DNA from: Mobula birostris
Taxonomy: Eukaryota
Assembly (NCBI RefSeq): GCF_030028105.1
Contig: NC_092397.1
Coordinates: 26,050,630 to 26,114,629, forward strand
Length of the DNA: 64,000 bases
Direction of reading: 5' to 3'
Shown here one piece after another: positions 1 through 64,000 of this stretch. The notes under the pieces are model-generated. The model was not told the DNA's origin, made no database searches, and saw only the letters and a program-made list of their open reading frames with translations. A program made the position numbers and the translations under genes. Each line of letters opens with the position of its first letter. Within the stretch, counting starts at the first letter, position 1.

Positions 1-1529
1 GATGGTCTGCATCCCAGGGTACTGAAGGAGGTGGCTTTAGAAATCGTGGATGCATTGGTAATCATTTTCCAATGTTCTATAGATTCAGGATCAGTTCCTG
101 TGGATTGGAGGGTGGCTAATGTTGTCCCTATCTTCAAGAAGGGAAGAAGAGAGAAAACAGGGAATTATAGACCAGTTAGCCTGACGTCTGTGGTGGGAAA
201 GATGCTGGAGTCAATTATAAAAGATGAAATTACGACACATCTGGATAGCAGTAACAGGATCGGTCCGAGTCAGCATGGACATACAAAGGGGAAATCGTGT
301 GTGACTAATCTTCTGGAATTTTTTGAGGATGTATCTATGAAAATGGACAAGGGAGATCCAGTGGATGCAGTGTACCTGGACTTTCAGAAAGCCTTTCATA
401 AAGTCCCACAAAGGAGATTAGTGGGCAAAATTAGGGCATGTGGCATTGGGGGCAGAGTACTGACATGGATTGAAAATTGGCTGGCTGACAGAAAACAAAG
501 AGTGGCGATTAACGGGTCCCTTTCGGAATGACAGGCAGTGACCAGTGGGTTACCGCAGGGTTCAGTGATGGGACCGCAGCTGTTTACAATATATATTAAT
601 GATTTAGATGAGGGAATTATAAGTAACATTAGCAAATTTGCCGATGACACAAAGCTGGGTGGCAGTGTGAAATGTGAGGAGGATGTTATGAGAATGCAGG
701 GTGACTTGGACAGGCTGGTTGAGTGGGCAGATGCATGGCAGATGCAGTTTAATGTGGATAAATGTGAGGTTATCCACTTTGGTGGTAAGAACAGGAAGGC
801 AGATTATTATCTAAATGGAGTCAAGTTAGGAAAAGGGGAAGTACAACGAGATCGAGGTGTTCTTGTACATCAGTCACTGAAAGCAAGCATGCAAGTACAG
901 CAGGCAGTGAAGAAAGCTAATGGCATGCTGGCCTTCATAACAAGGGGAATTGAGTATAAGAGCAAAGAGGTCCTTCTGCAATTGTACAGGGTCCTGGTGA
1001 GACCACACCTGGAATACTGTGTGCAGATTTGGTCTCCAAATTTGAGGAAGGACATTCTTGCTATTGAGGGAGTGCAGCGTAGGTTCACAAGGTTAATTCT
1101 CGGGATGGCGATGTTGAAAGATTGGAGCGTCTGGGCTTGTATACTCTGGAATTTAGAACGCTGAAAGGGGATCTTATTGAAACATATAAGATTATTAAGG
1201 GATTGGACACGCTGGAGGCAGGAAGCATGTTCCTGCTGATGGGTGAGTCCAGAACCAGAGGCCACAGTTTAAGAATAAGGGGTAGGCCATTTAGACCGGA
1301 GTTGAGTGGTGGATATATGGAATGCCTGCCCCAGAAGGCTGTGGAGGCCAAGTCTCTGGATGCTTTCAAGAAAGAGATGGATAGAGTTCTTAACAATAGC
1401 GGAATCAAAGGTTATGGGGGTAAGGCAGGAACTGGATACTGATTGTGGATGATCAGCCATGATCACAGTGAATGGCGGTGCTGGCTCGACGGGTCGAATG
1501 GCCTACTCCTGCACCTATTGTCTATTGTA
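1..1529 (+). mobile_element. CR1-clade LINE, 3' part of ORF2 (RT) and 3' tail; disrupted
   Basis: ORFs 31-531, 538-1164 and 1122-1442 give NYRPVSLTSV, YLDFQKAF, PQGSVMGP, FADDTKL and RPHLEYCVQ; broken by a stop and a frameshift; ends in a CTATTGT repeat tail. Confidence 0.95.
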
Positions 1530-1994
1530 TGTTCCTGCTCGTTTAAACCCTTCCGTGCAGCTGGAGGGAATCTCCCCGTAAACATATTGTCTCCCCTCCA
1601 CCTTGGACCCGTCTCCCCTTCATTTCGAGAGTCCAATGATCCTTGTACCTGAAGCCCCCACCCACCTCACACCAGCTCCTCAGCCACACCTTTACCTGGG
1701 CTTTCGAAGGCGCCAGAAGCGCGGTCTATATATCTGGTTATGTATCCTGTTCCTGTATGTGACCGGTCTTTCATTTCCCTGGGGACTCAGTGGAACAAAT
1801 GTTCTAATGAATCAATCCTCTCATCACTGGAAGTGACTGCACCCTCGCCCACCAACTGCTGTGTGTGAGGGCGCTCGCACTGGTCATGGAGCCGGGAGGG
1901 ACAGACCGAGGTCCTCGGGGATTTGTAGAATGGAAAAGCACTTCCTATAATTTAAAGCAGGAGAATCAGCAAAAACCCAGAAACCGTTCAGTAT

Positions 1995-2570
<576 letters not shown>

Positions 2571-2964
2571 AAAACTCCCACTTCCTCCCGAGCACGAAAC
2601 AAACACCACCCACCGCCTCACGGACGGAGCCGTATCCACACACAAAATTTTGATTATTTTTTATCGATACATTCACCTGAGTTACATTTGCAACAGATTA
2701 ATCGGTTCCGCTTGAAATCAACCTGCGAACCTGCCTTTCCAGTCCGTGATTACAATAAAATCTCTTAATTCATTAAGGTCGATCTTAATCCTTTTATCCG
2801 TCTCGGACAGAAATAAGTTCACTCGTTTAGAGAAACGATTCCGTAATTATGCATTTAAATCTTAACTGAGGGATTTAGATATTAAATAAAAGTGAAATTG
2901 TATAATCCGTGATAGAATTAATTGCAAATAAAAATAATCAGGCAGTTGCTGGCTGCTCTGAAAT

Positions 2965-3182
2965 TGGCGGGCGATTTGAACTGTATCCCGCGCTAATCAC
3001 ATTGCATTCTGATTGGATGACCTCCGACCGCCAGTTAAGAGTTTCTCATTTGGCCCTTAATTGTTATTCGCCTTCAGCCTGCATGAAATGAGTCAACCAA
3101 TCGCAGAAACTAGATCCTTTAATAGACACCTGATGACGAGCCAATCAGAGGCGATGGGACAGTCCTTCTCAAACATTATATA
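2965..3182 (+). promoter_or_regulatory. H3 promoter: CDE/CHR-like element, two CCAAT boxes, TATA
   Basis: TGGCGG-gcga-TTTGAA at 2965-2980; CCAAT at 3097-3101 and 3141-3145; TATATA at ~3177-3182. Confidence 0.7.
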
Positions 3183-3247
3183 GTCACGTCCCTGAACCCG
3201 TTCCGTCTATATTGTTCCTGTATATCAGCCTGTGTTGTCGGTTCTGA

Positions 3248-3664
<417 letters not shown>

Positions 3665-3693
3665 ACCCAGCCTCCACACCCAGCACAAGAAAA

Positions 3694-3736
3694 GGCTCTT
3701 TTAAGAGCCACTACCACAGCAAAGGAAAGGGCTGTC
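3694..3736 (+). terminator. Histone 3' stem-loop and purine-rich downstream element (H3)
   Basis: GGCTCTTTTAAGAGCC at 3694-3709, then AAAGGAAAGGGCTG. Confidence 0.93.
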
Positions 3737-4407
3737 GCTTGCTGATCATTGTATTATTGTAGTGGCGATCTGCCCTCCTGATGGGGTTATTTGGTTTTGC
3801 ACTAACTGACCGCGATCATCAGCTGTTCTGTGCCGTCAGGTTGATTCAGCGAGGGAAAGGAGATGAACGCGCTCCCTCCCCGTCAGGGTCTCACCTGGCC
3901 CTTCATTTCTCCCACAAACCTGGCATGTACAGCTGCTGCGGCTGTTACCGTTTCGTTTGCTTTGGACATGTCCGGCTGTCCTTGCAGTGGGAGCATGTGG
4001 TCGCGCTGGGAACAGAGGGGGATTTCCGAGAGCGGTGATCCCAGGCAATAGTGGTTATTGTTTTTTTTTTAATTTGCTTTCCCTCTCTTGTACATATTTG
4101 ATGTTGGTGTTTTGTGTGAATAATCTTATGTAGTTTTGTGGCTGGTAACTGAATGAAGGTCAGTCGGCAATGTCACGGGATAGTTTATCATATATCTTCC
4201 CCCTGCAGTCCATCCCCAGAGACAGAGCCCTCTCAAGACGCCCCCTCCCCTCTCACATGGGTTTCAGCAGTTCCCAATCAACTCAGCAGAATCGGGCTTT
4301 GGGGTGTGAGGCGCGTAATCTCCGCTGGAGTCAGTGTCTCAGTCACTCTCTCCCGGCATGGGAGAAGGGACTGGGTTTACACCTACATCACATGTCTCAC
4401 AATCTCA

Positions 4408-4408
<1 letters not shown>

Positions 4409-4464
<56 letters not shown>
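4409..4464. repeat. Compound microsatellite (TC)n(AC)n
   Basis: Seen directly in sequence. Confidence 0.97.
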
Positions 4465-4467
<3 letters not shown>

Positions 4468-4612
4468 GAGTGAAACTCAGTGTTTCACTTCAAATCTGGG
4501 ACGTCACGGCGGCACCGAATGTCAGCGAAGTACCGGGAATATCGGGTTTTATGGGAGAAGTTCCCCCGGAAAACTAAGTCGGACCCGCAGCGGGAATCAC
4601 AATATTTATGAT

Positions 4613-4651
4613 CAGCTCTTTTCTGAGATGTGGGTGGCTCTGAGAAGAGCC
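4613..4651 (-). terminator. Histone 3' stem-loop and U7 HDE (H1)
   Basis: Minus strand GGCTCTTCTCAGAGCC (4636-4651), then ACCCA and GAAAAGAGCTG (4613-4623). Confidence 0.95.
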
Positions 4652-4688
4652 GTTGGGTTCAAACACACACAAATGGTGTATTCTCCAT

Positions 4689-5312
4689 TTACTTTTTGAC
4701 TGCTGTCTTCTTGGGCTTCGGCGCCGCTTTCTTGGCCGCTGATTTCTTCACTGAGACTTTCTTGGCCGCAGGTTTCTTCGCTGCCGCTTTCTTGGCCGCA
4801 GGTTTCTTCGCTGCCGCTTTCTTGGCCGCTGGTTTCTTCGCTGCCGCTTTCTTGGCTGCTGGTTTCTTCGCTGCCGCTTTCTTGGCTGCTGGTTTCTTCG
4901 CTGCCGCTTGCTTAGCCGCTGGTTTCTTGGCGCCAGACTTCCTGCTGGAAGATTTCTTTACCGATGGCTTGTTCGCTTTCTTCACTGTTTTCACGGCACT
5001 TTTTCCTTGACTGGATTTAAAGGATCCCGAAAGACCCGCGCCCTTGGTCTGAACCAAGGAGCCGCTTTCCACTCTCTTCCTGATGCACATCCTGATCTGG
5101 GCGCGACGTTTCCCCACATCGACACCACTGCTGGTCAAAGCCTTCATGATGGCCACAGCGGACATCCCCTTCCTATCGCGACAATCCGCCACAATCTTAT
5201 CGATTTGTTCGCCCAGCTTGGGACCGGCTGGTTTACACCGGGCAGCCGCCTTCTTCTTGGGAATCTTCTTTGCGGCTGGAGGAGCCGTTTCGGCGGGTGC
5301 TGTCTCGGTCAT
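4689..5312 (-). CDS. H1: Linker histone H1, divergent
   Basis: 207 aa; MTETAPA N-terminus, winged-helix end [17 protein letters not shown]-rich tail; stem-loop and H1 AC box present. Confidence 0.95.
4750..4930 (-). repeat. 30-bp coding tandem repeat ([10 protein letters not shown]) x6 in the H1 tail
   Basis: GGTTTCTT recurs at 4771, 4801, 4831, 4861, 4891 and 4921. Confidence 0.95.
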
Positions 5313-5384
5313 GTCGGCAACTCTGGAAAATCCTTCTCACAATCAGACTGAATGAGAAATGAAGCGAAAGGCGGCGGCACAGAG

Positions 5385-5460
5385 CAATTTAAAGGCAGCG
5401 AGCGGACGGGGCGGAGACATCCTCCTGTCAGATCCCGGAGACTTCATTTTTCTGTGTTTC
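5385..5460 (-). promoter_or_regulatory. H1 promoter: TATA-like, GC box, AC (H1) box
   Basis: TTTAAA at ~5388-5393; GGGCGG at ~5409; minus-strand AAACACA at 5453-5459. Confidence 0.75.
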
Positions 5461-5877
5461 TCTCTCCTCAAAAACTCTCCGATTCCAATTAAAATCGGAC
5501 ATTCCGGAGACTCGGACTGGCCCCTGTCCGTCACTGAGGCCGCAAAGTTCGCTGGAAATAAAGTTTATTCAAGATTAAAGGCAGCTCTTTCTATTTTAAC
5601 CCGTTTCATTATTGCGCTGCCCGCGATCTCTCTCCCGATCAGTGACCTGTTCTCTGCTTTTGGACTGTAATACTAAAAGTAACGAAAACTTTGCGGTTTA
5701 TTCCAGCTTCGGGACTGAGTGGGAGAGTGAGGCGATTCCGTAACAGAGAATTTTTTTTCATTTTGTTTATCAGGCGCTGGGAAATCCTACGATATGTTCG
5801 GACTCACAAACACAGCAACAGTAGTCTAAACCGCCCGCCCCTTTTACACACTCTCTCTGACATAATGCTCCCAGCAA

Positions 5878-6018
5878 CACACACAGAAAATGCTGGTGAA
5901 CGCAGCAGGCCAGGCAGCATCTATAGGAAGAGGTACAGTCGACGTTTCGGGCCGGGACCCTTCGTCAGGACTCTGGTGCTAAATGTGGCCTGACTTGCTG
6001 GGTTCCTCCAGCATTTTG
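5878..6018 (-). mobile_element. Penelope-derived tail element with inverted arms
   Basis: Matches the tail of the Penelope-like element at 18327-18460; AAAATGCTGG...CCAGCATTTT arms. Confidence 0.75.
5937..5972 (-). ncRNA. Minimal type I hammerhead ribozyme motif (Penelope-associated)
   Basis: Minus strand AGTC-CTGACGA-a-GGG tcccgg CCC-GAAACGTC-GACT: core, stem II, palindromic ACGU helix III, GUC site, stem I AGUC/GACU. Confidence 0.7.
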
Positions 6019-6079
6019 GCCATCAAAATTAAACGACAGTTTCCATGTCATATAACACTGATAAATCTGATTCTGATCC

Positions 6080-7860
6080 CAAGGAATAGAGGACAAAGGA
6101 CATTGTCTGGCCAAATTCTCTGTGTAACTGAGAACCTCAGGTTCGGGAAACATCATTGGAAATCTTTTCTGCACTCTCCCCAGTTTAACCCCGTTTCCTA
6201 TAACGGTGACGAGAGCTGTACACAAATCAGCAAGTGTGGCCTCCGGTCACTTACACAACTCTATCATAATGTCCGAACTGATATACTCAATCCCCTGACT
6301 AATGAAGACCAGCATGTTACGTTCTGCATCACCCTGTCTACCAGTGATATCTCTTTCAATGACCCGTGTGTGCACTTTACCCCTAAATCTCTCCAGTCCA
6401 TTCCACTCCCTAATGACCTATCGTTCACAGTGTAAGTTGATTTAGGCCAGTTAGAAGAGTGGGCTGAAAGAACGCAGATGGAGTTTAATGTTCATAAATG
6501 TGAGGTGCTATATTTTGTTTGGACTAATCAAAATATGACATACATGGTAAATAGTAGAGCATTGAAGAATGCAGTAGAACAGAGGGATCGAGAAATAATG
6601 GTGCATAGTTCCCTGAAGGTGGAATCTCATGTTGATAGGGTGGTGAAGAAAGCTTTTGGTATGCTGGCCTTTATAAATCAGAGCATTGAGTATAGGAGTT
6701 GGTATATAATGTTGTAATTGTACAAGGCATTGGTAAGGCCAAATTTAGAGTATTGTGTACAGTTCTGGTCACCGAATTATAGGAAAGATGTCAAAAAAAT
6801 TGAGAGAGTACAGAGAAGATTTACTAGAATGTTACCTGGGTTTCATCTCCTAAGTTACAGAGAAAGGTTGAACAAGTTGGGTCTTTATTCTTTGGAGCGT
6901 AGAAGGTTGAGGGGGGACTTGATAGAGGTATTTAAAATTATGAGGGGGATAGATAGAGTTGATGTGGATAGGCCTTTTCCATTGACAGTGGGAGAGATTC
7001 AAACAAGAGGACATGAGTTGAGAGTTAAAGGGCAAAAGTTTAGGGGTAACATGACGGGGAACTTGTTTACTCAGAGAGTGGTAGCTCTGTGGAGTGAGCT
7101 TCCAGCAAAAGTGGTTGAGGCAGGTTCGATGTTGTCATTTAATGTTAAATTCAATAGCTATATGGACAGGAAAGGAATGGAGGGTTATGGGCTGAGTGCA
7201 GGTTGGTGGGACAGGGTGAGAGTAAGAGTTTGGCACAGACTAGAAGGACGGAGATGGCCTGTTTCTGTGCTGTAATTGTTATATGGTTATAAGTTCTACA
7301 CTGGTTTGACTTTCCAATATGCACCGCCTCACACTTAACTGTATTGAAGTACATTTGCCACGCTGTGGCCCTCTTCCCGAAATGATCACGGTCCCCCTGT
7401 AATCTGCGACAATCTTCTTCGCTATCAAGAACATTTGCTGATCATATGTAAATCAAATATACAAATAACAAATGCCGAGGCTCCAAACTCTGGCCCCTGC
7501 GGCTCACCGCTAATCACCAGCCTCCATTCTGTGAAACAACCTTCAAGCACAACCCTCTGCTTCCTACCACCAAGACAACTTTGAATCCAGCTGACTCGCT
7601 CACCCTGGATACAGTGGGGCCTAACCTTCCAGACCAGGCTGCCATGTGACACTTTCTCCAAGGTCCATATAATATCACATCTACCTTTTTACCCTCCTGC
7701 ATCTTCAAAAACTCAGAGATTCTCCAACCACAACTCCCTGTGCACAAAGCCCTTATGACACCTAATTCGCTATTCAAATGCTGGTACATCGTGACTCAGA
7801 ATCCTCCCCAGTAGCTTCCCCACTACTGATGTCAGACTGACCTGCATGTAGTTCCCGGCT
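6080..7860 (-). mobile_element. Old CR1 fragment interrupted by a younger CR1
   Basis: Degenerate RT motifs on the minus strand on both sides of 6439-7290 (KLGRVQKRF; KVSHGSLVWKV...KQRVVLEG). Confidence 0.7.
6439..7290 (+). mobile_element. 5'-truncated CR1 LINE
   Basis: MEFNVHKCEVL, RPNLEYCVQFWSP and RRRLRGDLIEV; possible TAAGTT duplication at 6433-6438 / 7290-7295. Confidence 0.9.
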
Positions 7861-8859
7861 TGTCCTTGCAAATAATGGAAAAACATTCGCCTCTTTCCAT
7901 TCTCCAGGACTTTCATCAGTGGTTTCTACCTCCTGTGAAGTAATTGCTCAGGTCCGGAGGATTTATCCCCCACCTAATGCATTGTATGGCCCTCCATTCT
8001 CTACACATCCACGTACCTATCTGGGAGACTCTTGGATGCCTGTATTGTTCATCAGGCAAGGTGGTGCTGGCGATACACGGTGACATCGTGAGGGCAGCTC
8101 ACAAAACATGTAGATACACTTCTTCTGAACTACTATCACTGCAAACTGCAGCCTGTAATTTCCATTTAAAGACATGTACTTATAAACCATTTGAAGAAAT
8201 GAGCAATTTTCTGAGCTCTTTGTTGTCTCTGCAAACTTGACTCTTAGAAATGCAGGTATGGCACCTTGAAGTTCGAAGTTCAAATTCCAAAGTAAATGTT
8301 TTATCAAAATACTGAACATATATGTCACCATGTACAAACCTGACATTTGTTTTCCTGTGGGCATAGTCAGTCAATCCAAGAAACTAACAGAATCAATGAA
8401 AGACTGCACTCAACGAGATGGACAATCAACCAATGTGCAAATGACAACAAACTGTGCAAACACCAAAGGAAAAAAATCAGAAATAACAATAATAACTTAA
8501 TAAGGAATAAACATCGAGAACATGAGATGAAAAGTCAGTGAAAGCAATTCCATAGATAGTGGGAACAGTTCAATGTTGGGATGAGTAAAGTTGAGTGAAG
8601 TTATCCCAACATATTCACATGCCTTTTGTACACTGGCCGTGATCAGTGAATGTGGTTATTATCAGAATCAAAATCAAGTTTATTAATACGAATATATGTC
8701 ATGAACTTTGTTGTCTTGCTACAGCAGTACACTGCAATTTATTAAAAAAAACAGTTAAAATAAGAACTATACATTAAACTAAACAGTGTAAAAAGAGGAT
8801 CAGGGAGGGGTGTGAGCCCGAAGATGAGAATGGGAAACATGATACCTGATCCATTCTTG

Positions 8860-10320
8860 CCTCTTTTACTCTTTTCATGTCTGAAAAATAAAACTTTTAG
8901 TATCTTCTTTTATATCATTTCCCAGCTTACTTTCGCAATTCATCTGTTCTCTCCAGGTTGCTATTGTAGTTGTCTTCTGTTGTTTTCTTAAGTTTCCTAA
9001 TCCATTAATTTTTGTGTTATTGTATGCCCTCTCATGTTCTTTTATGCTGCCTTTGTCTTCTGTTGTTAGTGATATTTGCCTCATCCTCCCTTTCAAATAT
9101 TGTTTCTGCTGAGGGATGAACTGACCCTGCATCTGTCAAATTACTCCTGGAAACTCAAGTTTTTCATACAAAGTTAATCTGCTTAATACTGGGGAAGTCA
9201 AAATGCCCAACTGCTGTAAGCCTGTTCCCATTACCCCTCTGTGTGACTTACCAACACGTCTGGTCCATAATATCTCACCCTATCGGGAGACTGGCAGTAT
9301 AATCCCATCAAAATTATCATACATCATTTTATTTAAAACCTCTACTTACAAGACCTTATCAAAACCCTCACTTATTACTGCAGTGTTGGTCTCCTTAATC
9401 AAAGATGCAACACCTCCCACACCTGAGTCTGAGAGAAGTGAAATGTCTTTGAAGCATGATAACTGTGTCCTTGTTGACAACTTCCATGTTCAATATGTAC
9501 ACCAGCATCTGTGTGGCAAAACCATGACCCTCAGGTACACTTTAAATATTTCCCCTTCACCTTAAAAAATTATCCTGTAGTTTTACACTCCCCTACCTTC
9601 ACACATAGACTGGTCACCCAATGATTTTATAAACCTCTGAACGGTCACAGCTTCTTATCATCTAGGGAGAGAAAGAGAGTCCCAGCCTTTCCAAGCTTCT
9701 GCTGATAATTCAAGGCCTCCAGTGTCAGTGACATCCTCATTGAACTTCCCTCCACACTGTCCAGCTTTGTGACATCCTTCCTGCAACTGGGTGAGCAGAA
9801 CTGTGCACAATACAGTGTGGTCTCACTTTGACTTTTACAGTTGCCATATGACATCCCAAATTCTCTACTCAATTCCCTGACCAATGAAGACAAATAGGAC
9901 AAACACCATCTTCACCATCCTGACTACCTGTGTTGTCACTTTCAGTGAATGATGTTCCTGTATTCCATGGTCTTTCTGTTCTGTAATACTCTCCAAGGGA
10001 CAATAATTTACTGTGCAGGTCCTTCCCTGGTTGAACTTCTCATAATGCAACACCTCAGCCTTGTCCATGTCAACATCCTTCTGCCATTCTTTGGCCAACT
10101 TCCCCAGTTCATCTCGATCCCATTGTACTCTCAGATAATCTTCACTGTCCACTCTACCACCAATGTTGTTGTCACCTGCAAACTCACTAATCACTTTAAC
10201 AACAATGACAGGGAAATTTTTAACATACATGACAAATGACAGTACCAGCACCGATCCCTGTGAATGTGACTGGTCAGAGGCCTCCAACCTGAATAACAAG
10301 CTGCCACGACCACCCTCTGT
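8860..10320 (-). mobile_element. Degenerate CR1 ORF2 fragments
   Basis: SQGSVL, EFAGDNNIGG and YCAQFCSP remnants in the ORF track. Confidence 0.7.
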
Positions 10321-10939
10321 CTCCTTCCACCAAATCAATTTTGTGACGCTGATGTTAGGTAGTGTTGATAGTCCAGTTGGAAATCAGTTAGTGGAGAGGA
10401 GGAAGCTGCTCCTAAAACATTACGTGTGTGTTCAGGTTCCTGTACCTCTTCTCCAATGGTAATAATAAAAAGGGGGCACATCCTGGATGGTCCAGAGAGC
10501 AGAGCAGATACAGACCTGACATGGGAGGTTTGAAGGGGAAAGTGAATCCATTTCATGGGACTGGTGAAGCAGATTGACTTGGAGAATTGATCAACAGGAG
10601 ACATGGCCTTTCAGGAGAGCAGCAGCAGCCGGGTCTGTGATTCTGATGTACGGCAGGGGAGGGTGGAGACAAAGAGATCTGTAATCACTGGATTACTCCT
10701 GATGCCAAGTGCTGGTAAGGACAGGGCAGGTGGATGTGAGGATGAGGAGCTGGTACAGGAGAACAGGTTCAGGTTTCCAGCCACTGGGATCTCTGCTGGG
10801 GCAGAGGTGACCTGTAGAAGTGGGACAGGCTGCACTTGAACCAGCCGGGTCAAATATGGGCAGATTTGTTAATGTGTCGCAGGAGGATTGAAATGATTCA
10901 TCAGTGGGTTGGCAACCAAAATAGTGGTGTGGCAGATGA

Positions 10940-11205
10940 TAGCCCTTTACTCTGCCATGATAGTGGCTCCTAAAAGAGCCTTTTGTTGTGTTTAGTGCCA
11001 GGGCTGGGTTCAGGCGGGCTCCCCGCAGAAGCACCGAGCCAGCTGGATGGTAACTTACTCAGCGTGGATGGCGCACAGGTTAGTGTCCTCGAAGAGCCCC
11101 ACCAGGTAAGCCTCGCTCGCCTCCTGCAGGGCCATGACGGCCGAGCTCTGGAAACACAGATGGGTTTCGAAGTGCTGAGCGATCTCCCACACCAGGTGCT
11201 GGAAA
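10940..11205 (-). pseudogene. H3: H3 3'-half pseudogene with retained stem-loop
   Basis: [63 protein letters not shown] (stop at 11010-11012); internal TAA, MPKDI deleted; stem-loop GGCTCTTTTAGGAGCC at 10965-10980. Confidence 0.93.
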
Positions 11206-11930
11206 GCCGAGGATCCAGCTGCACAAGGAGGGACAGAGGCCTCGGTTCTGTAGCTATTTTATCAGGACGAGGAATGATGGTGTTAAATGCTGGGCTCTAG
11301 TCAATAAACAGCATCCTGACATAGGTATTTGTATTGCCCAGGTGCTCCAGTGCTGTGTGGAGAGCCACTGAGATCACATCTACCGCAAACATATTGTGGC
11401 GAGAGGCAAATTGCAGTGGGTCCCGGTCCTTCCTGGGACAGGTGTTCATTCTATCCACGACCAACCTCTCAAAGCATTTCATAACCGGAGATGTGAGTGC
11501 GACTGGACAATAGTCGTTAAGGCAGCTCACACTGACCTTCTTGGGTTCCGGAGCAGTTGTTGCCCTTTTGAAGCAGGTCAGAACTTCTGACTGCAGCAGT
11601 GAGGGATTGAAAATGTCTTTGACCACTTCCAGCAGTTGGTAGGCACAGGTTTTCAGAGCCTTACCAGGTACTCCAGTGGGCCCTGCTGCCCGGCGAGGGT
11701 TCAGCCTCTTGAAAGACAGCCTGATGTCGGCCTCCAAGACAGAGATCACAGGGTCATCAGGCGCTGCACGTATCCTCATAGCTGTGGCTTTATTCTTCCT
11801 CTGAAAGTGAGCATAAAAGGGGTTGAGCTGGTCTGGTTGTGAAGCCTCACTGCCATTCATGATGTTGGGTTTGCTTTGTAGGAAGTAATGGCTGCAACCC
11901 CTGCCAGAGTTGACGTGCATCTGATGCAGG
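11206..11930 (-). mobile_element. Rex1/Babar-like LINE RT fragment
   Basis: LNPRRAAGPTGVPG, CLNDYCPVALTSPVMKCFERLV, DPLQFA and YVRMLFID. Confidence 0.85.
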
Positions 11931-11995
11931 GAACGTCTGGAATTCTTTAGCCGGTGGGCATGAGGTCTGGATGAATGGACGGGTTTAAAGAGGAA

Positions 11996-12080
11996 GGGGT
12001 GGCACAGGAGCATCATGGTCAGCGCAGTGGTGACAGTACCAGCGACCTGGGTTTAATTCCCACCGTTGTCTGTCAGGAGA
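11996..12080 (+). mobile_element. tRNA-derived SINE head fragment
   Basis: Degenerate A-box (TGGTCAGCGC) and B-box (GGTTTAATTCC); no full cloverleaf. Confidence 0.5.
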
Positions 12081-12234
12081 GCGGTTCACATCTGGAATTC
12101 ACTGCCTGCAGGGGTTGTGGGAATAAACAAACAGAATGTTCAAAGCCGAATTTGTCAGATCTTGCAGAGTCAGGTATACTGGTTCCAAACCCTCCCCTCA
12201 CCTCCCAGCAATGTTTAAAGTCCATGGTAGACAA

Positions 12235-12360
12235 GGTTAGTTTGTGTGATAAAGACACTCTTCAGTAAAAACACTGACACTGTATTTCAAACACACTGAG
12301 CTGCCAGAGCACAGCACTGGCCGTGAGGACACAGACCAGTACAGCACACAGCTCTCTAAA
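12235..12360 (-). repeat. Conserved block shared with 50710-50845
   Basis: AAACACTGACACTGTAT...CACACTGAGCTGCCAGAGCACAGCAC...GTGAGGACACAGACCAGTACA present at both sites in the same orientation. Confidence 0.85.
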
Positions 12361-12400
12361 TAAAACACAATACTGACAGCCCAGAGCTGGACAACCCAGC

Positions 12401-12729
12401 ATTTCACTGTAACTCTGACCTATAAACATCATTACCCCATCTACAGTATTTCACTGTAACTCTGACCTATAAACATCATTACCCCATCTACAGTATTTCA
12501 CTGTAACTCTGACCTATAAACATCATTACCCCATCTACAGTATTTCACTGTAACTCTGACCTATAAACATCATTACCCCATCTACAGTATTTCACTGTAA
12601 CTCTGACCTATAAACATCATTACCCCATCTACAGTATTTCACTGTAACTCTGACCTATAAACATCATTACTCCATCTACAGTATTTCACTGTAACTCTGA
12701 CCTATAAACATCATTACCTCATCTACAGT
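12401..12729. repeat. 47-bp minisatellite, 7 near-perfect copies
   Basis: Unit ATTTCACTGTAACTCTGACCTATAAACATCATTACCCCATCTACAGT starting at 12401, 12448 ... 12683. Confidence 0.97.
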
Positions 12730-12734
12730 ACACA

Positions 12735-13660
12735 CTTCATAATTTTGTATACCTCTATCTAATCTTGCAACAATATTCTGCATTCCAAGAAATAAAATCC
12801 TAACCTATTTGATCTTTCCAGAGAACTCAGGTCCTTAAGTCCCAGGAACATCCTTGTAAATTTTCTCTGTACTCTTTCAAACTTATTTACATCTTTCTTG
12901 TGGGTAGGTAAACAAAACTGCACACAATACTCCAAATTAGGAGTCACCAATGTCTTACACAACTTCAACATAACATCCATCTCCTGCACTTTGCCCTTTG
13001 TAAATCGAAGTACCATGTGCCTAAACTTTCTTTTTGACTTTATCTATCTGTGATACCACTTACTAGGAATTATGAATCTGTATTTCCAGATCCCTCAGCT
13101 TTAATACACTTTTCAGTGCCCGACTGCTCACCGTGTAAGACCTACCCTGGTTTGTCCTCCGAAAATGCAACACCTCATCCTTGTCAGCATTAAATTCCAG
13201 CTGCTCCAGATCACAGTGCAAGCTTTGAGCATCTTCCTCACTGTTCATTATACCTCCAATCCTGGTGTCATACAGAAAATTGTTGTCCCAGTTCACCACG
13301 TTGTCATCTATATCAAAGATCTGGATGATAAACAATGGACTCAGACTGATTCCTGTGTCACATCACCAGTCACAGGCCTCCCGTCAGAGAAGCAATCATC
13401 TACAACCACTCTCGAACCTAACACTTAATCCAATTTACTACCTCATCTTGATGCTGAATGACTGAACCTTCTTGACCAAGAACCCATGTGAGACCTTGTC
13501 AAAGGCGTTGCTGAAGCCCATGTAGACTACATCCACTGCCTTGCACTCATCAACTTTCCTAGTAACTTGCTCAAAAAAAACTCTACAAGAGTAGTTAGAC
13601 ATGACGTACCATATACAAAGCTATATTAACTATTCCCAATCAGTCCCTGTCTATCCAAAT
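12735..13660 (-). mobile_element. Degenerate CR1 RT fragment
   Basis: PNLEYCVQF, ERVQRKFTRM and LEFNADKDEVLHF. Confidence 0.8.
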
Positions 13661-14417
13661 AATTATATCTATGGTTGTTATATCTAGAATTTATGTCTGG
13701 ATCCAGAGCAAGTGGGCAAGGGACTAAACCAGTACTTCACATCAGTATTCATCAATGTGGTCATCGAGGATAGTGAGATCAGAGACGGGAGTGATGCTGA
13801 TATTCCAGGGCATGTTGTTCCTCAGGCAATAGAGACAAACCAGGAAATTATAGACTGGTGAGATTTGGATCAATGCTCAGGAAATACTCTTAGACGTAGG
13901 ATCTCTCATAAAAGTTTGGAGGGTAAAATGAGGATATCAGGATTTGGAAGGCAAAGTGAGCAAAATCCCAAGAGATTCTCTCGGTATATTCATAGGAAAA
14001 GGGAAGTTAGACGGAAAATCATTCCCCATGGAGATGAACATGGCTTCGGTATGTGGAACCGAAGGAAATAGGAGAGGCTTTCCATGAATATTTCCAACAG
14101 TTATCTCACCATTGAGAAAATACAGAAGCTAAGGAAGTGACAGAAATGAGCTGCGATGTCTTAGACCACATTCAAATGGGCAGGGATCTGTATTTGAGGC
14201 CTTAAGATTCATTAAGGTTGTTAAATCTCCAGGGTCTTATCAGGTACATTCTCGTACTTTGTGGGAAGCTAGAGAATACACTGTGGAGGCCAGGGGAGAG
14301 AGGGGACATGTTCAGCCAGATGGGATCAGTTGTGGTCAGTGCAGACACTGTGGGCTGAAGGGCCTTTCCCTGTGCTGGACTGTCCCACGTGTGTTGTGTG
14401 TTGAAACTCAGACGGAC

Positions 14418-15050
14418 ACTCACTGTTACCGGTCGGCAGGCAGGAAGAGAAGAAGCCGGTGTTCACAGTGGAGGTGCAGTCAGGTCCACCAGTCCGCTCC
14501 CACATCCACATGGCAATGGCAGAGAACAAGGAGCAGCTCGTCTCATCACCTCTGTGGCCCATTCCATCACCTCTCATTCTTCCAAAGGGCAGCAAGTTCA
14601 GACCGACCCTTCAGTTCAGTCGCTGCCGCCCCGCCGGGGGGAGGAAGCCTCACCTCCACCCCGGACCCAGGGCGCTCCCCCTCCCCACTCCGCGGCCCGT
14701 TGCCGAGGCAACGAGTCTCACGCTCCATGTGCTTCTCTGTGACGTCACAAGCAGCGACTCGGCAACGGGACGGGAAGGCAGCGGCCCAGGAGGCGGGGCA
14801 GAGTGAGCTGTCAATCAGAGGAGCCGCTGGTAAAGCTGCAAATGGGTCAATGTACTCTTCATGGAAAAGGCCCGATCAGCGGGGGAAACCGCAACTCGAC
14901 CCCGGGTCCAGAGCCCTCCCCGACCCTGGGGACTTTTCCAAGACTGCACTCTGGCTCTTGGACGTCTTTCCGCAAGATGCTGTCCTGTCACGTGATATCG
15001 CGGCCGCAGCCCGGGAGGAGGAGCGATGTAGCTGTCAATCAGAGGAGCGG
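14418..15050 (-). promoter_or_regulatory. CpG-rich promoter and putative non-coding first exon (unit A)
   Basis: X-box GTTGCCGAGGCAAC at 14699-14712; CRE TGACGTCA at 14740-14747; GC box ~14791; TGATTGACAG (minus) at 14808-14817 and 15032-15041; CACGTG at 14989-14994; minus-strand donor CA|GTGAGT at 14418-14423. Confidence 0.65.
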
Positions 15051-15885
15051 CAGCGGGCCGTCACTGTGCTCAGAGGGATTTTGGTGTCAAACCTGTAACT
15101 GGAGGGAAAATGAACCTCTTGTAAACGAAAACAATAAAGATGTGGAAAATGGAAATGAGCGAGGTACAGTATAAAACTAAACAGAAGGGAAAGCTAATGC
15201 TGAGATGTTTAGTATGAATCAATTTCAGACATTCCACCCTGCAAAAACTCATTTCAGAGAAATAGCATCACCATTTCAGGATTTCAGGGAGGTAGCACCG
15301 CCCCCCCGTCCTCCAGCAAGCCCACATCTCCCCCACCCCCGGTCGACCTCCTAGGGCGCATGTATACGGGACATTTGATTATGAAAGAACACAACAATTT
15401 GACACATATAGTAACTATTTACACACATACACATACACATATATATGTATACATACATACACATATTCCTTCTTGAGTATTTTGTTGGCAATCTCAATGT
15501 TAATGCAAATAACTTTTCTATTTCTTTTGCAAACTTTCCTTGTACTGTGATGTGGCTCTGCTGAAAAGAACTGTGAAATACTTGAGCAGCCTTCCCTGCG
15601 ATTAGCCGCCCTAATATGTTATGGTCCCTAAAAAAAAGCATAAGGTGTATCCTTATTATATTGTCTTATGTAATACTTTGTTTAGTGATTTTGTCTAATC
15701 TGTAAACTGGGTATCTGCAGAAAATGTGACATTAAAATATGTACTTATAGATTATTATAGAGTCATTTTTTTATTCTATTACAACTTTAAGCACGTGTAC
15801 AGGGAGTTTGGCCTCGTCACATAGGACATCAATAGAGTAGCTCTTTAGCAGCTAGCCAGCCAGTTTAAATAACATTAGTTATGCT

Positions 15886-16494
15886 ACAGGAGCAGGGAGG
15901 TACTACTGCAGTTGTACAAGGCCTTAGTGAGACCACACCTGGAGTATTGTGTGCAGTTTTGGTCCCCTAATCTGAGGAAAGACATTCTTGCCATGGAGGG
16001 AGTACAAAGAAGGTTCACCAGATTGATTCCTGGGATAGCAGGACTTTCGTATGATGAAAGACTGGATCGGCTAGGCTTATACCCTCTGGAATTTAGAAGA
16101 TTGAGGGGGGATCTGATTGAAACGTATAAAATTCTAAAGGGATTGGACAGGCTAGATGCAGGAAGATTGTTCCCGATGTTGGGGAAGTCCAGAATGAGGG
16201 GTCACAGTTTGAGGATAAAGGGGAAGCCTTTTAGGACCGAGATGAGGAAAAACTTCTTCACACAGAGAGTGGTGAATCTGTGGAATTCTCTGCCACAGGA
16301 AACAGTTGAGGTCAGTTCATTAGCTATATTTAAGAGGGAGTTAGATATGGCCTTTGTGGCTAAAGGGATCAGGGGGTATGGAGAGAAGGCAGGTACAGGG
16401 TTCTGAGTTGGATGATCAGCCATGATCATACTGAATGGCGGTGCAGGCTTGAAGGGCCGAATGGACTACTCCTGCACCTATTTTCAATGTTTCT
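15886..16494 (+). mobile_element. 5'-truncated CR1 LINE 3' end
   Basis: ORF 15912-16406 closely matches the C-terminus of 28372-30051; CR1 tail present. Confidence 0.92.
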
Positions 16495-16904
16495 AATGAA
16501 CGAATGACGCCTGTTAAACTCACCTCAACATGCCTTTTACAGTCTTAACCCACCATGGGCAATAGAAAAGTCATTGTTGCAAACAGGGCAGCGAGCAACA
16601 CTGTCGTTATTTTTGACCTCTATTAGGCAGGAGTACACTTTAATGTAGTCTGCAGTGATGTAAGTTTTATGTTTTCTTTTATTGAAACACTTTGCCATAG
16701 CGGTGCAGGACACGAAACTGAACTGATGGAGAGACAGAGGTCGACTGTAAAGCCCACCCACAGAGAAATTGGATGTCCAGTCCCTATATACTTCCATCCC
16801 GCATCAGGAAGGTCTCAAAGCTCTCCGATTCTTTTTGGATTCCAGACCAAACCAGTTCCCCTCTACCACCACTCTGCTCCGTCTAGCGGAATTAGTCCTT
16901 ACTC

Positions 16905-18460
16905 TTAATAATTTCTCCCTTTGGTTCCTCCCACTTCCTCCAAACTAAAGGTGTAGCCATGGGCACCCGTATGGGTCCTAGCTATGCCTGCCTTTTTGTT
17001 GGCTTTGTGGAACAATCTATGTTCCAAACCTATTCTGGTATCTGTCCCCCACTTTTCCTTCGCCACATTTACGACTGCATTGGCGCTGCTTCCCACACGC
17101 ATACTGAGCTTGTTGACTTCCTCAACTTTGTCTCTATCTCTGGAGACAGCTTATCTACTGATGTCTACTATAAGCCAACTGACTCTCACAGCTATCTGGA
17201 CTATTCCTCTTCTTACCCTGTCCCTTGCAAAAACGCCATCCCCTTCTCGCAATTCCTTCGTCTCCGCTGCATCTGCTCTCAGGATAAGGCTTTTCATTCC
17301 AGGATGGAGGAGATGTCCTCCTTTTTTTTAAAGAAAGGGGCTTCCCTTCCTCCACCATCAACTTGGCTCTCAAACGCCTCTCCCCCATTTCACTCACACC
17401 TGCTCTCACTCCATCCTCCCGTTCGCCGCCCCCCCCACTAGGAATAGGGTTCCCCTGGTCCTCACCTACCACCCCACCAACCTCCGAGTCCAACATATAA
17501 TTCTCCTTAACTTCCGCCACCTCCGACGGGATCCCACCACTAAGCACATCTTTCTCTGCACCCCCCCGCCAGGGATCGCTCCCTATGCGATGCCCTTGTT
17601 CATTCGTCCCCCTCATCCCTCCCCTCTGATCTCCCTCCTGGCACTTATCCATGTAAGTGGAACAAGTGCTACACATGCCCTTACACTTCCTCCCTTACCA
17701 CCATTCAGGGCCCCAGACAGTCCTTCCAGGTGAGGCGACACTTCACCTGTGAGTCGGCTGGGGTGATATACTGCGTCCGGTGCTCCCGATGTGGCCTTTT
17801 ATATATTGGCGAGACCCGACGCAGACTGGGAGATTGTTTCGCTGAACACCTACGCTCTGTCCGCCAGAGAAAGCAGGATCGCCCAGTGGCCGCGCATTTT
17901 AATTCCACGTCTCATTCCCATTCTGACATGTCTATACACGGACCCCTCTACTGTCAAGATGAAGCCACACTCAGGTTGGAGGAACACCTTGTATTCCGTC
18001 TGGGTAGCCTCTAACCTGATGGCATGAACATCGACTTCTCTAACTTCCGCTAATGCCCCACCTTCCACGTGTAGCCCATCCGTTTTTTTTTATATACACA
18101 CATTCTTTTTCTCCCTCTGTTCCCCTCACTATCCCCCTTGCCCATCCTCTGGTTTCCGCCCTCCCCCTTTTCATTCTCCCTGGGCCTCCTGTCCCATGAT
18201 CCTCTCATATCCCTTCTGCCAATCAACTGTCCAGCTGTTGGCTCCAACCCTTCCCTCCTGTCTTCTCCTATCATTTCAGATCTCCCCCTCCCCCTTTCAA
18301 ATCTCTTACTAGCTCTTCTTTCACTTTGTCCTGACGAAGGGTCTCGGCCCGAAACATCGACTGTTTCTCTTCCTAGAGATGCTGCCTGGCCTGCTGTGTT
18401 CACCAGCAACTTTTATGTGTGTTGCTTGAAATTCCATCATCTGCAGATTTCCTCATGTTA
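16905..18460 (+). mobile_element. Penelope-like element (RT + GIY-YIG), disrupted
   Basis: GVAMGTRMGPSYACLF (RT); FTCESAGVIYCVRCSRCGLLYIGET (GIY-YIG); tail with hammerhead-like motif at 18327-18364. Confidence 0.9.
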
Positions 18461-18939
18461 ATGCCACAGAGAAAACTGATAGATCTACTTAGCACAAGGA
18501 GAGACCAATCAGAATGCTCGCTCCCACTGTCCCTCTCATTTCCAGGATATTGTATATAATTTGTGGGCATCAGGGAGCTGCTATTAATATGCGGGAGACT
18601 CCCGGAATTTCCGGTAGAGGTAGGATGTCTGCAACTGATTGCTGAGAATTTTAGCTTCATCGGTAAAGCACCGTGAGTCTAGGAGATGGTGCGAGAGTTA
18701 ATGGCAGAAAATAAAGAGATAGAAGATTAACAAAGAGATGTCAGGCACCCGTTTGATAATATTTGGTTTCCCACACCACTGCATACTGGGTGCTGTTCTG
18801 GTGGACACACTGTAGGACGAACATGATTGCACTGTAATCTGTGACCTGGTGCTCTTGTCCCCATCCCCCTGCCAATCCCCGGGAGCAGAATGAACCTGCC
18901 GGACAGTGTAGAGCAGATTTACCAATTGTTGTCTGGGAT

Positions 18940-21900
18940 GGAGCTCTTCCATTGTGAGCCCATAAAATGTAGTAGAGTTAGTCACTTTGGCCCATTGAGT
19001 CTGCTCTGCCATTTCATCCATTTCCATTTCAGCCCCAATCTCCTGATTAGTCCCTGTAATCCATCATGCCCTGAATAATCAAGAAACTAGCAGCCTCTGC
19101 CTCAAATATACTCAATGACAGCCTCGACATTAGCCTCTGGCAACAAATTCCACTCTGGCTAAGGAAATTCCTCCTCATCTCTGTTTAAAGTCCCTCTATT
19201 CTGAGGCCATGGCCTCTGATCCTAGACTCCCCCTCCATTGGAAACGTCATCTCCATATCCACTCGACCACGGCCTTTCTACATTTGAGAGGTTTCAATGA
19301 GATTCCTTCTCATTCATCTGAATTCTGGTGAGTACAGGCCCAGAACATTCAAATGGTCTTCATATGATAACCTTTTCAATCCCAGAGTCATTCTTGTGAA
19401 TGTTCTCTGAACCTTCACACCCTTTCTTAGATAAGGGCCTAGAATTGCTCACAATACTCCAAGTGAGTCCTTACCAGAGCCTCATAAAGCCTCAACATTA
19501 CATCCTTGGCTCTTCTACTCTAGTCCTCTAGACGCTGTATCCCATCTGCCATTAAATATCCATTCTCCTAATCCATCTAAGCCCTTCTGTAGCCTCTCTG
19601 CTTGCTCAGCACTATCTGCCTCTCCATGTATTTTTGTACTGTCCGCAAAGCCACCAATTCCATCATTCTAATTACTGACATATAGCATAAAAAGAAGTGA
19701 TCCAAAAACTGATTGCTGTAGAACTCTGCAGGCAACCAGAAAAGGCTCATTTTATTCCCACTCTGACTCCTGCAAATCAGCTATTATCTTTCCTGTAATA
19801 TCATGGGTTCTTAACTTGTTAAGCAGCCTCATGTGCAGCACCTTGTGATATACAAAGGACCAGACAGTGCACTGAGTGTATTACAGATTGGAGTTTCAGT
19901 GAGGTGGTCTCTCCTGAGGTACAGGCAGCAGGTAGCTGAGTGACTGCGAGGAGAGGTAACGGGAACAGGCCCTCAGTACAGCAAGCTCCTGTGGCCATTC
20001 CCCTCGGCAACACTGAACCTCTTTTTGCTACTGCTCGGGGATGTCCTGTCACTGAGACTGGCTCTAAAGCTTACCGGGTGAGGGCCGTCAGCCAGGGTGA
20101 TCGTTCTGAGTAAATCGATAGATGAGTTGGTGGACGTCAGTGAGAGATTCTGGATCGTGTGTTGCCTCCCTGGTGCCAGGGTCAGGGACGTCTCAGAGCA
20201 GATACAGAACGGGGCGGGGGCAGTGTTCATTGAGCCGGAGGTGGTGGTTGATGTCAGTTTCTAACAGACAGGCAGAAGAGGGAAGGGGTGCCACACAGTG
20301 AATATAGAGAGTTAGGGAAGAAGTTAAAGAGCGGGTCCTGAAGGGTTGTAATCTCCGGGTAAATCCCAGTGCCGTGTGGTCGTGGTGTTAGGGACAGAAA
20401 GTTAGAGCAGATGAATGTGTGGCTGAGGAGCTGGTGCAGGGGCAGGTTTCAGGATTCTGGATCATTGGAACCTCTTCTGGTGACCTGTACAAGAGGGATG
20501 GTTTGCACCTTCACTGGAGGCGGGTCAGTATCATGAGGTTCATTGCTGCTCCCTGGGAAGGCTGAAACGAGATTGACAGGGGGATGTGAACGGGAACACC
20601 AGTCACTGAATGGAGAGATTGAAGCTGAGTTTGATGTCATGCACAGTAATGCTGTAAGGATGGATTTTGAGGCAAATCCACATCTGACATGGAGTTTTTT
20701 TAAAGACCAGCTGCACAGTGTTTCAGGGCCAGTTTGTTCCAGTGAGAGGGAGGGTCAAGGTCAGCAAGGTACAGGAACCTTGGATGATGAGAGAGGAAAT
20801 TAATTTAGTCAAGGAAGAGGAAAAAGCATTTTTAAGGTTTAGGAAGCTGAAATCAAACAGGGTGAGGTGTCCAACAAGGTCCCACATGGTAGGCTCAACA
20901 AGGAGTTTAGGATGGGTCCACAGTGATGTGGCTGATTGTCTTTCCCATGGAAGGGAGTGGTTAGTGGTGCATGGGTCCGGTTCTGGGTGGAGGTCTGTGA
21001 TGAGTCGTGATCCAGAGATGTTTGTACTGGGACCTCGGTTACTCGTGATATAAATGATGTGGATAAAAATGTGGTAATGTAGGTTTACAGATGGCACACA
21101 GATTTGTGAACACTGTGCATTGCACAGAAGAGTTCCAAATGATACAGCAGGATATTGAACAGTTGCTGATATGGTAGGAACGTTAACAGTATTGACAAAG
21201 AGAAGGATGATGGGGTCCAAGCATACAGTCTCACTGAAACTGCGAGCACAGGTTGACAGGGAGGTGAAGTCGTGCATGACATGTTTGTCTTCCTCAGGCA
21301 AGGCATTGAGTTTAAGCACCAGGACATGATGTTACAGGTTTATAAGAGCTGGTGAGGCCACATTGAGAGTACAGTGCTCAGTTCTGGTCACCTCATTATT
21401 GGAAGCGTGTGGAGGTTGTGGAGCAGGTGCAGAGGTGGTTTACCAGGATGTCTGGTCTGGAGGTGGTGTTCGGTGAGGAGAGGCTGTACATGCTGGAGCT
21501 TTTTCCACTAGTGGCGTCAGCTCAGGAGAGAGTTGATAGAAATTTATAGATTTTTGCAGGTCATTGTTGATGTAGATAGCTAGCAATACTTTTCACAGGC
21601 GTGAATTGCCTTCTACTAGTTGGCATGTATTTAAGGTCAGAGGAGGGAAGTGAAGAAAACAGAGTAGTGGAGGTTTTGAATGCACTGCCAGGGGTGGTGG
21701 CAGAGGCAGAGAACACAGGAGTATTTAAGGAAATCTCAGACAGGCACAGGAATATGTAGAGAAGAGCCAAAGTGTCACCCCTGTACTGTCCTGTGTTTAT
21801 GAACAGCAGATGGCCCCAGGCATGGATTCATGCACGAAGCTGGGGTATTATATCGCAAACAATAAATGGTTGTGTGAGGGGCAACAAATGCTACAGATAC

Positions 21901-22570
21901 CTGTCGCATTTCACAGTACAAATGCTACAGGTATGATGGAGTGCAGGGAAGAGGAGGGAAAGATGTGCTTGATCAGGGAGAACATCTCAGTGGTACTTGG
22001 AGATTGTCCCAATAATATTGAAGTAAGGAAGGGATAGCAAACACCAGAGGACATATGGACAAAGTCAAGGGAGGGAAGTTTAGGGCAGACATTAGGGGAG
22101 GGGTAGTTCTTTTTTTAAAGAGGGTTGTGGGTGCCTGGAATGACTTGCCAGGGACGGTGGTGGAGGTTAACACATTAGGGGTAATTTAAGAGCCTCTTGG
22201 ACAGGCACATGGATGAAAGAAATACAGAGGGTTACGGAGTAGTGTGTGTTTAGTACTTTTTTTTAAAAAATGAATCTATGGGTCGGCACAACATCGAGGG
22301 CTGAAAGGCCTGTACTGTGCTGTGCTGTTCTAGGGTTTTGATGGGATTGTATTATTGGCCATCAAATATCAGGAGTCAACAAGGTTGTAATAGAGGGACA
22401 TTTCAACTTCTCTCACGCTGACTGGGACAGCCGTAATGCCAAGGGTTTGGTGGATCAGAATTTATTCAATGTGCCCAGGAGATTCTTCTCAATCAGTATT
22501 TCGAAGTTCCTACCAGAGACAGGACAACACTGAACCTCTTTGTGGGAAATCAGACTCGACAAGTGACGGG
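18940..22570. mobile_element. Patchwork of decayed CR1 fragments (both strands; ORF1 esterase, EN, RT and 3' ends)
   Basis: CLPGARV-type ORF1 remnant at ~20160; RT/3' remnants at 18940-19850(-), 20660-21800(+) and 22030-22570(+). Confidence 0.65.
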
Positions 22571-22670
22571 TCCTTCGGTGCTGGAGACCTCGATCCATCC
22601 ACCCACCCCCTCCCTGGCACAAACCAAAGTCTGTTCTCAGAGCGACCCACCGCCTGACAGAGGGAGCCTC
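22570..22670 (+). pseudogene. Orphan H4 3'-end remnant with degenerate stem-loop
   Basis: ACAAACCAAA GTCTGTTCTCAGAGCG ACCCACCGCCTGACAGAGGGAGCC aligns with the H4 3' end ACAAAACAAA GGCTCTTCTAAGAGCC ACCCACCGCCTCACAGACGGAGCC. Confidence 0.7.
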
Positions 22671-23189
22671 TCGGGAAATCTGACCAAACTCTCTCGCAAA
22701 ATATTCATTTATATTTCAGAGACCTGGGTGGACGAGATTTCCAGTAAACACTGTCAGTTCCACAGGGTAAATGCACTTTTGTAGATAAATGTAAATATTA
22801 TTGTTCTGTGAGGCGGTGGGAATTCTCATGAGGCAACGAAAAGGCGATGTTCCCGTCTGCTGCACACCGGAACGGTCCCGGGTCAACCCGCAATGCCAAG
22901 CCCAGACAACGCGGATTTAGGTCATGAAGAGCGGAGTCGTACAATGATCGGATATTAAATTCTCTGTCCGGGGGCTGACTCTGGAAATTAATTTCACGAC
23001 CCTAGGCCGAGTGAACCCGCTGACTCTCCGCAAGGGGAGAGCTGCATTGCGCCGGCAGAGAGGGGAAATGAGTCAGGACCGAAGCGGACCGATTTCTGTG
23101 CAGATAGATATCGGATTACTTCGCGGAAGAAACATGACGGACATTGAACTGTCGTGTCCAGTTACTCTGAACGGAAATCACCCGCTACT

Positions 23190-23230
23190 CAGCTCTTCCA
23201 CAGACACTGTGAGTGGCTCTGAAAAGAGCC
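23190..23230 (-). terminator. Histone stem-loop and HDE (H2A)
   Basis: GGCTCTTTTCAGAGCC at 23215-23230; GGAAGAGCTG at 23190-23199. Confidence 0.95.
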
Positions 23231-23260
23231 TTTGGGTAAATAGGTTCAGTTTACGTCGCT

Positions 23261-23644
23261 TCACTTACTGGCACCGCCGGTTTTCTTGGGCAACAGCACG
23301 GCCTGGATATTGGGTAACACACCGCCCTGAGCGATAGTCACCCCTCCCAGCAGCTTGTTCAGCTCCTCGTCGTTGCGGACGGCCAGCTGCAGGTGTCTGG
23401 GGATGATGCGGGTTTTCTTATTGTCCCGGGCCGCGTTGCCGGCCAATTCGAGGATTTCGGCTGTCAGATACTCGAGCACAGCAGCCAGGTAGACTGGGGC
23501 TCCAGCACCCACCCGCTCAGCATAGTTGCCCTTTCTTAGGAGTCTGTGAACCCGGCCGACCGGGAACTGCAGTCCAGCCCGAGACGAGCGAGATTTGGCC
23601 TTGGACCGAACTTTGCCAGCGGTGCCTTTTCCACGTCCAGACAT
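23261..23644 (-). CDS. H2A: Histone H2A (127 aa)
   Basis: [33 protein letters not shown]...[12 protein letters not shown]; true ATG at 23644, downstream of the TATA box. Confidence 0.98.
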
Positions 23645-23704
23645 TTCCACAGTCACAGTAACTGCTCCACCGAGAATGAAAGAATGTTCGCCCCGCCCCA
23701 TCTC

Positions 23705-23900
23705 GCCCTTTTTATACCTTCTTTGAGAATGCAAACTGATGTTTGTGATTGGTGTAACCGTGCTTATTCTCATTGGTGAAGAGAAATATCCCAATCGAAG
23801 AGCTGCCTTAATCACCAATCAGCAGTCCGTAAAGGTAGAAGCGCGGAAAGTAACCGTCTCCTCCCCAAAGTTCACTGAAATTTCGAAAAAGCCCGCCAGA
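23705..23900 (-). promoter_or_regulatory. H2A promoter
   Basis: TATAAAA at ~23710-23716; CCAAT boxes at ~23748 and ~23772 (minus) and ~23792 and ~23815 (plus); TGGCGGGC-TTT-TTCGAA at ~23882-23898. Confidence 0.75.
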
Positions 23901-24511
23901 AAATAAATCTCTTGTTCAAATTTAATCAGAAATTAAATAATTGCTGATCTGTTTGACGACTGAGTGTTCGTACTTCCCCGTTACTGAAACCGGGCACATT
24001 TAATCCAAGTGTAGTTGATATTGAAATGTCTGGGAACTCAATTCTCTAATTTCTTTCAACCCGTAACGGAACCGAGTAAAACTGAATCTCAGCTTCTGCC
24101 CGCGGTCGGTCATTGTGTAAACGTTATCAGGTTATGGACAAACGGCTCTTCTCAAACTGTGACCAGCCTCTAGATTGCAATTTAAAAATGTTCTATGAAA
24201 CAATCATGAACTCGTTCAGGCCTCGCATTGAAATAATATTCAGAGAAGTTACCTAACTGTAACTAACAAACTCCTGAACCCACAGCTAAAACAGCAAAGG
24301 CAGCAATCCTCCGCTCGACATGGATACCAGCAGGGGCGACTGATGAGGATGGGAAGGTAACAAGTCCGTGTCAGTGCAGTGGGAGGAATGTAAAACACCG
24401 GGATTATACGGAGATGAACTCTACCTTAGCTCTTGTAAAAGACACCAGACATAAAATGTGTGCAATTTAGTGTCTAAATTTTAGTATAACCCTCTTAGTG
24501 AAATTGTGAGT

Positions 24512-24527
24512 GGCTCTTAAAAGAGCC
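24512..24527 (-). terminator. Histone stem-loop (H2B copy 1)
   Basis: GGCTCTTTTAAGAGCC. Confidence 0.93.
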
Positions 24528-24558
24528 GTTTTGTTTTCGATCATCGCACTGGAGAGCT

Positions 24559-24933
24559 TTACTTGGAGCTGGTGTACTTGGTCACCGCCTTTGTCCCTTC
24601 GGACACGGCGTGCTTGGCCAGCTCCCCGGGCAGCAGCAGGCGCACGGCGGTCTGGATCTCCCGTGAGGTGATGGTTGACCGCTTGTTGTAGTGGGCCAGG
24701 CGGGAAGCCTCGCCCCCGATTCTCTCGAAGATATCGTTGACGAACGAGTTCATGATGCTCATGGCCTTGGAGGAGATGCCGGTATCGGGGTGAACCTGCT
24801 TCATCACTTTGTAGATGTAGATGGAGTAACTCTCCTTCCTCAGCCTCTTGCGCTTCTTCCCTGCCTTGCCTGCTGGTTTGGACAAAACTTTCTTGGTGCC
24901 CTTCTTCGGAACGGATTTCGCGGGCTCAGGCAT
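24559..24933 (-). CDS. H2B: Histone H2B copy 1 (124 aa)
   Basis: MPEPAKS...[23 protein letters not shown]...[10 protein letters not shown]. Confidence 0.98.
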
Positions 24934-24982
24934 TTCTTCTGTCGGTTTCAGACCCTGAAGAAGCAGAACTGACTCGGAGCAC

Positions 24983-25120
24983 GAATTAAATAGGCAGCGC
25001 CCGGAACAGTATGCTAATGAGGAATGGGAGGCCTTGGATTCCCAATGGCTATTTGAAGATTCTATTCATACAGTAAAGTCATTTGATTGGCTCTCTGAAG
25101 GCACACGTACAACCAATCAG
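24983..25120 (-). promoter_or_regulatory. H2B promoter: TATA-like, octamer variant, CCAAT
   Basis: TATTTAA at ~24985-24991; CTC-ATTAGCAT-AC at 25011-25018 (H2B-box context); CCAAT at ~25086. Confidence 0.7.
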
Positions 25121-25630
25121 AACTCTCTCTCTCTGAACTGCCCCGTGTTCGCTTGGGTAAAACTGCGGACTGGGAACTGGCGCTGATCTGGTGAGTTACC
25201 GCTGCCGGTTCATTCCGCGGGAAGGAAATCTAACACACAAAATGGACCATAAGGCACAGGAGCAGTATTCGGCATTTGGCTCATTGTGTCTGCTAGAAAA
25301 GCAGAAGGAATGAGAAAAACACACACTCAATAATATAAAACGTTTATGTAATGAAACAGGGCAGCAGGAGATCGCAGGTCCAATTGTCATCATGAGACCC
25401 ATTTCTGTGTGAGGTTGAAAGTCGTTTATTGTCATTTGCAACTTGCTTGGAGCAGATTCATAGACACACAGTTTCAGAGACACACCATTCACAAAATAAA
25501 AGCATACTCTACAGAATTACAAACAGGTAACAGAATTTGAACAAGAGTCCATTGTAGTATAAAGTGGTCAAAGTGGTGCTGTACTGAGATGGTGATGAGG
25601 GTTGTCCAGGTTTGTTAAACAACAGAATGT

Positions 25631-25890
25631 CTGTACCCGTCAGTCTCTGGTACAGTGTAAGAGTATGGCGTTCATTCTGCACCCGTCGGTCTCTGGTACA
25701 GTGTGAGAGTGTGGGGTTCATTCTGTCCCTGTCAGTCTCTGGTACAGTGTGTGTGGGGTTCAGTCTGTACCTGTCAGTCTCTGGTACAGTGTGAGAGCAT
25801 GGGGTTCAGTCTGTACCTGTCAGTCTCTGGTACAGTGTGAGAGTATGGGGTTCATTCTGTACCTGTCAGTCTCTGGTACAGTGTGAGAGT
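25631..25890. repeat. 46-bp minisatellite, ~5.7 copies
   Basis: CTGTACC(C/T)GTCAGTCTCTGGTACAGTGTGAGAGTATGGGGTTCA(T/G)T at 25631, 25677, 25723, 25765, 25811 and 25857. Confidence 0.93.
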
Positions 25891-26329
25891 TGGACTTCAC
25901 AATGTGTCTTCCAATCTCTCATGCAGTCTAAATTTATAACGTTCTTAGAGACTCATTCTTACAATTGAACTCTTTGATTAAATCAAGTTTGCTTTTTAAA
26001 TAAAATCATACAATGTGATGAGGCTACTCAGCTTGGAAGAACAATATTTTCTGTCTGGGTAACTTTCGAACTGATAGCATGAACATTAAATTTTCAAACT
26101 TCTGGTAATGCTTCCGCCCCCCCTCACCAATTCTCATCCCCTTTTCTTCTCTCATCTTGCCCACCCATCACCTCTCTCTTGTGCTCCTCCCCCCTTTTCT
26201 TCCATGGCCTTCTCTCTCTTTCACCAATCAACTTCCCAGCTCTTTACTTTTTTCCTCCCCTTTCAGGGTTCACCGATCACCTTGTTTTCTCTCATCCCTA
26301 CCCCCACCTTTTAAATCTACTCCTCGTCT

Positions 26330-29300
26330 TTTGTATGAGTGTGAGGGCAGTTTGCTGTTCTCGGTGTCGGATGTGGGAGGCCCTGGAGTCTACAAGCCTC
26401 CCGGACGTCTACATCTGCTTGGCGCTTGCGAGATGCAGCTCCTAAGGGACCGCGTTACGGAACTGGAGCTGCAGCTCGATGACCTTCGTCTGGTCAGGGA
26501 GAGTGAGGAGGTGATAGAGAGAAGTTGCAGGCAGGTGGTCACGCCGGGGCCACGGGAGGCAGATAAGTGGGTCACGGTTAGGAGGGGGAAGGGGAAATGT
26601 CAGGTAATAGGGAGTACCCCGGTGGCTGTGCCCCTTAACAACAGGTACTCCTGTTTGAGTACTGTTGGGGGGGGGACAGCTTACCCAGGAGAAGCGACAG
26701 TGGCCGTGCCTCCAGCACAGAGTCCGGCCCTGTAGCTCAGAAGGGTAGGTCAAGGAAGAGGAGGGCAGTTGTGATAGGGGACTCGATAGTAAGGGGGTCA
26801 GATAGGCGATTCTGTGGACGCAGTCCAGAGACCTGGATGGTAGTTTGCCTCCCTGGTGCCAGGGTCCGGGATATTTCTGATCGTGTCCAAGATATCCTGA
26901 AGTGGGAGGGTGAGGAGCCAGAGGTCGTGGTACATATAGGTACCAATGACATAGGTAGGAAAAGGGATGAGGTCCTGAAAGGAGAATATAGGGAGCTAGG
27001 AAGGGAGTTGAGAAAAAGGACCGCAAAGGTAGTAATCTCGGGATTACTGCCTGTGCCACGCGACAGTGAGAGTAGGAATGCGATGAGTTGGAGGATAAAT
27101 GCGTGGCTGAGGGATTGGAGCAGGGGGCAGGGATTCAAGTTTTTGGATCATTGGGACCTCTTTTGGCACAGGCGTGACCTGTACAAAAAGGACGGGTTGC
27201 ACTTGAATCCTAGGGGGACCAATATCCTGGCAGGGAGATTAGCGGGGGCTACTGAGGTGACTTTAAACTAGAATGGTTGTGGGGTGGGAATCAAATTAAA
27301 GAGGCTAGGCGTGAGGAGGTTAGTTCACTACAGGGGGATGGGAACCAGTGCAGAGAGGCAGAGAGGTGTAAAGTGAGGGTAGAAACAAAAAGTACTAAGG
27401 AGAAAAGTAAAAGCGGCAGGCCGACAAATCCAGGGCAAGCATTAAAAAGGGCCACTTTTCAGCATAATTGTATAAGGGCTAAGAGAGTTGTAAAAGAGCG
27501 CCTGAAGGGTATGGGTAGAGCTGCGTAACACTAAGGGGCAGAAGACGCTAGTGGGAGTTGTGTACAGGCCACCTAACAGTAGTAGTGAGGTCGGAGATGG
27601 TATTAAACAGGAAATTAGAAATGTGTGCAATAAAGGAACAGCAGTTATAATGGGTGACTTCAATCTACATATAGATTGAGTGAACCAAATTGGTAAAGGT
27701 GCTGAGGAAGAGGATTTCTTGGAATGTATGCGGGATGGTTTTTTGAACCAACATGTCGAGGAACCAACTAGAGAGCAGGCTATTCTGGACTGGGTTTTGA
27801 GCAATGAGGAAGGGTTAATTAGCAATCTTGTCGTGAGATGCCCCTTGGGTAAGAGTGACCATAATATGGTGGAATTCTTCATTAAGATGGAGAATGACAT
27901 AGTTAATTCAGAAACAAAGGTTCTGAACTTAAAGAGGGGTAACTTTGAAGGTATGAGACGTGAATTAGCTAAGATAGACTGGCAAATGACACTTAAAGGA
28001 TTGACGGTGGATATGCAATGGCAAGCATTTAAAGGTTGCATGGATGAACTGCAACAAATGTTCATCCCAGTTTGGCAAAAGAATAAATCAAGGAAGGTAG
28101 TGCACCCGTGGCTGACAAGAGAAATTAGGGATAGTATCAATTCCAAAGAAGCAGCATACAAATTAGCCAGAGAAAGTGGCTCACCTGAGGACTGGGAGAA
28201 ATTCAGAGTTCAGCAGAGGAGGACAAAGGGCTTAGTTAGGAAGGGAAAAAAGATTATGAGAGAAAACTGGCAGGCAACATAAAAACGGACTGTAAAAGCT
28301 TTTATAGATATGTAAAAAGGAAAAGACTGGTAAAGACAAATGTAGGTCCCCTGCAGACAGAAACAGGTGAATTGATTATGGGGAGCAAGGACATGGCAGA
28401 CCAATTGAATAATTACTTTGGTTTTGTCTTCACTAAGGAGGACATAAATAATCTTCCAGAAATAGTAGGGGACAGAGGGTCCAGTGAGATGGAGGAACTG
28501 AGCGAAATACATGTTAGTAGGGAAGTGGTGTTAGCTAAATTGAAGGGATTGAAGGCAGATAAACCCCCAGGGCCAGATGGTCTGCATCCCAGGGTGCTTA
28601 AGGAAGTAGCCCAAGAAATAGTGGATGCATTAGTGATAATTTTTCAAAACTCGTTAGATTCTGGACTAGTTCCTGAGGATTGGAGGGTGGCTAATGTAAC
28701 TCCACTTTTTAAAAAAGGAGGGAGAGAGAAACCGGGGAATTATAGACCGGTTAGCCTAACGTCGGTGGTGGGGAAACTGCTGGAGTCAGTTATCAAGGAT
28801 GTGATAACAGCACATTTGGAAAGTGGTGAAATGATCGGACAAAGTCAGCATGGATTTGTGAAAGGAAAATCATGTCTGACGAATCTCATAGAATTTTTTG
28901 AGGATGTAACTAGTAGAGTGGATAGGGGAGAACCAGTGGATGTGGTATATTTGGATTTTCAGAAGGCTTTTGACAAGATCCCACACAGGACATTAGTGTG
29001 CAAACTTAAAGCACACGGTATTGGGTGTAAGGTATTGGTGTGGGTGGAGAATTGGTTAGCAGACAGGAAGCAAAGAGTGGGAATAAACAGGACCTTTTCA
29101 GAATGGCAGGTGGTGACTAGTGGGGTACTGCAAGGCTCAGTGCTGGGACCCCAGTTGTTTACAATATATATTAATGACTTGGATGAGGGAATTAAATGCA
29201 GCATCTCCAAGTTTGCGGATGACATGAAGCTGGGTGGCAGTGTTAGCTGTGAGGAGGATGCTAAGAGGATGCAGGGCGACTTGGATAGGTTGGGTGAGTG

Positions 29301-30137
29301 GGCAAATTCATGGCAGATGCAATTTAATGTGGATAAATGTGAAGTTGTCCACTTTGGTGGCAAAAATGGGAAAACGGATTATTATCTGAATGGTGGCCGA
29401 TTAGGAAAAGGGGAGGTGCAACGAGACCTGGGTGTCATTATACACCAGTCATTGAAAGTGGGCATGCAGGTACAGCAGGCGGTGAAAAAGGCGAATGGTA
29501 TGCTGGCATTTATAGCGAGAGGATTCGAGTACAGGAGTAGGGAGGTACTACTGCAGTTGTACAAGGCCTTGGTGAGACCACATCTGGAGTATTGTGTGCA
29601 GTTTTGGTCCCCTAATCCGAGGAAAGACATCCTTGCCATAGGGGGAGTACAAAGAAGGTTCACCAGATTGATTCCTGGGATGGCAGGACTTTCATATGAA
29701 GAAAGACTGGATGAACTGGGCTTGTACTCATTGGAATTTAGAAGATTGAGGGGGGATCTGATTGAAACGTATAAGATCCTAAAGGGATTGGACAGGCTAG
29801 ATGCAGGAAGATCGTTCCCGATGTTGGGGAAGTCCAGAATGAGGGGCCACAGTTTGAGGATAGGGGGGAAGCCTTTTAGGACCGAAATTAGGAAAAACTT
29901 CTTCACACAGAGAGCGGTGAATCTGTGGAATTCTCTGCCACAGGAAACAGTTGAGGCCAGTTCATTGGCTATATTTAAGAGGGAGTTAGATATGGCCCTT
30001 GTGGCTACGGGGGTCAGGGGGTATGGAGGGAAGGCTGGAGCGGTGTTCTGAGTTGGATGATCAGCCATGATCATAATAAATGGTGGTGCAGGCTCAAAGG
30101 GCCGAATGGCCTACTCCTGCACCTATTTTCTATGTTT
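26330..30137 (+). mobile_element. Near full-length CR1 LINE, non-autonomous
   Basis: ORF1 with CxxC, zipper and SGNH esterase (GDSIVRG, HIGTND, DGLHLN), frameshifted; EN N-terminus deleted at ~27508; stop and frameshift before the RT; CR1 tail. Confidence 0.95.
28372..30051 (+). CDS. CR1 reverse transcriptase ORF (559-aa open stretch)
   Basis: PGPDGLHPRVLKE, YLDFQKAFDKI, QGSVLGP and FADD. Confidence 0.85.
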   Translation: MIMGSKDMADQLNNYFGFVFTKEDINNLPEIVGDRGSSEMEELSEIHVSREVVLAKLKGLKADKPPGPDGLHPRVLKEVAQEIVDALVIIFQNSLDSGLVPEDWRVANVTPLFKKGGREKPGNYRPVSLTSVVGKLLESVIKDVITAHLESGEMIGQSQHGFVKGKSCLTNLIEFFEDVTSRVDRGEPVDVVYLDFQKAFDKIPHRTLVCKLKAHGIGCKVLVWVENWLADRKQRVGINRTFSEWQVVTSGVLQGSVLGPQLFTIYINDLDEGIKCSISKFADDMKLGGSVSCEEDAKRMQGDLDRLGEWANSWQMQFNVDKCEVVHFGGKNGKTDYYLNGGRLGKGEVQRDLGVIIHQSLKVGMQVQQAVKKANGMLAFIARGFEYRSREVLLQLYKALVRPHLEYCVQFWSPNPRKDILAIGGVQRRFTRLIPGMAGLSYEERLDELGLYSLEFRRLRGDLIETYKILKGLDRLDAGRSFPMLGKSRMRGHSLRIGGKPFRTEIRKNFFTQRAVNLWNSLPQETVEASSLAIFKRELDMALVATGVRGYGGKAGAVF

Positions 30138-31570
30138 TCATCTCCAGTCTTGCCGAAGGGTTTTGGACGGAAACATTGACTGTATTTTTTTGTTCTACAG
30201 GTGCTACCTGGCCTGCTCAGTTCTTTTGTCTGTGTTGATTGGATTTGCAGCAACTGCAGATTTTCTCCTGTTTGTGCCACAATGCTGTACATCAGTGTAT
30301 CAGCGATGATGTGTCTGGTTACATTGTACTAATCTGAATGGACTGTGGAGCGCAGCCTCCAGAGCAACAAGTCCAGACTATTGAATCCAACTCTGGTCTT
30401 GTGATAAATATGTAACTTTCCTCGAGTCTCTGCATGGCGGGGGGGGGGGGGGTTTGAATGGTGTGTAGCGTGTAGCAACATTCAGGCTGATGGAATTCAG
30501 AATGATTTTGACTGTAGATACGTAACCCATGTGTCCACTGTGATCAGTGATGGGACCTCTGTCTGATCAGATTAAAACACACATGGGCTGATCAGATCGC
30601 TGATGACACAAATGTGGGTGCAGTTGTGGGTGGTGAGGAAGGTTGTCAAACAGACAGAACTGGATGTAGATCAATTGGAATCATGGATGAAGAAATGGGG
30701 GGCAGAGTTTAATCTGGACAAGTGTGAGGAGTTTACAGGTCCAATGTTGGAGGAAACTCCACAGTAAATGGCAACACCCTTGGAAGCACTGATATATCTT
30801 GATGTGTTTGTCCATAACATCCTACAAGTGAAATTGAAAGGAAATAAACTGCTATAAAGATCACAGAGTGAGAGGACTTGGGAGGAAGGGGGTGTCTGTG
30901 TAGGGTAATGAAATGGGTGGAAACACGCAGAATTAACAACCACCAACATTGAGCTGTGTTTCTCTTTAAGAGGCTGGACAGATGTTATGATGTAATTAGG
31001 TGATTTTTTTTAAACCGTGCTTTGTTTCTGTGTTTGGAGAACAATAAATGAGTCGTTATAGTTGTCCTTAAACATAAAATGCCTCATGCCATTTTATTTG
31101 CAAAAGCCCACAATAACATACTGGGTACCAGTAGCATTCACACCACAAGAATACCGCAGTGTCAAGCTGCACCCAGAAAGCCTGATCACATTCTCTTCAG
31201 CTTCAATGGCATTGCTGACTCTGGGTTTACCATGGTCGAATGCCAGCAGGGTCATAATCAGCAGAAACTCTCACAAAGCAGCTCTGTTTGTATTGTGTGC
31301 TTTAGTAGGTCTGTGGGAGATACCCAGAATGTGAAACTATACTAATGGAGAGAGACACACTGACCCAAGTAACAGCTTGATGGGCAGAGAGGAAAACAGA
31401 GAATTTGATGTTGTGTCCTAATGCCTGAACTATGCCCAGTTACAAATGTTGTTCCTCCAAACTGTGTTCAGCTTCACTGTAACAGTGTGACATCAGACAT
31501 CAACATGAAAACTAAAATAATCTCAGCTGAGGTGTATTCTCTTTCACCTGTTGATCTTCTTTGCAAACAT

Positions 31571-32750
31571 TTTACAGGGCAGAAAAGACTGAATTTCTGT
31601 CTGAGAATCTCAAACACAACAGTGTGTCGGTTCTCACGTGTTTGTCAGTTCCCCAACATTCGAATGCTACCAACCATTGAATGTGAAGGATGAGATGGTT
31701 GAGAAGACAGCACACTAGTCTTTGCAAGGAGAACCCCAATATGTGGACATGTCCATGATCTGACCTGATAAATGGCCAGTGTTGATACTGGTGAGCTGAC
31801 ATTCACCGCAAGGGATTCACCAGGCCACTGCACTCGCAGATACACCAGCAAGTTCACACGGGAAGAGGCCATTCACCTGCTCCGTGTGTGGGACAGGATT
31901 CATTCAGTCACATGAGCTCTTACAACACCAGCCAGTTCACACGGGGAGAGGCCATTCACCTGCTCTGTGCATGGGACGGGATTGATTCAGTCACATGACC
32001 TCTTACAACACCAGCAAGTTCACACGGGAAGAGGCCATTCACCTGCTCTGTGCATGGGGCGGGATTGATTCAGTGACATGGGCTATTACAATACCAGGCA
32101 GTTCACACGGGGAGAGGACATTCACCTGCTCCGTGTGTGGGGCGGGATTGATTCAGTCACATGAGCTATTACAATACCAGCCAGTTCACACGGGGAGAGG
32201 ACATTCACCTGCTCCGTGTGTGGGACAGGATTCATTCAGTCACATGAGCTATTACAACACCAGCCAGTTCACACGGGGAGAGGACATTCACCTGCTCCGT
32301 GTGTGGGGCGGGATTTATTCAGTGACATGAGCTATTACAACACCAGCCAGTTCACACGGGAAGAGGACATTCACCTGCTCCGTGTGTGGGGCGGGATTTA
32401 TTCAGTGACATGAGCTATTACAACACCAGCCAGTTCACACGGGGAGAGGACATTCACCTGCTCCGTGTGTGGGGCGGGATTTATTCAGTGACATGAGCTA
32501 TTACAATACCAGGCAGTTCACGCCAGTGAGCAGCTGTACTTGGCTCTGTTGTCTCGGTCTCTCAGTATAGCTTCACACCTGCTCCGAGTGTGGGAGGAGA
32601 TTCATTCAGTTCACCCACTTTGTGAGGCTCCAGTGAGTTTATAATACATAGAGGACACACTTCGGTCTTGTGTCGGTAAGGAAGTTTATGCAGTCATCCC
32701 ACCTGCTGAAACACTGGCAACTTCACAGCAGGGAGGAAGTTGAAATAAGC
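31571..32750 (+). pseudogene. Tandem C2H2 zinc-finger pseudogene
   Basis: Repeated [23 protein letters not shown]; frameshift in every linker; TGA stops; C->H and H->Y ligand losses; degenerate flanking fingers; candidate acceptor TTTTACAG at ~31571-31577. Confidence 0.88.
31843..32520 (+). repeat. 83-bp tandem array derived from a zinc-finger unit, 8 full copies plus a partial
   Basis: Unit starts at 31843, 31926, 32009, 32092, 32175, 32258, 32341, 32424 and 32507. Confidence 0.95.
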
Positions 32751-33804
32751 TCCATGTGAACATTTTAATCATCATGGTGACTGAATCTAGTTGGAAGTTC
32801 ATGTGAGACTGTTAATGTCAGATTCTGCAGATATTGCAACTGATCACTGAGCATTGGAGAGTTCATTCTGCTGATGTTAGTTTTAAACAACACTGGTGTT
32901 TAATATTGTGGATCTGTGACAAATTAATCAGTTCTATTTCAGATCCTGTGTCTCAGGTGCTTCCCGCCTGTCACACAGCTAATGTACAGTAGACAGGCCA
33001 CTCAGTTCATCTGGTACCTGCTCATATTCCTGTTGCACAGCAGAGCTTTCAAACCCATCCCTGCTGTTCACCACTCACTCACCCTATAAAATTCAGCTTG
33101 CAACTGCTCACCGGTCTGTGAATGAACAGGTTTACTTTGAATTAAATCCCGAACTTTCTGGAAACTGCAGAAGATGAATTCACGAGGGTTTTGTCCCAAA
33201 TATTCCTCATCCCTCACAGCTCTGGACCAAGGAAGAAGTCTTGTGTGCTTAAAATCTTCCTGTCCTGCTCTATTCATTATTTTGTCATTTTCACTGATTT
33301 CGAAGGTCTGTGCCTCACCCTGCTGGGCTGTTGCAATACAACACTCTCCTCTAAAGTACGACAGCAGAATGGTAGAGCAGAAACAAGAGGAGTCAGCACA
33401 AATGAGGGCTTTGGGGCTCCAGATGTGATGGAGGCTCAAGTTTACGTGGAGTAGAAGGGAATCAGACCAGGAGGATGAGGCTGCAAATGAAAGTTCAGCA
33501 ACATTTGGAAACTGATTGAAAAAAAGAGGTTTATGTTTGCAAAGTGCTGGAGGGAGTCAGTGGCCCCAGCAGCATCTATGCAGAGGAATAAATAGTTGAT
33601 ATTATGGGCCAAGACACTTCATCCTATCTAGACTGTTTATTCCTCTGTTTAGCTGCTGCCTGACCTGCTGAGTTCCCGCAGTACTTTGTGTGTGTTAGTT
33701 TACAGTTTATTCCCAGCATCTGCTGAACCTCGAGTTTCATATCTGCATTTCGAAGTGAGCGGGACTTTGACAGTTGTCACACAAAGTGCCTGTTGACATT
33801 GAGT

Positions 33805-34340
33805 AATAAACAGGAGAAAATCTGCAGATGCTGGAAATCCAAGGAACACACACAACATGCTGGAGAAACTCTGCAGGCCAGGCAGCATCTGTGGATAAAA
33901 GTACAGCCGATGTTTTGGGACAAGGTTCTTCAGCAGGACTGGAGAAAAAACAATGAGGAGTAAATTTTAAAGGTGGGGAGGGGACAGAGAAACACAAAGT
34001 GACAGGTGGAATTGGGAGGGGGAGGGATGAAGTAAAGAGCTGGGAAGTTGTTTGGTGAAAGAGATACAGGGCTGGAGAAGGGGGAGTCTGACAGGAGAGA
34101 ACAGAAGGCCATGGATGAAAGAAAAGTGGGGAGGAACACCAGAGGGAGGCGATGGGCAGGCAATGAGAGGGAAAGGGGGATTGGGAATGATGAGCGAGGG
34201 GAGGCATGACTGGAAGATCAAGAAGTCGATGTTCATGCCATCAGATTGGAGGCTGCCCAGACAGAATACAAAGTGTTGTTCCTCTTACCTGAGTGTGGCC
34301 TCATTGCAACAGTATACAAGGCCATGGATTGACATCTCCA
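33805..34340 (-). mobile_element. Penelope-like 3' fragment
   Basis: Reverse complement matches the GIY-YIG C-terminus and tail of 17930-18460. Confidence 0.8.
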
Positions 34341-34369
34341 TTGAGTACACTGTTTGTGGAAGCTTGCTG

Positions 34370-36445
34370 TGTTCAAGTAGCTGCGGAGTTTTCTGCATAA
34401 AATCATTGACCGCTTTTGAAACATGTGGCGTGGAACCAGCACTTGCCCCTCAAATTAATCCAGTCTGTTAACAACAGCACATCACCTCCCTTTTCCAAAA
34501 TACAATTCAACCACACTATCACCATCCATTCCGTAAGTTTACACAAATGGGACATCAGTGATATTGGTCTATAACTAGAAGGATCCAACAGGAGTTTCCC
34601 AGGTTTTAGAATAGACGCTACAATTGCCATTTTCCATGAGGATGGAAGATGGCCTGAATTCCAATTATGATTCAGAAATGTAATATTATCTCAAGAGAGC
34701 TGCTGGCCATATGTTTAAACATGCAATAACATGTATCTGTTGCACAGACGTGGTTGGGGATGAACCCAAGTGCAGGACACAGGCACTGAGGCAGAGTTGT
34801 GAGGCGTTAGCACCACTGTAAACGGGGAACCGGTATCCAGGAGAGTCTTTACACAGAGACAAGGGTCACGTAGTGTATCCAGGAAACGATGCAGAACTTA
34901 GAACTGACAGTCCTCAGGAATCAGATTTACTCACATGAGAGTTGACCAATGAATTGGCAGCTCCTTGTTGTGATCACAGTGTCTTTATCCTGCATTTCCT
35001 GATGGAAAGCAGGTGTGTGCAGTTAGTGGAACCTGGGAATGATTGGAAATTCAATGAGGGAATTGAGGCCCAATTGCTGAGGTAACTAGCAAGGTTGGGG
35101 ATTGCCAGAAGGGACCATGACAGTACCATCCTTTCCCGGAGCTGCCTGACCTGTTCTATTAATAACTTTCTTAAACTCACACAAAGAAAATTCTACTTCG
35201 TTATCACTGCTACAGCTGATTTCCAACACGTCGGGGTATTCTCTTAAAACCTTATCCCTACATTGTTTAGTCTCTTCATTATTTTGATTATGAATTGCAG
35301 AAAAGGACCGAGCCAGTAACTAAACCCTCTCCATTTCAGTAACAATTGTATTACCTTCTTTAATCAATACTGGGAACCCTATGAATCCCACACCCCTATT
35401 GTCTTAATCATTCCTCAAACATCTCCAAGTTTAATAGTCCTTCCAATACTTTCACAATATGACCTCGCGTAAATCTTTTTCACAACCTTCATTACTTTCC
35501 TCACCATGGTCCGTGACCTGTTACACTTAATATGATCATGCAGAGAGTGATATGCATAACTTTCTGAAATGCCTTATTTCTCTCAATAATTGCCTCTGCA
35601 CACTCCTCCATCACCCATTGTCCAGCTTTTCTCCTATTAATGCACTATGAATCTCTTCCACCACAATCTGATGAATAACATGACAGCGTTTCTTTGCAGA
35701 AATCCACATCATCCTCACCATTCAGCCCAGACAGACGCTCACCACATAAAACATTCAAACTTCTCCCAAGTTGCTTTACCAAAGTTCCACTTCCTAAAAG
35801 TGGCCTCCTTTCCCCTACATAAATCCAAACCCAAGCTTATAAATACAGGAAAATGATCGCTCCCCAATGCTTCATCTCCCATGGCATCCCACTCACTCAT
35901 TGCAGCCTGAATGTTTGAAATTAAAGTTAAATTTACAGCAGTTTCAGAACTATTATGAACATTAAATCTCACAACTGTCCCACCAGTAAGACACAAGATG
36001 TGAACTGTCTAAAACTCTTCTACAATCAAACCATCGCCATCATTCTGAGAACAACCCCACAGTGAACTGTATGCATTAAAACCCCCACACCACACAACCC
36101 TTAGTGAGCTAGAGCTACATATACTGTCCAACAAATCAATCGAAAGCTTTCCATAGTGGTTATAATATACCACTTTACTGTCCTTACCTGTTGAATCAAA
36201 TATTTCTACAAGTGCCTCATACATTTCATTTACATCTCCAACTCCATGCCCTCTCCCTTTCTTTATAAAACTTGCAACACCACTTCCTGTACCAACTAAT
36301 CTATCACGCCTAATTACAATTTAATCCTGGAAGAAAGAATTTAAATGCGGTAACAACCAGGTTCCCTCAATACATACAACGTCGGATAGATTTGATAAAT
36401 CAGAAATAAACTTCAAGTCTTCACCATTAAAAATCAGGCTTCTAG
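34370..36445 (-). mobile_element. I-clade (Nimb-like) LINE ORF2 fragment (EN + RT start)
   Basis: SRSLIFNG...DVVCIEGTWL...RRDR..G.GSGVASF; WCGGFNAYSSLWG; LGSDHFPV; APGKDG; SSYRPISLMSHLCKLTE. Confidence 0.75.
34738..35122. mobile_element. Solo LTR inserted in the Nimb-like LINE
   Basis: TGT...ACA ends; flanks GTATC/GTACC (imperfect 5-bp TSD); interrupts the PGKDG motif region. Confidence 0.7.
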
Positions 36446-36454
36446 AAATACGTC

Positions 36455-36870
36455 TTATCGCCCTTCCTTATACAGTCTGGAGGATAGTCGTGGGGCGTTT
36501 ATGATTGGTGAAACAGTGCCTTATCTGATTGGAAAGATGAAGTATTCTAATCAGAGAGCTGCTTTATTCACCAATCAAGAGACAGCAACGGCAGAAGCGC
36601 GGAAAATAACCGTTTAACCGCTGAAATAAACTGAAATTTGCAAAAGACCGCCAAAAAAGCCGTTGCTGTTGAAATTAAACAGGTTTGTTTGTCGACCCTT
36701 TACCCCCGTTACTGGAGTCCGACACATTTAAACCGGGTGTAGTTAATACTGCGATGGTGTCTGGGAACTTAGTTCACCGATTTCTTTCAATTGATAAACG
36801 ATTGGAATAAAACAGATTCTCTACTTCTGTTCGCGGTCGGTCATTGTGAACGGGTCGCCCTTCAGAAAGT
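36455..36870 (-). promoter_or_regulatory. Orphan H2A promoter / H2B-H2A spacer (H2A CDS absent)
   Basis: Collinear similarity to ~23700-24150, including TATA (~36468-36473), ATTGG boxes, GAGCTGC..TCACCAATC and AGAAGCGCGGAAA. Confidence 0.8.
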
Positions 36871-37204
36871 GGAGCTTTAACAAATACTCTGAACGAACCG
36901 TGACTGTGTTCAGCTCTCGCGTTGGAATGGGGTTAAGAGAAGTAACCAAAATGGGACAAAGCTTAAGGAACCGCATTCTCCAGGGCAATTAAACCAGAAA
37001 CAATTAGTGTCCTCTTCAGGGAAATATGATGAACGAGAGAAAACGACGGGGAAGGGGTGCGTAACGATTCCGTGCTGTGCAGTCGGCTGGGATATAACAG
37101 AGAAATCAGACTATACTGAGCAGTGGACAGCAAGCTCTGATTAACGGAGATAAGATTCTGAAATGAGATCAACAAAAAATAACTCTTTTAATGAAGCCGT
37201 GAGT

Positions 37205-37220
37205 GGCTTTTAAAAGAGCC
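37205..37220 (-). terminator. Histone stem-loop with stem mismatch (H2B copy 2)
   Basis: GGCTCT-TTTA-AAAGCC: C.A mismatch at stem pair 5. Confidence 0.85.
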
Positions 37221-37257
37221 TTTGATTTTCTGGTTTGTTTTGTCAGTGAACTTGTCT

Positions 37258-37632
37258 TCACTTGGAGCTGGTGTACTTGGTCACCGCCTTTGTCCCTTCG
37301 GACACGGCGTGCTTGGCCAGCTCCCCGGGCAGCAGCAGCCGCACGGCGGTCTGGATCTCCCGGGAGCTGATGGTTGACCGCTTGTTGTAATGGGCCAGGC
37401 GGGAAGCCTCGCCCGCGATGCGCTCGAAAATATCGTTGACGAATGAATTCATGATGCTCATGGCCTTGGAAGAGATGCCGCTGTCGGGGTGAACCTGCTT
37501 CATCACTTTGTAGATGTAGATGGCGTAAGTCTCCTTCTTCGATCTCTTGCGCTTCTTGCCAGACTTGCTCGCTGGTTTGGACAAAGCTTTCTTGGCGCCC
37601 TTCTTGGGAGCGGGTTTCGCTGGATCCGGCAT
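37258..37632 (-). CDS. H2B: Histone H2B copy 2 (124 aa)
   Basis: [11 protein letters not shown]...[23 protein letters not shown]...KYTSSK; ATG at 37632. Confidence 0.97.
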
Positions 37633-39029
37633 TTCCTCGTCGGTTTCAAACACAATAATAAGCAGAAGCTGTTCGGAGCGCGGGTTAAATAGGCAGCGCC
37701 AAAGCGGTATGTTAATGAGGATGGGAATGCTGAGCATTTCCATTGGCTGTTTGGAGAAATGAATCACCAATCGGAACGCTGGGGGATGGGAAGCGGCGCC
37801 AATGGGCGGGGTTTACCGCTGTAGTTTAATGCGGGAGGAAGTACTGAAGGGCAGAGACAGGCCGGGCTGCGGGCTGAGATTGAAAAGGGAAAGGCAAATT
37901 TCAAAAGCAGAATTAAATAAAATCAGATGAAATATTGTAAAATTAAACACTAGGCCATTTAGTTCATGACATAGGGCTGCAGGAGAGTGAAGGAGAGATG
38001 TGGACATTTCAGTGTAAAGTTTAAATCGAGTTTATTTATGCACAGGTGAAAGGAACAAAGTCTTTGTAGCAGCATCACAGACATATTGCCTCAGAGACAC
38101 AACATTGACAAGAAACACTGAAATTAAATATGAATTATACCAAAATATTCAAAGAGATAGAAGACTATCAGAACAAAATCAAACTAACAAACAGATTATG
38201 CGGGCAGTGGGAGAATCATCCCTCTTGTGCTTCTTCATCTCGTCACTCTGGATTCAGTGTCACACAACGCTGCCACTTTGATCTGGTCCATGCCTTCATT
38301 AACCAGGTCCAACACTTGCCTTTATCGCATCTTCCTTCTCCTTACACTGGTCGTCGGGTTTGTGGGGGTGTGTACCCCCTTGGACTTTAGGATTAGGTTT
38401 GAGGGTAGGGCTGGTGGATGTATATGTGGGGCTGGAAGATATAATGCTGTGGAGTTTAGTATGGTGAGATAGGTGGGCCTGTGGTGGATAGGGTAGTGTA
38501 GTGGAGTCACTTTAATCTGGCCCATTCCCTTCATTAACGTGGCCTGACACCACTTGGCTTAATGAACCGGGTGTTGCAAAGGGACACATCATCAGTAATG
38601 CAACCTGGGGTCATTGGGTGTTTTGGGTCTTTAATCATGAGACATCCTCACCCAGGCGACCAAGCCAGGGTTAATCAGTCCGCTTGTGTTTATCCCATGG
38701 ATCAAGATAATGAGAGGCATGTAACTCTGCATGTTGTGGGTATTTTAAACCTTGTTACTTGGCTTTATTTTGACCATTTGGGGAGTAGAATGTTCTGAGG
38801 CCTAGTAATCAGGCTTTACCTCCAAGTAAGGTTCAACTTTCCTACTTTCAATTTAGAATTGTCTTTATTTTGCATCTGTATGCCTGGGATTGCATGGGTT
38901 AAATTAACAGTGTTCACTGCAGTACAAGTTAGTGATTAAGGTTGTGCAGATTGATCCATAATTCCAAAATGCAAACATCTCTGAAATCCAGAATTTTTTG
39001 TTTTGACATGACGTCACAAATGGAGAATT

Positions 39030-41270
39030 TTACTCAGGGTTATATGGCTTGTCTAATGAAGAGAGTTTTATGGCTCTGAGCCTCTATTCACTGGAACTTC
39101 GAAGAAAGAAGTCAAACCTATCAAATAGTGAAAGGGTTTGATTGAGTGGATGTGGAGAGGATTTTTCCTGTGGTGGGAGTGTCTAAAACCGGACCACACA
39201 AATTCAAAATAGAGGGGCATCCTTTTAGAATGGAAATAAGGAGGAATTTCTTCAGCCAGAGTGGTGAATCTGTGAATTTTTTTGCTACAGGCAGCTGTGG
39301 AGGCCAAATCACTGCGTAGAGGTAGAGATTGATAGATTCTTGATTGGTCAGGGCATGAAGGGATACAATGGAAGGCAGGAGACTGCCTCTCAGAGGAAAA
39401 ATTGATCAGTGATGATGAAATGCCAGAGAAGGCTCAACAGGCAAAATGGCCAAATTCTGCTCCTATATCTTATGGTCTTATGGACTCACTTAGTGACTAA
39501 ATCTCTCCCAGAGACTGTTGATCTCAGCTTTGACTCAACCCAGCAACTGAGGCTCCACATTACTTATATAAGGAATACTGAGATGCTTTGTTCTTTGATT
39601 AACGAAATATCTCATTTCCATCCTGAATGCTTGTCATCTCATTCTGAGCAACAGACACAAAATGCTGGAGGAAGTCAGCAGGCCAGGCAGCATCTATGGA
39701 AAAAAGAGTAACGAGCCAATGCTTCGGGCTGAGAACATTCACGCTGAGATCTGATGAAGGGTCTCGGCCCCAAGTGTCGACTGTTTACTCTTTTCCTTAG
39801 GGTCTGCCTGTCCTGCTGAGTTCCTCCAGCATCTTGTGTGTGTTGTGTTTGATTCCCAGCATCAGCAGATTATCTCGTGTTTGTGATTTATGCCTCATTC
39901 TGAGGGTATTTTCCTCAGTTGTGGAGTTCTCATTCAGCGGAAAGATTCTCCCTGCTGACTGCCTGTCACATCCTGAAAGAATCTAACAGATTTCCTTGTT
40001 TTCTCATGAACGGCAGGGAATACAGACCCAGCCCACTCACTCTCCTCTCATATAACCAACCTTCCATCCCCGGAACCAGCCCAGTCAGTGTGGAGAACAG
40101 TCACTGCACTCCCTCTATTGCAGGGATATCCTTCCTGAAGAAGTGTGACTAAACCTGGACACGATACTCAAGGTGTGCTCTCACCAGGGCCCCTATATAA
40201 TCCCAGTGAGACATCTGTACCCTCTTCTCCACTCCTCCTGGACCACAGGACAAAATACTGTTTGCCCCTCTCATTACTTGTTGTATCTGCATGTAAACTC
40301 AAGTGATTTGTTTACAAGGATGCCCAGGTCCCTCTGAACATCCCTGTGTGGAAATGACTCTTATAGTTTGTTCCTGAGGTTGGGTGATCTCACATTTCCC
40401 CACACTCATTTCCATCTGCCACATTCTCAACCATTCACTCTCCTGTCTACATCCCCCAAACCTTCTCACTACTGACACTGTCCCTCCTGCTCTGCCACAG
40501 CACAGATGTAGTCACTGAGTCATGCAGCACAGAAACAGGCCCTTCAGCCCAACACATCCATGCTGACCAAGTGGCCAAACAAAACCATTGTCAGTTGCCT
40601 GCATTTGGCCCATGTCCCTGTGAAACTTCCCTCTCCACAGTCCAAGAGATATTGCAACTGTGCTGACCTATACCACCACTTGGGGTAGTTTGGTCCATGT
40701 AAACAGCACATTCTGTGTATAAAACCTGATCCTCAGGGTCCCATTTAAATCTTTCCTCTCTCACTTTATATCTGCAATCTCTCGCTTCCAACTCTATAAC
40801 CCTGGAGATAACAGATTCACTATTGACTGTATCAATGACTGCCATTATTTTCTCACCTCTCTAATATCACATACACTCTGGTCCTGGCCTATCCAGCCTC
40901 CTGTTAAATCCCTTTTGCACCCTCTCCAGTTTAATGCACTCTCTGATCCCAGGGCAACTATAACTGTACTCCGTGCTCCGAGAGTAGTTTCTCCGAGGCT
41001 GGTAGAGCTGTAACGTGACGTCACAGTCCAGTGCCCAATACTCTGACCGATGAATGCGAGTGTGGCGAACTCCTTCTTCACCGTCCTGCTTACCTGTGTT
41101 TACACTCTGAAGGAATTCGATATCTGCACCCTGATATCTCTGTTTTACAGCACTCCCAGGGACAGACCATTCCCCACGGTAGTTCTGCCCTGATTCGTCA
41201 ATGACAATGGAACATCTCACACTTATCTGTCATTCCTCAAATCAGTGACCTCATTGATCACCGTCCTGTT
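39030..41270. mobile_element. Decayed CR1 3' fragments (both strands)
   Basis: RT C-terminal remnants at 39030-39480(+), 39920-40440(-) and 40520-41270(-). Confidence 0.6.
39655..39885. mobile_element. Palindromic Penelope-tail-derived element
   Basis: ACACAAAATGCTGGAGGAA...TTCCTCCAGCATCTTGTGT inverted arms around CTGATGAAGGGTCTCGGCCC (39751); similar copies at ~33535-33740 and ~41430-41560. Confidence 0.7.
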
Positions 41271-41606
41271 GTAATGTTAGTTACATTTTTCACACTCCAC
41301 CATATCACCAACTTTAGTGACATCGATAAATTTGCTGAGCCGGGCAGTGACGTTATCAGCCGAGTCTTTAATAAATGGACAACAGCAGCAGCCCTGACTC
41401 AGCTCCCGGGCTTTTCCTCGCAGCGATATACGCGCAGTGCTGGAGGCACTCAGCAGGCCAGGCAGCATCTATGAGAAACTGGAAACAGCCAACGTTTTAG
41501 GCCGAGACCCTCCATCAGCATCTGCAGAAATGTCTTGTGTTTACTCTTCCATCGATTCAAAGTTACTGGATAACATGACCCATCCTCCAATCCTCTGCCA
41601 CCACTC

Positions 41607-41812
41607 CTGCCCGAGAAACGCGCAGAGACACAGAGGCGGGGAGGGGAGGAGACAGAGTCAGAGTGACGGACAGAGCCGAGAGCGGCCTCTCATCGTCCAG
41701 GTCCGTCTTCACTTTAATACACCCGGCAATTTCCAACGGTTTGTCCGAAACACAGAGTTCCAGAGAGAGAGAAAAAACTCCCTCACACACCACGTACAGA
41801 AGGAGTTCTAGG
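41607..41812 (-). promoter_or_regulatory. Orphan H4 promoter copy, truncated just before the TATA box
   Basis: Aligns with ~1990-2183 and ~42690-42875; no TATA box or H4 CDS follows. Confidence 0.85.
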
Positions 41813-42254
41813 AATTTACTGGCGATTGGACTTCATCGGATCAGAATACAGTGTGATTGGCGCAGGATCAATTTCAAATTGCCCGCCAATTTCAGAGCAC
41901 CCAGCAACGGTGATGGAAGACTTTTTAAAAAATTATTTACCGTTAGTTTTATCACGTATTATACAATCTCAGTTTCATTTAATAAATTTAATATCTAATC
42001 CCCAGAGTTAAGATTTAAATGCATAATTACGGAATCGTTTCTCTAAACGAGTGAACTGATTTCTATCCGAGACGGATAAAAGGATGAAGATCGATCTTAA
42101 TGCGTTCAGAGGTTCTATCACGGACTGGAAAGGCAGATTCGCAGGAATATCTCAAGCCGAACCGATTAATCTGTTTCAAATGTAACTCAGCTGAATGTAT
42201 CGATACAAACAATTAAAAGTCTGTGGATACGGCTCCGTCTGTGAGGCGGTGGGT

Positions 42255-42270
42255 GGCTCTTAGAAGAGCC
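42255..42270 (-). terminator. Histone stem-loop (H4 copy 2)
   Basis: GGCTCTTCTAAGAGCC followed by ACCCA. Confidence 0.93.
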
Positions 42271-42303
42271 TTTGTTTTGTGCTCGGGAGGAAGTGGGAGA
42301 TTT

Positions 42304-42624
<321 letters not shown>

Positions 42625-42879
42625 TCACTCAGGTCGCTGCTCACTGACAAACTGCCTGCTGCTGTCTCCTTTTATACACAGCGCCCCGACCTGCCCGAGA
42701 AACGCGCAGAGAGACAGAGGCGGGGAGGGGAGGAGACAGAGTCAGAGTGACGGACAGAGCCGAGAGCGGCCTCTCATCGTCCAGCTCCGCCTTCACTTTA
42801 CCACAACCGCCAATTTCCAACGATTCATCCGACACAAAGCGCTTCAGCGAAAAACAAAACTCCCTCACACACAGTCTGA

Positions 42880-44900
42880 AAAGAACGAGAGCCAATGTGA
42901 GGCTAATAAACATGGTGGGACTGATGGGCTGAAATGAGTTTATTTCAACACTAGGAGTACTATGTTATCGGACGGACAGGGCTGGCAGCTCAACATTCCT
43001 GGGTTTCATTGTTTTACATGTGAATGGGGGGTTAAAAATGCAGAGGTTACCTCACTGGGAATGTCACAGCAAACTGGAAGGTTCATTTACAGAGGCAATC
43101 TGCAGTTACACTGTTGGGGTGTTTGTATTGGCCCCGCAACAACCAGTGGGGGGACATTATCTTCTCTAGAATTGACTGGAACTTGCTTAATTCTAAAATG
43201 CGCCAGATTTCTTCAGTGAATCTGAGTGTTTGAAACATTATGTACAGGGCCCAACCAGAGGTGAGAACAGTTGGGAATGAGCCAGGCCAGGTGACAGTTG
43301 AGAGTCAGTGAACATTTGGGAACAGTGATCACAAGTTTCTTTTTTCTTAGTTACAAGTAAAAATAAAAGTAGATCTTGTATGAAGGTACTAATTTGCAGG
43401 AGGACAAGTCAGGACGGAGGAAGACAGGAGCCAAAGGACATTGATTGGGAGCAGCCACTGTCAGAGAAGTCCACATCTGATGTGTGGGAGTTGTTTAAAG
43501 ACCAGCAACTCTGAGTTCAGGATCAGCATGTTCCGGTGAGGAGTGAGGAGAAGGATGGTAAGTAAGGGATCTTTAGACAAGCAGAGAGATCCTAAATTTA
43601 GTCAAAAGGTTATGGAAAGTTTGTAAAGCTAAAGTCAGACTGGGTACCTTTGGAATATAAAGGTAGCAGGGAAATGCTAAAGCAGGTGATAGGAAAGGCC
43701 AAAAGGGGCCACAAACTGTCCTTGTAATGTAGGACCAAAGATGATCCCAAGGCCTTGTGATTTGTATTAATAAGACGAGGATAACCAGAGAATAGAAATG
43801 TCGACTCAAGATTAAAGGAGGAATGATGTGGTTGAAGTCAGATCAAGTGGCTGCGGTACTGAATGAGTATGTTGTGTCAGTATTTACTGAAGTGAAGGAA
43901 TTGAATGGCAATGAAAACAGAATGAGGCATGCGAATGTGCAGAGACATTTTGAGATTAAGGAGCAGGTTGTGCTGGGACGTCTGAAAAGCAATAAGATGG
44001 CTAAGACTCCAGGGCCTGAAGGCAAATATCCTACAACAGTGAAAGAAACAAGTGAGCAGATTGCCGGTGATTTGACAAGGATCTATGTGTCCTCGATCAC
44101 AACATGTGAGGTCCCACAGGACTAGAGTGTCAGAAATATTGCAGCTTTGATCAAGAAGGGAAATAACAAGAATCCAGGAACCTATAGGCAAGGCAGCCTC
44201 ATTTCAGTGGTAGAGAAGCTACTGGGGAGGATATTGAGGCACAGGATTTATGCACATTTGGAAAGGCATGGCCTGCTTAGGGACAATCAACATGGTTTTG
44301 TGTGGGCAGATCACGCTTGATAAATTTGATTGAGGTTTCTCAGGAAGTGACACAGGCTAAGATATAGGAGCAGAATTCAACCATTTGGCCCGTCGTCTGC
44401 TCCGACATTTCATTGTGGCTGATCCATTTTTCCTTTCAGCCCCAGTCTCCTGCCTTTCCCCTGTATCCCTTCATACTCTGACCAATCAAGAATCTATCAA
44501 CCTCTGCCTTAAATATACATAAAGTCCTGGCTTAACAGCTCCCTGTGGCAATGAATTCCACAGATGAACCACTCTCTGGCTAAAGAAATTCCTCATCTCC
44601 ACATTCTACAAGGATGCTCCTCTATTCCGAGGCTGTGTCTTGATATTAGACACTCCCATCTTCTGCACATCCACTTTATCACTGCCTTTCACCATTCGAT
44701 AGGTTTCAATTGGGCCACCCCTCATTGTTCAAAAATTCCAGTGAATACAGGCCCAGAGCCATCAAACACTCTTCATACGACAAGATGTTTCATCCTGGAA
44801 TCAATCTGGAGAACCTCCTTTGAAACCCATCGAGTTTCAGCTCATCCTTCCTAAGATGAAGAGCCCAAAACTGCTCACAATACTCCAGTGAGACCTCCAC
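42880..44900. mobile_element. Decayed CR1 ORF2 (+, to ~44350) and CR1 3' end (-, 44360-44900)
   Basis: VLNEYVVSVFT and KTPGPEG (+); LEYCEQFWA (-). Confidence 0.65.
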
Positions 44901-45077
44901 AGTACTTAATAAAGTCTGATCATTATTATGATTGGCGCAGATATTGTGAGACGAAGGGCAGGTTGCCATCTGTTCCATATTGTGTACTGATGAATATGTT
45001 TGATCTGACAGTAATTGCAGGGACATGGTTACAGAGACTGGGACTTCGACATTCCACTATATTCAATGTTCCACACG

Positions 45078-46590
45078 GAATTGGCAAAATGTAAGTTATT
45101 AGGTTTTATTGTTTTGCAATGGATTTAATTTGGCTTTTTTGACACTGATCAACAGAAAAGACTATGGTGTCAAAGTGAAAACAGATCTAAATTAATTGTA
45201 AATATGAAACAAAATAATTCATTGCCTTAGTATTTACCTCCTTCAAATCCGTAATTAGTTGATGCACCTTTGGCAGTATTTACAGTTGAGTCTGTGTCGA
45301 TAGGTGTCTATCAGCTTTGCACATCTGAACACTGCAATTTTTCCACATTCTTCTTTACAAAACTGCAGAAGCTCTGTCAGAATGCATGGGTTAGTGAGCG
45401 AACACTTCTTTTCAAGTCCAGCCACAAATTCTCAATTGGATTGAGGTCTGAACTCTCACAAAGCCACTCCAGGACCTTAACTTTGTTGTTTTAAGGCATT
45501 CCTTTGCAGCTTTGGTTTTATGCTTGTGGTCATTGTCATGCTGGAAAATTAATTTTCTCCTAAGTCGCAGTTCTCTTGAAGACTGAATTTGGTTTTCCTC
45601 CAGGATTTCCCTGTATTTTGCTGCATTCATTTCACCCTCTACTTTTATGTGCCTTTCAGGGCCTGCTGCAGTGAAGCACACCCACAGGATGATGCAGCCT
45701 CCACCATACTTCACGGTAGGGATGGTGTGTTTTTGATGTTGTGCGGTGTTTGGCTTACTCCAAACTTAGTGTTTGTGATGGTCAAAAGGTTCAATTTTGT
45801 TTTCATCAGACCATAGAATCTTCTTCCAACTAACTTCAGAGTCCCCAACAATTCTGGGAAACTCCAGGCAAGATTTCATGAGAGCATTTTTCAACTCTGG
45901 CTTTTTCTCTGCCACTCTCCCGTAAAGCTGCGACTGGTGAAACACCCGGGCAACAGTTGATGTATGCACAATCTCTCCCACCACTGAAGCTTGTAACTCC
46001 TCTAGAGTTATCATAGGTCTCTTGGTGGCCTCCCCCACTGGCCCCTTCTTGCATGGCCATTCAGTTTTTGAGGATAGCCTGCTCTTGGTAGATTTACAGC
46101 TGTGCCATATTCTTCACACTTCTGGATGAGTGACTTAACTGTACTCCAAGGGCATTCAGTGACTTGGAAATGTTCTTGTATCCATCTCCTGGCTTGTGTT
46201 TGTCAATTACCTGTTTGCAGAGCAGCTCAGAGTGTTGATTTGTCTTCACGGTGTAGTTTCCCCAGGATACTGACTCACCAGCAGTTCAACCTTCTACTTA
46301 CAGGGGTACTATTACTACAATCAATTGAAACACCTTCACTGCACACGGTCATCTCCATTTAACTGATCATGTAACTTCAAAAACTAATTGGCTGCACCAG
46401 AGATGATTTGGTGTGTCATATTAAAGGGGGTGAATACTTAAACAGACAATTATTTTGTGTTTTTGATTTGTAATTAGTTGAGAGCATTTTGTAGAGATTT
46501 GTTTTCCCTTTGACACAAAAGATTCTTCTTCCATTGATTGGTTTCAAAAAAAGCCAAATTCAATCCACTGAGATTCAATGCTGTAAATTT
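45078..46590 (-). mobile_element. Tc1-family transposon, decayed
   Basis: KKILWSDENKIE, KYGGGCIILWVCF and FQHDNDHKH; long imperfect inverted repeats at ~45080-45245 / 46420-46590. Confidence 0.88.
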
Positions 46591-47199
46591 TCATAGGAAC
46601 TTTATATGTAGGGACAATGATGGTGAAAGGGGGAGGGAAAGACAACATTGGTAGGAGTGGCCTCAAGATCCTGAGGTGTGGTCAAAGGCATTCAAGGAAA
46701 TATTAAATCAAAGAACATACAAAGAGGCGCTGGTGGTGCACAAGAGAATCAGAGATTTTCTAGGAATCAGTGAAAAGCTAAAAGTAACAAGGAACACGCA
46801 GAGAAGTTAACTCAGTAATTTGCATTAGTGCTCACAGTGGGACACAGCAAACATCGCACAGATATCTAACGGTGACATTTCAACATTGTGCCATAATGTA
46901 TAACAATTGGCATCACAAGGGAGAAACTAATGGGGCTAAAAGCAAACATTACCAGGTCCCAACGACCTGCACTGGAGGGTTTCACAGGAAGTCTGTAGAG
47001 AAAGTAGAGACATTGAAGTCTGTCAAAACTCACTGTTACAGAAAGGTCCCAGTGGAGTTGAAAACCATTGCTGAAGAAGGGTGGAAGATAAAAAGCAGGT
47101 AACTGTAGTCCTGTTAACTTCACTTCAGGTACTGGAGTTGATAATCTATCAAGAAATAACAAATCATTTGGAAAAGTTTAATGTCTACAGTCAGGTTCA

Positions 47200-49640
47200 C
47201 ACAGATTCCACGATGACCAAAGTTCCCATCTGAGCTCGTGGTCTGTAACCCCCTCACCACCACATTATGAAGAAGGTTATCCTCCTCCTTGTCCCATTTC
47301 TCTGCATTTGGCCCAGATACTTCAAAACCTTTCCTTTCCATCTACCTGTCCAAGTGCCTTTTTAATGTACCTGACTCAACCACTCCCCCTAGCAGCTCTT
47401 TCCATTTCCAGCTTCCAGGTCTCTCATGATTTTATACACCTCTGCAATATCAGCACTCATTCTCCAACATTACAGGGAAAATTATCCGAAACACCTTTCC
47501 ACAAATCCTTTGAGATCCAGTAACATCCCCGTAAATCTCCCCTGTACTCTTTCCAGCTGAATGGTGTCTGTCATACAGCAGGGTCACAAAAACTAAACAC
47601 TATTTGCGAAATGTGGCCAAACCAACGTGTTGGACAACTGCAACATCTTATCCCAGTTTCTATATTCGGGGCCCTGAGTGAAGGCCAGTGTTCCAAAAGC
47701 CTCTTCACCACCCTGTCCATCTGGAACCTGGTCTTGGACCCTGTAACCTGGGCTGTTGAATGTTAAGTCATGTTTGACTAACATACCAGAGATTTGAGAC
47801 TTTACAGGGGAAGTTGGAGAAGTGGTGTTCTTGGATTTTCGGGAGCCATTTGCCAAGGTGCCACATGTAAGGCTGGTGCACAAGACCAGAGCTCAGTACT
47901 GGGAAGGAAGTGTGTTAATACTGACTGAAGACTGGTTACCATACTGAGACAGAATAACAGGTCTGTTTCAGACTGGGATGATATAACTAGTGGAGTGTCC
48001 CAGCGACCAGTTCTGGATTGTCAATGATTTATTATTGATATTAATGACCCGGAGGAGCGGCAGAGAGTGAGGAATCCACGGTGGCAATGACAGGGAATGT
48101 GGTGGGGGACATGTTGTGATTGGACATTTCATCTCTTCAATGGGACATGGGGAAGCTGGTGAGTAGAATACTTGGTAAATGGAGTTTAATGTGGTGAAGT
48201 GTGATGACATGTAGAATGGTAGGAGGAATCAAAAGTCAGACTATGATTTATGTGGAGATAAATTGTAAATGAGAGAAATAGAGAGGGGTCGAGGTGCTGA
48301 ACTACACAACAAAACAGAGACGGGAGCAGTGAGTGGTTCATAAAACCATATATGACCAAGGTTCAGAGGTGAATGGTTCATTGACATTTACTGACAGGGT
48401 GTTGGTGCAGAGAAACAGAGAAGTGTTGTTACTGTGACAGACAAGTGCACAATGATGGATTTTGGGAAGTTAAAGCAGGTCAGGACGTACCCAGTGAATG
48501 GAGGGTCCTGAGGAGTGTTGATGAAAGAGAAACCTGGGGCACAGGTAAGCAATTCCCTGCAAGTGCCAAGACAGGTAGACAAGGTGGTGAAGAAGGAGCA
48601 CGACATGCTTGTCTTCATCAGCAAAGGCTCTGAGAGGAGTTGGGACATCACATTACAGTTGTACAAATCAATAATGACACCACACCAGGAGTACCCTGTG
48701 CAGTTCTGGTCACATGAGAGGAAGGATGTGATTAAGCTGGAAAGGTGCAGAAACGATTCACAGGAATGTTACCTGGACTGGGGGCTTGAGTTACAAGGAA
48801 AGATCAGACTGACTGAGACTGTTTTCCCTGGAGTGAAGGAGACTGAGGGGAGACCTGACAGAAGATTATAAAACTATGAGAGATGTAGACAAGGTAAACA
48901 GGCAGGATCATTTTGCCAGGGTAGAAATATCAAATATGAGAAGGCGCAGCTTTAAAATGCCAGGGTGAGAATTTAAAGGTGGACGTTAGGACAGGTAAGA
49001 TTTCTAATTCCGTACAGAGAGTGGTGAGGGCCGGGTATGGGCTGCCATGGGGAGTGGTGGAAGCAGATATGATAATGACATTTAACAGGGTTTTAGACAA
49101 GCCCATGAATATTCAGAGAATTGAAGCACATGAATTATAAGCAGGCAGAAGAGGTTTGTTTCATTTGACATCATGTTCAGCACAGACATCATGGGAAGAA
49201 GGGTCTGTTCCTGTGCTGTACTGTTCTGTGTTCTCAGTGAGCCTCAGTGACAGGGGGAGTCTTTAGCCGGGGTCACAGACAGGTGTATCTGTGGTAAGGA
49301 GAGAGACTGCACAGTGGTGCATTACCTCCCTGGTACCAGGGTCGAGGATGGAAATGAACAAGTACAGGCCATTCTGAAAGGGCAGGGTGAGCAGCCAGAG
49401 GTAGTGGTCCATATTGGCACGAACAAAAGAGAAAAGTCCTGCAAGGAGAGCTTAGAGAGTTGGGGAAAAAGTTAAGTGGAAACTCTGTGGTCGGGGGGGG
49501 GGGGTGGAAATCCCAGTGCCACCTGCTAGCGAGGGAAGAAATACAAAGGTGGTACCGTTATATGTGTGGCTCACGAGCTGGTGCAGGATGGAGGGTTTTA
49601 GTTACATGGATCATTGGGCTCTCCTTCAGGACAGGTGATG
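47200..49640. mobile_element. Decayed CR1 fragments
   Basis: LQLYKSIMTPHQEYPVQFWS (+); ORF1 remnant at ~49250-49640; 3' fragment (-) at 47200-47700. Confidence 0.6.
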
Positions 49641-49754
49641 GGAAGAGTAAGAGGTCAGTAACTGGCAGTGATGGATGTGGATTAACACAGAAAGCAACTC
49701 CAAATGGATAAATTAGTGTCTCAGCAGCATTACAAGTGCACACATCTACAAATA

Positions 49755-50130
49755 TCAGAAGAGAAGCAAGAGAAAGAATAAAAAGTAAGTTACCTCCAAC
49801 AGTCTAACGTGGGGGGGGGGGGGGGGGTCATCACTTCCCCGGCTATAGGTTGACTCATTATTGACCCTGATGGCCCAGTGTAAGAATGACTTCATACAGC
49901 GCTCCTTGGAGCAGCAGAGTTGTCTTAGTCTGTTACAGAAGATGCTCCTCTGTTCAGCCAAGGTGGCATACAGAGGGTGAGAAACATTGTCCAGAATTGC
50001 CAGGATTTTCCGTAGGGTCCTTTCTGCTACCACGGCCTCCAGTGTGTCCAGTTTGACTCCTATAAGAGCCAGCCTTTCCAATCAGTTTATTGAGTCGGAT
50101 AGCATCACCCGTGTTGGTGCCATTGGCCCA
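49755..50130 (-). mobile_element. Rex1-like LINE 3' fragment
   Basis: ILAILDNVSHPLY...RLRQLCCSKERCMKSFL, similar to 62052-62384. Confidence 0.75.
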
Positions 50131-50709
50131 GTCCACACACTGATCATGCAGAATGTCACAAGGTCAAGGTCATCCCAGAGGCTAATCCAGTAAGACAATC
50201 TGGATAGAAATCAGGAATAGGAAAAGTGCAATCACTATGATAGGGTTATACTGTAGGCCTCCCAATAGCCAGTAAGAGACAGAAACAGATATGTTAGCAG
50301 GTTATGGGATGATGTAAAAATCAAGAGAGTAGATTTGGTGAGTGAATATCTCCTCAGAGTAACTGGGATTCTCTTACACCCTGAGGCTTGGATGGAGCAT
50401 TAAGGTTTCCTGAAACAATATGTCGTCCACCAGGGAGGGGGACATTCTTGACTTCACCTTGGGAAATATGGGACTCAGCGGAGTGGTGGCAGGAACAACC
50501 AGTGTTCAAAGAGGAATTAGACAGGTCCTTCAGGAGAAATGACCTGCAGTGCTGTGGGGACAGAGTGGGGAATGGGACTGTGGAAATGTTGTAGCAGGAG
50601 TTAGTATTAACTTGACGGGTCAAATAGTCTCGACGATCACAGAATGATTCTCTGCCCAATAATAGTCTGAAAAAATCATTCTGGTCGCCAGTGAATCTTC
50701 CAAGCTCCA

Positions 50710-50845
50710 GGATGGACAAGATCAATTGTGTAATAAGGACACACTTCTGTCGAAACACTGACACTGTATACCAAGCACACTGAGCTGCCAGAGCACAGCA
50801 CCGGCCAGTGAGGACACAGACCAGTACAACACCCGGCTCTCTACT
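50710..50845 (-). repeat. Conserved block shared with 12235-12360
   Basis: See 12235-12360. Confidence 0.85.
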
Positions 50846-51389
50846 ACAAAGTTCAAAGCTGAAAGTAAATGTATTATCAAAATACATTTCTGTCACCATA
50901 TGCAACCCTGAGATTAGTTTTCTTGTGGGCATACTGCTGGTTTGTTAGAGCGGTCGGGGAGGGTTTAAACTAATTTTGCAGGGGCGTGGGAACAGGCGTG
51001 AAAGGATGCAAGATAGGACAGATGGTAAAAAAGCAAAGATAGCATGCAGTCAGGAAGGGCAGGCAGATGATAGGACATAAATGCAGCCAGCAGGGTGAGT
51101 ATCAGTGCATGAGGGATGCAGAAACAATTATGGTAGCAAATACAGTACTCAAACTGTTATATCTCAATACCCAGAGTCTACTAAATAAGGTGGATAATCT
51201 TATTGCCCTGTTATGGATTGTCATGTTTAATGTTGTGACCATCACTGAATCACGGCTGAAGCATGTTTGTAGTTGGGAGCAAAATGCCCAAGGTTACACG
51301 TGTCAGAGGGACAGGAAGGTGGGCAATGGGGATGGCGTGGCTCTGCTGGTAAAGAATGGTAACAAATCGGTAGAAAGATGTGACAAAGG

Positions 51390-54300
51390 AAGCATGTGTG
51401 TGAGGCCGGTGTTCTGTACTCGGTGTCAGATGTGGGAAGTTCTGGAGTCTCCCAGCCTCCTGGACGGGAATATCCGCACCCGGTGTGTCGAGCTGCGGCT
51501 CCCAAGGGATTGCGTTAGGGAACGGGAGTTGCAGCTCGTTGACCTTCGTCTGGTCAGGGAGAGCGAGGAGGTGATTGAAGGGAGTCATAGGCAGGTGGTC
51601 GAACCGGGACCACAGGAGACAGACAAGTGGTTAACAGTCAGGAGAGGGAAGGGGAAGAGTCAGGTACCAGAGAGTACCCCTGTGGCTGTCCCCCTGTACA
51701 ATAAGTACTCCTGTTTGAGTACTGTTGGGGGGGGGGGGGGTTGGGGGGGAGGAACAGCCTACCTGGGGGAAGCAACAGCAGCCAAGCCTCTGGCACAGAG
51801 TCCGGCCCTGTGGCTCAGAAGGGCAGAGAAAGGAAGAGAAAGGCCGTACTGATAGGGGACTCTTTAGTTAGGCGACTCTGTGGATGCAGGAAAGAAACAC
51901 GGATGGTAGTTTACCTCCCAGATGCCAGGGTCCGGGATGTTTCAGATCACGTCCAAAATATCCTGCAGTGGATTGGAGAACAGCCAGAGGTCGTGGTACA
52001 TATTGCTACCATTGACATAGGTAGGAAAAGGGAGGAGGTCCTGAAAAAGGACTACAGGGAGTTAGGAAGGAAGTTGAGAAGCAGGAGAGCAAAGGTAGTA
52101 ATCTCGGGATTACTGCCTGTGCCACAGGAAAGTGAGTATAGGAATAGAATTGAGGTGGAGGATAAATGCGTGGCTGAGGGATTAAAGCAGGGGGCAGGGA
52201 TTCAGATTTCTGGATCACTGGGACCTCTTTTGGGGCAGATGTGACCTGTACAAAAAGGACGAGTTGCACTTGAATCCCACGGGGAGCAATATCTTGGTGG
52301 GGAGGTTTGCTATTGGGGAGAGTTTAAACTAGAACTGTTGGGAGGTGGGAACCAAACTGAAGAGACTGGGGAAGAGGCGGTTGGCTCACAAATAGAGAAA
52401 GCTTGGAGACGGTGTGTGAGGGAGGACAGGCAAGTGATAGAGAAGGTACGTGCTCAGACCAATGGTTTGAGATGTGTCTATTTTAACGCAGGGAGTATTG
52501 TGAACAAAGCAGATGAGCTTAGAGCATGTATCACTACTTGGAGCTATGGTGTGGTGGCCATTACAGAGACTTGGATGGCTCAGGGACAGGAATGGTTACT
52601 TCAAGTGCCAGGTTTTAGATATTTCAGAAAGGACAGGGAGGGAGGCCAAAGGGGTGGGGGCGTGGCACTGTTGATCAGAGATAGTGTCATGGCTGCAGAA
52701 AAGGTGGACGTCATGGGGGGATTGTCTACGGAGTCTCTGTGGGTGGAGGTTAGGAACAGTAAGGGGTCAATTACTCTACTGTGTGTTTTTCATAGTCCAC
52801 CCAACAGTAACAGGGATATCGAGGAGCAGATAGGGAAACAGATAAGAATAAGAGTCGTAGTGGTGGGAGATTTTAATTTCACAAATATCGATTGGCGTTT
52901 AGATAGGGTGGAGTTTGTTAGGTGTGTTCAGGAAGGTTTCTTGACACAATATGTAGATAAGCCTACAAGAGGAGAGACTGTACTTGATTTGGTATTGGGA
53001 AATGAACCTGGTCAGGTGTCAGTCCTCTCAGTGGGAGAGCATTTTGGAGATAGTGATCATAATTCTATCTTCTTTGCAATAGCATTGGAGAGAGCTAGGA
53101 ACAGACAAGTTAGAAAAGCGATTAATTGGAGTAAGGGGAATTATGAGGCTATCAGGCAGGAACTTGGAAGCTTAAATTGGGAACTGATGTTCTCAAGGAA
53201 AGGTACGGGAGAAATGTGGCAAATGTTCAGGGAATATTTCTGTTGTCATGTGTGTCGCCAAGCAGAGCTACCGGACGGATGATGCTAATGAGAGAGATAA
53301 TGGAAGACAATGGAGAAACATATTGACAGACCATTTGCTTTGAACCTGAATAGTTTGAAGTTTGATGGACAGGTGATACCCCAGCAGGGGGATAAAAAGA
53401 GGCACGAGAAACGCCACGAGACCCTGGAAAGGGCAGTGTGCCCCCACAAGTTGGTGGAGTTTGGAGGACCGGTTTGCGGGAATTGATCAGATGCTCTCAG
53501 GGTGTGTGTCCGCCCTTGCCTGAGTGCCGGGTTCACTGCGGAAGAACGATCGTATCCGGAACAGAGTGGCCACAGTCAGTGACCACAGCGGGATCAGAAG
53601 ATATCAAAAGATCTGCCCGAAACCAACTGCATCTCTATATATCTCTCTCTCTCCCTCCCTCCAACGGTACAACAACAGTGATTACTTCGAACTGCACTAA
53701 ACTGAACTGAACTCTGCTTAAGACTGATCATTTTACCCCTAGACTACGATAGAGCTTGGTTGATTCCTATTACCCTATTTCTGTGTATATGTGGGTATTA
53801 TCATTGCGAACCTGTTACATTTATATCCTTGCAATTAGTGTACTGTATTACTTATTTCCTTAATAAAAATTTAATAGTTCCTAGTAATCACAGACTCCAA
53901 CAAGCGTTCCATTTCTGCTGGTTTAGCAACCCAGTTATGGGGTACGTAACAGTGTGGAGTTCTGCATAGGTATGTTCCAATCAAGGCTGCAGTAAATCTA
54001 GACAAGAAGAAAAGAAAAGCTTACAAAAGGTTCAGAGGGTGAGGTAATGTCAGAGATCTAGAAGATTGTCAGGCTAACAAGAAGGAGCTTAAGAAGGAAA
54101 TTAGGAGAGCCAGAAGGGGCCATGAGAAGGCCTTGGCGGGCAGGATTAAGGAAAGCCCCAAGGCATTCTACGAGTATGTGAAGAGCAAGAGGATACGACT
54201 TGAAAGGATAAAACCTATCAAGTGTGACAGTGGGAAAGTGTGTATGGAACCAGAGGAAATAGCAGAGGTACTTAATGAATACTTTACTTCAATATTCACT

Positions 54301-55960
54301 ACAGAAAAGGATCTTGATGATTTTAGTGATGACTTGCAGCAGACTGAAAAGCTTGAGCATGTAGATATTAAGAAAGTGGATGTGCTGGAGCTTTTGGAAA
54401 GCATCAGGTTGGATAAGTCGCCGGGACAGGATGAGATGTACCTAGGATACTGCGGGAGGCGAGGGAGGAGATTGCTGAGCCTCTGGCGATGAACTTTGCA
54501 TCATCAATGGGGACAGGAGAGGTTCCGGAGGATTGCGGATGTTGTTCCCTCATTCAAGAAAGGGAGTAGAGATAGCCCAGGAAATTATTAACCAGTGAGT
54601 CTTACTTCAGTGGTTGGTAAGCTGATGGAGAAGATCCTGAGAGGCAGGATTTATGAGCATTTGGAGAGGTATAATATGATTAGGAATAGTCAGCATGGCT
54701 TGTCAAGGGCAGGTCGTGCCTTACGAGCCTGATTGAATTTTTTGAGGATGTGACTAAACATATTCATGAAGGGAGAGCAGTAGATGTAGTGCAAATGGAT
54801 TTCAGCAAGGCATTTGATAAGGTACCTCATGCAAGGCTTATTGGGAAAGTTAGGAGGCATGGGATCCAAGGGGACAATGTTTTGCGGATCCAGAACTGGC
54901 TTGCCCACAGAAGGCAAAGAGTGGTTGTAGACGGGTCATATTCTGCATGGAGGTCGGTGAGCAGTGGTGTGCCTCAGGGATCTGTTCTGGGACCCTTACT
55001 TTTCGTGATTTTTATAAATGACCTGGATGAGGAAGTGAAGGGATGGGTTAGTAAGTTTGCTGATGACACAAAGGTTGGGGGTGTTGTGAATAGTGTGGAG
55101 TGCTGTCAGAGGTTACAGCGGGACATTGATAGGATGCAAAACTGGGCTGAGAAGTGGCAGATGGAGTTCAACCCAGATAAGTGTGAAGTGGTTCACTTTG
55201 GTAGGTCAAATATGATGAGAGTATATAGTATGAATGGTAAGACCCTTGGCATTGTGGAGGACCAGAGGGATCTTGGGGTCAGAGTCCATAGGACACTCAA
55301 AGCAGCTACGCAGGTTGACTCTGTGGTTCAGGTGGCATACGGTGCATTGGCCTTCATCAATCCTGGAATTGAACTGAGGAGCCAACAGGTAATGTTGCAG
55401 CTATATAGGACCTTGGTCAGATGCCACTTGGAGTACTGCGCTCGGTTCTGGTCGCCTCGCTACAGGAAGGATGTGGAAACCACATAAAGGGTGCAGAGGA
55501 GATTTATAAGGATGATACCTGGATTGGGGAGCATGCCTTATGAGAATAGGTTGAGTGAACTCGGCCTTTTCTCCTTGGAGCGACAGGGGATGACAGGTGA
55601 TCTGATAGAGGTGTATAAGATGATGCGAGGCATTAACTGTGTAGATAGTCAGAGGCTTTTTCCCAGGGCTGAAATGGCTGCCACAAGAGGGCACAGGTTC
55701 AAGGTGCTTGGGAGTAGGTACAGAGGAGATGTCAGGGTAAGTTTTTTTTACACAGAGAATGGTGAGTGCGTGGAATGGGCTGCCAGCAATGGTGGTAGAG
55801 GCCGATACGATAGGGTCTTTTGAGAGACTTTTGGATAGGTACATGGAGCTTAGAAAAATAGAGGGCTATGGGTAACCGTAGTAATTTCAAAGGTAGCTAC
55901 ATGTTTGGCACAACTTTGTGGGCTGAAGGGCCTGTATTGTGCTGTAGGTTTTCTATATTT
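51390..55960 (+). mobile_element. Near full-length CR1 LINE, disrupted, with LTR insertion
   Basis: ORF1 (CTRCQMWE, IGDSLVR); EN (YFNAGSI, AITETW, GDFNF, SDHN); RT (DFSKAFDKVPH, PQGSVLGP, FADDTK); many stops and frameshifts. Confidence 0.93.
53244..53951. mobile_element. Solo LTR-like insertion in CR1
   Basis: TGTCA...TAACA ends; flanks CTGT/GTGT; AATAAA at ~53862; CR1 sequence resumes after it. Confidence 0.65.
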
Positions 55961-57027
55961 CCTCTCTCCCCAGAGGGAGACTGCAATCTGGAACACACTG
56001 CCTGAGGGGGTGGTGCAGGCTGGTATTTAAGGACCATCTGGATGAGCATTTGAATCACGAAGGCAGGGTAGGAGACAGACCAAGTGCTGAGTTAGTGGGG
56101 ACAGATTCTCAATGGTCGGTATAGACACGCAGAAACCACTGACTGTGAAAGTGCAGGGGGAATCTGAAACACAGAACTTCAGGGTGGACTCAGCTAAAAC
56201 ATTCAGAACCCAGTACGATGGATTTTTGTTGGACAAAGGTACTAATGGCCACATACTGAACCAACCCCCTCAAAAGGTGACCAAAATGCTGCCATTCCCT
56301 GTGCACCAGTAACAATACTTTTGTCTGGGAATTTGGTGAAGTATTCTGGGTGATATTAGGAGATATGTCTGACACCTTGGTCACAGTGGGAGGGTGCAAA
56401 TATTTTCTCAGAGGGTAAGGGGTTCAGTGGAACAAGCTCACAGCTGAGAATGAAGGTGACAAACCCCACTGCAGTGGAGGACTGCTGTGGTCAGGGTTGT
56501 ACAGGATAGAAACAGACCCTGCGGCCCATCACATTTATGCTCCCCATCATGCACAGCTGTAATAATCCCACTTTCCTGCATTAGTTTCATATCCCTCTGG
56601 GCCTTGCTCACTGAAGCCCCTGTGCATGTGCCTCTAATATTGTTACACAGTTCCCTGTATGTGGCATCACAGGTAGACAGGGTTGTGTGTTCTACTTGCC
56701 TTGTCAGTCAAAGAACTGCCTCTCATTAGAGTTGGACAAAACTGTTTAAAGACAGATTTAAAGGGGATCTGAGGGGTAAATATTTCACACAGAGAATAAC
56801 TGGCATCCGGAATTAACTCCCAAAATAGAGTCACTGGTTTATACAGAAATGAAACAGTCCCTTCAGTACAACTCATCCCCGCCGACCAAGTTGTCGACCT
56901 GAACTCGGCCCATCTGCCTGCATTAGGCCCGAATCCCTCTCAACCTTTCCCATCCATGTGACTGTGCAAATATGTTTTAAATATTGTACCTGAGGCAGAG
57001 AGCCGGTGCAGTGAGGCGCTGACAGAC

Positions 57028-57270
57028 ACTCACTGTTCCGCGGACAGGAAGAGGAGAGGCGGATCCCACAGCGGAGCCGAAACCCCAACAAGTAGAGACC
57101 GGCTCCACCATCTCGGACTTCCCGCACTGGACCGTTTCCACGGAAACGACGACGGTGACTGTAGGGCTTTGTGACGTCAGCGCGCCACGGGTCAACAATC
57201 GCATGGAGTCACGTGACAGTAACCCGACAGCTGGGGAGGCGGGGCAGAGGGAGCTGTCAATCAGCAGAGC
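57028..57270 (-). promoter_or_regulatory. CpG-rich promoter and putative non-coding first exon (unit B)
   Basis: X-box GTTTCCACGGAAAC at 57134-57147; CRE at 57172-57179; GTCACGTGAC at 57208-57217; GC box ~57236; TGATTGACAG (minus) at 57254-57263; donor CA|GTGAGT at 57028-57033. Confidence 0.65.
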
Positions 57271-57589
57271 GGCTGAAAAACTTTTCACCATTGTGAACAG
57301 AATGGGGAGAGCGGGAGATTTCCTGGGACGTGACCCACTCCCCCATTCCCTGGAATTGAGTGTGTTATACACAGTAACATTCATATTATAATTTAGCTCT
57401 TCGATCTTATAAATATGTCATGTTTGTATTTTGTATATTTTTGTGTGGATAATCTTTTATAATTTGGGATGAAGGATGTTGGAACTAGATCACTGGAAAA
57501 AAACGTCACGGAAAAATATTGTCAAAGCCAAAATATTAATCCAAAGTAAGTTGTTATCACACTTCGCATAAGGCACCATATAGTTCAAA

Positions 57590-59830
57590 GATCAAATTAA
57601 AATTTATTCTCACAGTACATACGTGTCACCACAGATAGCCAGAGATTCTTGTTCAGCGGGCATGCTTAGCAAATCTATAGAACAGTAACCGTGAACTGTA
57701 AATATGAGGAACTATAAACTGTAAACAAATTGTGTAAATGCAGAAAAATGAATAGCAATAAATAACAAGCATGAAATAACGATATAACAGTCCTGACATG
57801 AGTGTATCTATCCCCTTTTGTTCAGGACACTGATGATTGAGGGGTAGTAACTGTTCTTGAAGCTGGTGGTGTGAGTCCTGAGGTACTTGTACCTTCTACC
57901 TGATGGCAGCAGTGAGAAAAGAGCATTGCCTGGGTGGTGAGGATCTTTGCTGATGGACGCTGCTTTCCTCCGGCAATGTTTCATGTAGATGTGCTCAGTG
58001 GTTGTGAGGATTTTACCCGTGATATACCGGGCCGAATCCGCTACCTTTTGTAGGATTTCCTACTCAAAGGCATTGGTGTTCCTATACCATGCCGTAATGC
58101 AGCCAGTCAGCACACATTCTGCCACATATAGAAGTTTGGTAAGTTTTCGATGACCGGCTGAATCTCTGAGTGCCCTGAGGAAGCAGAGGTGCAGTCGGGA
58201 CTTCTTCACAATAATATTTATATGATGGGCTCAGGACAGGTCCTCAGAGAGTGACACACAGAAATTCAAAGTTACCGACCCTTTCCGCCTCTAATCGTCC
58301 TTTGATTACTGGCTCATGGACCTCTGGGTTTCCCCTCCTAAAGTCACAATCAGTTCCTTGGTCTCATCCACATTGAGTGAGAGGTTGTTGATATTACACA
58401 ACTCAGCGAAGTTTTCAGAGTCCCTCCTGTATGCCGATTAATCACCCTCTTTGATACAGCCCACAACAGTTGTGTCATCAGTAAACTTGTAATGGTGTTG
58501 GAAGTGTACTTGGCCACACATTCATACTGTCGGAGTAAAGTGAGTGTGGGGGGGGGGGGGAGGATGCGGGGAGCAAAGCACACTCTGGGTGGGACTCCTG
58601 TGCTGTGGAGGAGATGTTTCTTGTCAATCCAAACTGACTGGGTTTTGCAACTGAGGAAATCCAGGATCCAATTGCACAAGGGGGTATTGAGGCCCAGGAC
58701 TGGGAGTTTACTGATCAGTTTTGAGGGGATGACATTGTTAAGTGCTGATCTGTAATCAATAAATGGCATCCAGATGTTTGCACCTTTGCTGTCCAGATGT
58801 TCCAGAGTTGTGTGAAGAGACAACGAGACAGCATCTGCTGTTGCTTCAGTTGGTGAAATGGAGAGGATCCAAGTCACCATTCAGACAAGAGCTGATATGC
58901 TTCAACACCAGCCTCTCAAAACACTTCATTGCTGTGGATGTAAGTGCCACTGGGCAATAGTCATTCAGACAGGTTGCCACGCTCCTGTTGGGCACCGATA
59001 TGATTGAAGCTTCCTTGAAGTAGGTGGGTTCCACACACTGCTAGATCGAGAGGTTGAAGATATCCGTGAATACACGAGCCAGCTGGTCAGCACAGGTCTT
59101 CAGTACTCGGCCAGGTACTCCATCCAGACCAGATGCTTTCCTTGGATTCACTCTCTTGAAGGCAGCCTGCACGTCATCTTCAGATACTGAGACCAAATGA
59201 CCATCGGGAGACACGGGGGTGCGCGATGGTTCCTTCCTCTTCTGCCTGTCCAAAGTGAGCATAGAAGGCATTGAGCTCGTCTGGAACCGAAGCTGTGCTG
59301 TCCCCTTTGTCACGAGATTTACCTTTGCAGGAGGTTCTGGCATTCAAACCCTGACACAGATCTTGAGCATCACTCTTTTATTCCATTCTATTCCAGAATC
59401 TCCACATTGCCCAAGAGACGGCTTTCCGCAGATCATACCTGCAGCTCTTGTAGTATTCCTGATCTCCAGACCTGAATGGATCTGATCTGGTGCTCAGCTG
59501 GTTCCAGATCTCAGTGCTTACCCAGAGCCTCTGATTTGGGAAAACCTTGAATGATTTTGTGGGGACACACGCCTCCACAGCTGTTTTATTGAAGTCTGTA
59601 GTGACCCCGGTGTCGTCCTTCAGGTCCTTCGATGAGTTCTTGAACATGGCTCAGCCTGCTGACTCAAGGCAATCCTGTAACCGTTCCTCTGCCTCCCAAC
59701 ACCACCCCTCGGTTATCTGGATATCTGGAGCCTTGTTCCTTAGTCTCTGTCTGTATGCAGGTAGCAGGAGTACAGTCAAATGATCCAACTTAACAACAAC
59801 AGGCATTCCTGATCGTGGTGTAGCAGTGCC
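57590..59830 (-). mobile_element. Rex1/Babar-like LINE, decayed
   Basis: VNPRKASGLDGVPGRVLKTCADQL, CLNDYCPVALTSTAMKCFERLV and LCNWILDFL. Confidence 0.85.
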
Positions 59831-59955
59831 CTAGTGTGTTGGGACCTCTGATGCAAAAGGTTACTACTTCAGATTCATTTTCTTTCAGATATCTACAGGA
59901 AAATGAATACAATGGAATTGATGAAAACTACAGACAGCAAAGACTGACAGACAAA

Positions 59956-60480
59956 TCATGTGCAAAAGAAGACAAATAGTGGAATATCCTCCTCTTCATT
60001 ATTAATTACATTGTCCTTAGATTCAGTAATTAGTCTAATTAACGTTCGCCTTGTGGTAACATGTTCACACGGGATCTTAGCTTCCACACACACCTCTTTG
60101 AGCTGATCCAGTTGCAAAAGCCATAGGCTCTGAGACAAGGTCTCTGCCAACTCCCCCCGATCCATTATGTGTGAAGCAGCCGCGCCCCCAAAGAAGCGCG
60201 CTCCCGCTCTCCATCAAACGCGATCCGTGTCCTCATTGTGGCCACACTGAGCGACGTTAATTGTCCCGGGTTCCGGCACCAAATATTTGTTGCACACAAA
60301 AGGGATTTCCAGGCGTGCCGAAGTTTAAAATAGCGTCTTTATTTTCCTTTCTGGAAACACCGGAACACAGCGCATCGGCTTTCCACGCACGCTGCCGGGC
60401 CGTCTCCGTCCACTCCATCACATCCCCGGGACTCCTCAGCTGCCCCAACTGCCTGGATAAGCTTTGCCCCTTGTAACCAT
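59956..60480 (-). mobile_element. LTR retrotransposon 5' fragment (LTR end, tRNA-Phe PBS, gag-like start)
   Basis: Minus strand ...GCAACA-aatatt-TGGTGCCGGAACCCGGGA (60264-60281), complementary to the tRNA-Phe 3' end; downstream ORF 59956-60165; far LTR boundary uncertain. Confidence 0.65.
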
Positions 60481-60859
60481 CAACCAACCCACTGAACATT
60501 AATCAAATTGTCAATGAACCAAATAACAAAACCAAAGCACTAAAAATAATATGAACATAATATAAGAAAATTAGGGGGGTATCCAGTGTCCATTACTATG
60601 CTCCACATTACTATGGGTCCCACTTTGGCATGGGTGACCCTCCCAAAAGCCAAACCACAAGGGCCTTGTCTCCAGCCAGCTTCACTCTCCGGTCATTGAG
60701 GCAGGTTTCAGACATCCCACCTCTCCCGGAAGATCCGGGAGTCTCCCGCATATCGATAGTGGCTCCCTGACGCCCGGGAATTATATACAATATCCCGGAA
60801 ATAGATTTATTTTTTTGAGAGGGAGAGCGAGCATCCTGTTTGGTCTCTCTTCGTGCTGA

Positions 60860-61553
60860 GAGTGGTCTCCAACCACCGGGCCGTGAGGAAACAATATGAT
60901 TTGGCGATATGAAACGATATGAGTCAGCTGCACCTTTTCTCATTCCCTGTCACGCACTGTTGAGCTCGAACGCACGCGAGGTCATTACGCACGCCTCATC
61001 CATGTCAGCGCGGGAAAAAGATCAACTCCTGGAGCTTGTAAGTGACGGCGGGCTGAAAAGTATGTTTGACATAACATCTCTGCCGGCATTCTGGATCAAA
61101 GGCAAGGCTTACTATCCTGAGATAGACACGAAAGCACTGAAAACGTTGCGTCCATTTCCAACATCATATCGCTGCGAAGCGGAGTTTTCTGCAATGAATC
61201 CAACGAAAACTAAATTGCGGAATAGACTGGACATAAGGAACCCCCTTCGAGTATCGCTGTCTCCCATCACGCCTCGATGGGACCGTCTTGTTGCAGGAAA
61301 ACAAGCCCAGGGCTCACACTGATTCAGCGATATTGGTGTGTTGCAATGAATTTATATGTTTACACGGGGAAAATATGCGCTGTGTGTTTAATATCCAAAC
61401 GTTACTTAAAATGTTATGATGCTATTGACTTATCACCTATATTCCGGTCGTGATTAACACCGCCCCCTGCTCCCCGCCCCCGGGTCGGCCGGTCCGCAAG
61501 AATATTGTCAATATTGAACCGGTCTGCGGTGCAAAAAATGTTGGGGACCGCTG
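60860..61553 (+). mobile_element. Internally deleted hAT-Charlie/Buster element
   Basis: TIRs GAGTGGTCTCCAAC / GTTGGGGACCGCTG; C-terminal dimerisation remnant FW...PFPTSYRCEAEFS...KTKLRNRL...QAQGSH. Confidence 0.85.
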
Positions 61554-61884
61554 CTAAGTAGACCTATCAGTTTTCTCTGTGGGCGGGCTTTACAGTCGAC
61601 CTCAAAAATAATGACAGTGTTGCTCGCTGCACCTTTTGCAACAGTGACCTTTCTACTGCCCATGGTGGGTTAAAATGTAAAAGACATGTTGAGGTGAGTT
61701 TAACAGGTGTCATTACAGCATAGCTAACGTTATTTAAACTAGCTGGTTAGCTGCTAAGGAACAACGCTATTGATGTCCTACGTGATGAGGCCAACCTCCC
61801 TGCAGACTTGCTTAAAGTTGTAATAGAATAAACATGATAATAAAATATAATATAACACATATTTTAATGTCACATTTGCTGCAT

Positions 61885-62750
61885 ATAGTCATAGTCATAG
61901 TCATACTTTATTGATCCTGGGAGAAATTGGTTTTCGTTACAGTTGCACCATAAATAATAAATAGTTAAATAGTAATATGTAAATTATGCCAGGAAATAAG
62001 TCCAGGACCAGCCTATTGGCTCAGGGTGTCTGACCCTCCAAGGGAGGAGTTCTAAAATTTGATGGCCACAGGCAGGAATGACTTCCTATGACGCTCTGTG
62101 TTGCATCTCAGTGGAATGAGTCTCTGGCTGAATGTACTCCTGTGCCCAACCAGTACATTATGTAGTGGATGGGAGACGTTGTCCAAGATGGCATGCAACT
62201 TGGGCAGCATCTTCTTTTCAGACACCACAGTCAGAGAGTCCAGTTCCATCCCCACAACATCACTGGCCTTACGAATGAGTTTGTTGATTCTGTTGGTGTC
62301 TGCTACCCTCAGCCTGTTGCTCCAGCACACAACAGCAAACATGATAGCACTGGCCACCACAGACTCGTAGAACATCCTCAGCATCGTCCGGCAGATGTTA
62401 AAGGACCTCAGTCTCCTCAGGAAATAGAGATGGCTCTGACCCTTCTTGTAGACAGCCTCAGTGTTCTTTGACCAGTCCAGTTTATTGTCAATTCGTATCC
62501 CAGGTATTTGTAATCCTCCACCATGTCCACCCTGACCCCCTGGATGGAAACAGGGGTCACCGGTCCATTAACCCTCCTCAGGTCTACCACCAGCTCCTTA
62601 GTCTTTTTCACATTAAGCTGCAGATCATTCTGCTCACACCATGTGACAAAGTTTCCTACCATAGCCCTGTACTCAGCCTCATCTCCCTTGCTGATGCATC
62701 CAACTATGGCAGAGTCATCAGAAAACTTCTGAAGATGAAAAGACTCTGTG
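61885..62750 (-). mobile_element. Rex1-like LINE 3' portion
   Basis: LQLNVKKTKELVVD, YKYLG and FYESVVASAIMFAVVCW; AATAAA plus (GACTAT)n tail. Confidence 0.85.
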
Positions 62751-62940
62751 CACTAGTATACCCAACTTGGTTTACAGATTAGACAAAATCACTAAACAAA
62801 GTATTACATACACACTTGGAGGTCAACGGGCGGGAGGGGGGAATATGGTGTTGCAGGGGGCGGGGGAGCTACCTCCCTGAAATGGTGGTGCTACCTCCCT
62901 GAAATGAGTTTTTGCAGGGTGGGATGTCTGTGGTTTGCTC

Positions 62941-63028
62941 CAGGAAATGATCTCCCACTTTGCCAGATTTGCTGCAGGAAATGATCTCCCATTTTGCCAG
63001 GTTTGCTGCGGGAAATGATCTCCCATTT
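62941..63028. repeat. 34-bp tandem repeat, ~2.6 copies
   Basis: CAGGAAATGATCTCCCA(C/T)TTTGCCAG(A/G)TTTGCTG. Confidence 0.85.
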
Positions 63029-64000
63029 GTGCAGCTTCATTCAAGCAGGGAAGCTGAAGGTGCCAGTCTGCACTAAGGTTCGATTTCAGGACTATCAAGT
63101 GGCCCTCAAAGCTGCTACCACATCATTTATATCAAGCAAAGAGATTCTAATCATGTGATGTCATTTTGTTAATTTGTAAATAATCTAGATAGATTTAGAA
63201 ATCAGATAGTTTCAGAAAGAACAGGAAGGATAGTTTATTTTCAGCTTTATTCCATCCAGTCTGAAATATAAACTTTTTACCATATCTGTAAGAATGAGAA
63301 ATTGACTGGATCTGTACAATGAAAGCCTTACTTTGTGTCATGTAAGTTGTGTCACTTTCTTTCTCCCTGTTTGCTTTATCCTGTCAGCAGAGTGAGATAC
63401 AAATCAAATCAAGTTTAATTATCATTCAGCCATAATAGATAGGGCGAATGAGGCAGCGTCCCTCGGGGGACACGGTGCAGAACGAACAACATAGTGCATT
63501 CAAAAAAGCAAGTAGAGAAGCCTCTTCACGTGGAATAAGAACATATATGTAGTCCAAGACCCTCAGTGACCTGTCCTGCAATCAATGGTAAAATCTCCTG
63601 GCAGTGTGCAGACACGTGCAGTCCAGACTGTTGTTCCACCACTCGAACAGGAGAGGGCAGCACCAACGGGAGGCGCCAGCCCCCTGCTGAGCGCGGATGC
63701 CACGTTGCACCGCCTCCAGCGTCCCTCACCTGGCCTGCAGCTGCAGGCAAGCCCGCGGCTTGAGGACTCGTCCCCGCTACAATCGGGGTTACGTGGCTTC
63801 TACTATCGCACCACCAGACAAGTGTAACAGGCCTGCGGCAACTTACACTATCACTCTGCAAAAGAGTCTTGCGATTGCGAGTGAAATAACCAAAATCACG
63901 AGTGAAATAACCATGACAATCTTTCACGTACCAACTCCGATGCCTCTGAGTGGCAGGCAGCAACACAGTCTCAACTCAAGCTCTGTATAAATTTTGGGTT

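Follow-up and report, generated by a model that had tools for sequence, protein, structure and literature searches.

A duplicated CpG island, a probable promoter with a non-coding first exon, in a ray histone gene cluster

The segment at positions 14418–15050 of the window (the whole 64,000-nucleotide stretch of DNA analysed here), referred to as unit A, very probably holds a genuine promoter and first exon, irrespective of what follows. The fuller reading that we favour, at a probability of roughly 50%, is that of a general-purpose CpG-island promoter and non-coding first exon belonging to a low-copy gene unit of the birth-and-death type, which now yields a non-coding transcript. A paralogous unit, unit B, lies at 57028–57275, also on the minus strand.

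Unit A contains an RFX X-box, GTTGCCGAGGCAAC, at 14699–14712, a perfect palindrome in which GTTGCC forms an inverted repeat with a 2-nt spacer. A motif scan placed a full CRE (TGACGTCA) within a 12-bp palindrome, TGTGACGTCACA, at 14738–14749, and a GC box of the Sp/KLF type at 14790–14798 (plus strand). The decamer TGATTGACAG occurs twice on the minus strand, at 14808–14817 and at 15032–15041, inside identical conserved 18-mers (14807–14824 and 15031–15048), and an E-box is present at 14989–14994. The X-box, CRE, GC box, decamers and E-box had been named in the preliminary description, together with a splice donor, and all were recovered in place. What we take to be a possible MYB half-site sits at the edge of the X-box (14695–14701), and it overlaps or flanks the X-box in both units. 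No TATA box, CCAAT/ATTGG or poly(A) signal occurs inside unit A or unit B, and an Rfam search of unit A gave no match. By the definition of PMC2797782 the X-box of unit A is an ideal palindrome, and the decamer is the DECA motif of the TALE factors PREP–PBX (PMC6023610).

The earlier claim of a CpG-rich island also holds. Over its 633 bp (14418–15050) unit A has a GC content of 0.62 and a CpG observed/expected ratio of 0.68, compared with 0.33 for the background (the window outside the histone genes and the units), and the corresponding values for unit B (57000–57300, 301 bp) are 0.60 and 0.90. Both units are therefore CpG islands as defined by a GC content >50%, an observed/expected ratio >0.6 and a length of at least 200 bp. 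When 14418–15050 was shuffled 3,000 times with dinucleotide content preserved, the X-box arose by chance in 0.9%, the CRE in 0.8%, the GC box in 3.9% and the decamer in 0.1% of cases. All four main motifs arose jointly in 0 of 3,000 shuffles of unit A, and likewise in 0 of 3,000 of unit B. This motif set was picked after the motifs had been seen, so that a stronger control is their confinement across the 64 kb: the X-box pattern is found at only two sites and the exact decamer at only three, all of them within the units. Unit A thus combines general activator motifs beyond chance expectation with the lack of a TATA box.

The recurrence of the cassette and donor that had been described near 57028–57270 was borne out by unit B. 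Motif scanning located its donor (57034, minus strand), X-box (57134–57147), CRE (57172–57179), GC box (57236–57244) and decamer (57254–57263), and an E-box (57210–57215) lies between the CRE and the GC box. Unit A is in addition duplicated internally, with 14640–14828 matching 14875–15051 (nhmmer E 1.1e-8), and its tandem copies are homologous to unit B too (E 1.5e-8). In the first copy the E-box is gone, and the other four motif types (X-box, CRE, GC box and decamer) survive. In the second copy (14875–15051, minus strand) the X-box and CRE have decayed and the E-box and decamer are intact, the former being intact within unit A only there; unit B retains all five motif types. The duplicated 18-mer noted previously is real, with two identical copies; it is where a tandem duplication of about 200 bp, which took in the entire cassette, is best preserved. 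Pairwise identity among the three cassettes is 60–64% over about 200 columns of a three-way alignment, and between units A and B it rises from 64% overall to 90% in the 41-bp core that holds the GC box and decamer. About 150 bp of the unit A exon (about 14480–14625) is an insertion absent from unit B, and no alignment was obtained between the introns or the upstream flanks of the two units. The motifs and donor have been kept amid flanks that cannot be aligned, which argues for selection on them; this conservation presumably reflects function and is our main evidence for it. Units A and B are paralogues, probably old ones of a low-copy, lineage-specific gene unit, with the cassette of unit A having been duplicated in tandem later.

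The 5′ splice site of unit A, ACA GTGAGT, lies at 14418–14426 on the minus strand with 14424 as the last exon base. Its context, AACAGTGAGTGTC, is common to unit B, as is the arrangement of AACA followed by GTGAGTGTC. The site is of moderate strength (6.5 bits, in the top 3.8% of 7,357 GT sites by a weight matrix), and the matrix also gives a stronger donor-like site at 14654. Between 0.21 and 0.49 of the sequence words of the unit were present in 12 sequencing runs from three studies and three coded organisms, eight of which are guessed to be RNA. Alignment to 12760–15350 was carried out for four of the 12 runs, using contigs only, with the RNA status of the runs guessed and no DNA-run control among them. 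In two of these four, from two studies and two coded organisms, a contig ends at the predicted donor with no loose letters. The contig of run X1 (235 nt) covers 14424–14658 and that of run X5 (272 nt) covers 14423–14693, both aligned end to end. One end falls on the final base of the exon and the other on the intron's first G, the pattern expected at a fork between spliced and unspliced paths. This is at best a weak hint of splicing, in runs that are only guessed to be RNA; transcription and use of the donor at unit A are likewise weakly hinted at. The contig of run X9 ends at 14439, away from the donor. From the X5 contig, the probable non-coding first exon would span 14424–14693 (minus strand), with its 5′ end just below the X-box. 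No joint leading from 14424 into 12760–15350 is found among the 15 of 78 joints listed, and neither these nor the listed loose ends (24 of 972) and pieces (32 of 4,728) name a partner exon of 14424. The next exon may lie beyond the window or across a long intron, and could be coding.

A further contig, from run X2, is 2,559 nt long, and 594 of its letters match 14476–15069 with 16 differences. It departs from the window sequence at 14476, and since this break coincides with the edge of the insertion specific to unit A, the contig suggests a related copy of the unit with a different continuation. The 1,963 unmatched letters are probably on the downstream side, the alternative being a plus-strand continuation past 15069; the side was judged from the coordinates of repeat contigs, in which 3 of 6 minus records have a break in common with a plus record if coordinates are plus-oriented and 0 of 6 do otherwise. 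One of the 16 differences falls within motifs, compared with 1.5 expected, an avoidance that is not significant, and the sparing of the core from CRE to decamer has P of about 0.08. The single difference in the X-box changes a half-site to the form present in unit B. Contigs of both X1 and X2 cease to match at 15069, upstream of the second decamer, which could represent an upstream start site, the end of a plus-strand exon or a sequence difference between organisms. The interval 15109–15195 has no cover in any of the four aligned runs, and summed depth differs between 14424–15069 and 13717–14238; neither serves here as evidence, as contig depth cannot rank the parts of a gene.

On the opposite strand, a frame of about 224 codons (14424–15098, plus strand) is open across unit A. 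An extra base at 14658, present in the contigs of all four aligned runs, would shift this frame, and a protein search with it found none among 432 candidates (a weak negative). Given the insertion and the lack of relatives, it is probably a chance product of GC-rich sequence. The exon frame of unit B was sought among longer proteins, with none in 581 candidates (a weak negative), and comparison of the unit A exon ORF with 1.84 billion representatives gave six matches, four of which were inspected and are unrelated repeat proteins (also a weak negative).

We propose that unit A is a TATA-less CpG-island promoter for RNA polymerase II, acting on the minus strand and followed by a non-coding first exon. 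The promoter would be kept open by PREP–PBX on the decamer, Sp/KLF factors on the GC box and CREB/ATF on the CRE, as well as by an RFX dimer on the X-box and a USF/MYC-type factor on the E-box. Transcription would start mainly just below the X-box, at about 14690, with some contigs extending to 15069, and the first exon would then be spliced at 14424, as the contig ends weakly hint. The product would be a broadly expressed non-coding transcript, either a lncRNA or a gene whose coding body has been lost among transposon insertions, and a 139-bp segment found below both units would be the likeliest next conserved part of it. The paralogous units would have spread through birth-and-death duplication of the histone/zinc-finger cluster, with tandem duplication of the unit A cassette afterwards.

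The proposed promoter is similar to the vertebrate TATA-less CpG-island promoters (PMC3820735; for RFX, PMC4971761 and PMC5838959) in being CpG-rich and lacking a TATA box, in having its GC box, CRE, E-box and X-box no more than about 150 bp from where transcription is inferred to begin, and in having a predicted 5′ splice site a few hundred bases below that point. It differs from them in that five motif types occur in a fixed order, where human promoters usually have one cardinal type (PMC3820735), and in that the cassette is repeated as a paralogue and as a tandem copy. TALE DECA elements of the zebrafish blastula contain exactly the same TGATTGACAG with an adjacent Sp/KLF-type motif but have a CCAAT/NF-Y site (PMC6023610), none of which is present near units A or B. 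In the literature covered, which includes few subscription journals, there is no description of the promoter cassette, and the available parts of PMC8455134 and 10.64898/2026.10.27.761883 contain nothing on the promoter family. The parts and logic of the cassette are already well known, and the cassette itself is without a published description that we could find.

Pattern scans of metagenome contigs returned eight loci, none alignable to the window, and scans of viral contigs returned none in either of two cases. Five of the loci (L002, L003, L005, L006 and L007) are unrelated, probably eukaryotic metagenome contigs in which the decamer lies 5–6 bp from a GC box, with a CRE and CCAAT also nearby in L005 and L007 and no C2H2 motif in any of the five. 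The occurrence of this pair in unrelated contigs suggests that it belongs to a general promoter grammar. The SXY module of MHC promoters, which consists of an X1 site for RFX5, a CRE-like X2 site and a CCAAT Y box, likewise unites an RFX site and a CRE in one promoter. Identity of units A and B with this module was rejected, as 24–27 bp separate their X-box from their CRE where the module has them side by side, the X-box is fully palindromic and a CCAAT Y box is absent.

The window is a repeat-dense histone cluster with eight histone genes or remnants, six of them on the minus strand. An H4 gene (2259) and an H3 gene (3254) are on the plus strand, and an H1 gene (5312–4689), an H3 remnant (10938–11204), an H2A gene (23641), two H2B genes (24933 and 37632) and a second H4 gene (42615) are on the minus strand. 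In the whole window, Rfam histone stem-loops were found after H1, H2A and one H2B. The H1 and H2B proteins fall into clusters with entries assigned to Mobula birostris and Mobula hypostoma, which makes the source of the window a manta or devil ray. Self-matches, for the most part pieces of LINEs and DNA transposons, account for about 38% of its length. Orphaned parts elsewhere in the cluster, namely an H2A-type promoter (36497–36848), the H3 remnant and a broken C2H2 exon, are parallels for birth-and-death turnover, so that the same process of duplication and loss fits units A and B. The orphan H2A-type promoter has a 70% match to the H2A promoter region (23741–24117) and sits 3′ of the second H2B gene with no adjoining H2A gene. 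The H3 remnant, taken as 10938–11260, is 80% identical in DNA sequence to the intact H3 gene and retains a stem-loop-like end; a LINE fragment truncates its 5′ side, and an acceptor-like pyrimidine tract and AG are present near 11225.

Batoid genomes probably contain many two-part zinc-finger genes among their histone genes, which counts toward a second, rather unlikely reading in which a ray family of KRAB-less C2H2 genes has the unit as its standard promoter and 5′ non-coding exon, the finger exons of units A and B having been lost or lying outside the window. Also in its favour, the cluster holds a broken finger exon that has an acceptor and apparently no first exon, and the 1,963 extra letters of the X2 contig, which are probably downstream, are about the size of a finger exon. 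The broken exon, at about 31578–32700 (31578–32900 at its widest) on the plus strand, is a frameshifted multi-finger C2H2 exon with internally duplicated 83-bp finger units and a good acceptor at 31577 (Pfam zf-C2H2 E 2e-4, which is under the curated cut-off); beyond an H2B promoter lies a strong donor on the plus strand (25191), which is a candidate for the donor of its first exon. Clustered znf genes of zebrafish have common promoter types (10.1101/2021.08.09.455629, 10.1101/2022.11.29.518450), either sharp with a TATA box or broad without one among the paralogues of chromosome 4, and units A and B resemble these in sharing a promoter type within a repeat-rich cluster that holds C2H2 sequence. 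A stingray histone cluster has been likened to this chromosome-4 region (10.1101/2025.06.08.657570). Unlike in zebrafish, no finger exon is tied to units A or B: neither of the two has one downstream on its strand, no C2H2 or other coding exon was found in the window on the minus strand below them apart from histones and LINE fragments, and no cassette resembling the units precedes the window's sole finger exon on that exon's own strand. Protein searches with the exon-1 frames and with the 5′ frame of the finger exon (0 of 4 for the latter) gave no fused models, which are weak negatives, and an unbranched 2.5-kb contig would be atypical of a finger family with many copies. Were the cassette a cartilaginous-fish zinc-finger promoter, it would provide a handle on the co-regulation of hundreds of genes without KRAB. 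On the reading that we consider most likely its import is small: it flags a transcription unit that is non-coding or has gone unannotated, and supplies a sequence tag with which the members of a paralogous promoter family could be counted across batoid histone/zinc-finger clusters.

The 139-bp segment, which starts at an AG, is located at 12221–12358 on the minus strand, 2.1 kb below the donor of unit A, and at 50706–50843 on the minus strand, 6.2 kb below the donor of unit B. The two copies are 85% identical (E 5e-36) and in the same orientation amid DNA that cannot be aligned, and there is no third copy within the window. Its 5′ half folds as a hairpin on the strand of the units (z −3.75 for A and −1.63 for B, compared with −1.27 and +0.94 on the opposite strand), and the folding energy is matched by 0.07% (A) and 0.2% (B) of 1,500 GC-matched 76-mers from the window. 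Differences in the stem preserve pairing through one-sided changes, with one two-sided change in 42 pairs across the two copies. The segment may be a second exon, an RNA element of the intron or a piece of a repeat, and we regard it as a lead and not a result. Its conservation and folding speak for a reading in which the units host a small RNA, with the hairpin (pri-miRNA-like or snoRNA-like, intronic or exonic) as the functional product, but we consider this reading unlikely. Covariation is nearly absent and only two copies are available; the strand is rich in G and U, which favours G–U pairs; the B stem is short for a microRNA precursor; and the H box is absent between the hairpins of the A copy. 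No Rfam family corresponds to the segment, with nothing significant in 12150–12400 at E up to 5 and only histone stem-loops in the whole window at the gathering score. The window has 19 two-copy segments, the majority of them pieces of repeats or duplicated histone sequence, and a repeat adjoins the B copy, so that the neat AG start may be an insertion edge. Analysed as a ray-specific family of RNA polymerase II host genes in the histone cluster, the units would give rise from the hairpin to an undescribed small RNA, possibly active in the germline or early embryo, for which miR-430 and the znf genes of zebrafish chromosome 4 are a model; we consider this improbable, and the finding would matter more if it were true. 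A 47-bp tandem array (12397–12730, 7.1 copies, 98% matches) lies directly upstream of the A copy.

The preliminary description correctly noted that unit A is oriented toward the H3 remnant (10938–11204) and H1 (5312–4689). Its view of a duplicated promoter with a non-coding first exon and no coding sequence of its own is supported by the present analysis, but the link that it drew to these histone sequences is not. We judge it very unlikely that the unit is a germline alternative promoter, driven by RFX2 and CREM, whose transcript is joined to the H3 remnant or to H1 as in testis variants of histones. A perfect X-box and a CRE do lie near the inferred start, acceptor-like AGs are present at 5347 above H1 and near 11225 in the H3 remnant, and the possible MYB half-site is found beside both X-boxes and may give a germline boost. 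Pachytene targets of RFX2, including H1t, bear X-boxes (PMC2797782), and in H1t, as in unit A, the X-box is near the start and within a histone cluster. In the same paper, however, the H1t X-box is in the gene's own proximal promoter and not in a distant first exon, whereas that of unit A is not in a histone promoter and the nearby H1 has a normal replication-dependent one. This H1 has a complete promoter of that type (AAACACA box, CCAAT and TATA-like element) and a stem-loop, and it groups with other Mobula H1-like proteins, at least six similar ones including itself, which makes it a cluster H1 and not a lone variant. The H3 copy is broken, with residues 68–136 only; six of the eight histone copies are on the minus strand, which renders pointing toward them uninformative; and the nearest same-strand histone gene is 14 kb from unit B. 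The factors concerned are moreover general. The CRE/E-box and GC box are 'cardinal' motifs, among the commonest of general promoters (PMC3820735), the human promoters of RFX1/2/3/5/7 are broadly active (PMC5838959), the TALE factors that bind the decamer have broad expression (PMC6023610), and CREB and RFX motifs alone confer promoter activity in reporter assays in neurons (PMC4971761). Germline activity is unsupported, though not refuted, and a link to the histone genes is unlikely. In the H1 protein (4689–5312, minus strand) the globular domain is divergent and the tail is made up of repeated units.

Many mobile elements have a CpG-rich promoter closely followed by a donor, fragments of LINEs and DNA transposons abound in the region (the 38% of the window in self-matches), and the contig letters suggest alleles or near-identical copies elsewhere. 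Even so, it is very doubtful that the unit is the 5′ end of a transposable element (an internal promoter or LTR) unlinked to host genes, because there are only three cassettes in 64 kb, they are 60–64% identical with the motifs best kept, neither unit contains a poly(A) signal, and no common element ORF follows units A and B. It is highly improbable that an ordinary duplicated coding gene, neither zinc-finger nor histone, has the unit as its first exon, with coding exons beyond the window or missed. CpG islands that combine an X-box, a CRE and a GC box characterize housekeeping and ciliary genes (PMC5838959, PMC3820735) and the 1,963 X2 letters are unexplained, but an intron from unit A would need to run past H1, H3 and H4 in 14 kb and one from unit B past several histone genes, and no coding exon was seen below either unit in the window.

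The window contains no tRNA genes, and none of eight non-histone ORFs from it was present in the protein collection by exact look-up. The segments 15226–15885, 16503–16616 and 61602–62930 are parts of a single DNA-transposon-like element, which is found directly upstream of unit A, where it is split by a young CR1-type insertion (15885–16492), and again, inverted, close to the end of the window. The H4 gene and its flanks form an inverted 1-kb duplicate with 90% identity (2002–3038 and 41815–42872), and a further H4-type promoter without a gene lies at about 41600–41800.
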